64,000 bases of DNA from an uncultured Alphaproteobacteria bacterium (GTDB taxonomy: Bacteria > Pseudomonadota > Alphaproteobacteria > CAAHEQ01 > UBA3637). Position numbers and translations under genes: made by a program. Where the stretch lies: assembly GCA_944392145.1 (NCBI GenBank), contig CALXVS010000003.1, positions 7,594 through 71,593 on the forward strand, read 5' to 3'. Shown one piece after another: positions 1 through 64,000 of the stretch. Numbering within the stretch: the first letter of the stretch is position 1; the number at the start of each line of letters is the position of its first letter. The notes below the pieces were generated by a model. That model did no database searches, had not been told where the DNA came from, and saw only the letters and a program-made list of their open reading frames with translations.

Positions 1-9568: not shown

Positions 9569-9873
9569 GAAAAATTTTAAAAGAATATTTTATAAAAAAA
9601 CGTCCGACCACCTGATCAGACGCTTTTTTTTGAAATTGAAAAAATCAATTGCGGCTGATTCCCGTTTGTTTTAATTGCGTTGCTGCCAACAATTTAGCGA
9701 CAAGATTAGATTTAAACGGTTCTTTCCCGACGTTTTGTTTACCGCAGGGGAACTCTGTCGCTTTGATAAAATCTTTCGTTGTCATTGTTTGCCTCGCTTT
9801 GTTTTGTCAAATTCTTTCATTATATAAGGAATAATAACACATAAAAACAGGCTTGTCAAGAGTTCTTTTTAAT

Positions 9874-11382
9874 TTATTCTGTAAGAGGAGGTTTCCTGTA
9901 AGATAATGCTTCTGCCATATGTTTCTTTAGAATCACTTCGGATAAATTTAAATCGGCGATTGTGCGGGCAACACGAATCATGCGATGGTATCCACGTCCG
10001 GACAGGCGCATTTGGTCGGCTGCCTGAATCAGTAATGCCTGCGCTTCTTTATCTAAACGGGCCGTTTCTTCCAAAACGGTGCCATTCAGTTCACTGTTTT
10101 GTGTGGCATGAATGTTTTTGAAACGATCGGCTGAAAATTGCTTGGCCGCTGTGACACGTTGTCGGATCGCATTTGAATCTTCTTGCACATTTAAAGAGGC
10201 TAATTCCCATGGTGCGATAAGCGGAACGTCAACATACAAATCAAAACGGTCTAACATCGGGCCGGATATTTTGGCTTGATAATCCGCGGCGCATTTAGGG
10301 GCACGATTGCATTCATGTCCGGCAACGCCATAATACCCACATCGGCAAGGATTCATCGCTGCAATCAATTGAAAGCGTGCCGGATAGGTGACGTGTGCAT
10401 TCGCACGCGCGACGGAAACAATCCCATTCTCAAGCGGTTGACGGAGTGATTCCAGAGTTACTCGTGGAAATTCAGGTAATTCATCTAAAAACAAAATACC
10501 CCGATGAGCTAAGGAAATTTCTCCTGGCTTTGCTTTTAAACCACCCCCAACCAATGCGGGCATGGAAGACGAGTGATGTGGCGCACGAAACGGTCGGGTG
10601 GTAATCAAGTGACCGTCACGCAACAAGCCGGCAATAGAGTGAATTTGACTGACTTGTAAAATTTCATCGGGCGTCATGGGCGGCATGATAGAGGGAAGGC
10701 GGGCGGCTAACATGGATTTGCCCGACCCCGGAGGTCCTGACATCAGAACATTGTGTCCGCCAGCGGCAGCAATTTCCATAACCCGCTTAGCGGTTTCTTG
10801 GCCTTTAACCTCTTTGAAATCAGGTAAAAATAAAGCTGTTTCACTTTTCTTTGTTTGTGGATGGGGCAGATAAGAGACCCCTTTAAAATGTTGAATCAGC
10901 TGTAAAAGCGTATGTGGGGCTAAAATACCTTCATTCCCCGACCAAGCCGCTTCGGACCCCTGCTCCATGGGGCAAACAAAGCCCAAATCTTCGCCGGCTG
11001 CGGCGATACTGGCGGGTAACACCCCGTTGACAGGACGAATAGTTGCATCCAATCCCAATTCTCCCATCATCATAAAGCCATGAATACTTTCAGGGGAAAC
11101 AATTTTCATGGCTGCAATTAATGCCATGGCAATTGGTAAATCGTAATGGGTCCCTTCTTTGGTAACATCGGCCGGTGCTAAATTCACCGTGATATGTTGT
11201 GCCGGTAAAGATAACCCTAATGAGTGCAGAGCTGCGCGAACACGTTCGCGACTTTCAGCAACGGCCTTATCTGCCAACCCGACAATGGTGAATGAGGGCA
11301 AGCCGGCACTTAACTGAACCTCTATATTGATTTTTAAAACACGAATCCCTAAAAAGGAAACACAATGCGTGCACGCAATCAT
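9874..11382 (-). CDS. comM: YifB/ComM family Mg-chelatase-like AAA+ ATPase
   Basis: N-terminal Lon-like domain (LPSFTIVGLADKAVAESRERVRAAL), Walker A GPPGSGKS, Walker B ILFLDELPEF, about 500 aa. Confidence 0.85.
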   Translation of the reverse strand: MIACTHCVSFLGIRVLKINIEVQLSAGLPSFTIVGLADKAVAESRERVRAALHSLGLSLPAQHITVNLAPADVTKEGTHYDLPIAMALIAAMKIVSPESIHGFMMMGELGLDATIRPVNGVLPASIAAAGEDLGFVCPMEQGSEAAWSGNEGILAPHTLLQLIQHFKGVSYLPHPQTKKSETALFLPDFKEVKGQETAKRVMEIAAAGGHNVLMSGPPGSGKSMLAARLPSIMPPMTPDEILQVSQIHSIAGLLRDGHLITTRPFRAPHHSSSMPALVGGGLKAKPGEISLAHRGILFLDELPEFPRVTLESLRQPLENGIVSVARANAHVTYPARFQLIAAMNPCRCGYYGVAGHECNRAPKCAADYQAKISGPMLDRFDLYVDVPLIAPWELASLNVQEDSNAIRQRVTAAKQFSADRFKNIHATQNSELNGTVLEETARLDKEAQALLIQAADQMRLSGRGYHRMIRVARTIADLNLSEVILKKHMAEALSYRKPPLTE

Positions 11383-12075
11383 TTACCACCGGGGAATATT
11401 GTTACTGTCGCGCCACTGTGACCCTTGCGGATAATCAGATTCGGAGGGAAGTTCTTTAAATCCGGCAAAACGCGGTGCATTGCGTAACCGAATGTATCCT
11501 TGCCCCTCATATTGCTGCAAACATCCTGCATCAGAAGCATTGCATTTAACCAAATCCCGATTTTCAGGGTGTTGTAACACAACGGACATTAACGGATCCG
11601 ATGTTGGTAAAACGTTATAAGCAGGGACTTCTTCAGAAATAACACTGTTAGATGAAGAAGAAAAAGATTCTGGCGATGCATTTTGCGGTACAGGCGCGGT
11701 ATAAGAGAAGGCATCAGCCGTTACCGAATCTCTTTGAAACGTTGGCGTAAATGTTGTTTGAACCCCATATGTCGGTTGTGCCATCATCGGTGTAGCAGGC
11801 TGATACGCTGTATTTCCTGTATAAGACGGCAACATTACCTCCGTATTTGTATAAGCTTGATTAGACACATCAAAAGAGGCCTGTGTATATTCTTGTACCG
11901 GTGCCGATGCATAAGTCATATCGGTCGGTTGTTGTAACATGTATTCGGGCAGACCGATCGGTTGTTGAATTGTGCCTGTTTGGGGGGAGCGAACCTCTTC
12001 CCGCACAACATGATATTCTTTTTGTGTGCAAGCACCCAGTAAAATAAAAACGGATAAAAAAAGTATTTTTTTCAT
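11383..12075 (-). CDS. lipoprotein, Pro/Gln/Thr/Tyr-rich low-complexity
   Basis: Lipobox at internal Met (MKKILFLSVFILLGAC). The long upstream extension in the ORF track was rejected. The stop abuts the comM start, so the two are likely co-transcribed. Confidence 0.5.
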   Translation of the reverse strand: MKKILFLSVFILLGACTQKEYHVVREEVRSPQTGTIQQPIGLPEYMLQQPTDMTYASAPVQEYTQASFDVSNQAYTNTEVMLPSYTGNTAYQPATPMMAQPTYGVQTTFTPTFQRDSVTADAFSYTAPVPQNASPESFSSSSNSVISEEVPAYNVLPTSDPLMSVVLQHPENRDLVKCNASDAGCLQQYEGQGYIRLRNAPRFAGFKELPSESDYPQGSQWRDSNNIPRW

Positions 12076-12310
12076 AACGACCTCATTTATATGGTTTGGA
12101 TGCAGTATAACAGAAAACAAATGAAAAAAGAAGTTTTTTTTCGTTATTTTTCAAAAAAAAGATGCGGATACTTATAAAAAAGAGGTGCATAGCCTGATAT
12201 GCTGAATAAAAACAGCTTGTTTTTTTAATAATATGATGTGTTTCGGATATGTTCGTTTGTTTGATTTTGATTTCTTGTTATCCCCTTTGGCATACGATTT
12301 TATTTTTTTC

Positions 12311-12339
12311 TTGTTATAAATAACGGAATATGTTATAAG
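12311..12339 (+). promoter_or_regulatory. candidate sigma70 promoter (TTGTTA-17-TATAAG) for the aas fusion gene
   Basis: Sequence read directly; lies 40 nt upstream of ATG 12379. Confidence 0.3.
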
Positions 12340-12378
12340 CAACCCGTTTTTTAATGTTTTTCTTTTTTAGGAGTCCTT

Positions 12379-15300
12379 ATGTCGGAACGTTTTTTCGGCA
12401 ATAAACCGTTTTTGCCGTTATTGTTGTCATATTTTATTTCGGCAGTTAATGAAAATTTTATTCGGATTGTATTTTTATTTTTCGTGACTTATCAAATGAC
12501 GCAAACAAGTCCCGCTTTTTTTGTGTCGGCCGTTATTCTTTATTTTCTTTTTTTCTGTATCGGTGCTGTGTGTTCAGGACAGATTGCTGATAAAATTTCA
12601 AAAGTGAAATTTTTGGTATTTGTTCGGCTGTTTGAAGTTATGATTATGGCTATGGCGCTTTTAAGTATATTTATGGATTCACGGTTACTATTGACCTTGA
12701 TTGCGGCGGCTATGGGATTTGCTAATGCTTGTTTGCGGGTTGTTAATTATTCCGTTATGCCTCAGCTTGTTGACAGGAATCATTTAAATACCGGTAATAT
12801 TTGGATGAAAGTGGCGACATTTTTTTCTGCCGGGTGTGCGGCTCTTTTATTGACATCAATTTTAAAATTTAATGCCGCATATCAAGTGATTTGTTTGATT
12901 GGACTGATTTTGGCAGTGGTCAGCTTATTTGTTACGTTGAAACTCCCGTTAACAGATCCGGTTGATCCCGACAGCCGGATCAGTAAAAATCCGATTGCTG
13001 TTTTTGATTTTGTGGCGCGACAAATTAAAAATCGGTTTGATTTATGGACGTATTTGGTTGGTATCGCGTGGTTTTGGATATTGGGAACACTTGTTTTTGT
13101 TTTTTCTGCTGAATATGGCCATTCTGTTTTAAATGCTCGTTGGTCAACGGTTATGTTTTTATCCACAGGCGTTTTTACATTCGGATTTATAGGGGGGGGC
13201 TATTTATACCGAAAATTATCGGCTACTGGAAATTTCAGCGGACATATTTGTTTGACAACATTGGCTATTTCTGTTTTTTTATGTGATTTAGTTTTCGCGG
13301 GATTTTCAATTGAAACAATGCAAGCCCCAAAAGCCGTTTCGGTTATTCGGATGTTTAGTGAGTTTGAATATATTCGGGTGCTGATTGATGTGGCAGCATT
13401 GGGAATATTGGCCGGATTATATATTATTCCTTTTTATACGTTGCTTCAGCTAGGAACACCAGAAAGAATTTTGGGACGGGTAATGTCCTTTTCGGGAATG
13501 GTAAATGCCTTATCTGTCGCTGGTGCTTTTTTAGTGGTTTTAAGTTTTAAAATCTTGTCTTTTTCAGTCTTGGATATTTTATTATGTTTCGGCATTGTAA
13601 ATATTTTTGTTGGTATTTACATGGTACGTTTGTTGCCGATTCAAACACGTCGGCGGGTGTTTCGGGTTGTATTCAAGTTATTGTTTCATGCGCGCATAAA
13701 AGGTCTTGAGAACCTTAAAAAGGCAGGAGATAAGGCATTAATTATCACCAATCATACATCTTATTTAGATGTGTTATTGATTTCAACTTTTATTGATCGG
13801 CCGATTGTTTTTGCTGTCAGTGATCAGTTGATTGACAAAACAGTGGTTAAATTTATGACCAATTTAGTGGATGTGCGTCCTTTGGATCCAATGAGCCCGT
13901 TTGCCGTTAAAGCAATGGTGGAGGAATTAAAGAAAAATCAGTTGTGCATGATCTTTACCGAAGGCATTATTGAAGGCGGTAACACACGGATGAAAATTTA
14001 TGAAGGGCCGGCGATGATGGCTTTAAAGGCAGAGGCTCCGATTGTTCCAATTCGGATTGACGGTGCCGATCAAACGTTTTTTTCCCGTGTTCTTAAAACA
14101 AAAGCGCCGTTTCGCTTTTTCCCGACCATAACATTGACGGTTAAAAAACCGGTATTTTTTGATTTGCCCGATGATTTAACAACACGTGAATGCCGTGAAA
14201 AATCAAGTTCTATGTTATTTGATGTGTTGTCTGATATGACATTTGAAAATTATCGGATTAATCGCACCGTTTTCGGAGCGTTAGCCGATTCAATGCAAAT
14301 GGTCGGGCGATTTAAACGTGTTTTGGAAGATACCGATCGAAAACCGTTGTCATTCTGGGCCGTGTTTATGCGTTCTTTCATTTTAGGGCGTTTGTTGAAA
14401 CGAGCGTTGTCGGATGAAAAAGAAGTTGGATTGATGGTGCCGACATCTAATACATGTGCCCTTTGCTTTTTGGGGTTACATGCTTTTGGGAAAACGCCGG
14501 CAATGATCAATTTTACATCTGGTCCCAAACAGGTGATCGCAACATGCCGCACGGTGGGATTGAAAACAATTGTAACGGCTAAAAAAGTTGTATTATTGGC
14601 TAAATTAGAGGGGCTTGTCAGTGCTGTTGAAGAAGCGGGCATTCGGGTGCTATATTTAGAAGATTTAAAACCGACGCTCTCCTTTACCGATAAAATGATC
14701 GGTATCATCGGCGGGATGTTCCCAAAACTTCTTTATCGTAAGGTTGAAGCTACGCAAACGCCTGAAGATCCGGCGGTTATTTTATTTACTTCCGGTTCAG
14801 AAGGATTCCCGAAAGCGGTTTTCCTGACACACCGAAATTTGTTGGCAAACTGCTATCAGATTCCGTCGCGGTTTGATGTGTATCCGACAGACGTATTTTT
14901 AAACTGCTTGCCGATGTTCCATTCTTTCGGATTGGGGGCCGGTACGATTTTACCCCTGTTATTGGGGGTAAAAACTGTTTTGTATCCGACACCGTTGCAC
15001 TATCGGATTATTCCGGAAATTTGTGCTTCGGCCAAAGCAACAATTTTTTTCGGAACGGATACGTTCTTGGCCGGGTATGCAAAATGTGCCAATCCGTATG
15101 ATTTTAACAGTTTAAGAATTGTTGCTGCGGGGGCAGAAAAAGTCAAAGATGAAACGCGTAAAATTTGGGCCGAAAAATTCGGCGTGCGACTCTTTGAGGG
15201 GTATGGTGCGACCGAATGTTCACCGTTTATTTCCGTGAATACCTTTTTACATCAAAAGAAAGGATCCGTCGGCCGGTTATTGCCGCATATTGAATATCGT

Positions 15301-15795
15301 TTAAAGCCGGTTGAGGGTATTAAAGAGGGGAAGGAGTTGTGGATTAAAGGGCCCAATATTATGAAAGGTTATATGCGTTATGACAAGCCGTTGGTATTGG
15401 ATCCGCCTGCAGACGGTTGGTATGATACGGGTGATATTGTTGACATTGATGCGGAAGGGTATATTTTTATTAAAGGACGATGCAAACGGTTTGCCAAAAT
15501 CGGAGGTGAAATGGTATCACTTTTAGCCGTTGAGCAAGTCATTGATAAACGCTGGCCTGGGTTTGTTTTTGGGGCAGTTAGTATCCCCGACGCCCGTAAG
15601 GGGGAGCAAATTGTTTTGATTACAACATGTCCGGATGTGAATAGAGAGGAAATGGTTGTCGCTTTTAAAGCCGCCGGTGTGACCGAGTTAGGGCTCCCTT
15701 CAAAAGTGATTGTGACCAATACGCCGCCCTTGCTGGGAACGGGTAAATTTGATTATGTCCTGGCCAAAGAGCTGGCGCAAAAAGGTGTGGCGTGA
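12379..15795 (+). CDS. aas: tri-domain fusion: MFS lysophospholipid transporter (LplT-like) + 1-acyl-glycerol-phosphate-type acyltransferase (PlsC) + acyl-ACP synthetase (AMP-binding); Aas-like
   Basis: 1138 aa. N-terminal about 420 aa has 12 TM helices. Middle domain has HxxxxD acyltransferase context (ITNHTSYLDV). C-terminal AMP-binding motifs (LFTSGSEGFPKAV; YGATEC; GWYDTGD; KIGGEMVSL). Confidence 0.8.
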   Translation: MSERFFGNKPFLPLLLSYFISAVNENFIRIVFLFFVTYQMTQTSPAFFVSAVILYFLFFCIGAVCSGQIADKISKVKFLVFVRLFEVMIMAMALLSIFMDSRLLLTLIAAAMGFANACLRVVNYSVMPQLVDRNHLNTGNIWMKVATFFSAGCAALLLTSILKFNAAYQVICLIGLILAVVSLFVTLKLPLTDPVDPDSRISKNPIAVFDFVARQIKNRFDLWTYLVGIAWFWILGTLVFVFSAEYGHSVLNARWSTVMFLSTGVFTFGFIGGGYLYRKLSATGNFSGHICLTTLAISVFLCDLVFAGFSIETMQAPKAVSVIRMFSEFEYIRVLIDVAALGILAGLYIIPFYTLLQLGTPERILGRVMSFSGMVNALSVAGAFLVVLSFKILSFSVLDILLCFGIVNIFVGIYMVRLLPIQTRRRVFRVVFKLLFHARIKGLENLKKAGDKALIITNHTSYLDVLLISTFIDRPIVFAVSDQLIDKTVVKFMTNLVDVRPLDPMSPFAVKAMVEELKKNQLCMIFTEGIIEGGNTRMKIYEGPAMMALKAEAPIVPIRIDGADQTFFSRVLKTKAPFRFFPTITLTVKKPVFFDLPDDLTTRECREKSSSMLFDVLSDMTFENYRINRTVFGALADSMQMVGRFKRVLEDTDRKPLSFWAVFMRSFILGRLLKRALSDEKEVGLMVPTSNTCALCFLGLHAFGKTPAMINFTSGPKQVIATCRTVGLKTIVTAKKVVLLAKLEGLVSAVEEAGIRVLYLEDLKPTLSFTDKMIGIIGGMFPKLLYRKVEATQTPEDPAVILFTSGSEGFPKAVFLTHRNLLANCYQIPSRFDVYPTDVFLNCLPMFHSFGLGAGTILPLLLGVKTVLYPTPLHYRIIPEICASAKATIFFGTDTFLAGYAKCANPYDFNSLRIVAAGAEKVKDETRKIWAEKFGVRLFEGYGATECSPFISVNTFLHQKKGSVGRLLPHIEYRLKPVEGIKEGKELWIKGPNIMKGYMRYDKPLVLDPPADGWYDTGDIVDIDAEGYIFIKGRCKRFAKIGGEMVSLLAVEQVIDKRWPGFVFGAVSIPDARKGEQIVLITTCPDVNREEMVVAFKAAGVTELGLPSKVIVTNTPPLLGTGKFDYVLAKELAQKGVA

Positions 15796-15831
15796 CACGT
15801 TGTTTTTATTGTATAAGAAAAGGAGAAAAGT

Positions 15832-16254
15832 ATGGCAAAACAAAGAACTTTTTCAATTATTAAACCCGATGCAACCAATCGGAATTTAACCGGTGCAATT
15901 AATGCCAAAATTGAAGCTGCCGGCTTAAGGATTATTGCCCAAAAACGTATTAAAATTACGAAAGAACAGGCTGAAACGTTTTATGCCGTGCATGCGGGCA
16001 AGCCATTTTTTGATGGATTGGTTGCGTTTATGTGTTCGGCCCCTGTTGTTGTTCAAGTTTTGGAAGGAGAAGATGCTATTGCATCTTATCGGACTTTAAT
16101 GGGAAAGACCGATCCGGCCGAAGCGGCGCCGGGGACGATTCGAGCCGAATTTGCTGTCAGCAAGGGGGAAAATTCCGTTCATGGTTCCGATTCGCCGGAA
16201 AATGCAGCCATTGAAATTGCACAATTTTTCAGTGGGAATGAAATTGTCGGATAG
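15832..16254 (+). CDS. ndk: nucleoside diphosphate kinase
   Basis: 140 aa with the active-site region NSVHGSDS. Confidence 0.9.
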
Positions 16255-16278
16255 TTTCTTTTAAACTCTGTGTCATTA

Positions 16279-16325
16279 TCGGATGCGCCCTCGGCTTTTA
16301 AAGCCGAGGGCGCCGGATCGTTTTT
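16279..16325 (+). terminator. rho-independent terminator after ndk
   Basis: GC-rich hairpin gcgccctcggc-ttttaaa-gccgagggcgc followed by a TTTTT run. Confidence 0.7.
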
Positions 16326-16399
16326 AAACGGAATAATTCGGTTGAAAAATATTTATTTTTTCCGTATACTTTACTTATAAAATAAAAAGGCTTTTTTTG

Positions 16400-17323
16400 A
16401 TGTCCGCACATATTCCCGTTTTGTTGCAAGAAGTATTATCCATGTTAGAGGCTGCCCGCGGCGGTGTGTTTGTTGATGCAACTTTTGGGGCAGGGGGATA
16501 CACCCGCGGGATTTTAAGTGCCGCTCCTTGTAATCGGGTTATTGCGTTTGACCGCGATCCGAATGCTGTCCCTGTGGCACAAGAGGTGGCGCATAAATGG
16601 CCGAATCGTTTTTCATTCATTCATGATTGTTTTGGTGAAATGGCGCGGTATGTGACCCAACCGGTTGACGGTATCGTTTTTGATTTAGGGGTTTCATCTA
16701 TGCAGATTGATAAGCCCGAACGCGGTTTTTCCTTTCGCTTAAATGGACCGTTGGATATGCGTATGGGGCAAGCCGGTATTTCCGCGAAAGAAGTTGTTAA
16801 TGAGTTTGATGAAACGCGTCTGGCCGATATTTTATATCGTTTCGGTGAAGAACGGGCAGCGTATCGTATTGCGCGCGCCCTTGTTCGGGCGCGACAGGAA
16901 AAACCGATTGTAACAACAGCGCAGTTAGCTGAAATCATTCATCATGTTATGCCACGACCGAAAGACGGTTCGGACAGTGCTATGCGATCGTTTCAGGCAA
17001 TCCGTATTTTTGTAAATGATGAGTTGGGGGAATTGCAACGGGCGTTAGAGGCTTCCCCGTCTTTACTGAAACCCGGGGGACGGTTGGTTGTTGTATCATT
17101 TCATTCATTAGAAGATCGTCTGGTCAAATCATTTATGAACTTAAACGGTGGGTTAGCAGCCCGCCCGAATAAATATCTGCCCGAGACAACTTCGCAACCG
17201 GTTCTTTTTCAGGTATTGACAAAAAAACCAATTGTCCCTACACCGGCAGAAGTGACGCATAACCCAAGAGCGCACAGTGCAAAAATGCGAGTGGCGCAAA
17301 GAACAAAGAGTGCATTGCCATGA
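16400..17323 (+). CDS. rsmH: 16S rRNA (cytosine1402-N4)-methyltransferase
   Basis: MSAHIPVLL..., SAM-binding motif FVDATFGAGGYTRGIL. ATG 16400; the track start 16397 is a TTG. First gene of the dcw cluster. Confidence 0.9.
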   Translation: MSAHIPVLLQEVLSMLEAARGGVFVDATFGAGGYTRGILSAAPCNRVIAFDRDPNAVPVAQEVAHKWPNRFSFIHDCFGEMARYVTQPVDGIVFDLGVSSMQIDKPERGFSFRLNGPLDMRMGQAGISAKEVVNEFDETRLADILYRFGEERAAYRIARALVRARQEKPIVTTAQLAEIIHHVMPRPKDGSDSAMRSFQAIRIFVNDELGELQRALEASPSLLKPGGRLVVVSFHSLEDRLVKSFMNLNGGLAARPNKYLPETTSQPVLFQVLTKKPIVPTPAEVTHNPRAHSAKMRVAQRTKSALP

Positions 17324-17670
17324 AGCGGCTTGTTTGGAATGTCTTTTTTATTTTGATTGCCGTTTTTTCCGGTGTGCGTGCTTTTATGGTCAAATATGAC
17401 GTGATAGCCAAAGAAGATCAGCTGAAAGAAATTTATCGGCAAATTTTGGATGATAAGCGGGAAATCCATATGTTACAGGCAGAGTGGATGTATTTAAACG
17501 ATCCACAGCGCTTAAAGCAATTGATTGCGGCACAAACGGTGTTTGCACCTGTTTTAAGAACACAAATCGTGTCTGTTGCTGACTTGCCGGATATACCGGC
17601 GCCGATTCCTGTATCTAAACCGGCATTTTTTACATCGGATAAAGAGGTATCGGAACATGTGGCCCCGTAG
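17320..17670 (+). CDS. ftsL: cell division protein FtsL (alphaproteobacterial type)
   Basis: 116 aa, single N-terminal TM, coiled-coil-like middle. Position between rsmH and ftsI. The start overlaps the rsmH stop (ATGA). Confidence 0.6.
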   Translation: MKRLVWNVFFILIAVFSGVRAFMVKYDVIAKEDQLKEIYRQILDDKREIHMLQAEWMYLNDPQRLKQLIAAQTVFAPVLRTQIVSVADLPDIPAPIPVSKPAFFTSDKEVSEHVAP

Positions 17671-19399
17671 AAAGAAAGAGGTGTTTTATTATCCGGGTGT
17701 TGAGGTTTCTTTAAAGGTCAAAGATAAATACCGGTGCTTGGATCGTGTAACATTAAAAGCCGTTCAAACAGCGCGAAGCCGGATGCTCCTTTTGATGTGT
17801 GGTGTTGGTCTTTTTTTTGGTATTATTGGATTGCGATTGTTTCAATTAACAGTTTTGGACTATCGGGCACGACCGACACCGACATTGTCAACCGAAACGA
17901 CGTTTGCCTTAAAACGACAGGATATTTTGGATCGGCACGGCACTTTATTGGCGACGGGATTGCCGACCATTGATATTTATATGGAGAAAGGGGAGGCGCG
18001 TTCTTCTGAAGAAATTGCACGTCAGTTGGTTAAAATTTTCCCTGATTTAAGTTTTAAATTTGTTATGAAACAGTTGTCTGATGCGTCCCGATTTCGTTAT
18101 ATTAAGCGAAATATTACACCCAAAGAGCGCAGTCGTCTGAATTGGTTGGGATATTATTTTTTAAAAGAATCATCAGGCGAAAAACGTGTTTATCCGCAAG
18201 GAAATTTATTTTCACATTTAATCGGTGCGGTTGATCCGGATAACAACGGTATTTCCGGATTAGAAAAGTCATTAGAACCCCTTTTATCCGAATCGCCCGT
18301 TTTTTTATCACTTGACTTGGCGGTTCAGGAAATGACGCGCTCTGTTTTGGAAAAAAGTATTCGGACATATCAAGCCGACGGTGCATTGGGCTTGGTTATG
18401 GATGTGCGTAACGGTGAAATATTAGCATCGGTTTCTTTACCGGATTTTAATCCGAATCTGCCACGGGAAGATGTAACGGACCCGAAATATTTTAACAAAC
18501 CGGTTTCGGGGACGTACGAAATGGGTTCTGTTTTTAAATTATTTAACACAGCTATGGCGTTGGAATATGGGGATATTCGTCCGCAAAGCACATTTGATGC
18601 CTCGGAACCCTTGAAAATCGGGCAAAAAACAATCACAGATTTTCATGGTCAAGCCCGCATGTTGAGTGTTGCAGAAGTTTTGATGCATTCTTCAAACATT
18701 GCAACAGCCCAAATTGCTTTGCGCAGCGGTTATGAAAAACAAAAAGCATTTTTAGAAACGTTCCGTTTCAATGAAAGACTGTCCTTAAAATTACCCGAAA
18801 GAGCGGCTCCGTCGTTTCCGCGAGAAAAAAAGTGGGCAAACATCACATCGGCTAATGTTGGGTTCGGCTATGGGTTGTCCGTAACACCGATGCACGTGAT
18901 TGCCGGTGTTGCGGCTCTTGTAAACGGAGGGATATATCATATGCCGACATTTATACGCGGCGGGAATGACGGGACGGTTGAATATCAAGTGTTGGCCGAA
19001 AAAAATTCCAATGTTTTGCGGCATATGATGTGGGCGGTTTTGAATTGGAATGCCAAAGAGGACAGTATTGAACACCAATATGCCGTTGGCGGAAAGACGG
19101 GATCGGCTAATTTATTGAAAGACGGTCGTTACATAGAAGGGGCTTTACGCACAACATTTGTTGCCGCGTTCCCGATGACAGCTCCGCAATATGCGGTGTT
19201 GGTTATGTTGGAAAATCCCAGAAAAATTAAAGAAACATTTATGATGAATGCTGCCGGATGGAATGCCAAACCGACCGGATTACAGCTTATTTCACAAATC
19301 GCACCGTATTTGGGGGTTGCCCCTGTCGGATCATGGTCACAACCGGCTTATATTGAACAGGCGATTGAGCGATCCAAAAATTATAAAAAGAAGAGGTAA
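17657..19399 (+). CDS. ftsI: peptidoglycan D,D-transpeptidase FtsI (PBP3)
   Basis: Transpeptidase motifs: SxxK context (GSVFKLF), SSN (HSSN) and KTG (GGKTGSA). Start moved to ATG 17657, which has an aaagagg RBS; the 17576 start was rejected because it overlaps ftsL by 95 nt. Confidence 0.85.
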   Translation: MWPRRKKEVFYYPGVEVSLKVKDKYRCLDRVTLKAVQTARSRMLLLMCGVGLFFGIIGLRLFQLTVLDYRARPTPTLSTETTFALKRQDILDRHGTLLATGLPTIDIYMEKGEARSSEEIARQLVKIFPDLSFKFVMKQLSDASRFRYIKRNITPKERSRLNWLGYYFLKESSGEKRVYPQGNLFSHLIGAVDPDNNGISGLEKSLEPLLSESPVFLSLDLAVQEMTRSVLEKSIRTYQADGALGLVMDVRNGEILASVSLPDFNPNLPREDVTDPKYFNKPVSGTYEMGSVFKLFNTAMALEYGDIRPQSTFDASEPLKIGQKTITDFHGQARMLSVAEVLMHSSNIATAQIALRSGYEKQKAFLETFRFNERLSLKLPERAAPSFPREKKWANITSANVGFGYGLSVTPMHVIAGVAALVNGGIYHMPTFIRGGNDGTVEYQVLAEKNSNVLRHMMWAVLNWNAKEDSIEHQYAVGGKTGSANLLKDGRYIEGALRTTFVAAFPMTAPQYAVLVMLENPRKIKETFMMNAAGWNAKPTGLQLISQIAPYLGVAPVGSWSQPAYIEQAIERSKNYKKKR

Positions 19400-19402
19400 A
19401 GC

Positions 19403-22219
19403 ATGTTATTATCAAAATTAGCCACGTATTTAGGTCTTGCTGATCAGGTCAAAACGGATGTTGAAATAACCGGTCTTTCAAACGATTCGCGCCGGATAAA
19501 AGAGGGATATTTGTTTATTGCCGTTACCGGAGAAAAAAATGACGGAAAGGCTTTTATTGCCCAAGCCATTGCTGCGGGTGCCGTTGCGGTTTTAAGTGAT
19601 TCGGATACAGATGTGTCTGTCCCGGTATTAAAAGTGGCAGATGTGCGGTTAACAGCAGCACGGTTAGCGGCTTTTTTCTATTCATCGGATCAAATGATGA
19701 AAGTGGCCGTTACGGGAACAAACGGAAAAACATCTACCGTTTTTTATGTGCAACAAATCATGAATGCCGCTGGTATTTTATCAGCCAGTTTGGGAACGGT
19801 CGGTGTGGCCTCTCCCGTTTTTCGGCAAGACGGCAGTATGACGACACCGGACAGCATTCAGTTAAATCAAACTTTGCAGACTTTAAGTGAAAAAGGGGTT
19901 CGGGTAACGGCATTGGAAGCATCATCTCACGGATTGGATCAAGGCCGGTTGGAAGGATTGTGTTTTCAGGCGGCCGCTTTTACGAATTTGACACTGGATC
20001 ACTTGGATTATCACAAAACCATGGAACAGTATTTTGAGGCCAAGAAAAAACTGTTTTCAACTTATTTGAAAAAAGACGGAACCGCGGTTTTGAATGCGGA
20101 TATTCCCGAATATGCGGCATTAAAAGAAATTTGTGACAAACAAGGTATCCGCATTTTGTCTTACGGGATAAAGGGGGCTGATTTAACAATTATATCACAG
20201 AAACTTGTTCCGACGGGACAAGATGTCGTTTTACGATTGTTGGGAACAACATATGCGATTCATTTGAATATTTTGGGGGATTTTCAACTGATGAATTTTT
20301 TGGCAGCCGTCGGATTATGTCTGGGGGCGGGCTTAACGATTGATCGGATTATGGAAATTGCTCCGACACTTCAAGCACCGACGGGACGCATGGAAGCGGT
20401 TTGCCGACTTGAAAACGGGGCCCAAATTTTTGTTGATTATGCGCACACACCGGATGCATTGTCCCGTGTTTTAACTTCTTTAAAAGCACATGTTGCCGGC
20501 CGATTGATTTGTTTGTTCGGATGTGGCGGAAACAGAGATACATCAAAGCGACCTCAAATGGGACAAATTGCCGAACAAACGGCAGATGTTGTCTATATTA
20601 CCGATGATAATCCCCGATTTGAAGATCCGGCGGCTATTCGTGCCCAAATTGCGGCAGCCTGCCCGAAAGGAATTGTAATAGATAACCGATCTCGTGCTGT
20701 TTTTGAAGCGGTCAGTTCTTTAAAAGAAAACGATGTGTTGGTTTTGGCAGGAAAAGGGCATGAATCCGGTCAAACGATTCAAGGAGTTTCTTTCGCTTAT
20801 AACGATGCGGTGGAAGCTAAACTGGCTGCTTTAAGTCAGGACAAGCTGCCCTTGTGGTCTGCTGGGGAGCTGTCTTTAGCCTTATCGGTGCCTGTCGCAT
20901 CGGAAATCGCCGTGTTCGGTATTTCACGCGATACCCGAACACTGTGTATCGGTGATTTGTTTGTTGCGTTAAAAGGGGAGCAAACAGACGGACATCGTTT
21001 TGTTTATGAGGCAGTTCATCGCGGAGCGGCTGCGTGTTTGGTGGATCATGTGGTTGAAGCGGTTCCCTTGAATAAACAAATTGTTGTGCCTGACACGATG
21101 GCGGCATTAGATGCTTTGGCGCGCTATGCCCGTATGCGCAGTGATGCTGTTTTTATTGGGATAACGGGCAGTTCCGGCAAAACAACGACAAAAGAAATGT
21201 TAAAAGCCTGTTTATCCCGGCAAGGTTTAACACATGCGACTGAAGGAAATTATAATAATCAGTTGGGTGTTCCCCTAACGTTGGTGCAAATGCCACGAGA
21301 AACACAATTTGCCATTATTGAAATGGGGATGAACCATTTTGGTGAGTTGATGTATTTATCGGATTTAGTGCGTCCCCAAGTATCAGTCATTACGACCGTT
21401 GGGGCTGCACACCGGGCTTATTTTAAAAGCGATGCCGATATCGCAACAGCCAAATCGGAAATTTTTGAGTTTCAAGATATGGATGGAACCGCTTTGTTAA
21501 ATAAAGAAAATCCCTTTTTTGATCAAGTAGCAGCGGCGGCACATCAGCATGGCATCAAGCATGTTATTTCTTTCGGGGAAAGAGGAGATATTTTTGCCGT
21601 TTGTGAGCGAATCCGTGGCGATAAAACTTTTGTAGAAGCGTGTGTCCGCGGGCAAAATGTGACATATAACCTGAATTATTTGGGACATCACTTTGTGTTG
21701 GATTCATTAGCCGTATTGGGGGCAGTGGAAGCGGCCGGTGCCAGTGTTCCGGCGGCCGCATCGGTTTTGGAAACGGTTTTTCCGATGTCAGGGCGGGGTG
21801 CCAAAGAAATCATTACCTTGCCTGATGGAGAAGAAGTGGTTTTGATTGATGACGCTTATAATGCGAATCCGGCCTCTATGAAAGCGTCGTTAAAAACATT
21901 GGGGCTGATGCCTTGTGCGGGTCGGCGTATTGCCGTTTTGGGGGATATGTTGGAATTGGGTGAAACGGCTCTTGACATCCATCTTGATTTAAGGCAAACT
22001 CTCCTCACGCAACAAATAGATCAGGTTTTTGTGACCGGAGAGCTGATGGGTGCGTTATTCAAAACACTTCCGACGGCACTTCAAGGAGCAGCGGTTTCAT
22101 CGGCCGGTGATTTAATCCCGATATTGAAACGCGAATTGCGTCCGAACGATGTTGTTTTGGTCAAGGCATCGCATGGTTCCGGTTTAACTGCCGTTGTTCA
22201 GGGACTTAAAGGAGTTTAA
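19403..22219 (+). CDS. murEF: fused MurE-MurF: UDP-MurNAc-L-Ala-D-Glu--meso-DAP ligase fused in frame to UDP-MurNAc-tripeptide--D-Ala-D-Ala ligase
   Basis: One continuous 938-aa ORF. Residues 1 to about 475 are MurE (GTNGKTST, DNPR, GKGHE C-terminus). Residues about 480-938 are MurF (GITGSSGKTTTKEM, DDAYNANP). A short linker ...AALSQDKLPLWSAGEL... joins them with no stop codon. Confidence 0.85.
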   Translation: MLLSKLATYLGLADQVKTDVEITGLSNDSRRIKEGYLFIAVTGEKNDGKAFIAQAIAAGAVAVLSDSDTDVSVPVLKVADVRLTAARLAAFFYSSDQMMKVAVTGTNGKTSTVFYVQQIMNAAGILSASLGTVGVASPVFRQDGSMTTPDSIQLNQTLQTLSEKGVRVTALEASSHGLDQGRLEGLCFQAAAFTNLTLDHLDYHKTMEQYFEAKKKLFSTYLKKDGTAVLNADIPEYAALKEICDKQGIRILSYGIKGADLTIISQKLVPTGQDVVLRLLGTTYAIHLNILGDFQLMNFLAAVGLCLGAGLTIDRIMEIAPTLQAPTGRMEAVCRLENGAQIFVDYAHTPDALSRVLTSLKAHVAGRLICLFGCGGNRDTSKRPQMGQIAEQTADVVYITDDNPRFEDPAAIRAQIAAACPKGIVIDNRSRAVFEAVSSLKENDVLVLAGKGHESGQTIQGVSFAYNDAVEAKLAALSQDKLPLWSAGELSLALSVPVASEIAVFGISRDTRTLCIGDLFVALKGEQTDGHRFVYEAVHRGAAACLVDHVVEAVPLNKQIVVPDTMAALDALARYARMRSDAVFIGITGSSGKTTTKEMLKACLSRQGLTHATEGNYNNQLGVPLTLVQMPRETQFAIIEMGMNHFGELMYLSDLVRPQVSVITTVGAAHRAYFKSDADIATAKSEIFEFQDMDGTALLNKENPFFDQVAAAAHQHGIKHVISFGERGDIFAVCERIRGDKTFVEACVRGQNVTYNLNYLGHHFVLDSLAVLGAVEAAGASVPAAASVLETVFPMSGRGAKEIITLPDGEEVVLIDDAYNANPASMKASLKTLGLMPCAGRRIAVLGDMLELGETALDIHLDLRQTLLTQQIDQVFVTGELMGALFKTLPTALQGAAVSSAGDLIPILKRELRPNDVVLVKASHGSGLTAVVQGLKGV

Positions 22220-22224
22220 TCAGT

Positions 22225-23307
22225 ATGTTTTATTTTTTGTCTTTTTTATCAGACGAATTTTCCTGGCTGAATATTTTTCGTTATATCACGTTCCGAACGG
22301 GAGGTGCTTTGTTGACGGCATTTGCCATCGGACTGATTGCAGGACCACGGTTTATCGCGTGGCTTAAATCAAAACAGGCCAATGGTCAACCAATCCGTTC
22401 CAATGGACCGGCAACGCATTTGGTCAAACAAGGAACACCGACAATGGGTGGGTTGTTGATTTTGATTGCCATACTGATTGCAACACTGTTGTGGGCCAAT
22501 TTGTTAAACCCGTATGTATGGGTGCTTTTATTCGTATTATTGGGATTCGGCCTGGCCGGGTTTTTGGATGATTATTTGAAATTGACGGAAAATAATTCCA
22601 AAGGTGTTTCGGGATGGCAAAAAATCGGATTGCAGGCAGCGGTCAGCATTATTGCCTGTGTATGGATGATTTCTTTGGAAAACGGATCTATGGGAACAAC
22701 CCTGACGTTACCGTTTTTTAAAAATATTTTTTTGGATTTAAGTTATTTTTACATCCCGTTTGTTCTGGTGGTTTTTATCGGGACCTCAAATGCGGTCAAT
22801 CTGACGGACGGATTAGACGGATTGGTCAGTATTCCGGTTATTATGACGACTTTTGTGTTTATGGTAATTGCCTATTTGGTCGGGCGAATTGATTATGCGA
22901 CTTATTTACATGTTTATTATGTGGCCGGTGCTGGGGAAATGGTTGTCTTCTGCGGTGCTTTGATCGGAGGTGTTTTGGGATTTTTATGGTTTAACACACA
23001 TCCGGCTCGTGTCTTTATGGGGGATACGGGCTCTTTGGCACTGGGGGGTGTTTTGGGTGCACTGGCCGTTGCAACGAAACATGAGTTATTATTATTGATT
23101 GCCGGGGGTATTTTTGTTTTAGAGGCCTTATCGGATATTATTCAGGTTGGTTCTTATAAACTGCGGGGCAAGCGTGTTTTTTTAATGGCACCGCTGCATC
23201 ATCACTTTGAAAAAAAAGGGTGGTCGGAAACAACGGTTGTCATCCGGTTTTGGATTGTATCTATTTTGATGGCGTTGGTGGCTTTAGCTACTTTAAAAAT
23301 CAGGTAA
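22225..23307 (+). CDS. mraY: phospho-N-acetylmuramoyl-pentapeptide transferase
   Basis: 360 aa, 10 TM, conserved motifs NAVNLTDGLDGL and HHHFE. Confidence 0.9.
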   Translation: MFYFLSFLSDEFSWLNIFRYITFRTGGALLTAFAIGLIAGPRFIAWLKSKQANGQPIRSNGPATHLVKQGTPTMGGLLILIAILIATLLWANLLNPYVWVLLFVLLGFGLAGFLDDYLKLTENNSKGVSGWQKIGLQAAVSIIACVWMISLENGSMGTTLTLPFFKNIFLDLSYFYIPFVLVVFIGTSNAVNLTDGLDGLVSIPVIMTTFVFMVIAYLVGRIDYATYLHVYYVAGAGEMVVFCGALIGGVLGFLWFNTHPARVFMGDTGSLALGGVLGALAVATKHELLLLIAGGIFVLEALSDIIQVGSYKLRGKRVFLMAPLHHHFEKKGWSETTVVIRFWIVSILMALVALATLKIR

Positions 23308-23312
23308 TATAA

Positions 23313-24443
23313 ATGAGCGTAACAAAAATACGAACATTTTTTGAGGTACATTATCGCTCTTTGGATAAAGGGCTGTTGCGCGGTATGTTTGTTTTGATGT
23401 TGTTTGGGGTTTTTTTGACATTTGCCGCCTCTCCCGGAGCTGCCGAACGGACAGGGACCGAATCGTTCCATTTTATAAAAAAACAACTGATTTTTTTCCC
23501 GCCGATGATTTTGGTTCTGTTTTTTATGACGTTTCTTCCGTTAAAATGGATTCGGATTGTTTGTTTTGGGCTTTTATTTGCCTCTTTGATTGCCATGGTT
23601 TATGTCTTGTTTTTCGGGGTTGAAATCAAAGGCGCGCGTCGGTGGATCAATCTGGGTGGTTTGGGAGTGCAGCCTTCTGAATTTGTCAAACCGACATTCG
23701 CCGTTATTTGTGCATGGTTTTTGGCATCCGGTCGGCTGATTCGTCGTTTTCACGGATATATCGCATCTTTTGTTTTGTGGGCATTGATCAGTGTGTTGTT
23801 GTATTGTCAGCCGGATAACGGGATGTTATTTACGGTGACGGCGATTTTTTGTGTTGAATTATTTGTAGCGGGAATTCCGATAAAATTGGTTGGTATTTTA
23901 ATAGCGGCATTAGCGGGATTGGTCTGTTTCGTGTATCGTTTTCAAAGTCATGTTCAAATGCGCATTGACAGTTTTTTCAATTCGTTATTCGGATCAGGGG
24001 CCGATACGGCTTATCAGGTGCGTAAGTCTATGGAAACATTGCATAATGCCGGATGGCTTGGCAAAGGCCCGGGAGAAGGCATTGTCAAGTATGAATTACC
24101 CGATGCGCATACGGATTTTATTATAGCCGTTGCAGCGGAAGAATTTGGTTTTTTTCTGACCATGTTGTTGGTTGGTGTTTTTTGTTTTGTTATTTTGCGC
24201 GGTTTTGTTTTAATCCGACGTGAAAATAATTATTTTTGTCAAATTGCGGTTGCTGGTTTGTTGACACAAATCGCATTTCAGGCTATTGTAAACATGGGAT
24301 CAACGTTAAATTTGTTGCCGACCAAAGGTATGACATTGCCGTTTATTTCTTATGGTGGTTCATCATTGGTCTCTGTCGGATTGGCGTTTGGCATTATTTT
24401 GAGATTGACACGGTATCACACATTAAGCAGAGGTCTTGAATGA
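23313..24443 (+). CDS. ftsW: SEDS-family peptidoglycan glycosyltransferase FtsW
   Basis: 376 aa polytopic with SEDS motifs (QPSEFVKP; AAEEFGF; LPTKGMTLPFISYGGSS). Position between mraY and murG. Confidence 0.85.
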   Translation: MSVTKIRTFFEVHYRSLDKGLLRGMFVLMLFGVFLTFAASPGAAERTGTESFHFIKKQLIFFPPMILVLFFMTFLPLKWIRIVCFGLLFASLIAMVYVLFFGVEIKGARRWINLGGLGVQPSEFVKPTFAVICAWFLASGRLIRRFHGYIASFVLWALISVLLYCQPDNGMLFTVTAIFCVELFVAGIPIKLVGILIAALAGLVCFVYRFQSHVQMRIDSFFNSLFGSGADTAYQVRKSMETLHNAGWLGKGPGEGIVKYELPDAHTDFIIAVAAEEFGFFLTMLLVGVFCFVILRGFVLIRRENNYFCQIAVAGLLTQIAFQAIVNMGSTLNLLPTKGMTLPFISYGGSSLVSVGLAFGIILRLTRYHTLSRGLE

Positions 24444-25549
24444 CACAGAAAACAAAAACAGTAAAACATCATCCGTTGGTTGTTGTAACAACCGGTGGCA
24501 GCGGCGGGCATATTTTTCCGGCTCAGGCCGTTGCGGATGCTTTGTTGAAAAAAGGATATAGGGTTGTATTCGTTACGGATAAACGGGGGCAGGCGTTCCC
24601 CGGTCTTGATTCGGTAAAGACATATCGGTTGATGGCCGATAAGGTAATGGGGCGGTCGTTTTTTCATAAAATGGCGGCAGCATTTAAGTTGTATTGTGGC
24701 GCTGTTCAAGCTTTGTTTTTATTGAAACGGTTAAAACCGATGTTGGTTGTAGGGGTTGGCGGTTATGCATCTTTGCCGACGGTTTTAGCGGCGCAGTTGT
24801 GGCGGATCCCTGTCGTGTTGCATGAACAAAATGCCGTATTGGGACGGGCAAATCGGGTTTTAGCCCCCCATGCTAAGGTTATCGCAACGTCTTTTGATCC
24901 GACTATGCGTATTCCTGCAGGCGTGCCCGCTGTTTGGGTGGGAATGCCTGTCCGACCAATGGTTCTTGCGCATCAAAAAACACCTTATGTGCCGGCAAAG
25001 GATGTGTTCCATTTGCTTATTTTCGGAGGCAGTCAAGGAGCACGTTTTTTCAGTGTTGAGTTACCGAAAGCATTTTTATTGTTACCGGAAGAAATAAAAA
25101 AACGATTAAAGGTTACACAACAGGTTCGCCCTGAAAATTTAAAGGAAGCTCAGCAGTTTTATCAAACAGCCGGTATCGGATCATATACGCTTGATTCATT
25201 TTTTACCGATATGCCCGCGTTGATGGCATCGGCACATTTGGTTATTGGTCGCGGAGGTGCGTCAACGTTAAGCGAATTGATGGTTATCGGGCGACCGGGA
25301 ATTATTGTTCCCCTGCCGACGTCGGCAGATAATCATCAGACGGAAAATGCCCGTCGGTTTTGTGATGCGGGGGCCGGTTGGTTGGTGGCCGAATCATCTT
25401 TTGAACCCGAGTCATTTGCACGGCGATTGGCCGCGTTGATGTCAGATAATGAATTATTAATGCAAGCAGCTGTCCATGCAGCCGATTTGGCCAAGCCGGC
25501 AGCAGCGGCGCACATGGCAGATTTATGCCAAGACATAATAAAGGAATAG
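24440..25549 (+). CDS. murG: UDP-GlcNAc--MurNAc-pentapeptide-undecaprenol GlcNAc transferase
   Basis: N-terminal GGSGGHIFPA and C-terminal glycosyltransferase motif (GASTLSEL...PLP....HQ..NA). Confidence 0.9.
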   Translation: MTQKTKTVKHHPLVVVTTGGSGGHIFPAQAVADALLKKGYRVVFVTDKRGQAFPGLDSVKTYRLMADKVMGRSFFHKMAAAFKLYCGAVQALFLLKRLKPMLVVGVGGYASLPTVLAAQLWRIPVVLHEQNAVLGRANRVLAPHAKVIATSFDPTMRIPAGVPAVWVGMPVRPMVLAHQKTPYVPAKDVFHLLIFGGSQGARFFSVELPKAFLLLPEEIKKRLKVTQQVRPENLKEAQQFYQTAGIGSYTLDSFFTDMPALMASAHLVIGRGGASTLSELMVIGRPGIIVPLPTSADNHQTENARRFCDAGAGWLVAESSFEPESFARRLAALMSDNELLMQAAVHAADLAKPAAAAHMADLCQDIIKE

Positions 25550-25552
25550 AAA

Positions 25553-26953
25553 ATGAAACATTGTATTCCCCTTAAAAACGTCCATTTTATCGGTATCGGC
25601 GGTATAGGGATGAGTGCCATTGCCGAGATGTTGACCGAATTGGGTATTCGGACGCAAGGTTCCGATGCCAAAGAAAGCGCGAATACAACCCGGATTCGTG
25701 AACAGGGGATCCGTGTTTTTATTGGTCATGACGCCGCCCATTTAAAAGGTGTAGACGCTGTCGTGGTTTCCAGTGCGATTAAGCCGAATAACGTTGAACT
25801 TGTTGAGGCACGTCGGTTGGGAATACCCGTTGCACATCGTTCCGAAATGTTAGCAGAAATTTTGAAGTATAAGCAAAGTATTTGTGTTTCGGGAACACAC
25901 GGGAAAACGACAACTTCTTCTTTAATTGCCAGCATTTTGATGCAAGGGCGGCTGCGTCCCAGTTTTATTATCGGCGGTATTTTAAATTCACAGGCATCAA
26001 ATGCGCGATTGGGTAAAGGAAACTATGTTGTGGTTGAATCCGATGAATCTGACGGTTCATTTTTACGGTTGCCGACGACGGTTAGTGTGGTTACAAATAT
26101 TGATCCCGAACATATGGATTTTTATAAAACGTTTGATCAGGTGAAAAATGCCTATCGTTTGTTTATTGAAAAAACCGCTTTTTACGGGTTCAGTGTATTA
26201 TGCACAGATCATCCGGTCGTGCGGGATATTGCCGCACAAATTCATGGGCGAAAACTTATTACATACGGTTTTGATAAAAAGGCGGATGTGCATCCCGATC
26301 ATGTACGCATTATGCCGGGGCATTTAATGTTTGACGTTTTTATTCGTCAGGAAACCGGTAAATTTAAAAAAATAAAAGATGTTAAGTTACCGATGTTCGG
26401 CCGACATAATATTTTAAATGCGTTGGCAGCAATTGCCGTCGGGAATCGGTTGGGTGTTCGACCAGAAGCAATTAAAAAAGCTTTGTCCCGGTTTAAGGGG
26501 ATTCAACGTCGCCTGACATTGCGTGGTGATGTTGAGGGCGTGCGTATTTTTGATGATTACGGACATCATCCGGTGGAAATATCTGCCAGTATTGCTGCCC
26601 TGCGTGAGGCAACGGATAAACGGTTGGTTGCGGTATTTCAACCTCATCGTTACAGCCGGCTTAAAGATTTATGGGACGATTTTTTAACCTGTTTCCATCA
26701 AGCGGACTATGTGCTTGTTTGCGATGTATATGGGGCGGGGGAGGAGCCTATTACGGGTATTGACCGGACGCATTTTGTTCGGGCTTTGGAACAAAAAGGT
26801 GTTCGGGCGGCCGAACTTAAGTCATTTGACCGATTACCGGATGAGATACGGACTTTGACCAAGGCCGGTGATGTTGTTTTGTGCTTGGGAGCCGGTACGA
26901 TTTCGGCACAGTCTGTTGAATTGGTGCGGCGTTTAAAAGGGAAGAAAAAATAA
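25553..26953 (+). CDS. murC: UDP-N-acetylmuramate--L-alanine ligase
   Basis: GIGGIGMSAIA Rossmann motif, GTHGKTTTSS P-loop, 466 aa. Confidence 0.9.
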   Translation: MKHCIPLKNVHFIGIGGIGMSAIAEMLTELGIRTQGSDAKESANTTRIREQGIRVFIGHDAAHLKGVDAVVVSSAIKPNNVELVEARRLGIPVAHRSEMLAEILKYKQSICVSGTHGKTTTSSLIASILMQGRLRPSFIIGGILNSQASNARLGKGNYVVVESDESDGSFLRLPTTVSVVTNIDPEHMDFYKTFDQVKNAYRLFIEKTAFYGFSVLCTDHPVVRDIAAQIHGRKLITYGFDKKADVHPDHVRIMPGHLMFDVFIRQETGKFKKIKDVKLPMFGRHNILNALAAIAVGNRLGVRPEAIKKALSRFKGIQRRLTLRGDVEGVRIFDDYGHHPVEISASIAALREATDKRLVAVFQPHRYSRLKDLWDDFLTCFHQADYVLVCDVYGAGEEPITGIDRTHFVRALEQKGVRAAELKSFDRLPDEIRTLTKAGDVVLCLGAGTISAQSVELVRRLKGKKK

Positions 26954-27886
26954 ATGGTTTGGCAGACAATCAAAAATATTTTTTCACGGAACAAGTTGGC
27001 AGATCATATGCCGCCTGTGCGAGGAAAGTTGACGGCGTTTGAGCCACTGCATAAAAAAAACTGGTTTGGTGTCGGTGGTCCGGCCGAGGTTTTTTTTGAA
27101 CCCGCTGACAGTGATGATTTATCCTTTTTTTTAAAACGGTTACCGGATTTGCCCATTACGATTTTGGGGGCGGGCAGTAACGTGTTAATTCGGGACGGCG
27201 GTATTCCGGGTGTTACAATCCATTTAACAAAAAATTTTGCACCGTTACGGGTTGAACGTAATCTGATAACGGTTGGGGCAGGTATTTTTGTCAGTGAATT
27301 AGCCCGTGTTGCTGAAAAAAACGGTCTGTCAGGATTTGAATTTTTAAGTGGTATTCCGGGATCTGTGGGGGGCGCCGTACGCATGAATGCGGGTGCTTAT
27401 GGACGCAGTATATCGGATTGTCTTGTCTCTTTAAAAATTATGACGCCTGACGGATTAATTCAAACTTTGGATACGGCGGATACGCGTATTTTTGATTACC
27501 GGTTTTGTTCGTTACCGGCGGCATGGATCGTGTTGGAAGCCGTTTTTAAAGGAACGCCGGCCGCTTCGTCCGATATTGCCAAAAAAATGGCAGAATATAA
27601 GGTTCAAAGAGATAAAGCACAACCTAAAGGTGTTAAAACAGCCGGTTCATTTTTTAAGAATCCGGCAGGATTACAGGTTTGGAAGCTGATTGATGCGGTC
27701 GGTATGCGCGGGGCGCGTGTGGGCGGAGCCAGTGTTTCCTTAAAACATGCTAATTTTCTGATCAATGATAAAGGAGCATCGGCAGCGGATATTGAGGCAT
27801 TGGGCAATGAGATTGCTCGCCGGGTTCTGGATAAGACAGGTGTGCGATTGGAATGGGAAGTTAAACGATTGGGAGTTAAACAATGA
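26954..27886 (+). CDS. murB: UDP-N-acetylenolpyruvoylglucosamine reductase
   Basis: FAD-binding domain (GAGSNVL), 310 aa, position in the dcw cluster. Confidence 0.85.
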   Translation: MVWQTIKNIFSRNKLADHMPPVRGKLTAFEPLHKKNWFGVGGPAEVFFEPADSDDLSFFLKRLPDLPITILGAGSNVLIRDGGIPGVTIHLTKNFAPLRVERNLITVGAGIFVSELARVAEKNGLSGFEFLSGIPGSVGGAVRMNAGAYGRSISDCLVSLKIMTPDGLIQTLDTADTRIFDYRFCSLPAAWIVLEAVFKGTPAASSDIAKKMAEYKVQRDKAQPKGVKTAGSFFKNPAGLQVWKLIDAVGMRGARVGGASVSLKHANFLINDKGASAADIEALGNEIARRVLDKTGVRLEWEVKRLGVKQ

Positions 27887-28803
27887 AAACGGTTGTTGTC
27901 TTAAAGGGAGGAATGTCCGACGAACGCACGATTTCACTGCAAACAGGAGAGGGTGTGGCACGTGCATTAATACAAGCGGGATATCGGGTTTTTTCATATG
28001 ATGTAACACCGGATATACCGGCCCTTGTTCGGTTTTTAAATGAAACAAAACCCGATGCTGTTTTTAATGCTTTACATGGTCGCTATGGTGAGGACGGTTG
28101 TATTCAAGGGATGTTGGAAATGATGCGGTTGCCTTATACGCATTCAGGGGTTTTAGCCTCTGCTTTGGCTATGGATAAAGAACGTGCCAAACAAATGGTT
28201 TCCACGTTGGGGATTGCGGTTCCCAAAACAAAACGTGTCACACGGCAAGATATTTGCGACGGGTTTGAATTTTCTTTTCCCTATGTTGTTAAACCGAATG
28301 ATTCGGGTTCATCCGTCGGTGTTTTTTTAGTTTTTAACGAAGCGGATCGGGCACGTATGTTGGATGTATTATCCGATAATGTCCTGTATTTGATGGAAGA
28401 TTATATTCCCGGGCGCGAGTTGTCGGTTGCCGTGACGGATGCGGGGGCGCTTGGGATTGTAGAAATTATTCCTAAAGACGGTTTTTATGATTTTTCACAT
28501 AAATATACTGCCGGAACGGCTCTTCACGTGGTGCCGGCGCCGATTCCCGAGCAGGATAGTCAAACGCTTATGACGGCAGCTTATCAGATTCATCGGTTGT
28601 TTGGGTGCAAGGATGTATCCCGTTCGGATTTCAGGTATGATGACATAACGGATCCCGAACATCCCCGCTTTGTTTTTTTGGAGTTAAATACAAATCCCGG
28701 CATGACAGAACTTTCTTTGGTGCCGGATGTTGCTAAATTTAGGGGAATATCGTATACTGACCTTGTTTGTCAATTGATAGAGAATGCCCGATGCGAAAAA
28801 TAA
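27883..28803 (+). CDS. ddl: D-alanine--D-alanine ligase
   Basis: ATP-grasp; motifs HGRYGEDG and ELNTNPGMT; 306 aa. Confidence 0.9.
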   Translation: MKTVVVLKGGMSDERTISLQTGEGVARALIQAGYRVFSYDVTPDIPALVRFLNETKPDAVFNALHGRYGEDGCIQGMLEMMRLPYTHSGVLASALAMDKERAKQMVSTLGIAVPKTKRVTRQDICDGFEFSFPYVVKPNDSGSSVGVFLVFNEADRARMLDVLSDNVLYLMEDYIPGRELSVAVTDAGALGIVEIIPKDGFYDFSHKYTAGTALHVVPAPIPEQDSQTLMTAAYQIHRLFGCKDVSRSDFRYDDITDPEHPRFVFLELNTNPGMTELSLVPDVAKFRGISYTDLVCQLIENARCEK

Positions 28804-29600
28804 AAAAACGTCCCGTTAAAAAGGCCAGTGCGATTAAGCGTTGGTTTGCGGTTCTGCTTGTTTTAAGTGCGGGCAGTGCAGTGGTTTGGATGACGCCGGC
28901 CGCTAGAGAGGCAATTTTGTCTTTAAAAGCCGACATGGAACATGTTACGGCATTAAATGAATTTAAATTGGCTCAGGTCACGGTTGACGGCCATGCACGC
29001 ACGCCGTTAGCGGCCGTGAACGAACGGTTGAATTTATCGCAGGGAATGAATATTTTTGATGTGGATTTATCCCTGATTCGGGAAGAACTGCTTTCATTGC
29101 CGTGGATTGCCGAGGCGATTGTTGAGCGCCGCTTGCCGGATACAATTTATATTCGGGTGCGTGAAAAAACACCGATTGCCTTGTGGCAAAATAAGCGGCG
29201 GTATCAACCGTTGGATGAAACCGGTCATCCAATTGCTGATGAAACGATGGTTTTTAATCAATTGATGCTTGTTGTCGGTGTGGATGCTCCCAGCCAAACA
29301 CCTGGTTTGATACAAGCCCTTGAAAAATATCCGGTTATTTACGATAAAGTTCGCTCGGCCGTCAGGGTTGGCAACCGTCGTTGGAATTTAATTTTAAACG
29401 ACCCCGAGGACGGTCTGGTTGTTTATTTGCCGGATACAGATATTGAAGCGGCGTTGGAACGGCTTGAACGATTAAATGAAGAAGAAAACCTGTTAGAAAA
29501 AGATTTAAAAATTATTGACTTAAGGTTGAAAGACCGACTGATTATCCGAACCAACGCACAAGAATTGGCCAACCGTGCCCGGCAAAAAGGGGAAAAATGA
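28791..29600 (+). CDS. ftsQ: cell division protein FtsQ
   Basis: MRKIKKRPVKK..., single TM, POTRA-like region, about 270 aa. Start moved to ATG 28791, which overlaps the ddl end by 13 nt. Confidence 0.7.
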   Translation: MRKIKKRPVKKASAIKRWFAVLLVLSAGSAVVWMTPAAREAILSLKADMEHVTALNEFKLAQVTVDGHARTPLAAVNERLNLSQGMNIFDVDLSLIREELLSLPWIAEAIVERRLPDTIYIRVREKTPIALWQNKRRYQPLDETGHPIADETMVFNQLMLVVGVDAPSQTPGLIQALEKYPVIYDKVRSAVRVGNRRWNLILNDPEDGLVVYLPDTDIEAALERLERLNEEENLLEKDLKIIDLRLKDRLIIRTNAQELANRARQKGEK

Positions 29601-30847
29601 TGCGTCGTCCGTCAAAATTAAAATCGTGTGTGGCTCTATTGGATATCGGAACATCAAAGGTATGTTGTCTGGTTGTGCGGTTTGATTCAAATGAAACCCC
29701 TGAAATTATCGGAACGGGTTTTGCGCCGTCCGATGGGATTAAAGCCGGTGCAGTAACTCATTTAGATAAAGCAACGGCATGTGTTGCGGATGTGTTAAGT
29801 CAGGCGGAAAATCAAGCCGATCGGCGTATTGATAAAGTAATTGTGAATATTTCTTCAACCCAGTTGAAATCGCAGCATGTGTATCAGGAAACGGATATTC
29901 CCGACAATCGCCAAATAACAGCCGCTGACGTGAAACGGTTGGTTGATAGTGTGATTGAATCTGTAGCCTTAGGTGATGTGGAAATTATTCACGCATTTCC
30001 TTTGGGTTATACTGTTGATAAAGAGCAAGGGATTCAGGATCCGCGTGGGTTATATGGCCGAAAGTTAGGAGTATATATGCACCTGGTTACTTTGCCGGAA
30101 AGTCAATCGCGTAATTTGGTTGCCGTTTTGGATCGGTGCCATGTGCAAATTGATATGAAAGTTGCAACGCCGTATGCAGCTGCATTAGCAGTTTTATCGG
30201 ATGAAGAAAAGGAAGTTGGTGCCACCGTGATGGATATGGGCGCCGGAACGACATCGTTGGCATTGTTTTTAGGGGGAGGATTGGTTCATTTGGGACTTAT
30301 TCCGAATGGCGGTAATGCCATCACGCGGGATATTGCCCAGGGGCTCAGTACATCTTTATCCGGTGCCGAACATTTAAAAACATTAAACGGTGCGGCGTTT
30401 GTTTCTCCACGGGACGAATTAGACAGGTTATTTGTGCCCGGATTAGGTGATGACGAGGGGAGCTTGCAAATCCCGCGTTCTTATCTGATTTCAATCATTG
30501 TGCCACGATTAGAAGAAATTTTAGAGCGGTGTGCCCGTTTTTTAGAAACAGATTCGCGTTTTTTAGCAGCAACACGCCGAATCGTTTTGTCCGGTGGTGG
30601 AAGCGAGTTGGAAAGTGTCAAAGAAAAAGTAAGCAAAGACTTGAATGCTTTTGTGCGCTTAGGTAAGTGTCCTCCTGTCAAAGGAATGCCCTCTCAATTC
30701 GGGGCACATACATTTTCCACTTGCATTGGACTGTTAAAATATGCGATGATAAAGCATAAAAATATGCCGGGTGACAGCATGGGGCGCGAGCCGGCACGAA
30801 AAGGGTTGATTGGAAAGGTAATAAAATGGTTGGTTCAGAACTTTTAA
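29597..30847 (+). CDS. ftsA: cell division protein FtsA
   Basis: Actin-like ATPase ([12 protein letters not shown]; DMGAGTT), 416 aa. Confidence 0.85.
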
Positions 30848-32349
30848 CACAGGCTCCCGCCGGGTTGGAAATTGGTTTGGCGACACCGCCGCCGGAAGTG
30901 TTGCTGACACCGAATATCGGCGTCATTGGTGTCGGCGGTGCCGGTGGAAATGCCGTGAATAATATGGTTTCATCAGGATTGGACGGCGTATCGTTTTTTG
31001 TTGCCAACACGGATGCACAGGCCTTATCACGTTCATTGGTTGTTGATCGGATTCAGTTGGGCGTTGCTTTAACACAAGGGTTAGGGGCCGGCGCAAATCC
31101 CGAAATCGGACGGGCGGCGGCCGAGGAAGCTGTTGATAAAATCAAGGAATATTTAAAAGGGTTACACTTGTTGTTTGTAACAGCCGGCATGGGAGGCGGT
31201 ACCGGTACCGGTGCGGCACCGGTTGTGGCGCGATTGGCCAAAGAAATGGGAATTTTAACGGTCGGAGTTGTTTCAAAACCGTTTAAATTTGAAGGGAACA
31301 AGCGTATGCGGACGGCTGAAAACGGTATTGAAGAATTGCAAAAATACGTTGATACGCTGATTGTAATCCCTAACCAAAATTTATTCCGTGTCGCAGGAAG
31401 CTCTACGACGTTTTCTGAAGCATTTAAAATTGCCGATGACGTATTATGTCAAGGGGTGCGAAGCATTACGGATTTGGTTATGAATCCGGGCATTATCAAT
31501 TTAGATTTCGCCGATGTGCGAACGGTATTGTCGGCTATGGGGCGGGCCATGATGGGCACCGGTGAAGCAACAGGTGAAAATCGGGCGGAAATCGCGGCCG
31601 AAAAAGCAATTTCCAATCCTTTGTTGGATGATTCGTCTGTCAAAGGAGCCAAAAGTATCTTGATCAATATTTCCGGCGGGGCAGATTTAACATTAAATGA
31701 AATTGATTCGGCAACCGAACGTATTGTCAGTGAACTGGATCCGGATGCGAATGTTATTTTTGGAACATCCGCGCATGAAGAATTGGAAGGGATTATTCGT
31801 ATTTCATTGGTTGCAACAGGTATTGAACGTTCATCGCAAGAAACACAGGCCTGTGTATCGCGGCCGGTATTGCCGACAGCGACTCCCGTTGTTAGAGAGG
31901 TAACACCTGTTCAGGAAAACAAACATTTATCCGATCCGGCACCGGTACCTGATTTTACACAGCCGGATTTGATTTCTTCTTTACCGCAACTGTCGGATAA
32001 GGTGTCGGATACATTTTCACCGGTTGAATCCGTTACTATGTCCAAAAAAGCGGAGGTTAATGTTGATGTATTGCAAGAACCTGTCATTGATCAACCGCCG
32101 TTGTTTGAGGAAGAACAGCCCGACTTGCCGCCGGTCAGAATGGTGCCGCAATCACCCGAGATTCAGAAACCGATTGATGTTGATGTGAAAAAATCGGATG
32201 CCAATGTGAAAACAGTGCGAGGATCGTTATTTGATTTGGTGCCCGGATTGATGGGAAAACCGCGGCATAAACCGGAAAAAGAAGTCCCTCCTAAATCATT
32301 AGGTGATTTTGAAACGGTTGATTTGCCTGCTTTTTTAAGACGTAAGTAA
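30826..32349 (+). CDS. ftsZ: cell division GTPase FtsZ with long C-terminal linker
   Basis: Tubulin signature [14 protein letters not shown]7 loop NLDFADV, long Pro/Glu-rich C-terminal linker and terminal DLPAFLRRK peptide typical of alphaproteobacteria. Confidence 0.9.
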
Positions 32350-32350
32350 G

Positions 32351-33625
32351 ATGATTCGGCCGGATATATATCCCCGGGTATTGGCACACCGATTGATTTT
32401 TGGTGTTGTAGCACAAAATCAAACAACCGATCGGTTATTTGAAACACCGGTGATGATGTCTTTGGCATTGCCGGACAGGCAGTTTGTCCGATTATTGGTT
32501 TTAACCGTTTTACGGCATTATCTGCGTCTTGAAGCAGGTGTGACTTTTTTTTTGAAAAGGCCCTTGCCGGCCAAACGCAAAGATGTTTTGCTGGCATTGA
32601 TGATTGGTTTAGCAGAACTTTACTATTTAAAAACGCCACCGCATGCAGCTGTGGATACAACGGTTGAGTTAGTTAAGGCCTTAAAACAGCAGCCCTTTGT
32701 TGCTTTAACTAATGCCGTTTTGCGCACCTGTGTTCGGCAAAAAGACAGATTGCCTGATTTATTGGCTGTTGCACCGGCGATTCCCGATTGGCTGGCACAC
32801 AGTTGGATACAAGCATACGGAGAAACTGAAACGGATAAGATTATTCGGGCCATGGGTGTTGAACCGCCATTAGACATAACTGTTCCCGAAAATGCAGAAA
32901 TGTGGGCAGAAAAGTTGGGTGGGTCTGTCTTTTTCCCACATACGGTGCGGTTACCGTCAGGAGGACTTGTTCGCGACAAAGCCGGATATCAAGAGGGGGC
33001 TTGGTGGGTGCAAAATGCGGCCGCTGCCGTGCCGGTGTGTTTGTTTACGGCCTTAAAAGGTCTTTGCGTGGCTGATTTATGTGCCGCTCCCGGCGGAAAA
33101 ACGGCCCAATTGGCTGCGGCAGGAGCGTTTGTAGATGCCTTTGATATTTCAAAAAAGCGGCTAAATCGCTTGATGGAAAATATGAAACGGTTAAAACTTG
33201 AATCACGCGTTAAAACAATTTGTGCCGATGTAGCGGTCAAACCGGATGGGGGGGCTATATATGATGCGGTTTTATTAGATGCGCCTTGTTCCGCAACCGG
33301 CACATTGGCACGGCACCCGGATTTGATTTTTCATCGGGGACCGGATGATGTGCGTCGGTTGGCTGAATTGCAAAAGACGTTATTAGATAAGGCGGCCGGT
33401 ATGACGCGTTTGGGCGGTGAATTGGTTTACAGTGTGTGTTCTTTACAACCGGAAGAAGGCGAAGAGCAAATACATGCTTTTTTAGACCGTTTCCCGATGT
33501 TTCGGGTAATTATACCGACACCCGATTTTTTAAAACCGTATCATACGCCGGAACACTTTATCCGTTTAACACCGGCACAGGGAACAGACGGTTTTTTTGC
33601 GGCTTTGTTACAGCGGGAAAGTTGA
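32351..33625 (+). CDS. rsmB: 16S rRNA (cytosine967-C5)-methyltransferase RsmB/Sun-like (NusB-like N-terminus plus SAM methyltransferase)
   Basis: SAM motif DLCAAPGGKT, catalytic DAPCSATG, PC motif context; 424 aa. Confidence 0.75.
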   Translation: MIRPDIYPRVLAHRLIFGVVAQNQTTDRLFETPVMMSLALPDRQFVRLLVLTVLRHYLRLEAGVTFFLKRPLPAKRKDVLLALMIGLAELYYLKTPPHAAVDTTVELVKALKQQPFVALTNAVLRTCVRQKDRLPDLLAVAPAIPDWLAHSWIQAYGETETDKIIRAMGVEPPLDITVPENAEMWAEKLGGSVFFPHTVRLPSGGLVRDKAGYQEGAWWVQNAAAAVPVCLFTALKGLCVADLCAAPGGKTAQLAAAGAFVDAFDISKKRLNRLMENMKRLKLESRVKTICADVAVKPDGGAIYDAVLLDAPCSATGTLARHPDLIFHRGPDDVRRLAELQKTLLDKAAGMTRLGGELVYSVCSLQPEEGEEQIHAFLDRFPMFRVIIPTPDFLKPYHTPEHFIRLTPAQGTDGFFAALLQRES

Positions 33626-33629
33626 TTTT

Positions 33630-34586
33630 TTAATCGGCGTTTTCCAAACGCGTCATCGCCAAAAATTTATCATGCCGATGACGGACCAAGGTATCCGAAT
33701 CGTCTTTTTGTAAAGCAGTTAGGTGACGTGTCAATGCTTCTTTAACAGCATCCATGGCTTTTTCCGGTTGACGGTGAGCGCCTCCCAACGGTTCGGCAAT
33801 CACCTCATCAATGACGCCGAATTTTTTTAAATCTTGCGCTGTTAGTTTTAAAATTTCGGCTGCTTTCGGGGCATTTTTAAAATCTTTCCAAAGAATAGAA
33901 GCACATCCTTCGGGAGAGATAACCGAATAAATAGAATTTTCAAGCATTAAAATCCGGTTTCCCGCTGCTAATGCGATGGCGCCGCCTGATCCGCCCTCTC
34001 CGATGATACAGGCAATTAAAGGCACCTTTAAATCCAAACAACATTCCGTTGATGCGGCAATCGCTTGGCCTTGACCGCGTTCTTCCCCTTCCATTCCCGG
34101 AAAGGCACCGGCCGTGTCAACCAATGTGATAACCGGAATTTGAAATTGTTCGGCCAATTTCATCAAACGAATCGCTTTACGGTATCCTTCGGGTTTGGCC
34201 ATGCCGAAGTTATGAATCAGGCGCGATTCGGTATCATGTCCTTTTTCATGACCGATGACCATAACCGTTTGTGAATTAAGTTTTGCAAATCCGCCGATAA
34301 TGGCTTTGTCATCGGCAAAGGCTCTGTCGCCGGACAGGGGGCAGAAATCCGTAAAAATGTGATTCAGATAATCGGATGTTTTCGGGCGGGCTTCATGGCG
34401 AGCAACCTGAGATTTTTGCCAAGGGGTTAAGTTTTTATACACGGATACCAGTGTTTTTTCCAGCTTTTTATGCAAACGCTCCAACTCGTCGGCAACGTTT
34501 ACACCATCAGCCGATCCCAAATGTTTAATTTCTTCAATGCGGGCATCAACGTCCATTAACGGTTGTTCAAAGTCCAGATATTGCAT
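33630..34586 (-). CDS. accA: acetyl-CoA carboxylase carboxyltransferase subunit alpha
   Basis: MQYLDFEQPL..., oxyanion-hole GGSGGA(IA)LA, 318 aa. Start placed at the internal Met with an aaagga RBS. Confidence 0.9.
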   Translation of the reverse strand: MQYLDFEQPLMDVDARIEEIKHLGSADGVNVADELERLHKKLEKTLVSVYKNLTPWQKSQVARHEARPKTSDYLNHIFTDFCPLSGDRAFADDKAIIGGFAKLNSQTVMVIGHEKGHDTESRLIHNFGMAKPEGYRKAIRLMKLAEQFQIPVITLVDTAGAFPGMEGEERGQGQAIAASTECCLDLKVPLIACIIGEGGSGGAIALAAGNRILMLENSIYSVISPEGCASILWKDFKNAPKAAEILKLTAQDLKKFGVIDEVIAEPLGGAHRQPEKAMDAVKEALTRHLTALQKDDSDTLVRHRHDKFLAMTRLENAD

Positions 34587-34682
34587 TTTTTTGTCCTTTT
34601 CAAATTGATTTTTTGAATTATACAAAGTATAATCCGAAAAGTCCAGTGTTTTGGATGGTTTGTCATAAAAAGGAAATAAAAG

Positions 34683-34970
34683 ATGTCGCAGTTTGTGTTC
34701 GTGGCAACAGGTATTTTAGCGTGTTCAATGTGGATCGGATGTGTTGTATTCATTCTTTTTTCATGGAAAACAACGGTGCGTCAAAACCGGTTGTTTGCCT
34801 GTATTTTGGCGCGTCTTGATAAAATGGAAGCATATCTTTCAGAGGTGGCCACGCAAAAAAATGTTCAAGAAACATCTTTGGCCATTGCCAAAGATGAACC
34901 ATTGTCAAAATACCGGGATGTGACATTGCCGGATGATATTGACATCAGTTTTGTGGAAAAAGCACCATGA
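34683..34970 (+). CDS. small hypothetical membrane protein (1 TM)
   Basis: 95 aa with an N-terminal TM segment. The stop overlaps the start of the downstream solute-binding protein by 4 nt. No recognisable motif. Confidence 0.3.
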   Translation: MSQFVFVATGILACSMWIGCVVFILFSWKTTVRQNRLFACILARLDKMEAYLSEVATQKNVQETSLAIAKDEPLSKYRDVTLPDDIDISFVEKAP

Positions 34971-36772
34971 TCTTTTTTTTGCGGGTGATCATTTTCGCAC
35001 TTGCTTTATGGGGATTGAATGTGACGGCGGGAACAGCACCGCAAGGGTCAAGTGCCTTATCCATGTATGGTGTTCCTAAATATGAGGATGATTTTTTTGC
35101 ATTTGAGTATGTTAATCCGAATGCTCCGAAAGGAGGTGTTTTAAAACAGGCGGCCTTTGGTTCTTTTGATACATTTAATCCGTTTGTTATTGGTGGAATT
35201 GCCCCGGGCGGTGTGGCATTGATGCATGATACGTTGATGAAGCAAAGCGATGATGAAGCGTTTTCACTGTATGGCCTGATTGCCGATCGGGTGCAATTAA
35301 ATTCTGAGGCACATACTGTTTCTTTTCATATCAATCCGAATGCTCGTTTTTCTGACGGATCAAAAATCACACCGCAGGATGTTGTTTTTTCCTTTAACAT
35401 TTTAAAAGAAAAAGGATTGCCCGTTTTTCGGTATTATTATGGGGATGTCCGCCGGGTTACCGTTCAAGGAGAATGGGTTGTTTTTTATTTGAATCCATCG
35501 GCCCCGAATCGGGAGTTACCATTGATTTTGGGGGAATTACCCGTTTTATCCGAGGCCTATTGGTCAACGCGTGATTTTGATAAAACATCTTTAGATATTC
35601 CTGTCAGCAGCGGTCCTTATACGGTTGAATCATTTGAACCCGGTCGGTTTATCGTGTATGTTCGTCGCACGGATTATTGGGCGCATGACTTAAATGTTAA
35701 CCGCGGCTATTACAATTTTGACAAAATTCGGTATGATTATTATCGGGATGCGGCCGTCGCATTGGAAGCTTTTAAAGCCGGACTGATTGATTTACGCCTT
35801 GAAACAGAGGCAAAAAAATGGATTTTATTTCGGGAATTTCCGGCCGTATCCGACGGCCGGATTCAAATGCGGACCTTTGCACATCATCTGCCCAGCGGGA
35901 TGCAGGGGTTTGTTTTTAATTTACGCCGACCGGTATTTCGGGATGTGCGGGTGCGTCAGGCCCTTAGTTATGTGTTTGATTTTGAATGGACAAACAAAAA
36001 TCTGTTTTACGGGCTTTATCAACGAACAAACAGCTATTTTGACAATTCATCTTTAAAAGCACCGCCTTTGCCGGATGCCGCCGAACAAGCGCTGTTGGCG
36101 CCATATCGGGATATGCTGCCGGCAAAGATGTGGACACAGCCGTTTGTTGCCAACCCGTATGAAGGTCAGCCACTGCGAATTCGCTTAAAAGCCGCGTTAG
36201 ATTTATTGGATGAAGCCGGATGGCATGTTAAAAACGGACGTCTTGAAAATGCGCAAGGGGAAGCGTTGCGGTTTGAAATTTTATTAGATGCTGCTTCTGT
36301 CGGTAGTTGGGAACGTGTGACATTGCCTTATGTCGGTTTATTAAGGCAGTTGGGGGTTGATGTATCGTTGCGGGTGGTTGATTTAATTCATTATAAAAAT
36401 CGGTTGGATCAATTTGATTATGATATGATTGTTGCCGTGTGGGGGCAATCTTTGTCTCCCGGAAACGAACAGCGTTATTTTTGGGGCAGTGCAGCCGCCC
36501 AAACACCCGGATCGTTAAATTATGCAGGTATTGCTGATCCGGTGGTTGATGCTTTGATTGAACACGTGATCGGGGCACGAGACCAAGCAGCGTTGGAAAC
36601 AGCGGTGCATGCTTTGGATCGGGTCTTGTTGGCATCTCATTTGGTAGTGCCGCACTGGTTTTCCCCTGTTCAACGGTATATTTTTTGGAATAAGTTCGGT
36701 TTCCCCGAAAACGTGCCTTTAAAGGGGACAAATCCCCTTTATTGGTGGTTTTTGCCCGAAAAGCAAACTTGA
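34967..36772 (+). CDS. ABC transporter substrate-binding protein, family 5 (YejA/oligopeptide-like), orphan
   Basis: 601 aa, N-terminal signal peptide. Length and conserved blocks fit the YejA/OppA/DppA superfamily (FSDGSKITPQDVVFSFN; GPY.V.SFEPG). No permease or ATPase genes are adjacent. Confidence 0.75.
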   Translation: MIFFLRVIIFALALWGLNVTAGTAPQGSSALSMYGVPKYEDDFFAFEYVNPNAPKGGVLKQAAFGSFDTFNPFVIGGIAPGGVALMHDTLMKQSDDEAFSLYGLIADRVQLNSEAHTVSFHINPNARFSDGSKITPQDVVFSFNILKEKGLPVFRYYYGDVRRVTVQGEWVVFYLNPSAPNRELPLILGELPVLSEAYWSTRDFDKTSLDIPVSSGPYTVESFEPGRFIVYVRRTDYWAHDLNVNRGYYNFDKIRYDYYRDAAVALEAFKAGLIDLRLETEAKKWILFREFPAVSDGRIQMRTFAHHLPSGMQGFVFNLRRPVFRDVRVRQALSYVFDFEWTNKNLFYGLYQRTNSYFDNSSLKAPPLPDAAEQALLAPYRDMLPAKMWTQPFVANPYEGQPLRIRLKAALDLLDEAGWHVKNGRLENAQGEALRFEILLDAASVGSWERVTLPYVGLLRQLGVDVSLRVVDLIHYKNRLDQFDYDMIVAVWGQSLSPGNEQRYFWGSAAAQTPGSLNYAGIADPVVDALIEHVIGARDQAALETAVHALDRVLLASHLVVPHWFSPVQRYIFWNKFGFPENVPLKGTNPLYWWFLPEKQT

Positions 36773-36857
36773 GGCGGAAAGATAAAACAAAAGCTTGATA
36801 TCTGATTAAAAATCGGATATACATAAAAATATTGTAATAATTAAAGGATCATATCTT

Positions 36858-37592
36858 ATGAAATACAAGGCCTATTTTCTTTGTCTTTCTTTGTTGGCGG
36901 GGACACAGTCGGCAATGGCGCAGACAGCTTTTTGGAGTTTTGATGAAAACCAGCAGGAAGCTATTATTCCCTCACAATGTGACGGTCAGTTTGATGAAGC
37001 ACGCGGGGGCGTTTTTTTACCGACACCCGAAGAAATGTTTGATCAGGGTGAAGCGTTTTTAATGGAACGCGGAGCCAATCGCGGTAATGCGGGGTATTGT
37101 TTTATTGCGGCCGCATTGCTTGGAAATGTGAATGCCCAATTCCGATTGGCACAGTTGTATAATAAAGGGATTGTTTTGCCTCAGGATGATTTAAGTGCTT
37201 ATAAATGGGCTTTTATCGCGTCATTAAACGGACATAAAGATGCCGAGCGATTGGCCTTGATGCTTGAATCGTTCCTGTCAACCGAAGATATTGAATTGGC
37301 GACGAAATCAATAGAATCACTGTTACCCCAAATTACATCTGTTAAAATACAAAAATTGACCGAAGCAGATCAGACATTATCCGAAAAAATGGGGCGATTG
37401 GATGAGTTGAACGAGGAAATTGATTCCATGCTGGGAATTCCAACCACAAAGGTTCCCCGTAAAACAGACACGGCTTTTGTGCAAAAGACAATGCGGGAAT
37501 TAAATATACCGACGAAAGAAACACCATCAGTTGCGGATGCCCCCGCAGCGGCGCCGTCTTTTTCCGAAGCAGATCGTTATGTCGGCCAGTAA
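36858..37592 (+). CDS. secreted Sel1-like repeat (TPR-like) protein
   Basis: Signal peptide MKYKAYFLCLSLLAGTQSAMA. Sel1 repeat signatures (GNAGYCFIAAALLGNVNAQFRLAQLYNKGIVLPQDDLSAYKWAFIASLNGHKDAERL). Confidence 0.7.
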   Translation: MKYKAYFLCLSLLAGTQSAMAQTAFWSFDENQQEAIIPSQCDGQFDEARGGVFLPTPEEMFDQGEAFLMERGANRGNAGYCFIAAALLGNVNAQFRLAQLYNKGIVLPQDDLSAYKWAFIASLNGHKDAERLALMLESFLSTEDIELATKSIESLLPQITSVKIQKLTEADQTLSEKMGRLDELNEEIDSMLGIPTTKVPRKTDTAFVQKTMRELNIPTKETPSVADAPAAAPSFSEADRYVGQ

Positions 37593-37965
37593 ACTAAAGA
37601 CACTTCTTTTTTTTAGCGTTACCGTTTTTGGGGGGATATGGGGAGATGTGTCATCTGCCATTGCTGAAACATATTTGCCGGGAACCGAAGATGTTCCGTT
37701 GATGCCGGGGTTTGAGGTTTTGCCCGCCGAAACAGTTGATTTTGATACCCCCGCCGGACAGATTGTGTTGGTAACAATGCAGTCAAGGGATAAAACAGCG
37801 GATTCTTTTTTTGATTTTTACCGTTCAACATTACAGGCTTTAGGCTGGCAATATCAGCAAAAGGGGTATTTTACCCGTGATAAAGACACATTGAGTTGGC
37901 ATGTTGAAAAAAAAGCCGCGCCGACGCGGATACGATTTGACATTTTTTTAAACGGGGGTATTTAA
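37579..37965 (+). CDS. hypothetical secreted protein
   Basis: Starts at internal ATG 37579 (MSASKLKTLLFFSVTVFGG...), overlapping the Sel1 gene stop by 14 nt. About 128 aa with an N-terminal hydrophobic signal-like segment. Confidence 0.4.
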   Translation: MSASKLKTLLFFSVTVFGGIWGDVSSAIAETYLPGTEDVPLMPGFEVLPAETVDFDTPAGQIVLVTMQSRDKTADSFFDFYRSTLQALGWQYQQKGYFTRDKDTLSWHVEKKAAPTRIRFDIFLNGGI

Positions 37966-37981
37966 TTTTTTGACAAAGGGC

Positions 37982-38010
37982 TTGACTTTTCTTTTTTTTT
38001 AAGGTAAAAG
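37982..38010 (+). promoter_or_regulatory. candidate promoter for rpsT (TTGACT-17-TAAAAG)
   Basis: Sequence read directly; the -10 is weak. Confidence 0.3.
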
Positions 38011-38061
38011 TAGAAACCCTAAAGAGTTTAATAACAATTTTTTTTAGATTGAGGAAGAACA

Positions 38062-38328
38062 ATGGCCAATTTAAAATCGGCAAAAACGCGTGTGAAACGC
38101 AACACGAAAAGACAAAGAATCAACTCTGATCGCTTAAACGCGGTTCGGACGCAGGTAAAAGCGGTGCGTAAGGCTGTTTTGGCCGGTGATAAAGATGCCG
38201 CTGCCACGGCGTTTAAAAAGGCCGAATCGGTTTTGGCGCGCGCTGCCGGTAAAGGAACAATCCATCATAACGCTGCTGCCCGTCAGATTTCACGATTGTC
38301 TGCTGCCGTTAAAGCAATGAATGCATAA
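38062..38328 (+). CDS. rpsT: 30S ribosomal protein S20
   Basis: 88 aa, MANLKSAKTRVKRNTKRQ... Confidence 0.9.
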   Translation: MANLKSAKTRVKRNTKRQRINSDRLNAVRTQVKAVRKAVLAGDKDAAATAFKKAESVLARAAGKGTIHHNAAARQISRLSAAVKAMNA

Positions 38329-38353
38329 GGTATTTTTGCTTTTTTACGTATTT

Positions 38354-38383
38354 CCCCGAATCAAACGATTCGGGGATTTTTTT
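38354..38383 (+). terminator. rho-independent terminator after rpsT
   Basis: ccccgaatc-aaac-gattcgggg followed by ATTTTTTT. Confidence 0.75.
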
Positions 38384-38444
38384 ATTGACAAACCGTTTTT
38401 TGCGGGCATATAGTCGGTTTGTTTATGCGGAAAGGAGTTTTTAT

Positions 38445-40202
38445 ATGGCGTATTTAGATAACATTCATTCACCGGCAGATTTAAAGAAATTGACGATTTC
38501 GCAAATGAAAGAAGTTGCATCTGAAATTCGCAAAGCGGTTTTAAATCGGGACAGCCTTGTCGGCGGGCATGTCGGCCCGAATTTAGGTATTGTGGAAACG
38601 ACTTTGGCTTTACATGTTGTTTTTGATTCACCGACAGATAAAATTGTTTGGGATGTATCCCATCAAAGTTATCCGCATAAGATTTTAACAGGACGGGCGA
38701 ACGGCTTTTTGACGCCGGAAGGAATGCAGCATATTTCGGGATATACGAATCCCGATGAAAGTGATCATGATTTTTTTAAAGTCGGTCATACATCAACGTC
38801 GGTCAGTCTGGCGTGTGGGTTGGCGAAAGCCAGAGACTTAAAAGGGCAAACACATGATGTGATTGCCGTTATCGGGGATGGCTCCTTATCCGGCGGTGAA
38901 GCCTTGGAAGGATTAAGTAATGCTGCCGTATTGGGGAGCGGGATTATCGTTATTGTTAATGATAACGAGATGTCCATTGCGGAAAATCACGGCGGCATTT
39001 ATACGAATTTGCGGTTGTTGCGTGAAACGAACGGAGAAGCAGCCTGTAACATGTTTAAAGCGTTTGGGTTTGATTATCATTATGTGGCTGATGGTCATGA
39101 TTTAGAGGCGATGATTCGGACACTTCAGGCCGTTAAAGGAACCCAAAAGCCCGTTGTTATCCATGTGCATACGCAAAAAGGGAAAGGATATGCGCCGGCA
39201 GAAACACATCGTGAAGCCTGGCATTGGCGTGTGCCGTTCCATTTAACAGACGGCACACCTAAAGAGCAAATGAGTGGGGAAAATTATAATGATATCACGT
39301 ATGCTTATTTATCGGATAAGATTAAAAAAGATAAAACCGTTGTGGCGGTGAATGCCGGCACACCGGGTGTTTTTGGGTTGGATGCTGATCGGCGTGTGGC
39401 GTTGGGAGCGCATTTTGTGGATGTCGGTATTGCCGAAGAACATGCCGTTGCATTCAGTTCGGCGTTGGCCAAAGGCGGGTGTAAGCCGATTTTCTTTGTG
39501 ATGAGTTCATTTGTGCAGCGCACTTATGACCAGCTGTTGCATGATTTGGCCATTAACCGCAATCCGGCTGTGATTGTGGTGGCGTGGGGTGGTATTTCCG
39601 GTGCCGATGTGACACACTTGTGCACGTTTGATATTCCTTTAATCTCTAATATTCCCAATATAGTTTATTTGGCCCCGACGACGGTGGAAGAATATGTGGC
39701 CATGCTTGATTGGGCAGTAGATCAAAAAGAGCATCCTGTTGTTATTCGCATGCCCCGATCAGTTATACATGAAAAAACGGCTGTTGAAAAAGATTACAGT
39801 TCACTAAACACCTATCGGGTTATGCAATCGGGGACGCAGGTTGCCTTAATTGCCGCGGGCAGTTTTTTTGAATTGGGACGGCAAGTTGCCGGGGAATTAG
39901 AAAAACAAGGTGTTATTCCGACATTAATCAACCCGCGTTATTTAACAGGGGTTGATGAAGTGCTTTTAACGGCTTTAAAGGAAAAACATCAAGTCATTGC
40001 CACATTAGAGGACGGCGTTGTCGCCGGTGGATTCGGTGAGAAAATCACGCGCTTTTATGGGGCAGATCCGATGAAAGTGTTAAATTTCGGGGCAAAAAAG
40101 GAGTTTACCGATCGGGTTGCTGTTGAAACGCTTTATCAGCGATATCATTTAACACCCGAGTTGATTGCCGCAGATATTTTAACGGCGTTACATTCAAAGT
40201 AA
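38445..40202 (+). CDS. dxs: 1-deoxy-D-xylulose-5-phosphate synthase
   Basis: TPP motifs GHVGPNLG, DVSHQSYPHKILTGR, GHTSTSVSLACG, GDGSLSGGEALEGL, and a transketolase-like C-terminus. Start at ATG 38445 with an aaaggag RBS. Confidence 0.85.
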   Translation: MAYLDNIHSPADLKKLTISQMKEVASEIRKAVLNRDSLVGGHVGPNLGIVETTLALHVVFDSPTDKIVWDVSHQSYPHKILTGRANGFLTPEGMQHISGYTNPDESDHDFFKVGHTSTSVSLACGLAKARDLKGQTHDVIAVIGDGSLSGGEALEGLSNAAVLGSGIIVIVNDNEMSIAENHGGIYTNLRLLRETNGEAACNMFKAFGFDYHYVADGHDLEAMIRTLQAVKGTQKPVVIHVHTQKGKGYAPAETHREAWHWRVPFHLTDGTPKEQMSGENYNDITYAYLSDKIKKDKTVVAVNAGTPGVFGLDADRRVALGAHFVDVGIAEEHAVAFSSALAKGGCKPIFFVMSSFVQRTYDQLLHDLAINRNPAVIVVAWGGISGADVTHLCTFDIPLISNIPNIVYLAPTTVEEYVAMLDWAVDQKEHPVVIRMPRSVIHEKTAVEKDYSSLNTYRVMQSGTQVALIAAGSFFELGRQVAGELEKQGVIPTLINPRYLTGVDEVLLTALKEKHQVIATLEDGVVAGGFGEKITRFYGADPMKVLNFGAKKEFTDRVAVETLYQRYHLTPELIAADILTALHSK

Positions 40203-40270
40203 ACGAAACGGGCCTTTTTTATTATGTCGGCTACACCGGTTGTGTCGCAGCCGGCATTTTAAAAAAAGAC

Positions 40271-40299
40271 TTGACTTTTTGATACAAGACGTGTATAAA
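40271..40299 (+). promoter_or_regulatory. candidate sigma70 promoter for ffh (TTGACT-17-TATAAA)
   Basis: Sequence read directly; leaves an approximately 100-nt leader to ATG 40406. Confidence 0.45.
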
Positions 40300-40405
40300 A
40301 TAACCATTATTTCCAAAAATGGCTGAAATTCAGTCTCTACGGAGATACATCAATCCGCGAGGGTTCGCGCATTGGTGCGATTTTTGTATGTGAAAAGGAA
40401 GAACA

Positions 40406-41806
40406 ATGTTTGCAGGGCTTTCTGACCGATTGACCGGTATTTTTGATAAACTGGCGCGCCGCGGTATTTTGACCGAGGCAGCGGTTGATGAAACCATGCG
40501 TGAAATTAAAATCGCCTTATTAGAGGCGGATGTTGCCTTGCCCGTTGTCAAATCGTTTATCGCGGATATTCGGGAAAAAGCCATCGGTGAAAAAATCGTT
40601 AAATCCGTTTCTCCGTCTCAAATGGTTGTGAAACTTGTCCATGATGCCTTGGTGACATTATTAGGAGAGTCAAAACCGCTTGATTTTGCCCCGTATCAGG
40701 TAACGCCTGTTTTAATGTTGGGATTGCAAGGGGCGGGCAAAACAACAACGGCGGCCAAAATTGCTTTGCGATTGAAAAAAGAGGGGAAAAAAGTTCTGTT
40801 GGCCGGACTGGATGTATCACGTCCGGCGGCATTGGAACAATTAGCCGATTTGGGAAAAACCTATGGGTTAGATGTATTACCGATTGTGCCGGGGCAGCAA
40901 CCCGTTTCTATCGCACAGCGTGCATTGAATGAAGCGACGGTCAGTCGGTATGATGTCTTAATTTTGGATACAGCCGGCCGGTTGCATGTTGATGAAGCAT
41001 TAATGCGTGAGGCGGCCGAAATCCGAGATGTGGTTCATCCGCGCGAATCATTGCTTGTGGTGGATGCGATGATGGGGCAGGATGCGGTGCATGTCGCATC
41101 GGAATTTAAGGAAAAAATCGGGATTACAGGGACGGTTCTAACCCGTCTTGACGGCGATTCGCGCGGCGGGGCGGCTTTGTCCATGCGGGCCGTTACGGGG
41201 GTGCCGATTCAATTTTTGGGTGTCGGAGAAAAAGCCGATGCTTTGGAAGTTTTTGATGCGAAACGGTTGGCCGATCGCATCTTGGGTATGGGGGATGTTG
41301 TCGGGTTGGTTGAAACGGCCATGGACAAAATCAATCAGGAAGAAGCCCAAAAAACCACTGAACGCCTGTTATCAGGTCAATTTAACCTGAACGATCTGTT
41401 GGATCAGATACGTCAAATTGACAAATTAGGGGACATTAAAGGAATTATGAAAATGATTCCCGGCCTGTCAAAGTTTCGGGATAAAATTGACGAATCGGGC
41501 ATTGATAATCGGCTGATTAAACGTCAGGAAGCGATTATCCTGTCTATGACGCCATATGAACGGCGCAATCCCGACGTGTTGAAAGCATCACGTAAACAGC
41601 GGATTGCCAATGGCGCCGGTGTTTCGGTTAACGATGTTAATCGGTTGCTGAAACAATATGAACAAATGGCTACGGTCATGAAAAAAGTCAAAAAAATGGG
41701 GCCGCTTGGCATGATGTCCATGATGAAAAAAATGGACGGCATGTTGGGTGGTTCGGCCGGCTCTTTCATGGGAACCAATCCGTTTGGTCCGTTTGGAACA
41801 AAATAA
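40406..41806 (+). CDS. ffh: signal recognition particle protein Ffh
   Basis: SRP54 N and G domains (GLQGAGKTTT; DTAGR), and a Met-rich M domain (MMSMMKKMDGM). Confidence 0.9.
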   Translation: MFAGLSDRLTGIFDKLARRGILTEAAVDETMREIKIALLEADVALPVVKSFIADIREKAIGEKIVKSVSPSQMVVKLVHDALVTLLGESKPLDFAPYQVTPVLMLGLQGAGKTTTAAKIALRLKKEGKKVLLAGLDVSRPAALEQLADLGKTYGLDVLPIVPGQQPVSIAQRALNEATVSRYDVLILDTAGRLHVDEALMREAAEIRDVVHPRESLLVVDAMMGQDAVHVASEFKEKIGITGTVLTRLDGDSRGGAALSMRAVTGVPIQFLGVGEKADALEVFDAKRLADRILGMGDVVGLVETAMDKINQEEAQKTTERLLSGQFNLNDLLDQIRQIDKLGDIKGIMKMIPGLSKFRDKIDESGIDNRLIKRQEAIILSMTPYERRNPDVLKASRKQRIANGAGVSVNDVNRLLKQYEQMATVMKKVKKMGPLGMMSMMKKMDGMLGGSAGSFMGTNPFGPFGTK

Positions 41807-41834
41807 GTTTAATTTAACAGAAAGGAAAAAAAGA

Positions 41835-42257
41835 ATGTCAGTTAGAATTCGTTTGGCTCGCGGTGGTTCCAAAAAACGCCCGTTTCATAAAATTGTTGTC
41901 GCCGATAAACGCGCCCCGCGTGACGGCCGGTTTATTGAAGTGGTTGGTTTTTATAATCCGTTGTTGCCCAAAGATCATGTTGATGCCTTGCGTGTGCATG
42001 AAGATATCGCCAAAAAGTGGATGGCACAGGGTGCCGAATTGACCGAGCGCGTTCAAAAGTTGTTTGCGTTGGTCGGTTTGTGCGATAAACCCGCCGTTCG
42101 TGAAACACCGAAAAAATCCGCGCCGAAAGCCAAAGCGCAAGAACGTTTGAAAGAAGCCGCCGAAAAAGCCGAAGCTGCACGTATTGCCGCTGAAGAAGCT
42201 GCCGCTGCCGCCAAAGCGGCCGAGGAAGCTCCGGCCGCCGAAACACCGGCAGAATAA
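41835..42257 (+). CDS. rpsP: 30S ribosomal protein S16 with Ala/Glu/Lys-rich C-terminal extension
   Basis: MSVRIRLARGGSKKRPFHKIVVAD... Start at internal ATG 41835. The ORF-track start 41748 overlaps ffh and was rejected. Confidence 0.9.
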   Translation: MSVRIRLARGGSKKRPFHKIVVADKRAPRDGRFIEVVGFYNPLLPKDHVDALRVHEDIAKKWMAQGAELTERVQKLFALVGLCDKPAVRETPKKSAPKAKAQERLKEAAEKAEAARIAAEEAAAAAKAAEEAPAAETPAE

Positions 42258-42281
42258 CGGGTTGACTTTAAAAGGATTTGC

Positions 42282-42788
42282 ATGTCCAAGCTTGTTTCCG
42301 TCGGTCAAATTGTCAATGTGCATGGGGTAAAAGGTGCGGTCAAAATTAAACCGTATCTGTTGTCGCCCCACCTGATTGGTACGTTGAATCCTTTAACGGA
42401 TTCAAGTGGTCGTCGCACATTTGATTTAAAACCGATCGGTCGGAAAAAAGAGTGCCTGTTGGCGCAAATCGCGGGTATAACCGACAGGACGGCCGCCGAA
42501 GCATTAAAAGGGACCGAACTGTTTGCTTTAAAATCCAAGTTACCGGCAACACGTGAAAACGAATTTTATTATGCGGATTTGATCGGGTTGACCGTTTTAA
42601 AAGACGGACAACCGATCGGAAGTGTCAGCCGTGTTGATAATTTCGGGGCCGGTGATGTTGTTGAAGTTAAACTTCAAAATGGTCGCACCGTTTCATTCGG
42701 TTTTTCCCGTGAAACGTTTCCGCGAGTGGATTTGACGGCCGGTGTTATGGACGTGGTGGTGCCGTTGGGGATGGAGGATGCGCTGTGA
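42282..42788 (+). CDS. rimM: ribosome maturation factor RimM
   Basis: 168 aa, N-terminal VGQIVNVHGVKGAVKI, PRC barrel C-terminus. Operon position. Confidence 0.85.
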   Translation: MSKLVSVGQIVNVHGVKGAVKIKPYLLSPHLIGTLNPLTDSSGRRTFDLKPIGRKKECLLAQIAGITDRTAAEALKGTELFALKSKLPATRENEFYYADLIGLTVLKDGQPIGSVSRVDNFGAGDVVEVKLQNGRTVSFGFSRETFPRVDLTAGVMDVVVPLGMEDAL

Positions 42789-43486
42789 TGAAAATCAATG
42801 TCTTAACATTGTATCCCGAAATGTTTCCCGGTTGTTTGGGATATTCCTTGGCCGGTGCGGCATTGGCCGCAGGGAAGTGGGAATTAAACCTGAAAAACAT
42901 CCGTGATTTTGCGACAGACAACTATAAATCTGTTGATGACACGCCGTTCGGCGGAGGGGCCGGTATGGTGATGAAGCCCGATGTTTTGGATCGTGCGCTT
43001 CAGGCGGTTTATAAAGACGGGCCGTTGTTTTATCTGTCGCCGCGCGGACCGGTGTTTACACAACAAACCGCACGTGATTGGGCCGATTGCAGGGAACTGA
43101 CCTTTTTATGCGGTCGGTTTGAAGGGATTGACGAGCGCATTTTGGAAAAATGGCCGATTCAGGAAATCAGTATCGGTGATTTCGTCCTTTCGGGCGGTGA
43201 ACCGGCATTGATTACCATGTTGGACGCCGTTATTCGTCTGATACCGGACGTGATGGGGAACCGCGATTCGCTGTGTGAGGAAAGTTTTTCCGGGTCACTT
43301 TTGGAATACCCCCAATACACGAAACCTCAGGAATGGCAGGGCCGAAAGGTTCCCGACGTTTTATTATCCGGACATCATGCAAATATTAAAGCATGGCGTT
43401 TGGAAATGGCGGAAAAGCTGACGCAAAGCCGCAGACCCGATTTATGGGCAAAATATCAATTATCAAAAACCACAAAGAAAGGATAA
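42785..43486 (+). CDS. trmD: tRNA (guanine37-N1)-methyltransferase
   Basis: SPOUT fold motifs (LTLYPEMF; [10 protein letters not shown]; [11 protein letters not shown]). Confidence 0.9.
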
Positions 43487-43490
43487 TAAC

Positions 43491-43862
43491 ATGAACTTAA
43501 TTAAAAATTTAGAAAAAGAACAGATGGAAAAACAGGGGAAAAATATCCCTGATTTTAAAGCCGGTGACACGGTTAAAGTGATGTATAAAATCGTTGAAGA
43601 TAAAGGTCGTGAACGCTTACAGGCCTTTGAAGGGGTATGCATTGCCCGCAGCAATGATGCGTTAAATTCAACCTTTACGGTGCGTAAAGTCTCGTTTGGT
43701 GAAGGGGTGGAACGTATTTTCCCGCTGTATTCACCGAATGTGGCCGAAATTTCCATTGTGCGGCGGGGTAAAGTGCGGCGTTCAAAGCTGTATTATTTGC
43801 GCAAATTATTTGGTAAAGCAGCTCGTATTACCGAAGGAAAAGCGAAAGAAACCGTTGAATAA
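43491..43862 (+). CDS. rplS: 50S ribosomal protein L19
   Basis: 123 aa; FKAGDTVKV, ...RRGKVRR.KLYYLR. Confidence 0.9.
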
Positions 43863-43882
43863 AAGGCTCCTTTTTCAAATTA

Positions 43883-43913
43883 AAAACCGCCGGTGTTTTT
43901 CCGGCGGTTTTTC
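43883..43913. terminator. bidirectional rho-independent terminator shared by rplS (+) and the convergent Cys-rich gene (-)
   Basis: aaaaccgccgg-tgttttt-ccggcggtttttc. An A-run precedes and a T-run follows the 7-bp GC stem. The stop of the minus-strand gene is at 43914-43916. Confidence 0.75.
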
Positions 43914-46154
43914 TTATTGCACCAGCACGCATTTGCCGTCTTTGACCACACGTTCGGCACAATTGATGCAACTTTCAACATCTGCCTGTGTTTCAAGAGT
44001 TGGTGTTTCTCTTGTATTACACAGATAGCACTTTTTGCTGGCCATAAATCGCTGTGGAGAACAGGCTAAACATAATTGAGCTGTATAATCATCCGAACCA
44101 ATTGATGGTGCATCCGCCGATTCGCACAGAAAACATGCGCCCGTGTATGTCATTCCCTGTGTTCCGGATACGCATTTTTTCATAGCACATTGACCGCTTA
44201 CTAACGCAATTCGTTCATAGGTACTGCAACCATTACATAGAGCAACTTCATATTCCCCTGTGCCAATGGATAGGGAACGTGTATCATCACACCCTTGGCA
44301 ATAGGTGCCGGAGGATTCTAAAAAAGAATAGCCTAATTTACATTTTTCCAACACACAATATCCGCTGCTGTTCACATGACGGTTGGGACACGCGGCACAT
44401 TGTTCCCGTAGTGCGTCAGTCGTGACCTTAAACCCGTTTGCATAATCACAGGCATAACAAGCACCATTATCTAAACGTACGCCGTTTGTGCAATCTTTGA
44501 TTTGACATTTCCCGTCCACAATTTCCCGACCACAGATGTCTGTTTCACAACCGGAACCCGTTTCGGAAACAGCAATAGCCGTATTACTGCTACATTTATA
44601 ACATATCCCATCGGCCCCCATGAATTCATTTGAATCACAAATTACTTTAACACAATAGTTACCCACAACTTTTCTGTTTTTAACGCCTTCCGCGTTAACG
44701 CAAGCTTTGCACAGTTCTTGTTCATGCGGGCCGGTACCGATGTTTAATTTATCTGTTGAAGCACAGGAATTGGCGCACCCGCTATTGCTACCACCGGATG
44801 TCAAGTAGCGTAATTGTGTTCCTTTGACACATTTATCCGTTATGACACATCCCCCATAACCGGTTACATGGCGATTACCGCAAGCGTTACACCATTCTTT
44901 CCCCCAAGGAGCTCCTCCCGTCCACTGATCAGCGGAATCAGAACAGGCGGCACATTTTGAGAAACCACGACTCGTGATAACGGGGAAACTTTCACCTTTA
45001 ATGCATTTGTCTCGGCGGGCGCACAATCTGGAAGACGAATCCCAAATGCGATTGGGGCATAAATTACACTGTTCTTGTGTAACAGCATATAATCCTTCAT
45101 CTTTACAAGAAATACAAGTTGTTTGGTATTCAAATTCACCTTCTTGACAATTAGAATCTACACATGTCAGTTGGGTGTAATCCCATACCATTTTCGCCGG
45201 ACACAAACAGTCGTTCGTGTAAATGTCCAGATAGGTGTTGCCCGAACAGTGACACTGAAAGTCCTCTTCGCCAAAATACCCTTTCTCGGAACACGCTTCG
45301 TGTGTTCCCAGATCATTTTTATAAATAAAGCCCATATCGTTCAGGGCTGTTTCATCACAGATGGTTGTATCGGCGTTATAGCGCACGTTATTGACAAAGA
45401 TCATGATAGGGTTTTCATAATCGCGCAGGATTTGACGACACAGATCAGCCGGGATATCGCTGACCAGGATTTCAAAGTAATCGGTGTTTCTGTCCGAGAT
45501 AGCGGTTTCAACGGGGAAACCGACGGTCAGGGTATCGCCGAATCCGTCTTCAATCAGTTCGTTTTTTTCATAGACAGTGCCGGTGTTAAGCATTTGGGCG
45601 GACACATTGATAGCGCGCATGTTGAGTTCGTTGGTGACTTCATTGGCGCGGAACTTTAACAGGGCGAAACGATACCCGGCGACGGCAGCAATACTTAACA
45701 CGCCGATAATGGCCAAGACCCCCAACATCTCTATCATAGAACGACCTGTTTCGGACAAGAGAGGACGGCGGGCGGACACGGACGGAGACAGGGTGTCGCT
45801 GTCCGTGACGCATCTTTGCCCGTCATGCTTGGCGTTGCGAGCCTCCCGAATAAATGAGACCGTTTTACCCGCGATAGCGGACAACCAAGTCCATGTCATC
45901 CTTGTGCTTGACACGAGGATCCAGGAAAAATGATGCCGCTTTTTTTGATTCTGAACATCCCGCATAAATAAGGAATTATTGACACTGGATCCTCGCATAC
46001 GCAAGGATGACCGCCGGGGAAGGCGTTGCGGGGAAAGGGTTCTTTCACCATTCGTGACGTCTCCCCCGTCGGCATAACCGATGTTGCAAGCATCCGACAA
46101 AACCGCTTTAACCCCTTTTCCCTTAACCCATACCTTTTTAAATACGTTCCACAT
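43914..46154 (-). CDS. large cysteine-rich tandem-repeat protein with type IV pilin/pseudopilin-like N-terminal helix (function unknown)
   Basis: The ORF-track frame is open to 46184 (TTG). The preferred start is ATG 46152-46154, which has a GGGAGG SD 4 nt upstream. Residues 148-171 (RSMIEMLGVLAIIGVLSIAAVAGY) match the prepilin N-methylation helix consensus with G at -1 and E at +5. They are followed by helix-like and globular-head-like sequence. Residues about 290-756 hold about 53 Cys arranged in at least 6 tandem modules of about 50 aa (G.C..C...IGTG..E..LC.AC.N.R.V...G.CV...C). Confidence 0.6.
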   Translation of the reverse strand: MWNVFKKVWVKGKGVKAVLSDACNIGYADGGDVTNGERTLSPQRLPRRSSLRMRGSSVNNSLFMRDVQNQKKRHHFSWILVSSTRMTWTWLSAIAGKTVSFIREARNAKHDGQRCVTDSDTLSPSVSARRPLLSETGRSMIEMLGVLAIIGVLSIAAVAGYRFALLKFRANEVTNELNMRAINVSAQMLNTGTVYEKNELIEDGFGDTLTVGFPVETAISDRNTDYFEILVSDIPADLCRQILRDYENPIMIFVNNVRYNADTTICDETALNDMGFIYKNDLGTHEACSEKGYFGEEDFQCHCSGNTYLDIYTNDCLCPAKMVWDYTQLTCVDSNCQEGEFEYQTTCISCKDEGLYAVTQEQCNLCPNRIWDSSSRLCARRDKCIKGESFPVITSRGFSKCAACSDSADQWTGGAPWGKEWCNACGNRHVTGYGGCVITDKCVKGTQLRYLTSGGSNSGCANSCASTDKLNIGTGPHEQELCKACVNAEGVKNRKVVGNYCVKVICDSNEFMGADGICYKCSSNTAIAVSETGSGCETDICGREIVDGKCQIKDCTNGVRLDNGACYACDYANGFKVTTDALREQCAACPNRHVNSSGYCVLEKCKLGYSFLESSGTYCQGCDDTRSLSIGTGEYEVALCNGCSTYERIALVSGQCAMKKCVSGTQGMTYTGACFLCESADAPSIGSDDYTAQLCLACSPQRFMASKKCYLCNTRETPTLETQADVESCINCAERVVKDGKCVLVQ

Positions 46155-46188
46155 GCAACCTCCCATAAAACAGCTTGGTTTCAACCTG

Positions 46189-46223
46189 TTCTTTATGTTA
46201 CATAAAGGAACCTTTTTGTAACG
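46189..46223 (-). promoter_or_regulatory. candidate operator: 7-1-7 palindrome TTTATGT-t-ACATAAA abutting imperfect palindrome AAAGGAACCTTTTTGTAACG (site 1)
   Basis: Read directly; lies 35-70 nt upstream of the proposed start of the Cys-rich gene. Near-identical to the second copy at 46337..46356. Confidence 0.4.
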
Positions 46224-46336
46224 CCCGAATCGGACAAAAACAAATAATGGGATTTTTTTGTTCTAACACACTTATTTAAATGCAAAATCAGCTAATTTTT
46301 CTTTTTTTCAAAAACCATAAAAAAACAGTTGCAAAA

Positions 46337-46356
46337 AAAGGTTCCTTTTTGTAACG
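46337..46356 (-). promoter_or_regulatory. second copy of site AAAGGTTCCTTTTTGTAACG (core GGAACC inverted to GGTTCC)
   Basis: Matches site 1 at 18/20 positions. The flanks are a direct repeat while the hexamer core is inverted. The two sites are 133 bp apart. Confidence 0.4.
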
Positions 46357-46404
46357 GTTTTTTTAAAAAGGATAACAGATTGAAAAATGGGAAAAATACC
46401 CCAT

Positions 46405-46429
46405 AAAAAACCCCTCGTCTAAAGAGGGG
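46405..46429 (-). terminator. rho-independent terminator of the PH-domain gene (minus strand)
   Basis: Minus strand reads cccctc-tttagac-gagggg followed by TTTTTT. It insulates the downstream Cys-rich gene. Confidence 0.7.
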
Positions 46430-46451
46430 TTTCTTATAAAGAAAAAAGTTA

Positions 46452-46904
46452 TCAGGCCAAGCTTTCCAAAACAACCGTTCCTTTCTTTTGACGGGCTAAT
46501 GTGTAAGCTTGTCGCATGGAATCACGCACAAAGTGTGGATTAGGAATTTTAACCATCCGAATGCGTCCCGTTAAATCAGTTGAATTGACATAAATTGTGC
46601 CAATATTTGCCCAAATATCAATCAGCGATTGTTCGGCAGAACTGTCAATAATACGGAACAATTCAATTTCATCAACGTTTTTGCTGATAATCCCCGAAAT
46701 AACGATTAACCGTTGATTAGTCAAAACATACGTCCGATATATGCGCTTTAAGTAAAGGGCAATCAAAAAAATACCCAGTGTGCATACGGTAAACACCCAA
46801 TAAAGCGGATTATATTTTACATCGGCAATTGAGCCGGTCACATTCCATAAAAATTCTTCATCCGGATTGACGATACTGCGAATAATTGTGTTGTTTCCAA
46901 ACAT
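46452..46904 (-). CDS. bacterial PH-domain (bPH_2/YdbS-like) membrane protein
   Basis: 150 aa: TM hairpin followed by a PH-like block (VLTNQRLIVISGIISKNVDEIELFRIIDSS...). RBS aaggag. Confidence 0.6.
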   Translation of the reverse strand: MFGNNTIIRSIVNPDEEFLWNVTGSIADVKYNPLYWVFTVCTLGIFLIALYLKRIYRTYVLTNQRLIVISGIISKNVDEIELFRIIDSSAEQSLIDIWANIGTIYVNSTDLTGRIRMVKIPNPHFVRDSMRQAYTLARQKKGTVVLESLA

Positions 46905-47120
46905 GCGGACTCCTTTTTTATGTCCCTATGCGCAAATTATATGCCAAAAAAAATGAAAAGGCAAGCTTTTTGTTTGAGGGGGTGAATTGACGTATGATAG
47001 TATGTAAATAGCATACAATTCTATTTATTTTTTAAAAAAACGCGTTTTATGCTAGACAAATCAATTTTCGCACCCCAAAGTTGTAATGCTTCATATTTCA
47101 TTTTAAGAAAGGAGAATAAA

Positions 47121-47711
47121 ATGAAGAAACTTTTATTGTCAAGCTTAGCCGTTGCCGGTTTGATGATGTGTGCGTCGTCCGTATCGGCAGCTGAACCGGG
47201 CAGAGCACCTTATGTGGTCGGTGAAGCCGGATACTCGTTCGGAACGAAAAATGCCGAAGATGCGGGTATTTTGGGTATCGGTACAGGGTATCATATCAAT
47301 GAATTTCTGCGTACGGACGTGATTGCTTCATACCGTGGTTGGGGCAAATTGAAATTCAAAGGGGCAAATGACCAAAAGTCAGACTTGTGGTCAATCCCTG
47401 TTTTGGCCAACATCTATGCCACCTATCCGGTTTATGACGGCATGGGCGTTTATGCCATGGGCGGTATCGGTATGGCATTAAACAAAACAAAAAGCATTGA
47501 CGGTGCCAAGGGTAAAAAACGCTTTAACTTTGCCTGGAACGTTGGTGCAGGTATTGATTATACGTTCAACAACTGCTGGTCACTTGATTTGGGATATCGT
47601 TTCACAGATTTGGGGAACGGTCGTGTCAAAGCTCGTGATGGATATGTCGGATCAACAAAATCCGATATTCGGTCACATGACATTAAACTGTCCGCGCGTT
47701 ATTATTTCTAA
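47121..47711 (+). CDS. outer membrane beta-barrel protein (OmpA-like TM domain / Omp25-Opa-type small porin family)
   Basis: Start MKKLLLSSLAVAGLMMCASSVSA signal peptide with an aggag RBS. Alternating amphipathic beta-strands, Gly/aromatic-rich, C-terminal ...ARYYF. Confidence 0.7.
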   Translation: MKKLLLSSLAVAGLMMCASSVSAAEPGRAPYVVGEAGYSFGTKNAEDAGILGIGTGYHINEFLRTDVIASYRGWGKLKFKGANDQKSDLWSIPVLANIYATYPVYDGMGVYAMGGIGMALNKTKSIDGAKGKKRFNFAWNVGAGIDYTFNNCWSLDLGYRFTDLGNGRVKARDGYVGSTKSDIRSHDIKLSARYYF

Positions 47712-47732
47712 TAAGGCCGAAACGGTTGTGTT

Positions 47733-47766
47733 AAAAAGCGGGTCGCTTTTAAAGCGACCCGTTTTT
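47733..47766. terminator. bidirectional terminator between the omp gene (+) and rluD (-)
   Basis: aaaaa-gcgggtcgc-ttttaaa-gcgacccg-ttttt. Confidence 0.7.
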
Positions 47767-48757
47767 ATTTCAAGCGTTCCAAGGCGGCTTTTAATTCTTT
47801 TAAATCAAGGGGCAACGGGGCTTCAAACATCATTTTTTTGTTTGTACGCGGATGTAAAAAACCCAAAATACCGGCATGTAAGGCTTGCCGTGGAAAATAG
47901 CGGGCAAATTCGGGGGCGTTTTTTGGAGGTGTTCCATATGTTTGGTCCCCGATCAGGGAATGATTGATACTATTCATGTGAACACGAATTTGGTGTGTTC
48001 GTCCCGTTTCCAAAACACAGGCAATGTGTGTGGCTATTTTACCAAAGATGTTTAATCGGCGGTAATGTGTGACGGCATGTTTGCCACCGCTTGACACAAG
48101 AGCCATTTTTTGACGATTCGTTGCACTGCGTCCGATGTTACCGGAAATGACCCCTTCCGCATCGGGAATAAGACCCCACACAAAAGCTTGATAGACACGT
48201 TCAACGGTGTGTTTAGAAAATTGTTCCGATAATCGGACATGGGCAAAATCATTTTTGGCAACAACCAAAATGCCGCTGGTGTCTTTATCAATGCGGTGAA
48301 CGATTCCCGGACGCCGAACGCCGCCGATACCCGATAGCGAATCGCCGCAATGTGCCAATAAGGCATTAACAAGCGTCCCGTCGGCATTACCGGCGCCGGG
48401 GTGCACAACCAATCCGGCCGGTTTATTTAAAACAAGTAAGTCATCATCTTCATATAAAATGTTCAAAGGAATATCTTGCGCACAGGGTTCAGCATCCCGC
48501 ACTTTGGGTAAAGTCAGGACGTATTGTTCCCCACATTTAACTTTGTGGTCCGCGTCGTGAATGACTCGCTTATCATTTAAGCGCATCGCCCCGACCTCAT
48601 TTAACGCCCGAATAACCTGATTACGGGACAATTCTCGTATTTCAGTGGTTAAAAATTTATCCAATCGCATATTTTCAGATGTTTCCGACACTTTTTGCGT
48701 GACAAACCCTTCCGGATTTGTGTAGGATGCTTCTTGAAAATGGTTTAATTCGTTCAT
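47765..48757 (-). CDS. rluD: RluA-family 23S rRNA pseudouridine synthase (RluD-like) with N-terminal S4 domain
   Basis: S4 domain (RLDKFLT...SRNQV), catalytic motif HRIDKDTSGILVVAK, 330 aa. Confidence 0.8.
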   Translation of the reverse strand: MNELNHFQEASYTNPEGFVTQKVSETSENMRLDKFLTTEIRELSRNQVIRALNEVGAMRLNDKRVIHDADHKVKCGEQYVLTLPKVRDAEPCAQDIPLNILYEDDDLLVLNKPAGLVVHPGAGNADGTLVNALLAHCGDSLSGIGGVRRPGIVHRIDKDTSGILVVAKNDFAHVRLSEQFSKHTVERVYQAFVWGLIPDAEGVISGNIGRSATNRQKMALVSSGGKHAVTHYRRLNIFGKIATHIACVLETGRTHQIRVHMNSINHSLIGDQTYGTPPKNAPEFARYFPRQALHAGILGFLHPRTNKKMMFEAPLPLDLKELKAALERLK

Positions 48758-48774
48758 GGAGTGTCTCTTAAACG

Positions 48775-49101
48775 TTGAAAGGATTGTATATAAAGATGCT
48801 GACAGTTATCAAAACCGCCGTGGCCGTTATGAGTGCTTTAATCCTCGCCGGTTTTATCCTGGTTTTTGTTAAAATAGCAGATCGTTCAGATAAAAGCAAG
48901 ATTCAAAATGGTACGAAAAACGCAAATGTTGCGCTTTCGTTCGGCGAAACGCCCGTGCAGTTAGCTCCCTGCGGCGCTTACGCATGTTTATTAACCAGTG
49001 GGGGAAAAGCAAAAGCACGGGTATTGGTCATTGACCCTGATAAAGGGATGATTCACCGCGTGATTTCTTTAAGCGAAGCCGATGAAACCTTGCGTCACTA
49101 A
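48775..49101 (+). CDS. hypothetical small membrane protein
   Basis: 108 aa with an N-terminal TM. Divergent from rluD. The start is uncertain; an alternative ATG is at 48796. Confidence 0.35.
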   Translation: MKGLYIKMLTVIKTAVAVMSALILAGFILVFVKIADRSDKSKIQNGTKNANVALSFGETPVQLAPCGAYACLLTSGGKAKARVLVIDPDKGMIHRVISLSEADETLRH

Positions 49102-49206
49102 AACAAGGGGTTTCTCTTGACTTTTGAATAAATACATATTATGTCTAAAAGTATATTACACTCTTCCCGCTAACGGGTATTTAAATTAAAAAAGGAAAAT
49201 AAAGGT

Positions 49207-51834
49207 ATGCAACTGAAATCTCTTTTTGGCTCGGCCAACGACAGGTATTTAAAAAAACTGCGTAAAACAATCACACAAATCAATGCGTTTGAGCCGGAAT
49301 TTGAAAAATTGACGGATGAAGCCTTAAAGGCCAAAACCGATGAGTTTAAGCAACGGTATCAAAATCAGGAAAGTTTGGATGACTTATTACCCGAAGCATT
49401 TGCCGTTGTCCGGGAAGCGGCTAAACGGGTGTTGGGGTTACGGCCATTTGATGTCCAGTTGCTGGGGGGCATCATTTTGCACAAAGGAAAGATTGCCGAA
49501 ATGCGCACGGGTGAAGGAAAAACGCTTGTGGCCACCATGCCGGTTTATTTGAATGCCCTTGCGGGAAAAGGGGTGCATGTTGTCACCGTCAATGATTATT
49601 TGGCCAAACGCGACAGCAATTGGATGGGAGAAATTTACCGCTTTTTGGGGTTAAGTGTTGACTGCATCACGTCGGGTTTGAATAAAGCCCAACGCAAAGC
49701 GGCTTATGCTTGCGATATTACCTATGCAACCAATAATGAATTGGGGTTTGACTATTTGCGGGATAACACGTGTTTTTCACCGGAAGAAATGGTGCAACGG
49801 CCGTTTTCATACGCTATTGTTGATGAGGTTGACTCTATTTTGATTGACGAAGCACGCACACCTTTGATTCTGTCGGGGCCGGCGGAAGATTCGTCGGAAC
49901 GATACATTGCCGTTGATAAAATCATGCGCTCTGTTCAACCCGAACATTATGAAAAAGATGAAAAGCATCGCTCGGTAAATTTGACCGAAGCCGGCACGGA
50001 GTATGTTGAGAGACAGTTACAAACGGCCGGGTTGATTCAAGGCGGCTTATATGACATTGAAAACATCGCCTTTGTTCACCATGTAGAGCAAGCATTAAGG
50101 GCTCATACCTTGTTTCAACGTGATGTAGACTATATCGTGAAAGAAGGACAAGTTCTGATTATTGATGAATTTACGGGTCGTATTATGAACGGTCGCCGTT
50201 ACGGGAACGGGCTGCATCAAGCGATTGAAGCCAAAGAAGGTGTGAAAATTCAAGCAGAAAATCAAACATTGGCGTCTATCACGTTCCAAAATTATTTCAG
50301 AATGTATCCCAAGCTGGCGGGAATGACCGGAACGGCCATGACGGAGGCCGGTGAATTTGACAGCATCTATCATTTGGATGTGATTGAAATTCCGACAAAT
50401 CGTCCGTCCGGCCGGGTTGACGCGCAGGATGTTATCTATCGCACGGCCGAGGAAAAATACGAAGCGATTATCGCTGAAATTCAAGCGGCTCACAATCGGC
50501 GTCAACCGATTTTGGTCGGAACGACGTCTATTGAAAAATCCGAGTTATTGGCCAACTTGTTAAAGACGCGAACGAATATCCCGTTCAGTGTTCTAAATGC
50601 CCGTCATCACGAGCAGGAAGCCCAAATTATCGCCCAAGCGGGTGTCCCGGGAGCCGTTACCATTGCCACGAATATGGCCGGTCGTGGAACAGATATTCAA
50701 TTAGGTGGTAATTTTGAGATGCGCTTGGCAGAAGAAAAAGCCAAAAATCCAACAGCGGATGAGGCAGAGCTGGCACGCCGCATTAAACAAGAAATTGCTA
50801 AAAACAAACAGATTGCCTTGGAAGCGGGGGGCTTATATGTGTTGGGATCGGAACGCCATGAAAGCCGGCGTATTGATAATCAGCTGCGTGGCCGTTCGGG
50901 ACGTCAGGGTGACCCGGGATTATCCAAGTTCTATGTATCGTTAGAAGATAACCTGATGCGTATTTTCGGATCAGAACGTATCGGAAACATTTTAAAAACA
51001 CTGGGTATGCCACGCGGCGAATCCATTAACCATCCTTGGATTACCAAAGCGATTGCCAAAGCCCAGCAGAAAGTTGAATCCTATCATTTTGACTTGCGTA
51101 AAGATTTATTGAAGTATGATGATGTGATGAACGAGCAGCGCAAAATCATTTATGAACAACGCAAAGAAATGATGATGGCCGATTCGGTTGCCGATGTGCT
51201 TGAAAGCATGCGAGAGGACTGTATTCAAAACATGGTTTATTCTTTAGCACCGGCTAAAACATCACCGGCGGAATGGGATGCCAAAAAGTTGGCACAAGAA
51301 ACCATGCATTTGTTGGGATTAGAGGTGCCGTATACCTCATGGTTGAACGAACCGGGGTTGACACCTGAAGAAATCGTTGACCGTTTGAAAAAACTGTCGG
51401 CCGACATGTTGGATGCCAAAATGAAGGTTTTTCCGGCAGATGTGCGCCGTTATATTGAAAAAAATGTTTTGATTCAAACAATTGATCAATATTGGAAAGA
51501 GCATCTGCAAACGTTGGATTTTATGAAAACGTCTATCGGGTTAAGAGCCTATGCCCAACGCAATCCGTTGAATGAGTATAAACAGGAAGCCTTTTTATCC
51601 TTTGAATCCTTGTTGTCCCGTGTGCGAGAACATGTGACGCGCGTGTTGGCCTTAAGTGAATTTCAAATTCGCCAGGAACCGTCGCGGCCTGTCACGGCTG
51701 AACATGAAACGCCTGCATCGGAAGCATCAGACGGTGTGCCCGTATCGGCAACCGAGGGGAAAATCGGCCGCAACGCCCCTTGTCCGTGCGGATCGGGAAA
51801 AAAGTATAAGTATTGTTGCGGTAAGTTAGCCTGA
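49207..51834 (+). CDS. secA: preprotein translocase ATPase SecA
   Basis: 875 aa; DEAD-like motor motifs ([11 protein letters not shown]; [13 protein letters not shown]) and a C-terminal zinc-binding [14 protein letters not shown]. Confidence 0.95.
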
Positions 51835-51849
51835 AGGCGGCATAATTAA

Positions 51850-51883
51850 CCCCCATTGATGGTGATCAATGGGGGTGTTTTTA
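51850..51883 (+). terminator. rho-independent terminator after secA
   Basis: cccccattgat-ggtg-atcaatggggg followed by tgttttta. Confidence 0.75.
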
Positions 51884-52846
51884 TTTCTGATATAAGCGCC
51901 AAGTACTTAAAATAATTTCATCCAGCGAGCTGTGCCGGGGTGTCCAGCCCAATATCGTATGAGCCGCATCGGCTTTTGCCGTCAGTTTGGCCGGATCTCC
52001 GGGACGGCGTGGGGCAATGTCAAAGGAAATTGGCCGATGAATCAGCTCTTGTGTTTTTTGAATCATATCCATGACAGAGTGTCCCGTTCCTGTTCCCAGA
52101 TTTAAAATTTGGCTTTTCCCGCCGGTTTTTAAATAATGCAGTGCCCGCACATGGGCATCGGCCAAATCTGTTACATGAATATAATCACGGATACAGGTCC
52201 CGTCGGGTGTATCATAATCGTTACCAAAGACGGCCATTTTGGAACGGATGCCGGCGGCCGTTTCCATAATAATCGGCAGCAGATTTTGCGGATTTTTCTC
52301 TAATCCTTTGACGCGGCCGGCCGCATCGTATCCGACGGCGTTAAAATACCTTAAAGAAACAAAGCGGATGTCTTTTAACCGGTCGTACCATGTTAAAAAA
52401 CGCTCAATTTCTAATTTTGTGAAACCGTAAAAATTGATAGGGTCAACAGGGCATGTTTCATCTAACACACTTTCTTGCGGTATACCGTAAACCGCGGCAG
52501 ACGAGGAAAAAACAAAGGCTTTAACTTTGTTTTCGGCCATCGCATTTAACACATTCAATGTCCCCGAAATATTGTTTTCGGCATATTTGTCCGGATACTG
52601 CATAGATTCACCGACAGCTTTTTTGGCTGCCAGATGAACAACGGCCTCTTGCCCGGTCATAGCGGCGGATAAGGCTTGTTTATCCAAGATATCGCCTTGA
52701 ATAAAACGGGCAGTGGGGAAAAGATTTTCCCGCGTGCCGGTTGACAGGTTATCAAAAACCGTAACCGTTGCCCCATTATCTAATAATGCGGCAACAACAT
52801 GACTGCCGATATAACCGGCACCGCCGATGACCAAAACATTTGTCAT
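51881..52846 (-). CDS. galE: UDP-glucose 4-epimerase
   Basis: NAD-binding GGAGYIGSH, catalytic YGFTK (YxxxK), 321 aa. Confidence 0.85.
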   Translation of the reverse strand: MTNVLVIGGAGYIGSHVVAALLDNGATVTVFDNLSTGTRENLFPTARFIQGDILDKQALSAAMTGQEAVVHLAAKKAVGESMQYPDKYAENNISGTLNVLNAMAENKVKAFVFSSSAAVYGIPQESVLDETCPVDPINFYGFTKLEIERFLTWYDRLKDIRFVSLRYFNAVGYDAAGRVKGLEKNPQNLLPIIMETAAGIRSKMAVFGNDYDTPDGTCIRDYIHVTDLADAHVRALHYLKTGGKSQILNLGTGTGHSVMDMIQKTQELIHRPISFDIAPRRPGDPAKLTAKADAAHTILGWTPRHSSLDEIILSTWRLYQK

Positions 52847-53452
52847 TTATTTCTCCTGATATCGTTTTAAAGCTGTTTCCCAATTTAACAGGTGATCCAA
52901 AATCCCCTGCACAAAATCGGCACGCCGGTTTTGATGATCCAAATAATAGGCATGTTCCCACACGTCAATTGTCAACAGCGGTGTTGCTGCCGGATTTGTC
53001 AGCGGGGTAGCCGCATTGGATGTTGTGATTATTTTTAAATGCCCGTCTTGAAAGATAAGCCAAGCCCACCCGCTGCCGAATTGTCCCAATGCAGCCTTTT
53101 TGAAAGCCTCTTTAAACGATTCGTAAGAGCCGAAATCTGCTTCAATCAAAGACATCAACTTTGGTGTTGGTGTTGTTTTTGACGTATCATTCGTTAAAGA
53201 GTTCCAAAAAAATTCGTGGTTGTAAACTTGGGCAGCGTTGTTGAACAAGGCCGTATCCAACGTATCGGCGGCAGCCGTAAAAATAAGCTGCTTCAGATTT
53301 AAATTTTCCCGATCGGTTCCTTTGATCAGATCGTTTGTGTTTTTCACATATGTCGCATAATGCTTGCCATAGTGATAGGATAACGTTTCTTCGCTGATGA
53401 CGGGGGCCAATGCGTTCATGGCATAAGGCAACGGCTGCATGGATAATGGCAT
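52847..53452 (-). CDS. sodB: superoxide dismutase [Fe-type signature]
   Basis: MPLSMQPLPYAMNALAPVIS..., HYGKHH-like HYGKHYATY, Fe-type AAQVYNHEFFW, DVWEHAYY. Start at internal ATG 53450-53452 with an aaaggag RBS. Confidence 0.8.
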   Translation of the reverse strand: MPLSMQPLPYAMNALAPVISEETLSYHYGKHYATYVKNTNDLIKGTDRENLNLKQLIFTAAADTLDTALFNNAAQVYNHEFFWNSLTNDTSKTTPTPKLMSLIEADFGSYESFKEAFKKAALGQFGSGWAWLIFQDGHLKIITTSNAATPLTNPAATPLLTIDVWEHAYYLDHQNRRADFVQGILDHLLNWETALKRYQEK

Positions 53453-53571
53453 AATAAATCTCCTTTCTTGATTGTTGAAGTATACACCAAAAATAAATAG
53501 ACGCAAACAATAAAAAAGAAAAGAGCTTTTAAAAAAACAATCAGACTTTTAAAAAGGTGTGCAAAAAAAAG

Positions 53572-53600
53572 TTGATTTTCGGTGATGGGTTTGATATACT
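53572..53600 (+). promoter_or_regulatory. sigma70-type promoter for tRNA-Leu (TTGATT-17-TATACT)
   Basis: Read directly; the -10 ends 13 nt before the tRNA 5' end. Confidence 0.5.
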
Positions 53601-53613
53601 TTTTTCAAATTGT

Positions 53614-53698
53614 GCGGTTATGGCGGAATTGGTAGACGCTCAGCGTTGAGGTCGCTGTGGAGAGATCCGTGGAAGTTCGAGTCTTCTTAACCGCACCA
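53614..53698 (+). tRNA. tRNA-Leu (anticodon GAG)
   Basis: GCGGTTATGGCGGAATTGGTAGACGCTCAGCGTTGAGGTCGCTGTGGAGAGATCCGTGGAAGTTCGAGTCTTCTTAACCGCACCA. Class II tRNA with long variable arm, anticodon loop TTGAGGT, and encoded CCA. Confidence 0.85.
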
Positions 53699-53780
53699 TC
53701 TTTTATAAGCCGTTTTGCCGATTCAAAAAACGGCGACTGATTCCCCCAATCCCGAACATGTGAAAAGGAGTGTTTTTACC

Positions 53781-54461
53781 ATGGCGGATCAAAGGCGGCA
53801 TATCCTTGTGATTGATGATGATACGCGGTTAAGGCGATTGCTTTATCGGTATTTAACGGATAACGGGTTTGATGTCAGTGAAGCCGCCGATACCATGCAG
53901 GCCGAACAGTTGTTTTCCTTGTTTTCCTTTGATTTGTTGGTGATGGATGTGATGATGCCCGGAAAAACCGGAACCGTGTTTACAAAAGAGTTGCGAGATC
54001 GTGGTTTTGTAACGCCGATTTTGATGTTGACAGCTATGGGGCAGGTAGATGATCGCATCAGCGGCCTTGAAAACGGCGCCGATGATTATCTGTGTAAACC
54101 GTTTGAACCCAAAGAATTATTGTTGCGAATACACAATCTGTTAAAGCGGCGGGAACAGGTCATTCTTCAAACAAATCAAGTTTCTTTCGGCAGTTGTATA
54201 TATGATGTCAGACGGGGACTTTTAACAAAGGACGGCGTGCCGGTGGCTTTAACAACGGCCGATCAGACGTTACTGCGTCTTTTGGCGGCCAAAAGCGGAG
54301 AAGCTGTTTCGCGCGAGGAATTGGGGCAAATTTTGGGGACCGATAATTTAAGAACAATTGATGTTCAAATTACACGATTGCGCAAAAAAATAGATTCACC
54401 GAACCAACCGGCCTGCATTCAAACCGTTCGGGGACAGGGATATGCCCTGATTTTATCATGA
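53781..54461 (+). CDS. two-component response regulator, OmpR family
   Basis: Receiver domain (ILVIDDD...DLLVMDVMMPG...K), winged-helix C-terminus (LLRLL....G..VSREEL.........R..DVQI.RLRKK). Start at ATG 53781. Confidence 0.8.
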   Translation: MADQRRHILVIDDDTRLRRLLYRYLTDNGFDVSEAADTMQAEQLFSLFSFDLLVMDVMMPGKTGTVFTKELRDRGFVTPILMLTAMGQVDDRISGLENGADDYLCKPFEPKELLLRIHNLLKRREQVILQTNQVSFGSCIYDVRRGLLTKDGVPVALTTADQTLLRLLAAKSGEAVSREELGQILGTDNLRTIDVQITRLRKKIDSPNQPACIQTVRGQGYALILS

Positions 54462-55825
54462 AAGTACCGTTTTTTCCGGTTTTACGCCTGTTGGGGACAT
54501 GGAGTACCGCCATTTTACGGTATATCAAATCGGTTATTTTGCCCAAAGGGTTGTTATACCGCTTTATTTTGATTATTTTGTTGCCGTTGATTTTGCTTCA
54601 AACAATTGTCGGTTTCTTCTTTTATGACCGTCATTGGTCTACACTCAGCCGTCGGCTCAGTTATGATATTGTCGGTGAAATTGAAACGGTGGCCTTTTTA
54701 ATTGAAACGCATGATTTTTCGGATGCACAGCTTGATGATTTTTTTCGGGCAATGAAAAAAAATTTGACACTTGATATGCACTATCTGCCCTTTAAAACAT
54801 TGGCAGATTTTGGGTTAACGCCCCTTAAACAAGTGTCTGAAACTTTACCCGCCGCATTGGTTTCATTGCCATATCCGACAGCAATGACAAAAACAAATAA
54901 TCGCCAGCAAATCGCTTGGGTGCAACTGTCTGATGGTGTACTAAAAACAATTGTGCCGCGTAAGCGGTTTTTCAGTTCAACCGTTTATGTCTTTTTATTA
55001 TGGATGATCGGTTCGTCTTTTTTGTTGTTTTGGATTGCTTTTTTGTTTATGAAAAATCAGGTGCGTTCCATTGAACGTTTGTCCAAAGCGGCCGAGTTGT
55101 TTGGTATGGGACATGATTTGTCGGGGTTTAAACCCGAAGGGGCTACCGAAGTCAAACAGGCCGGTTTTTCTTTTATTTTAATGAAAAACCGAATTCAGCG
55201 TTATTTGACCGAACGAACCGGTATGTTAGCCGGGGTATCGCATGATTTAAGGACGCCTTTGACACGTATGAAACTGCAATTGTCTATGATGCCGCAAAAC
55301 GAGATGATAAGCGACCTTCAAACCGACGTGTTGGAAATGGAACAGATGCTAAACGGGTATTTAAATTTTGCCCGTGGTGCCGGTCAAGAAAAAATGCAGG
55401 AAATCAATTTAAATGCATTGGTTACAGGATTAGTAGAAAAAGCGACTCGTGCCGGTCAAAAAATAGATTTCCATGCAGAACAACAAATTGTTGTGTTCGG
55501 ACGTCCGGGTGATTTAAGCCGTGCAATTACAAATATCATAACCAACGCGGGACGATATGCCAAGCGAACCCAAATTCAACTGGGTATTCGCCAAAAAATG
55601 ATTGCATTGATCATTGATGATAACGGGCCCGGTATTCCGAAAGACAAGCGGCGCGAGGTTTTTAAGGCCTTTTATCGTTTGGATGCCTCACGTAATTCTC
55701 AAACCGGTGGTGTAGGGTTGGGCATGACAATTACGCGGGACATTATTTTGTCCCATGGTGGGGAAATTACATTACATACAAGCCCGCAACGGGGTTTACG
55801 TGTTATTATTTGCTTACCGATTTAA
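54458..55825 (+). CDS. sensor histidine kinase (EnvZ-like: 2 TM, HAMP, HisKA, HATPase_c)
   Basis: H-box SHDLRTPLT; N-, G1- and G2-boxes (NIITNAGRYA; DDNGPGIP; GGVGLGMTI). Overlaps the response-regulator gene by 4 nt. Confidence 0.8.
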   Translation: MKVPFFPVLRLLGTWSTAILRYIKSVILPKGLLYRFILIILLPLILLQTIVGFFFYDRHWSTLSRRLSYDIVGEIETVAFLIETHDFSDAQLDDFFRAMKKNLTLDMHYLPFKTLADFGLTPLKQVSETLPAALVSLPYPTAMTKTNNRQQIAWVQLSDGVLKTIVPRKRFFSSTVYVFLLWMIGSSFLLFWIAFLFMKNQVRSIERLSKAAELFGMGHDLSGFKPEGATEVKQAGFSFILMKNRIQRYLTERTGMLAGVSHDLRTPLTRMKLQLSMMPQNEMISDLQTDVLEMEQMLNGYLNFARGAGQEKMQEINLNALVTGLVEKATRAGQKIDFHAEQQIVVFGRPGDLSRAITNIITNAGRYAKRTQIQLGIRQKMIALIIDDNGPGIPKDKRREVFKAFYRLDASRNSQTGGVGLGMTITRDIILSHGGEITLHTSPQRGLRVIICLPI

Positions 55826-56097
55826 ATGACTTTACTTTTGAAATTTTGAAAAGTAACCTATTTGGAGCGTTTTTTTAATAAAATACCCCTCATAAATTTT
55901 TACTTTTTTTTCTGTTTTTAACCAAAAAAACGAATCATTTTTATTTTTTACATGTTTTTTGATGTATTTTTATGAAAAAAGAATATGTTTTTTTATAAAA
56001 ATACACTCGCCCAATGAATGATTGTTTTTATAATATATTGATATTTTTATGTTTTTTTGTATTTTTTAAAAAAAATAAATTTTTTTAAAAAATATAT

Positions 56098-56126
56098 TGA
56101 CAAAAGGAGAATAACGTGATATGTTG
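56098..56126 (+). promoter_or_regulatory. candidate promoter TTGACA-17-TATGTT at the end of an 85%-AT region
   Basis: Perfect -35. No annotated gene lies downstream; a terminator sits about 150 nt further on, consistent with a small RNA. Confidence 0.35.
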
Positions 56127-56252
56127 ATCTTGTCATCGCAAGATGATCGGAAGCGTTTGTGGTTTAGTCTCCCTATTTGAAACAAGCGTTTTTCCGAATA
56201 ATGGAAAGAGTGAACTGCCCCCCCTTTTTTTGTTCCTCTTTTCATTGTCAGG

Positions 56253-56284
56253 GCATCCGGTTTAAGGCCGGATGCCTTTTTTTA
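56253..56284 (+). terminator. rho-independent terminator (ggcatccgg...ccggatgcc + TTTTTTT)
   Basis: 9-bp GC stem followed by a 7-T run, read directly. Confidence 0.7.
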
Positions 56285-56297
56285 TACGTGAGCAGGA

Positions 56298-56552
56298 TTA
56301 TCGGGCATAAAGAAAGGGAAAGTTTTCATGAATGATGGTTTGAAACAAATCATATCCTGCCTGATATCGGGGGCCGGCAAAAAAATCATCAATCGGGGAT
56401 AACAAATCGTCAATCACTTGTTGCCCCATGGGAAGCGTTTCATCATATTGCCGGTCATAAAAGGCATTGTTCAGGGTGGATTCAACTTGGGCAATAATCG
56501 TTGAGCATAATAAATCGTAACGGCGGATTTTTTCACAATCAGGTAGGGGCAT
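56298..56552 (-). CDS. hypothetical protein (84 aa), divergent from the RND efflux operon
   Basis: Good RBS (aaaggag 7 nt upstream). No TM and no recognisable motif. Confidence 0.45.
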   Translation of the reverse strand: MPLPDCEKIRRYDLLCSTIIAQVESTLNNAFYDRQYDETLPMGQQVIDDLLSPIDDFFAGPRYQAGYDLFQTIIHENFPFLYAR

Positions 56553-56726
56553 GGGGATTCTCCTTTATACTTCCGGCTTATTATAATAACAATTTTTGTT
56601 ATCGTCAAGGAATAACTTATTTTATTCATTAAAAAAAATAAAGACGAAAGAACACCCAACCTTGTTTATTGACTTTAGGTCTTTTCGGCTTATTTTTTTA
56701 ATAGGGTGATTTTTTACGGGGCAGCC

Positions 56727-57881
56727 ATGAACAAAGAACGTCTTTTTTTATACAGTTTAATCGGTATATTGATGATTGGCATCGGTATTTTGGGTGTTAA
56801 AGAGATAGAGCGGCATAGGCAAAAGAATGATACAGCATATAATCCGCAGGTGCCGGTTTTACCGGTTGTCACCCTTAAACCGACAGATGTGACGGTTGAA
56901 TATCCGTTTATCGGACGGGTAATCCCCGTCCATTTTGTGGATGTTGTTCCGCATATCAGCGGATATGTAGATAAAATTGATGTGACGGGGGGATCATTTG
57001 TGCATGCGGGTGATGTTTTGTTTCAAATTCGCTCAGATGAATTTAAAGCGCGCCGTGATTTGGCCGCAGCCGATGTTTTAAAAGCCGAGGCGGATTTACG
57101 GAATGCAGAAAGGTATTTAAAGCGTGTGCAGCAAACAAAGTCAAACGCTTTGTCTCAAACCGAAATTGATCAAGCCGAAGCGAATTATTTGGCGGCCAAA
57201 GGAACATATAAAGCTGCCGAAGCAAATTTATCACTGGCACGAATTGAATATGATTATACCCGCGTAACGGCACCAATTGACGGTATTGTCGGATACGTGA
57301 ACATATCGCCGGGGGATTATATTTCCCCTGAATCGGAAGATCTAATACGGGTGATTCAATACCACCCGATTCGGGTGGTTTTTTCTTTATCGGATAAAGA
57401 ATATTTAGCTCTTGTCACGGATGGCCTCCATTTTTTAAACCAAGGAACGGTTCGGTTGCGACTGGCAAATGGGCAACTGTATCCCTATGTGGGGCAGATT
57501 CGGTTTTTAAATAATGAAATTACCTCGCAAACGTCATCCATCAGTGCTTATGCTGATTTTCCCAATCCGGATAATGTGTTATTAAGTAATGCCTTTGTGC
57601 GTGTCCTCTTTGAACAAACATTTCAAGGGGCCCTACTTGTCAAAGACGTATGGGTTGAATTAACGGGACAAGGGGCTTTTTTAACGGTGCTGCGTAAGGG
57701 AAAAGTAATGCGCGTCTCTGTTGTGTTGGCCCCGGCGGGTGTTGGACAGTATCGGGTTGTTTCCGGGGTGTATCCGGATGATGCCGTTGTAACGGTTAAA
57801 GTATCTGCTGATCAAATCGGCCGACCGGCGCAAGCCCAACCGGAACATTTGCCCGAATCCGAAACAGGGGCGTTAAAGTAA
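56727..57881 (+). CDS. efflux RND transporter periplasmic adaptor subunit (HlyD/AcrA family)
   Basis: N-terminal TM anchor, coiled-coil alpha-hairpin, biotinyl/lipoyl-like and beta-barrel segments; 384 aa from ATG 56727. Confidence 0.85.
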   Translation: MNKERLFLYSLIGILMIGIGILGVKEIERHRQKNDTAYNPQVPVLPVVTLKPTDVTVEYPFIGRVIPVHFVDVVPHISGYVDKIDVTGGSFVHAGDVLFQIRSDEFKARRDLAAADVLKAEADLRNAERYLKRVQQTKSNALSQTEIDQAEANYLAAKGTYKAAEANLSLARIEYDYTRVTAPIDGIVGYVNISPGDYISPESEDLIRVIQYHPIRVVFSLSDKEYLALVTDGLHFLNQGTVRLRLANGQLYPYVGQIRFLNNEITSQTSSISAYADFPNPDNVLLSNAFVRVLFEQTFQGALLVKDVWVELTGQGAFLTVLRKGKVMRVSVVLAPAGVGQYRVVSGVYPDDAVVTVKVSADQIGRPAQAQPEHLPESETGALK

Positions 57882-60800
57882 TGTTTTCAAAATTTTTTAT
57901 TGATAATCCGCGTTTTTCAGGGGTTGTGGCCGTTGTTATGATATTGGTCGGAACCTTATGCCTGTTTATTTTGCCGGTTTCACAATATCCGGCGGTAACA
58001 CCGCCGCAAATTATTGTATCAGCCTCTTATCCGGGGGCGGGCGCTGCTTCTTTGGTTGATACAGTGGCGGTCCCAATTGAAAATGCTTTAAATGGGGTAG
58101 AGGGCATGTTATACATGTCGTCTACAGCGGATGATACGGGAACATATCAATTAACCATAACATTTGATATCGGTACGGATGCCGATATGGCTCAAGTCAA
58201 AGTTGAAAACCGCCTGCAACAGGTGCAAGCATTGCTCCCCGATATTGTTATACAGGAGGGATTAAGTGTCCACACGCAATCGGCTAATATTTTGGGATTT
58301 CTGGTTTTGGAATCACCTGATAAAACCTTTGACCAGTTGTATTTAAGTAATTATGCCTATGAAAACATTCAAAATCCACTGGAACGCGTCAGCGGTGTCA
58401 GTGATGTAACGATTTATGGACCGCAATACAGTATGCGGATTTTTATGGACCCTGTTCGGATAGCTTCTTTGGGATTAACGGCCCAAGATGTGGTGACGGC
58501 CATAGAAGATCAAAATATTCAGGCCGCCTTGGGGGCTGTGGGCAGTGCCCCGGCAGCGGCTCGGGTTGATGTTGTGTTAAATGTAACGGCAAAAGGGTTA
58601 TTAAAAACGGTGGCGGCCTTTGAAGAAATTGTCCTCACCACTGATGAAAACGGTGGTATCATTCGGCTAAAGGATGTTGCCCGTATAGAATTGGGTGCGG
58701 ACAGTTATAACGTGTCGGCACGTTATGATAAATTACCGTCAGTCATTATTGCCTTAAGCCAAACAATCGGTTCCAATGCCTTAAAAACAATGGATGCCGT
58801 GCGTTCGGCGGCTCAGGGGTTACAACACTCATTCCCTGCCGGTATGCAACTTCGAGTCGTTTATGATTCCACTACCTTTGTGCGGGCATCAATTCAAAAT
58901 ATTTTGGGAACATTATTTTTGACATTTTTATTGGTTGTAGGCGTTGTTTTTTTATTTTTACAAAATATCCGTGCGACATTTATTCCGGCATTGACCATTC
59001 CGGTTTCTTTGATTGCAACATTTGCCGTTATTTATGTGATCGGAATGGATATCAATCTGTTGACGTTGTTTGCCATGATTTTGGCAATCGGATTGGTTGT
59101 GGATGATGCGATTATTGTTGTTGAACGGGTGCAATATTTAATGTTGCGCAAAAAAATGGACAGTTACGCCGCGGCTGTGCAGGCTATGAAAGATATTTCT
59201 TCTTCAATTGTGGCCACAACGCTGGTTTTATTGGCTATTTTTATTCCGGTCGGATTGATGGCCGGTATGACCGGTCGGATTTATGAACAGTTTGCTGTGA
59301 CGATATCTGCCGCGGTTGTGTTATCGGCCATCAACGCATTGACCTTGTCACCGGCGTTATGCGCTCTTTTCTTAAAGCAACGCAGAAAGCCGATACGGGA
59401 ACACCGGCATAAAAACCCGTTTGATTTGTTTAATACGGGGTTGGAAAAGGCGCAAAACGCTTATTTGCAAGGGGTCGGGTTTTTATGTCGGCACCCGGTG
59501 GTGATGGTGATGTTCTTTTTATTAGTGGTTGGTGGCATTATCGGATTATTTTATAAAACGCCGACATCCTTTTTACCGGCCGAAGATCAAGGAATCGTTT
59601 TTGCCGACATTCAGTTGCCGCAAACAGCCGGCATCAGTCAAACGCAAGCCTTATTAGAAAAAATGGAGACAAGCGTTTTAAAAAGAAAGGGTATTCAATA
59701 TGTGATCGGTATTGCCGGTGCCAGTTTGTTGGGCAGCGGCGGCGAAAATGTTGCCACGCTGGCTATCGGACTAAAACCGTGGGATGAGCGCACGGAAAAG
59801 GGACTATCGCAAGCTGCTATATTGGCTTCTTTAGAAAAAGAGTATGCCGATAATAAAACGGCAGAAATCAATTTCTTTGCATTGCCCGCTATTCCGGGGG
59901 TCGGAAACAGTGACGGTTTGTCCTTTCAATTAAATGCATTGAACACGCATTTGTCAGCGGATGCCTTGTCAGCGGCTCTTGACCGTTTGTTGACATTGAT
60001 CAGACAGTCTTCTGATTTTGAAACGGGATTTTCCACATATATGCCGCCGACGCCCCATGTATATTTAGATGTTGACCGCGAAAAATTAAAAGTTTTAGGA
60101 GTTAATTTATCTGATTTATTTTCGGTGCTTCAGGACAATTTGGGATCCCGTTATGTCAATAACATCACGTTGGGCGGACAAGTCAATAAAGTAATTATTC
60201 AAGCAGATGCGATGCATCGTAAAAATGTGTCTGATATTGAAAATTTATATGTTCGTTCACAAAACGGACAAATGATGCCGATCAAAGAATTTGTAACGGT
60301 TCAAACACGTATGGAACCAAAAGTTATTTATCGGTATAATCAATATTTGACGGCCGGTGTTTCGGCAATAGTCGCCGACGGGGTCAGCAGTGGAACCGCC
60401 ATTGAACAGGTGCGTTCCTTTGCGTCACAATTGGGACGTTCTTTCGGTATATCCTGGACGGGATTAAGTTTACAGGAGGTGGAAACGGCCGGATTAGTCT
60501 TTATTTTAATCGCATTGGCCTTTGTCTTCGGATATTTGTTTTTGGTCGCATTATATGAAAGCTGGTTAATTGCCTTTGCCGTTATTTTATCAAATGTATT
60601 TGCTATTTTAGGGGCCTTAATCGGATTGACTTTGATGCAGTTGCCGTTAAGTATTTATGCACAACTGGGTATCGTTTTGTTGATTGGGTTGGCCAGTAAG
60701 AATGCTATTTTGATTGTTCAATTCACACTTTATTATTGGCGTAACGGATTAGATTTGGTGTCGGCAGCCCTTCGCGGTGCGTCCGAACGATTTCGGGCAG

Positions 60801-61048
60801 TTTTAATGACGGCCCTGACCTTTATTTTGGGTGTTATGCCGATGTTATTTGCCGATGGGGCCGGAGCTGCTTCCCAAATTTCCATGGGAACAAGTGTATT
60901 TTTCGGGATGCTGTTTGCTGTTTTGATCGGAGTTTTATTTACGCCGGCATTGTTCGCCTTTTTTGGTCAGATAATTTTGAAAGTTTATTCTGCTCCGTTT
61001 TCTCGCCCCCGGTCGGATACCTTGTCTGTTAAAAGGAGGAAAAAATGA
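57881..61048 (+). CDS. efflux RND transporter permease (AcrB/AcrD/AcrF family)
   Basis: 1055 aa, 12 TM with two large periplasmic loops, conserved RND blocks. The start overlaps the adaptor stop. Confidence 0.9.
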   Translation: MFSKFFIDNPRFSGVVAVVMILVGTLCLFILPVSQYPAVTPPQIIVSASYPGAGAASLVDTVAVPIENALNGVEGMLYMSSTADDTGTYQLTITFDIGTDADMAQVKVENRLQQVQALLPDIVIQEGLSVHTQSANILGFLVLESPDKTFDQLYLSNYAYENIQNPLERVSGVSDVTIYGPQYSMRIFMDPVRIASLGLTAQDVVTAIEDQNIQAALGAVGSAPAAARVDVVLNVTAKGLLKTVAAFEEIVLTTDENGGIIRLKDVARIELGADSYNVSARYDKLPSVIIALSQTIGSNALKTMDAVRSAAQGLQHSFPAGMQLRVVYDSTTFVRASIQNILGTLFLTFLLVVGVVFLFLQNIRATFIPALTIPVSLIATFAVIYVIGMDINLLTLFAMILAIGLVVDDAIIVVERVQYLMLRKKMDSYAAAVQAMKDISSSIVATTLVLLAIFIPVGLMAGMTGRIYEQFAVTISAAVVLSAINALTLSPALCALFLKQRRKPIREHRHKNPFDLFNTGLEKAQNAYLQGVGFLCRHPVVMVMFFLLVVGGIIGLFYKTPTSFLPAEDQGIVFADIQLPQTAGISQTQALLEKMETSVLKRKGIQYVIGIAGASLLGSGGENVATLAIGLKPWDERTEKGLSQAAILASLEKEYADNKTAEINFFALPAIPGVGNSDGLSFQLNALNTHLSADALSAALDRLLTLIRQSSDFETGFSTYMPPTPHVYLDVDREKLKVLGVNLSDLFSVLQDNLGSRYVNNITLGGQVNKVIIQADAMHRKNVSDIENLYVRSQNGQMMPIKEFVTVQTRMEPKVIYRYNQYLTAGVSAIVADGVSSGTAIEQVRSFASQLGRSFGISWTGLSLQEVETAGLVFILIALAFVFGYLFLVALYESWLIAFAVILSNVFAILGALIGLTLMQLPLSIYAQLGIVLLIGLASKNAILIVQFTLYYWRNGLDLVSAALRGASERFRAVLMTALTFILGVMPMLFADGAGAASQISMGTSVFFGMLFAVLIGVLFTPALFAFFGQIILKVYSAPFSRPRSDTLSVKRRKK

Positions 61049-61164
61049 AACAAATCATAATATTATTTGTGTTGATTTTGTGTGTTGGTCTGGTTTTCTT
61101 TTTTGTGCCATTCGCAGATGAATGGATACAAATGCCGCATTTGGTATCCGGTATCGGAAAGTAG
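61045..61164 (+). CDS. 39-aa single-TM mini-protein encoded between the RND pump and the outer membrane factor
   Basis: Strong RBS aaaaggagg 5 nt before an ATG that overlaps the pump stop (ATGA). Product MKQIIILFVLILCVGLVFFFVPFADEWIQMPHLVSGIGK. Not in the ORF track because it is under 60 aa. Confidence 0.4.
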   Translation: MKQIIILFVLILCVGLVFFFVPFADEWIQMPHLVSGIGK

Positions 61165-61170
61165 GGTTTT

Positions 61171-62625
61171 ATGTTTGCATATTTTCGGACAATTCGTCGG
61201 ATTATTTTACTTTTTATTTTGGGAATGCTTGCCTTATCTCTTGTTTTGACGGCTTGTACCGTTGGTCCCGATTATAAAAGACCTGCTTTTTTCAGTGACC
61301 GACAGGTTGAACAAGCACTTGATCTGAAACCGGACACGCCGCCGATTGTCATTACAGAATTGCCGGTATTTCAAGATAATACGTTCAAACAGCTGATTGA
61401 AACGGCACGCCGGCAAAGTCCGACAATTCGTCAAGCGCTTTTGCGGTTGAAACAAGCCCGTGAAAATTTAAAAATCACAACGGTTCAGGGGCTACCCCAA
61501 TTGGATGCGATCGGCCAATATAATTATGTTAAAGAAAGCCGAAACATGGGGTATTTAACCCGTCAGGATTATTATCAAGTTGGGTTGGATGCATCGTGGG
61601 AAATTGATATTTTCGGTCGGTTACGCCGGCAAAGTGAAGCTGCCGCCGCCCGTGCCGAAGGGATGATTGAAAATTTAAAAAATGTGTTTGTGTCCTTGGA
61701 CGCAGAGGTGGGCAATGCCTATGTGACCTTACGTATGAATGAAGAATTACATCGTGAAGCTCGGCGGAATTTAAAAATTCAAACGGATTTATGGCGTTTG
61801 GTTCAGGATAAATACGAAACCGGTCTTGCCGGTGACATTGATTTGAACCAGGCTGCTTTTTTGGTTCAAAATACGCAGGCAGCACTTCCCATGTACCAAC
61901 AAAACATGGATACGGCCAAAAGCCGATTAGCCTTACTGTTGGGGCAGTTACCCGATACCTTGGATGAATTACTTGCGGCGGAGAAAACAAATTTGGTGCG
62001 TTTAAGTCCGAACTATAATTGGAAAAAAATAACGGCGTTACCTGTCAGCATTTTAAGAAATCGTCCCGATGTGCGTATTCAAGAGCAGGCTCTTATTGCC
62101 CAAAATGCCGAAGTCGGGGCAGCCGTTGCCGAGTTGTTTCCTACAATTACACTGGAAGGATTATTGGGGTTTCAAGCCCTGTCCTATCCGCGGTTGTGGC
62201 AGCATGACAGCTATGGCTATTCTTATGTTCCGAAAGTCAATTTACCGTTATTCCACTTTGGTGCGATTCGGAACAATATCCGGTTGCAGGAAGAAATCAA
62301 GCAAGAATACTTAAGCCTGTATGAGCAAGCATTGCTGAATGCGGCTGCAGATGTATATCAGGCATTAAGTGCCCTTAAAAATGAACGCATGCGTAACCGT
62401 TTTGCACGGCAGGCTTATGAAAATGCAAAGGTTGCGGCAGAATTGATTCGGGAGAGGTATCAAAGCGGACTGATCCCTTATTCGGATGTACTGGATGCCG
62501 AGCAACGACGGTTAAATGCGCAAAATCAAATGATTGAATCAAATGCGACCCTGTATCAAAATATGCTTATTTTTTATAAAGCCGTCGGAGGCTCTTTCGG
62601 AACAAAAAACCCCCGCAAGAATTAA
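61171..62625 (+). CDS. efflux transporter outer membrane factor lipoprotein, NodT family (TolC-like)
   Basis: Lipobox LVLTAC followed by TVGPDYKRP (NodT signature). 484 aa with two OEP repeats. Confidence 0.85.
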   Translation: MFAYFRTIRRIILLFILGMLALSLVLTACTVGPDYKRPAFFSDRQVEQALDLKPDTPPIVITELPVFQDNTFKQLIETARRQSPTIRQALLRLKQARENLKITTVQGLPQLDAIGQYNYVKESRNMGYLTRQDYYQVGLDASWEIDIFGRLRRQSEAAAARAEGMIENLKNVFVSLDAEVGNAYVTLRMNEELHREARRNLKIQTDLWRLVQDKYETGLAGDIDLNQAAFLVQNTQAALPMYQQNMDTAKSRLALLLGQLPDTLDELLAAEKTNLVRLSPNYNWKKITALPVSILRNRPDVRIQEQALIAQNAEVGAAVAELFPTITLEGLLGFQALSYPRLWQHDSYGYSYVPKVNLPLFHFGAIRNNIRLQEEIKQEYLSLYEQALLNAAADVYQALSALKNERMRNRFARQAYENAKVAAELIRERYQSGLIPYSDVLDAEQRRLNAQNQMIESNATLYQNMLIFYKAVGGSFGTKNPRKN

Positions 62626-62693
62626 AATCTCTTCCCCCCCCCCCGGTCTATTAACCACGATGCATGATAAGAAGATATTTTTTTTATAACAAG

Positions 62694-63365
62694 CTATTTT
62701 TTAAGGCAATTTTCGCCATTCGTCCGTTCAGCCAGTTTGCAGGCAAACATTTGTTGTTTATTGCAATCAAACAGATGAGCTGATATTTCTTCCAAGTCTG
62801 GGATCAACCGCAGTGGATCACTGGTGTTTGTGACGATATACAATTCTGTTCCGTTGATGGGTTTATTTCCTTTGGTATAAGAAAGTGTCAACAAATAAGC
62901 ACTGACCGGTTCCTCATGGTTACGAGAAAAAATTTTGGCTTGTGTTTGTTCTTCTTTAAAGGAAAGTTTCCAAAAAGCCTTTTTGGGATCTTCAACAACC
63001 GTAAAACCGTCATGGATCAATTGGTTTTTGGCGACTTCAATAATTGAAGCAGGCAAGATTTGCTGCGGTTGAGCTGCGATATAAAGTGTGCGATCAAACT
63101 TTTCCGGTAATTTACATAGATTCATAGTAGAAATAAAATAGCGTGCAATCGGTGTTTTTTTAACGGCTGCGACAACAGCGGTCTGAACCAATGCGGGTGA
63201 TTCGGCTTCCGGATGAACGGCCAACCGTGCCATGACCGGCGTCGGTTCAATAAATGCCGGTGTGTTTGGCATTGGTTGTGGTGCCGGAATCGTGGATTGA
63301 GTGTGTTGTTGAGCACAGGCACCGGCCAATAAAGCAGCCGCGACCAAGTATGCAAATTTTTTCAT
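62694..63365 (-). CDS. hypothetical lipoprotein
   Basis: Internal Met start MKKFAYLVAAALLAGAC (lipobox) with an aaggag RBS. Pro-rich linker then an about 150-aa domain of unknown function. Confidence 0.5.
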   Translation of the reverse strand: MKKFAYLVAAALLAGACAQQHTQSTIPAPQPMPNTPAFIEPTPVMARLAVHPEAESPALVQTAVVAAVKKTPIARYFISTMNLCKLPEKFDRTLYIAAQPQQILPASIIEVAKNQLIHDGFTVVEDPKKAFWKLSFKEEQTQAKIFSRNHEEPVSAYLLTLSYTKGNKPINGTELYIVTNTSDPLRLIPDLEEISAHLFDCNKQQMFACKLAERTNGENCLKK

Positions 63366-63480
63366 CTTAAAACTCCTTGAAAAAAGAATGATGTCTTTAG
63401 CATAAAATGGTTTTTTGTGTTCGTCAACCTTTATTTTATACACAGGGTGGATTTTATGAAGATATGTTCCTGTATTTATC

Positions 63481-64000
63481 TTATTTTTTTGAAATGAAAG
63501 GAGAATCTTTTAAATAAAAACGCCATTTTTTGGCAGCATATTCGGCAGCATAATCTATGCCTATCCGCGGGGCAGCGACAAGATCCGATTGCGGAACATT
63601 TTGTATCTGCGGGGCAATCCAAATCTTGTCACCCGTTAAATCAGTGCCGTTTTGAGCGGTTGTGATAGCAAGTGCCTGGCACAGTTTACCGGGACCTGTG
63701 GTTAAATTTTTTAATTGTTCCGTGTGCCGCCGGATTTTCATTTCATTTATCCCAGCAATCGGTTCCAATGCACGGATTAAAATCGCATTCGGTTGATTTT
63801 CAGGACCGGTCGTAATACAAAACTGATGATGCATTCCATAAACAAAAAAGATATAGGCCAAGCCGCCGGCTTCCCACTGAACAGCCGTGCGCGGTGTTTT
63901 TTTGTATTGATAGGTGTGTGAGGCTTTGTCTTCTCCGCCCAAATAGACCTCTAATTCGGTAATTCGTCCGGCTGTCAGAACTCCTTGGATACAGGAACAT
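63481..64000 (-). CDS. mpg: DNA-3-methyladenine glycosylase (Mpg/AAG family); 5' end beyond the window
   Basis: Conserved blocks TAGRITELEVYLGGEDKASH (continues in frame past 63942 to the window edge), AYIFFVYGMHHQFCITTGPE, LIRALEPI, LTTGPGKLCQALAIT. The ORF-track start at 63942 is a TTG inside the gene. Confidence 0.8.
   Translation of the reverse strand, partial: CSCIQGVLTAGRITELEVYLGGEDKASHTYQYKKTPRTAVQWEAGGLAYIFFVYGMHHQFCITTGPENQPNAILIRALEPIAGINEMKIRRHTEQLKNLTTGPGKLCQALAITTAQNGTDLTGDKIWIAPQIQNVPQSDLVAAPRIGIDYAAEYAAKKWRFYLKDSPFISKK

Follow-up and report, generated by a model that had tools for sequence, protein, structure and literature searches.

In an uncultured, gut-associated alphaproteobacterial lineage, murE and murF are, with high probability, joined in a genuine, vertically inherited fusion that encodes one predicted bifunctional polypeptide. 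The fused gene was found in a stretch of 64,000 nucleotides (the window), where ORF listing gave one unbroken ORF (19403..22219, + strand) that starts with ATG, encodes 938 aa and has neither a stop nor a frame change. Pfam finds two stretches each of Mur_ligase, Mur_ligase_M and Mur_ligase_C in the 938-aa protein, and NCBIfam places both murE and murF on it. The original prediction, made from the letters alone, of an in-frame MurE-MurF fusion of this length is therefore borne out.

The features of the gene and its immediate neighbours are given in Table 1. The order ftsI-murEF recurs in a near-identical contig, and murC, murB, ddl, murG and ftsW are each separate genes in the window. In this clade murD is absent from its usual slot between mraY and ftsW. 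Within the 64-kb window, tblastn with the MurD proteins of Thalassospira and Paracaedibacter returned only the paralogues murE, murF and murC, and a further ten large ORFs of the window, scanned with NCBIfam, contained no murD. The region upstream of the cluster (15700-16500) had no Rfam match to an RNA element. The whole window contains two tRNAs only.

Table 1. Features of the fused murE-murF gene and its neighbours, in window coordinates
Feature	Residues or motif	Coordinates	Strand	Remarks
ftsI (PBP3-type transpeptidase)		17576..19399	+	Directly upstream; stop 3 nt before the murEF start; NCBIfam PBP and FtsI models
murE-murF fused gene		19403..22219	+	938 codons plus stop; single ORF with doubled Mur ligase domain set
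MurE portion	1-477	19403..20833	+	Predicted UDP-MurNAc-L-Ala-D-Glu:meso-DAP ligase
MurE ATP-binding P-loop	T104-T110, TGTNGKT	19712..19732	+	T104, G105, T106, N107, G108 and K109 invariant in 67 clade sequences
MurE DNPR motif	D402-R405	20606..20617	+	Invariant in the clade (67 sequences)
Junction residues	478-483, SQDKLP	20834..20851	+	End of the former MurE tail plus start of the former MurF N-terminus
MurF portion	484-938	20852..22216	+	Predicted UDP-MurNAc-tripeptide:D-Ala-D-Ala ligase
Retained MurF N-terminal cap	484-505, LWSAGELSLALSVPVASEIAVF	20852..20917	+	Alignment, and helix 487-494 in the model
MurF ATP-binding P-loop	T588-T594, TGSSGKT	21164..21184	+	T588, G589, S590, G592, K593 and T594 invariant
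mraY		22225..23307	+	Directly downstream; TIGR00445 at 421.5 bits; predicted user of the MurF-half product

Taken whole, the fused protein has the same best match in PDB by sequence (8F5D, E 1.9e-119) and, for its structural model, by fold (8F5D again, Foldseek E 1.6e-63 over 815 aligned columns). NF008896, the model for bifunctional MurE/MurF, aligns with residues 21-936 over model positions 28-957 of 965 (E 5.3e-259), at 861.9 bits against a curated cut-off of 1023 that is not reached. Judged by these scores the protein has the NF008896 architecture, yet lies outside that equivalog as curated. The AlphaFold2 model comprises six folded domains (pLDDT 93.4, pTM 0.83), with no segment below a pLDDT of 50.

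Each half was also identified separately. The MurE half scores 651.7 bits with NF001124 (cut-off 476) and 545 bits with TIGR01085 (murE; residues 19-473), far over the cut-off, and 333 bits with the L-Lys ligase model NF010628, under its cut-off of 536. Its fold matches Staphylococcus aureus MurE (4C13; TM 0.89, 2.7 A). The DNPR at residues 402-405 aligns with the DNPR of the Escherichia coli and Bordetella pertussis MurE proteins; this motif is the mark of meso-DAP specificity, from the structure of E. coli MurE. Together, the motif and the NF001124 score above cut-off identify this half as a predicted meso-DAP-adding MurE. The MurF half scores 513.5 bits with TIGR01143 (murF; residues 510-933), above the cut-off of 288.6, which makes it a predicted D-Ala-D-Ala-adding enzyme, and its fold matches Acinetobacter baumannii MurF (4QF5, TM 0.87). 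Both P-loops had been called in the original prediction, and they are present as GTNGKT (105-110) and GSSGKT (589-594), invariant in 67 clade members. Also invariant in the 67 sequences, across the two halves, are DNPR, GKGHE, H200/K214, H670/K684 and DxxNANP (D817/N820-P823).

The two enzymes meet without a linker and with the MurF cap kept. Translation across the junction reads ...AKLAAL-SQDKLP-LWSAGELSLALS..., and the join, correctly estimated near nt 20810-20850 in the original prediction, is at residues 478-483 (nt 20834-20851); SQDKLP as the joining residues can be read directly from the junction DNA. The description of a complete MurE, about six residues and a complete MurF also holds: 55 residues separate GKGHE from D[ST]R, close to the ~56 obtained by concatenating the MurE tail and MurF N-terminus of an unfused alphaproteobacterial pair. 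The MurE C-terminal helix (468-480) is confidently modelled by AlphaFold2, and the junction itself has a pLDDT of 94-95. The cap region (484-505) aligns with free-standing Pseudomonas aeruginosa MurF (4CVK) from residue 8 onward, and its motif LW..EL..AL is kept across the clade and matches the N-termini of unfused alphaproteobacterial MurF proteins.

The window appears to be a metagenome-type assembly, its relatives are all MAGs, and most unfused alphaproteobacterial relatives have a 4-nt ATGA overlap between the genes, at which an error of one base would bring both into one frame; a 1-nt indel from assembly or sequencing might in this way have falsely joined two genes. Conservation of the fusion and of its junction effectively refutes such an artefact, to which we give almost no weight. 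Exactly this protein is encoded by 6 contigs that were assembled independently and come from NCBI, Logan and ENA; the junction DNA is identical in an independent Logan contig; and the 90% cluster of the protein has 21 members, the other 20 also being nearly all 938 aa. Over 120 clusters of proteins (48-99% identity, 92-100% coverage) share the fusion, with lengths of 914-954 aa, except for three shorter entries (863-906 aa); relatives at 86%, at 73% and down to 48% identity are fused with essentially equal junction length. Close relatives do not have separate murE and murF genes: a single ORF is found in 7/7 of the nearest GTDB reference genomes, all gut, rumen or faecal 'Alphaproteobacteria bacterium' MAGs, and the >120 clusters agree in length and have an almost gap-free junction. 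Two genes are found in Thalassospira, Paracaedibacter, Geminicoccaceae, Rhodobacteraceae and Hyphomonas. Of 9 junction DNA sequences compared, none retains a vestige of either a start codon or a stop codon. These junction sequences bear as well on whether free MurF is also, or mainly, made from an internal start. Here W485 is preceded by a TTG codon that has AGGA ~10 nt upstream, a possible weak start; relatives have TTG, CTG, GTT, TTA or CTT at this place and no conserved sequence upstream of it, and the 9 sequences have no conserved start codon or Shine-Dalgarno remnant at the junction. Promoter and terminator scans around it gave results no different from shuffled sequence, promoter-like sites being no commoner. 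Across 120 clusters the sequence of the junction varies, while its length is constant bar three single insertions or deletions, and this near-invariant length argues for selection on a continuous polypeptide. The internal start was rejected on this evidence and seems very improbable.

A fused protein could also be monofunctional, with one half a decayed, non-catalytic remnant serving, for example, as a scaffold like plant MurE-like PAP11. Such MurE-like proteins without ligase function exist, plastid PAP11 is among the sequence and fold matches, and no second murE or murF lies within the 64-kb window. The chance of this is nevertheless minute: both halves score over the curated murE and murF cut-offs, their P-loops and substrate- or metal-site motifs are invariant in sequences down to 48% identity, and in the predicted structure both fold like closed, active ligases. 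Horizontal gain of a ready-made chimera from Betaproteobacteria is the alternative to independent fusion of two resident genes. In its favour, fused murE-murF occurs in gut Sutterella and Aphodousia (four loci), Sutterellaceae that share the habitat, and the NF008896 alignment runs end to end. We consider it most unlikely and reject it on the trees of both halves. Neighbour-joining trees were built for each half with 50 bootstraps; the alphaproteobacterial sequences, whether fused or not, come together as a single clade in 50/50 and 49/50 bootstraps for the two halves, and the gut alphaproteobacterial chimeras group with the betaproteobacterial ones in 0/50 for either half. For both halves, identity to the unfused genes of Alphaproteobacteria is 44-48%, as against 33-39% to betaproteobacterial chimeras, the junction spacing of 55 differs from the 59 of Sutterellaceae and the 32 of B. 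pertussis, and the flanking dcw gene order is kept in the alphaproteobacterial clade. Both halves thus nest within unfused Alphaproteobacteria, and an origin independent of the betaproteobacterial chimeras is well supported by these sequence comparisons. Monophyly of the fused gut group has moderate support only (32/50, MurE tree).

Such an independent fusion could have arisen by a small step. ATGA overlaps between murE and murF are present at five of the unfused loci; elsewhere the arrangement differs: the two genes of Thalassospira lie 60 nt apart, and those of Paracaedibacter share one reading frame and are separated by nothing but the murE stop codon. The ancestor would have had the 4-nt ATGA stop/start overlap of most unfused alphaproteobacterial relatives, and we infer that a minor mutation which restored the frame, for instance deletion of a single base at this overlap, joined murE and murF. 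An intact MurE C-terminus would then meet an intact MurF N-terminus, with neither a linker nor a deletion. A wider reading, which we offer tentatively and regard as rather doubtful when taken together, is that the fusion was an independent event at the root of a diverse, uncultured gut and rumen alphaproteobacterial lineage, that it represents a third, cap-retaining and linker-less junction type with a MurE-MurF interface unlike that of B. pertussis, and that the coincident removal of murD hints at a lineage-specific reorganisation of the co-expression or assembly of cytoplasmic Mur enzymes.

By analogy with the characterised chimera, both activities probably reside in the one polypeptide. The MurE half would add meso-diaminopimelate to UDP-MurNAc-L-Ala-D-Glu and the MurF half would then add D-Ala-D-Ala, giving UDP-MurNAc-pentapeptide, which MraY, the product of the next gene, would transfer to the lipid carrier. 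Fusion probably forces the two consecutive enzymes to be made in a 1:1 ratio and to be co-localised. The B. pertussis MurE-MurF has both activities, and their coupling brought no catalytic gain in vitro (Laddomada et al. 2019, PMC6420597); for that reason a faster coupled reaction is not expected here.

The ~940-aa proteins of this clade are named only 'MurE' in public NCBI records, because the curated bifunctional model NF008896 misses them, and murF may therefore be scored in error as missing when the metabolism of these gut alphaproteobacteria is reconstructed automatically. Our literature search on Alphaproteobacteria found no earlier description specific to this clade. Sequences without an identified species were left out of the survey of Shirakawa et al. 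(2023, PMC10214165), which therefore probably did not cover this MAG clade. The fusion adds one more well-supported independent origin of a MurE-MurF chimera, and the recurrent fusion of these two enzymes supports the published view of MurE and MurF as neighbours that work within one complex. The current picture of peptidoglycan synthesis stays as it was. Shirakawa et al. proposed that room for the MurE C-terminus requires opening of the MurF cap (PMC10214165), and the cap-retaining junction provides a natural comparator for this proposal.

The kind of fusion is already known: it has a curated family model, has been studied biochemically and is represented by a crystal structure. The premise of the original prediction that murE and murF are usually separate is true, but the pair is also the most common Mur chimera and has been characterised (Shirakawa et al. 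2023, PMC10214165; PDB 8F5D). With the B. pertussis MurE-MurF of 8F5D the window protein shares gene order, head-to-tail arrangement of six domains, absence of a long linker, position in the dcw cluster between ftsI and mraY and presumably the same two activities, demonstrated for B. pertussis; identity is ~33% and the origins are separate. In B. pertussis the MurF cap is missing, with ~5 residues from the MurE end to S-DTR and 32 from GKGHE to DTR, whereas in the window protein the cap is kept, and the corresponding values are 28 and 55. It does not belong to the 'cap-less' 8F5D subtype, in which there is no MurF cap and the MurE C-terminus lies over the MurF hydrophobic patch; here the cap helix (487-494) is present. 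Whole-chain superposition on 8F5D gave TM 0.42/0.50 and an rmsd of 15.5 A over 815 columns, part of which open and closed domain states could explain, and the inter-enzyme geometry of the model may differ from that of the solved chimera. The NF008896 (PRK11929) equivalog shares the near full-length alignment and differs in the score under its cut-off. The MurE-MurF chimeras of Stappia and Pseudovibrio, from the same class and with the same two enzymes in the same order, have disordered linkers of 200-300 residues (Shirakawa 2023, Fig. 3, PMC10214165), against ~6 junction residues here that are former termini; the 938-aa protein has no long linker of that type. The unfused pairs of Hyphomonas, Rhodobacteraceae and Geminicoccaceae are closest to each half by identity (44-48%) and phylogeny, and their termini are equal in length, including the LW..A..A..G N-terminus of MurF, but they have two frames with a stop/start overlap where the window has one ORF. 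The other known Mur chimeras, MurC-Ddl of Chlamydia, MurC-MurB of Verrucomicrobia, MurG-MurC of Actinobacteria and MurD-FtsW (Shirakawa 2023, PMC10214165), likewise join neighbouring dcw genes, but with different partners.

The murE-murF reading frame is unbroken: the DNA across the junction (20700-20960) holds no stop and no frame change, and its translation reads ...AKLAAL SQDKLP LWSAGELSLALS.... Three kinds of Mur ligase domain are each matched twice in Pfam, and NCBIfam places murE on residues ~14-476 (TIGR01085, 545 bits; NF001124, 651.7 bits against a cut-off of 476) and murF on residues 510-933 (TIGR01143, 513.5 bits, cut-off 288.6). The original description of a MurE-MurF fusion was right in all details.

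Features of the dcw region, in window coordinates
Feature	Position	Strand	Description
1138-aa ORF	12379-15795	+	full-length match to acyl-[ACP]--phospholipid O-acyltransferase / acyl-ACP synthetase fusion family
ndk-like ORF	15832-16254		140 aa, precedes rsmH in place of mraZ
murEF	19403..22219	+	one ORF, ATG start, 938 aa
mraY	22225-23307		directly followed by ftsW
ftsW	23313-24443		directly after mraY

The fusion is real and no assembly artefact. A protein search gave more than 120 clusters matching the window protein at 48-99% identity and 92-100% coverage, with lengths of 914-954 aa except for three at 863-906 aa. In an alignment of the window protein with 120 sequences, junction length is constant save for three single insertions/deletions; the junction residues drift, and a (P)LW..EL..AL motif just downstream is conserved. 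The exact protein is present on six contigs (NCBI, Logan and ENA), and the 90% cluster around it comprises 21 distinct members, almost all of 938 aa. Gene order and junction codons are also the same in a near-identical but independent Logan contig (L081). Since tblastn can join adjacent genes, frame continuity was checked at each of 80 reference-genome loci. Fused murE-murF was found at 14, including a single continuous frame in all seven of the closest (L001-L007); these MAGs, designated "Alphaproteobacteria bacterium", come from samples of human-gut type, from sheep rumen and from horse faeces. Their shared fusion and its conservation across the clade support the interpretation as a true in-frame joining of the two genes.

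NCBI names the ~940-aa fusions of this clade of gut-associated MAGs (P0031, P0032, P0036, P0048 and others) just MurE (UDP-N-acetylmuramoyl-L-alanyl-D-glutamate--2,6-diaminopimelate ligase). This is consistent with the score of the window protein against NF008896, 861.9 bits, under the curated cut-off of 1023. Because of these names and the low score, automated reconstructions of clade genomes may show murF as missing.

Between the MurE GKGHE motif and the MurF D[ST]R motif the spacing is 55 residues in the window, L001-L004 and L007. In L006 it is 54, and no D[ST]R motif could be located in L005. The value is 59 in Sutterellaceae and 32 in Bordetella pertussis (computed by hand from alignment residue numbering). 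Unbroken murE-murF ORFs are likewise present in a Ruminococcus sp. MAG (Firmicutes, L017) and in two MAGs of delta type, Syntrophaceae UBA2251 (L013) and a deltaproteobacterial MAG (L059), with differing spacings of 71, 72 and 83 (range 71-83). Concatenating an unfused alpha pair gives ~56, from a MurE tail of ~26 after GKGHE and a MurF N-terminus of ~30 before D[ST]R. By its close match to this value the window protein is an end-to-end join with zero linker and zero deletion that keeps the MurF N-terminal cap region; residues 484-505 align with free P. aeruginosa MurF starting at its residue 8.

In most unfused alpha relatives (e.g. L032, L033, L034, L037 and L047) the ATG of murF and the stop of murE share a 4-nt overlap (ATGA), and the two genes are read in different frames. 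We propose that one base was lost at such an ancestral overlap, which would have fused the frames while keeping both termini, because the predicted result matches the observed spacing. Separate translation of MurF finds no support, since no remnant start codon or Shine-Dalgarno is conserved in the junction DNA of clade sequences and promoter-like and terminator-like sites in the murEF region are at background level only. In many Clostridia, and in Paracaedibacter, a stop-bounded murF reading frame starts right after the murE stop in the same frame, so that loss of that stop alone would give one continuous ORF. This suggests that murE-murF fusion is mutationally easy and recurrent.

Neighbour-joining trees were built separately for MurE and MurF halves (89 taxa, 50 bootstraps each). 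Alphaproteobacterial sequences, fused and unfused together, form one clade in 50/50 (MurE) and 49/50 (MurF) replicates; the gut-alpha chimeras form a clade of their own in 32/50 and 47/50, and group with the betaproteobacterial Sutterellaceae chimeras in 0/50 replicates of either tree. The window halves have 44-48% identity to unfused alpha genes, versus 33-40% to chimeras of other phyla or classes. By these comparisons the gut-alpha fusion arose independently of the beta chimeras.

Across 67 aligned clade sequences, invariant positions include the P-loop T104-K109, D199/H200, K214, DNPR 402-405 and GKGHE 450-454 in the MurE half, and the P-loop T588-T594, H670, K684 and D817/N820-P823 in the MurF half. 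The His-to-Lys spacing is 14 in both, which we take to fit the carbamylated lysine position of Mur ligase structures. DNPR, and preference for the DAP-ligase over the L-Lys-ligase model, indicate a probably meso-DAP-specific MurE half. An AlphaFold2 model from the same alignment (mean pLDDT 93.4, pTM 0.83) has no disordered segments in its 938 aa, and its junction is confident (blocks 471-490 at pLDDT 94-95): the MurE C-terminal helix (468-480) is followed by a turn of four residues and a helix (487-494). The MurE half superposes on S. aureus MurE 4C13 (TM 0.89, 2.7 A) and the MurF half on A. baumannii MurF 4QF5 (TM 0.87). The whole model superposes on the B. pertussis chimera structure 8F5D at TM 0.42/0.50 and 15.5 A only; the domains may be open in one and closed in the other, the two enzymes may be oriented differently, or both may apply.

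The cluster runs ndk-like ORF, rsmH, ftsL, ftsI, murEF, mraY, ftsW, murG, murC, murB, ddl, probable ftsQ, ftsA, ftsZ; ftsQ is assigned from position alone, with no family match in the NCBIfam scan. The usual place of murD is between mraY and ftsW, as in Thalassospira (L008) and Paracaedibacter (L009). ORF order shows this slot without murD in the window, L001-L003, L006, L007 and L081. No murD was detected within the 64-kb window, where only weak paralogue matches to murE, murF and murC appeared, or at the eight loci from the clade (L001-L007 and L081), which span 9-15 kb each; presumably it has relocated elsewhere in the genome. Upstream of rsmH (15832-16397) mraZ is absent and the gap has no Rfam elements; the ORF there resembles nucleoside diphosphate kinase, judged by its motif …NSVHGSDS…. 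The 1138-aa ORF encodes a further multi-domain fusion, one whose type is already curated; it scores 1149 bits, just below the NF005291 cut-off of 1349. GC skew is positive in almost all 2-kb bins (1-64000), with cumulative skew climbing monotonically to 4.25, and the large ORFs are mostly on the + strand; together these are consistent with the entire window lying on the leading strand of one replichore.

Very probably, a single polypeptide performs two successive reactions in the cytoplasmic synthesis of peptidoglycan precursors, ahead of MraY. In this predicted bifunctional enzyme the MurE half and then the MurF half would act in sequence, passing the product to the MraY encoded directly downstream, and fusion would force equal stoichiometry and proximity. 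Any kinetic benefit is hypothetical, and none was seen with the B. pertussis chimera: its two activities are both present and independent of each other, with no apparent catalytic advantage from coupling in vitro (Laddomada et al. 2019, PMC6420597).

Given that study, the curated NCBIfam equivalog "bifunctional MurE/MurF" (NF008896) and the survey of Shirakawa et al. (PMC10214165), the MurE-MurF chimera is already well known as a kind. Such chimeras are 96.4% proteobacterial and 65.7% betaproteobacterial, the rest including alpha, gamma and delta classes, and include linker-less forms as well as forms whose linkers reach ~300 residues (Stappia, Pseudovibrio); the B. pertussis protein lacks the MurF N-terminal cap, and its MurE C-terminus lies over the hydrophobic patch of MurF instead (Shirakawa et al., PMC10214165). 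The window protein differs from this cap-less subtype in keeping the cap region, and from the long-linker forms of other Alphaproteobacteria in having zero linker. It is an independently arisen, cap-retaining chimeric Mur ligase, new within a well-characterised class and of low novelty.

Follow-up and report, generated by a model that had tools for sequence, protein, structure and literature searches.

The window analysed here, by which we mean the whole 64,000-nt stretch of DNA, contains on its reverse strand a mechanical ORF of 756 aa with a TTG start (positions 43914..46184). This TTG is the upstream limit of the ORF; a further in-frame ATG lies at 46166, in addition to the ATG at 46154 that opens the favoured CDS (Table 1). 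Residue numbers are those of the ORF, which contains 58 Cys and has residues 148-171 as its sole hydrophobic segment. The mature protein, after predicted cleavage behind Gly147, would comprise 609 aa. The gene is flanked by a bPH_2 gene on one side and rplS-trmD on the other, with rplS convergent. The original prediction had described a single-gene island between flanking terminators, and this is borne out by the terminator scan on the bPH_2 side and, on the rplS side, by direct reading of a hairpin with the layout A-run/CCGCCGG...CCGGCGG/T-run. In agreement with the statement that pilus-assembly and secretin genes are absent nearby, Pfam, motif and tblastn searches of the 64-kb window turned up no gene for pilus assembly, a secretin or a peptidase. 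Of the 60 ORFs with 120 aa or more, 30 were scanned with Pfam, among them every ORF within about 8 kb as well as the unidentified ones of 220-250 aa; the motif and tblastn scans covered the entire window. In addition, a sigma-70 scan gave no convincing gene-strand promoter near the 5' cassette described below, and Rfam found only two tRNAs in the whole window.

Table 1. Features of the gene and its borders (positions in the window).
Feature	Positions	Strand	Basis
Favoured CDS, precursor of 746 aa	43914..46154	-	ATG 46154 to stop codon 43916..43914
Intrinsic terminator of the upstream bPH_2 gene, 5' border of the island	46411..46427	-	terminator scan
Distal palindrome copy GTTACAAAAAGGAACCTTTTTTTGCAAC	46330..46356	.	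repeat search, cassette alignment
Proximal 26-nt palindrome GTTACAAAAAGGTTCCTTTATGTAAC, core AAAGGWWCCTTT	46197..46222	.	repeat search
Shine-Dalgarno sequence GGGAGG, 4 nt before ATG 46154	46159..46164	-	sequence
Leader of 137 aa (putative), Met11 to Gly147	45744..46154	-	sequence, paralogue comparison
Hairpin repeat unit GTCATCCTTGCGTATGCGAGGATCCAG in leader, translated RRSSLRMRGS	45985..46011	-	pattern search
Inverted partner unit GTCATCCTTGTGCTTGACACGAGGATCCAG, gene-strand translation SWILVSSTRMT	45895..45924	+	repeat search, folding
Predicted mature N-terminus RSMIEMLGVLAIIGVLSIAAVAGY (alpha1N), cut Gly147/Arg148	45672..45743	-	sequence and family alignment
Pilin module (predicted), residues 148-297	45294..45743	-	AlphaFold2, Foldseek, alignments
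Cys-rich connector, residues 298-345, six Cys including CHC and CLC	45150..45293	-	sequence, paralogue comparison
Seven tandem six-Cys modules, residues 346-718	44031..45149	-	Cys spacing, alignment, model
Terminal half-module, residues 719-756, five Cys	43917..44030	-	sequence, paralogue comparison
Bidirectional terminator hairpin AAAAACCGCCGG-TGTTTTT-CCGGCGGTTTTT, common to the gene and convergent rplS	43883..43913	.	sequence reading; absent from scan listing

A helix of the pilin N-methylation type had been proposed at residues 148-171, followed by a region of pilin-head character, and both proposals are supported. The segment reads ...SETG, the predicted cut and then RSMIEMLGVLAIIGVLSIAAVAGY, with Gly147 at -1, Glu at +5, Tyr at +24 and a hydrophobic tract of 24 residues. 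It thereby has the make-up of a class III (prepilin) signal peptide, in which a hydrophilic leader with Gly or Ala as its last residue precedes about 21 hydrophobic residues, mostly with Glu at +5. Gly-1 (G12) and Glu+5 (E17) do not vary in either family alignment (16 and 43 sequences); Arg+1 (R13) is invariant in the former and nearly so in the latter, and the Arg-Ser after Gly-1 is near-invariant in the aligned family members. The motif G-[RKQ]-S-M-x-E was found at 114 sites in the fetched loci. Besides Arg at +1, alpha1N has Gly at +8, +14 and +23 and Ala at +22, where Pro22 is absent. Type IVb pilins are characterised by a variable (non-Phe) +1 residue, the absence of Pro22 and glycines in alpha1N (PMC10710030), and the window protein has all of these traits, like CofA, TcpA and Salmonella Typhi PilS. 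In the AlphaFold2 model of the pilin part (pLDDT 86), a 57-residue alpha1 helix (ORF 145-201, model 10-66) and a beta-sheet head (ORF about 224-289, model strands 89-154) with an invariant Cys249/Cys276 pair form the 'lollipop' of type IV pilins, in which an alpha1 of about 50 residues projects from the head. The structural matches concern residues 136 to about 330. The best Foldseek matches in the PDB are CofA (9iuf_A), TcpA (8uhf) and PilS (3fhu), with probability 1.0 and a TM-score on target of 0.46-0.50, and the top 12 are all type IVb pilins (TM-score on target 0.40-0.50). Judged from the model, the fold class is that of a type IVb pilin. Pfam had been expected to report an N_methyl or pilin domain here; it did name N_methyl (PF07963), but only below threshold (E 0.38; 10.8 bits, cut-off 21.2). 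NCBIfam, including the N-methyl model TIGR02532, gave no above-threshold match on the protein. The curated N-methyl score is low because Arg-Ser-Met replaces Phe-Thr-Leu. The sole match of a PDB sequence search was Geobacter PilA-N at E = 1.

The C-terminal part was predicted to hold about 53 Cys (about 11%) in about 470 aa, close to the 52 Cys in 466 residues (11.2%), with 14 CxxC motifs, that we count in residues 291-756. Among paralogues, the connector behind the pilin module stays constant as far as about residue 328 (nt 45201); the variable region starts there. At least six tandem modules had been placed at nt 44022..44987; the tandem repeats are real in terms of their cysteine framework, but they number seven, which with the half-module exceeds the marked set by one or two, and begin earlier, at nt 45149. 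In order, the modules are 48, 58, 64, 49, 50, 56 and 48 aa long and follow the pattern C-x(10-17)-CxxC-x(12-17)-CxxC-x(10-15)-C-x(4-5). They were delimited by cysteine spacing, since the modules are too diverged for the repeat region to match itself in BLAST. The rod cysteines are invariant or nearly so in 43 homologues, and the last 9 residues (DGKCVLVQ tail) show 84% conservation among paralogues. The repeat rod of about 460 aa was predicted at pLDDT 90. No relative of it was found in Pfam (E up to 1), NCBIfam or the PDB, and all Foldseek matches were non-significant (probability <=0.14, E >=0.02; the best had E 0.02 at probability 0.08). Neither profiles nor folds of furin-like, EGF, TNFR, Giardia VSP or Myxo_Cys_RPT type matched the repeat unit. 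The earlier view that the repeats belong to no named domain family therefore stands, and the rod is, as a high-confidence prediction, a new repeat fold, whose cysteines are presumably disulfide-bonded and not metal-binding. Repeats of the same type are also carried by other proteins that have an ordinary Sec signal peptide, and these non-pilin carriers have no Pfam domain either. The TNF-receptor CRDs, the furin-like repeats found in EGFR and the insulin receptor, and the Giardia VSPs form extracellular rods that are rich in CxxC motifs and have a Cys content of about 10-12%; the VSPs are, moreover, a large family of alternative surface coats. The likeness to these eukaryotic disulfide-rich rods appears to be one of analogy, not homology: their Foldseek matches lie in the non-significant range given above, and Pfam gave no match.

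The window gene belongs to a large, unannotated family. At least 562 of its copies were confirmed among the GTDB species representatives, the carriers being almost all MAGs of gut Alphaproteobacteria. Many copies occur per genome, with up to four in one 22-kb locus and copies on eight contigs of one MAG. The paralogues, each a complete gene, occupy separate loci at distances of tens of kb and are scattered among housekeeping genes. They share 78-99% identity over mature residues 1-180 (ORF 148-328) and 20-58% beyond; for paralogues with a near-identical pilin module, the identity of the heads is 20-45%. An ortholog differs from the window gene in 20 synonymous and 18 non-synonymous codons and keeps every Cys. 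In other MAGs, members of only 113-140 aa with the same N-terminus were found, which from their sequences are candidate major pilins. Distant members gave sub-threshold N-methyl/prepilin matches and a few EGF-type matches with Pfam and NCBIfam; C-type-lectin-like or Hint-like heads, suspected by eye in some of them, received no confirmation from Pfam. A literature search on the host lineage and pili returned nothing relevant.

The extension of 137 aa from ATG 46154, behind a GGGAGG sequence, is present as originally described. It is Ser/Arg-rich and lacks a hydrophobic segment (23 K/R, 10 D/E, net charge +13, 17 Ser). The GGGAGG, whose 4-nt spacer is slightly short, is identical in paralogues L002, L083, L084, L089 and L090. 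Prepilin leaders range from a few residues up to about 30, those of type IVb pilins being about 13-30 aa, and we know of no precedent for a leader of 137 aa. Under the favoured start the protein thus lacks the short leader of type IV pilins. No upper limit on leader length is given in PMC8179133, PMC10191384 or PMC10710030, and the last describes type IVb pilin leaders only as 'long'. The leader is a mosaic, the modules of which differ from paralogue to paralogue. Among about 20 close paralogues there are at least 11 leader architectures (47-168 aa), all of them open and in frame from the ATG, and a Shine-Dalgarno sequence precedes that ATG at every locus with DNA read. These stretches contain no in-frame stops and 1-12 stops in the other frames, with a no-stop probability of 0.000-0.068 in shuffled sequences. 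Likewise, the leaders of the ortholog and the window gene differ by one 28-nt equal-length replacement and one 75-nt length difference, and the frame is kept.

Two palindromes lie upstream of the leader. The distal copy marks the start of a 5' cassette of about 370 nt that is at least 95% identical between diverged paralogues, and the proximal one ends 37 nt before ATG 46166 and 49 nt before ATG 46154. The distance from the end of AAAGGWWCCTTT to the first in-frame ATG is 37-60 nt in 16 of 18 genes, with leaders of 9 to 141 codons alike. Given the in-frame leader variants and this conserved palindrome-ATG spacing, the 137-aa leader is therefore probably real; as read from the sequences, it was probably built by in-frame insertions that include hairpin repeats. 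An invertible promoter between the palindromes was considered and is unsupported, all six of the six cassette-bearing loci having the same orientation. The two hairpin units (GTCAT...ATCCAG) inside the leader pair to give a stem of about 27 bp that encloses about 60 nt (-51.1 kcal/mol, z -3.4). They are the only two in the 64-kb window, so that a genome-wide REP-type repeat was rejected, and in related loci the clear copies of the hairpin type lie mostly directly upstream of family genes. A pattern search with fixed spacing found none of them, and a variable gap was required. Palindromic elements of Rickettsia, as Ogata and colleagues are said to have described in 2000, insert in frame into genes. 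By description, the palindromic repeats of the window are similar in that they sit in an ORF of an alphaproteobacterial host without breaking it; unlike the Rickettsia elements, they occur only twice in 64 kb, in a segment predicted to be cleaved off.

Assembly genes were found in a closely related genome, where contig ERZ24773292 NODE_64 carries four paralogues with a pilin module near-identical to that of the window gene. TcpQ, secretin, PAP_PilO, T2SSE ATPase and T2SSF platform protein genes form a single cluster on this contig, with a paralogue immediately upstream. The PAP_PilO, secretin, ATPase and platform genes are arranged in the same order as pilN-O-P-Q-R of R64, and the cluster is, judging from sequence, an R64-like type IVb assembly cluster. 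One of five paralogues adjoins it and the rest are dispersed. In another MAG (L011), a family gene has homologues of secretin and PilO about 6 kb away. The window gene itself is not clustered with assembly genes. A motif search and tblastn with a PilD query detected no prepilin peptidase (A24), either in the window or across 1.34 Mb of related loci. About 100 kb of the related genome, surrounding its assembly cluster and paralogues, showed no small major pilin. The N-methyl scores below threshold and the absence of a peptidase gene from the DNA searched are points against a pilin.

On balance we consider it likely that the gene encodes a modular pilin of the type IVb class, with an oversized cleavable leader and a head presumed to be borne on the pilus. 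Translation would start at ATG 46154; the hydrophobic residues 148-171 would enter the inner membrane while the basic 137-aa leader stays in the cytoplasm, and a prepilin peptidase would cleave after Gly147. The 609-aa mature protein would then be taken up via alpha1 by a type IVb machine like that of the R64 thin pilus, with its genes elsewhere in the genome, and would most likely be located at the pilus tip, with the rod of seven and a half modules as the binding surface. The dispersed paralogues, with a common 5' cassette, pilin module and last residues and with different heads, would provide interchangeable pilus specificities, and the protein is thus probably an interchangeable adhesin. 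The leader would be a by-product, hairpin repeats and other segments having entered in frame between the ancestral start and the cleavage site; such insertions would be tolerated because that part is removed.

That the leader is translated is favoured, though not proven, by the comparative evidence above. It is fairly unlikely, in our opinion, that the protein has a conventional short leader starting at GTG 45779 (MSARRPLLSETG, 12 aa) or TTG 45758 (5 aa), the 400 nt or so upstream being a regulatory, structured 5' UTR and the long open frame a by-product of stop-poor, GC-rich repeat modules. Most family members do have leaders of 6-20 aa, and these two codons lie in frame at -12 and -5, but neither has a Shine-Dalgarno sequence, and the P0010-type paralogues have no start codon of any kind nearer than -33. 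The codon-position GC is flat across the leader (0.49/0.50/0.57), unlike that of typical window genes, and the strong hairpin would suit a structured RNA; however, no Rfam RNA family was found in the region, and the frame is kept in all of the about 20 close paralogues with their at least 11 junction architectures. The first 170 nt of the leader are conserved to the same degree as the adjacent upstream non-coding DNA, in line with this alternative; since its conservation equals that of non-coding DNA, this first part is uninformative on translation. The palindrome-ATG spacing, moreover, fits that of the short-leader genes only with a start at ATG 46166 or 46154. A start at or after Met150, the alternative raised in the original prediction, is excluded, as it would remove the invariant Gly together with the near-invariant Arg and Ser.

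The pilin part could also serve as an anchor only, such that an uncleaved signal-anchor would hold the rod in the periplasm or at the inner membrane; the protein, perhaps a sensor or an envelope component, would never polymerise. The failure to find a peptidase gene in the DNA searched, the separation of the gene from assembly genes, which is atypical of type IVb systems, and the Sec-exported proteins with the same repeat type are consistent with this. We nevertheless regard it as very unlikely: the invariant Gly-1 and Glu+5 and the near-invariant Arg-Ser are hard to explain for a plain anchor, the head has in the model the complete type IVb pilin fold, and a type IVb machine is conserved in the lineage and is adjoined by one paralogue. 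Alternatively, the large proteins themselves might polymerise along the filament as major subunits of a bottle-brush pilus, where paralogue switching would mean antigenic variation and not tip specificity. Near-identical pilin modules are what co-assembling subunits would need, and the failure to find a small pilin gene points the same way, but that absence covers only part of the related genome, and the members of 113-140 aa in other MAGs share the same N-terminus. In addition, known bulky modular pilins are minor or tip-located (PMC8179133), and a 450-aa rod on each subunit would be expected to crowd a helical fibre. Such a major subunit is therefore very doubtful.

The preferred reading, a modular type IVb pilin, has precedents. 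In PilB and PilC of Streptococcus sanguinis, a pilin module with a class III signal presents a bulky extra module, and many extra modules of modular pilins have no database signature (Raynaud et al. 2021, PMC8179133). The window protein has the same composition and falls under the definition of a modular pilin given there, a pilin module with at least one module that is not pilus-specific. It differs from PilB/PilC in its rod of seven and a half six-Cys repeats without Pfam or PDB relative, its IVb-class pilin, its origin in a diderm, its many paralogues per genome and its leader of 137 aa versus 7 aa. The PilV proteins of the IncI plasmids R64 and TP114 are minor pilins of type IVb thin pili, with a constant N-terminus and alternative C-termini that set binding (PMC9045228). 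The window family likewise combines a constant N-terminal part with alternative C-terminal parts; unlike in PilV, the variants are separate full-length genes and not shufflon cassettes inverted at sfx sites by the Rci recombinase. Downstream of the window gene there is no array of cassettes, and the system, which is chromosomal, has far larger heads. A tblastn search for plasmid PilV/PilS similarity with residues 136-330 against 72,556 plasmids gave a sole match at E = 1, to a Legionella pilin. CofA, TcpA and PilS measure about 150-200 aa and their genes lie within assembly operons, whereas the window protein has 609 aa when mature and its gene is far from assembly genes. CofB and TcpB are large, tip-located type IVb minor pilins with extra C-terminal domains on the pilin module (PMC8179133, PMC10191384), and the window protein also has an extra C-terminal part joined to its pilin module. 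However, CofB carries beta-repeat and beta-sandwich domains and is encoded by a single operon gene, and the fold search showed no similarity of the window protein to CofB. The Kil (Tad) pilus of Myxococcus offers the concept of one machine with four alternative multi-protein tip complexes that expose variable domains (PMC12075869). As a concept, several alternative tips on one machine would hold for the window family too, which differs from the Tad-type Kil system in that its members are single-polypeptide IVb modular pilins and are more numerous.

A wider interpretation, which we think distinctly unlikely, would make the family the bacterial equivalent of variant surface proteins in parasites, with dozens of genes at scattered sites that have a recombining 5' cassette and varied CxxC-rich heads and are expressed selectively via the palindrome, their products being displayed on one type IVb pilus. 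The cassette would then comprise a palindromic operator, the start codon and the mosaic leader, in front of the common pilin module, and the leader with its hairpin repeats would act as a platform for recombination or control and would not consist of passive insertions. If this were true, binding or host-visible appearance would be changed without DNA inversion.

Uncultured Alphaproteobacteria of the gut occur widely in humans and livestock, and to our knowledge next to nothing is known of their lifestyle. The gene points to a large, wholly unannotated family that takes up a notable share of these small genomes. The multi-copy variable family, the IVb class, the R64-like cluster in a related genome and the mosaic leader behind a conserved 5' cassette all go beyond the original prediction. 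The idea of modular pilins is extended by a new repeat fold, predicted with high confidence, and by multigene-family variation in place of a shufflon. Should the prepilin leaders of 47-168 aa be real, the assumptions of pilin-finding software and substrate recognition by the peptidase would have to be rethought. Meanwhile, the family-specific upstream palindrome is a ready marker for a regulon. The family architecture suggests a repertoire of pilus-displayed binding heads, which would offer a handle on how these bacteria attach to host mucus, food particles and other microbes.

The minus-strand ORF of interest is present in the window, and its favoured coding sequence encodes a precursor of 746 aa (residue numbers run from the mechanical TTG start of the ORF, 46184). 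A pilin N-methylation helix had been proposed within this protein, and it is indeed found at residues 147-171, where G at the predicted cleavage site is followed by RSMIEMLGVLAIIGVLSIAAVAGY, with Gly at -1, Glu at +5 and Tyr at +24; this helix is the only hydrophobic segment of the whole protein. Profiles barely see the pilin signal: the expected Pfam N_methyl match was obtained at E 0.38 only, and the NCBIfam profile search of the protein gave no match. The sole match in the PDB sequence search was Geobacter PilA-N (E = 1), yet it was aligned exactly as expected for a pilin. The AlphaFold2 model (43 homologues, pLDDT 86) comprises a 57-residue N-terminal helix and a beta-sheet head, and its top 12 Foldseek matches in the PDB are all type IVb pilins, namely CofA, TcpA and PilS of S. 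Typhi (probability 1.0 or 0.99 in eight of them; TM-score on target 0.40-0.50 in all 12). The hallmarks of type IVb pilins are a residue other than Phe at +1, the lack of Pro22 and glycines in alpha1N (PMC10710030), and the window protein has Arg at +1, no Pro22 and glycines in alpha1N. Two cysteines of the head, residues 249 and 276, are invariant in the family alignments.

Behind the pilin part, the last 466 residues contain 52 cysteines (11.2%) and 14 CxxC motifs. The tandem cysteine-rich modules of the original prediction are real, including the terminal half-module, but their number is slightly higher than proposed: seven six-cysteine modules of 48-64 residues (346-718), as counted from cysteine spacing. 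The module cysteines are invariant or nearly so among the 43 homologues; BLAST self-comparison of the repeat region gave no self-matches, the modules being too diverged. A phmmer scan of 1.84 billion representative proteins found only 79 clusters with this CxxC repeat type. Some of these proteins carry the repeat (CxxC...CxxC-x-N-R) behind an ordinary Sec signal peptide, without a pilin N-terminus (P0217, P0219, P0229, P0233, P0253, P0257, P0262 and P0272), and in none of them does Pfam recognise a domain within the repeats; P0228, a repeat match of 1616 aa, has VIT domains elsewhere. The occurrence behind Sec signals and the lack of Pfam recognition indicate that the repeat is an unnamed extracellular module in its own right, which here has been joined to a pilin. 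The protein combines a pilin signal peptide and a type IVb fold in a modular design. PilB of S. sanguinis has been described as a "modular pilin" (PMC8179133), and the window protein likewise bears an extra module grafted on a pilin. The GC content at the third codon position shifts sharply inside the gene, from 0.58 in the constant pilin module to 0.36 in the variable cysteine-rich part (0.38-0.51 in the housekeeping genes of the window), which suggests separate histories of the two parts, e.g. gene conversion homogenising the constant one.

The protein search recovered 82 relatives, nearly all of them unnamed metagenomic proteins, and searches of Pfam, NCBIfam, the protein database and the literature gave no name for the family. 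Scanning one genome per GTDB species for the motif GRSM[VI]E[MI]LG / VLA[IL][IV]GVLS gave more than 595 sites. Confirmation succeeded for 562, and almost all of the sites are in MAGs labelled "uncultured Alphaproteobacteria bacterium" from human, ruminant and rabbit gut. Genomes hold many copies, up to four within a single 22-kb locus, and the family has a multigene constant/variable organisation. The closest paralogues have a near-identical pilin module (mature residues 1-180, 78-99% identity) and their last nine residues in common; between these constant ends the identity is only 20-58%, with the cysteine framework retained. On a 213-kb contig of a closely related genome (ERZ24773292 NODE_64), four paralogues lie tens of kb apart, each as a single gene amid unrelated housekeeping genes. 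The genes of the syntenic locus L083 are ordered as in the window, with flanks 99-100% identical and most of the gene likewise; the replaced tracts are patchy and fall in the leader and close to the 3' end. The two genes differ by 20 synonymous and 18 non-synonymous codons, and all cysteines are kept. Taken together, this comparison argues that the gene is intact, under constraint and exchanging segments, and the low-identity tracts fit patchwise exchange with paralogues.

Coordinates of the gene, its upstream elements and other features in the window and related loci
Feature	Sequence	Position (strand)	Remark
ORF	window	43914..46184 (-)	
Favoured coding sequence	window	43914..46154 (-)	
Constant pilin module	window	45201-45743	
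Variable cysteine-rich part	window	43917-45200	
Palindrome GTTACAAAAAGGWWCCTTT.TG.AAC, 26-28 nt	window	46197-46222	upstream of gene; 133 nt from other copy
Same palindrome, second copy	window	46330-46356	upstream of gene
Tracts divergent from L083	window	46095-46122, 45835-45985, 45266-45356, 43966-44065	25-86% identity
Ankyrin-repeat protein	window	4243-4944 (+)	
Transporter-acyltransferase fusion	window	12379-15795 (+)	1138 aa
Double Mur ligase ORF	window	19403-22219 (+)	938 aa
Type IVb cluster	ERZ24773292 NODE_64		in order: 370-aa protein, TcpQ, secretin, PAP_PilO, 315-aa protein, 768-aa T2SSE ATPase, T2SSF platform
TrbC/VirB2-type pilin gene	L085	1241-1591 (-)	116 aa
Ankyrin-repeat protein	L090	7026-7445	

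A conserved cis-element lies upstream of many family genes. The palindrome core AAAGGWWCCTTT has only two copies in the 64-kb window, both upstream of this gene, and 23 copies in 1.34 Mb of related loci, with an upstream copy at 18 family genes. A family-wide regulator probably uses it as its operator.

The usual leader in the family has 6-20 residues from ATG (e.g. MQIRVNETG, ending at the cleavage site). The far start originally proposed for the window gene has the expected elements: GGGAGG, a 4-nt spacer and ATG 46154, with 137 residues (23 Lys/Arg, 10 Asp/Glu, 17 Ser) ahead of the Gly. We know of no prepilin leader within several-fold of this length. The far start is favoured by several lines of evidence. 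In all of about 20 close paralogues the frame stays open from an ATG module of one of two kinds, MWNVFKK... or MHFKGFF...; the internal segments behind it are combined in at least 11 different ways and give leaders of 47-168 residues. The leader stretches have no in-frame stops against 1-12 in the other frames, and stop-free shuffles are rare (probability 0.000-0.068). The leader differences between the window and L083, a 28-nt equal-length replacement and a 75-nt length difference, keep the frame. A similar M-x-x-x-F-K-K-type motif opens both short and long leaders, and, of the 18 family genes with an upstream copy of the palindrome, 16 have its end 37-60 nt upstream of the first in-frame ATG, whether the leader has 9 or 141 codons. 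At the loci where DNA was read, a Shine-Dalgarno sequence precedes the leader ATG. The alternative, a short leader behind a structured 5' untranslated region, agrees with the codon-position GC, which is flat across the leader and counts against translation, and with the first part of the leader, which is conserved like the non-coding DNA before the start even where the mature part of a paralogue has diverged with a third-position pattern; such conservation reflects a DNA-level cassette rather than protein constraint. However, no ATG lies close to the cleavage site in the window's clade; the nearby candidates are GTG at -12 and TTG at -5 alone, both without Shine-Dalgarno, and in some paralogues the closest start codon of any kind is no nearer than -33. 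We thus regard the short leader as unlikely, and the long leader of the window gene is likely to be real. The most economical reading keeps the ancestral start codon and has insertions of DNA separate it from the cleavage site. Among the inserts are two hairpin units (GTCAT...ATCCAG) absent elsewhere in the window, which fold together into a stem of ~27 bp. In other branches, long called leaders (P0044, P0054, P0041, P0049, P0065 and P0071) contain different recognisable repeat translations (e.g. SVTLGRSETKTRGSR, SRSHECRIETG and GSRGMRPGRSG); therefore, short repeats seem to have invaded the leader more than once in the family.

The flanking terminators of the original prediction are both present. 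The 64-kb window is an ordinary chromosomal region, and no pilus gene was found in it. It encodes ftsK, lipid A genes, a cell-wall synthesis cluster, ffh-rpsP-rimM-trmD-rplS, secA and an RND efflux pump. The double Mur ligase ORF, with two full domain sets and each Pfam domain matching twice, resembles a fusion of murE and murF. Where the GC content of the window is lowest (0.34-0.37 vs ~0.45), an MFS transporter, an acyltransferase and an AMP-binding enzyme are fused in one protein, much like a lysophospholipid transporter linked to Aas. Ankyrin-repeat proteins, a eukaryote-like feature frequent in host-associated bacteria, also occur in the lineage. The assembly machine is encoded in the closely related genome, where one paralogue lies directly upstream of the type IVb cluster on NODE_64; the gene order of this cluster matches pilN-O-P-Q-R of the R64 thin-pilus operon, and the 370-aa and 315-aa proteins are of unknown function. 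In another MAG, secretin and PilO homologues are found ~6 kb from a family gene. Next to the type IVb cluster on NODE_64 (locus L085), a lone conjugative (type IV secretion) pilin gene of TrbC/VirB2 type lies between a family paralogue and the type IVb assembly genes.

The protein would be inserted by its hydrophobic helix, leaving the basic leader in the cytoplasm, and would be cleaved after Gly147 by a peptidase; the mature protein may then be taken up by the type IVb machine and sit at the pilus tip, where the variable rod would bind a ligand. It might instead be a pilin-like anchor that is never polymerised, in line with the repeat type behind ordinary Sec signals and with the motif and tblastn searches, which found no prepilin peptidase gene in the window or the 1.34 Mb of related loci; we consider this very unlikely, given the machine in the related genome. 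Equally improbable is that the large proteins are themselves the fibre subunits. Members from other MAGs with a mature length of only 113-140 aa and the same N-terminal helix, often several in a row (loci L053, L035, L043, L021 and L006), are candidate major fibre subunits; the sequence examined from the window's clade contained no such member.

A modular type IV pilin is of a known kind. The nearest functional parallels come from the PilV adhesins of IncI plasmids, where the choice among alternative C-termini decides what a type IVb thin pilus binds in the gut (PMC9045228), and from the Myxococcus Kil pilus with its interchangeable tips (PMC12075869). In contrast to PilV, the variants here are individual genes at scattered loci and not shufflon cassettes, and the heads are far larger and of unknown fold; no sequence similarity to plasmid pilins was detected. 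What is new is a type IVb pilin that bears an unnamed repeat fold predicted with high confidence; a common 5' cassette that includes a family-specific palindrome; leaders that exceed several-fold any known to us; and diversification as a large dispersed multigene family confined to uncultured gut Alphaproteobacteria.
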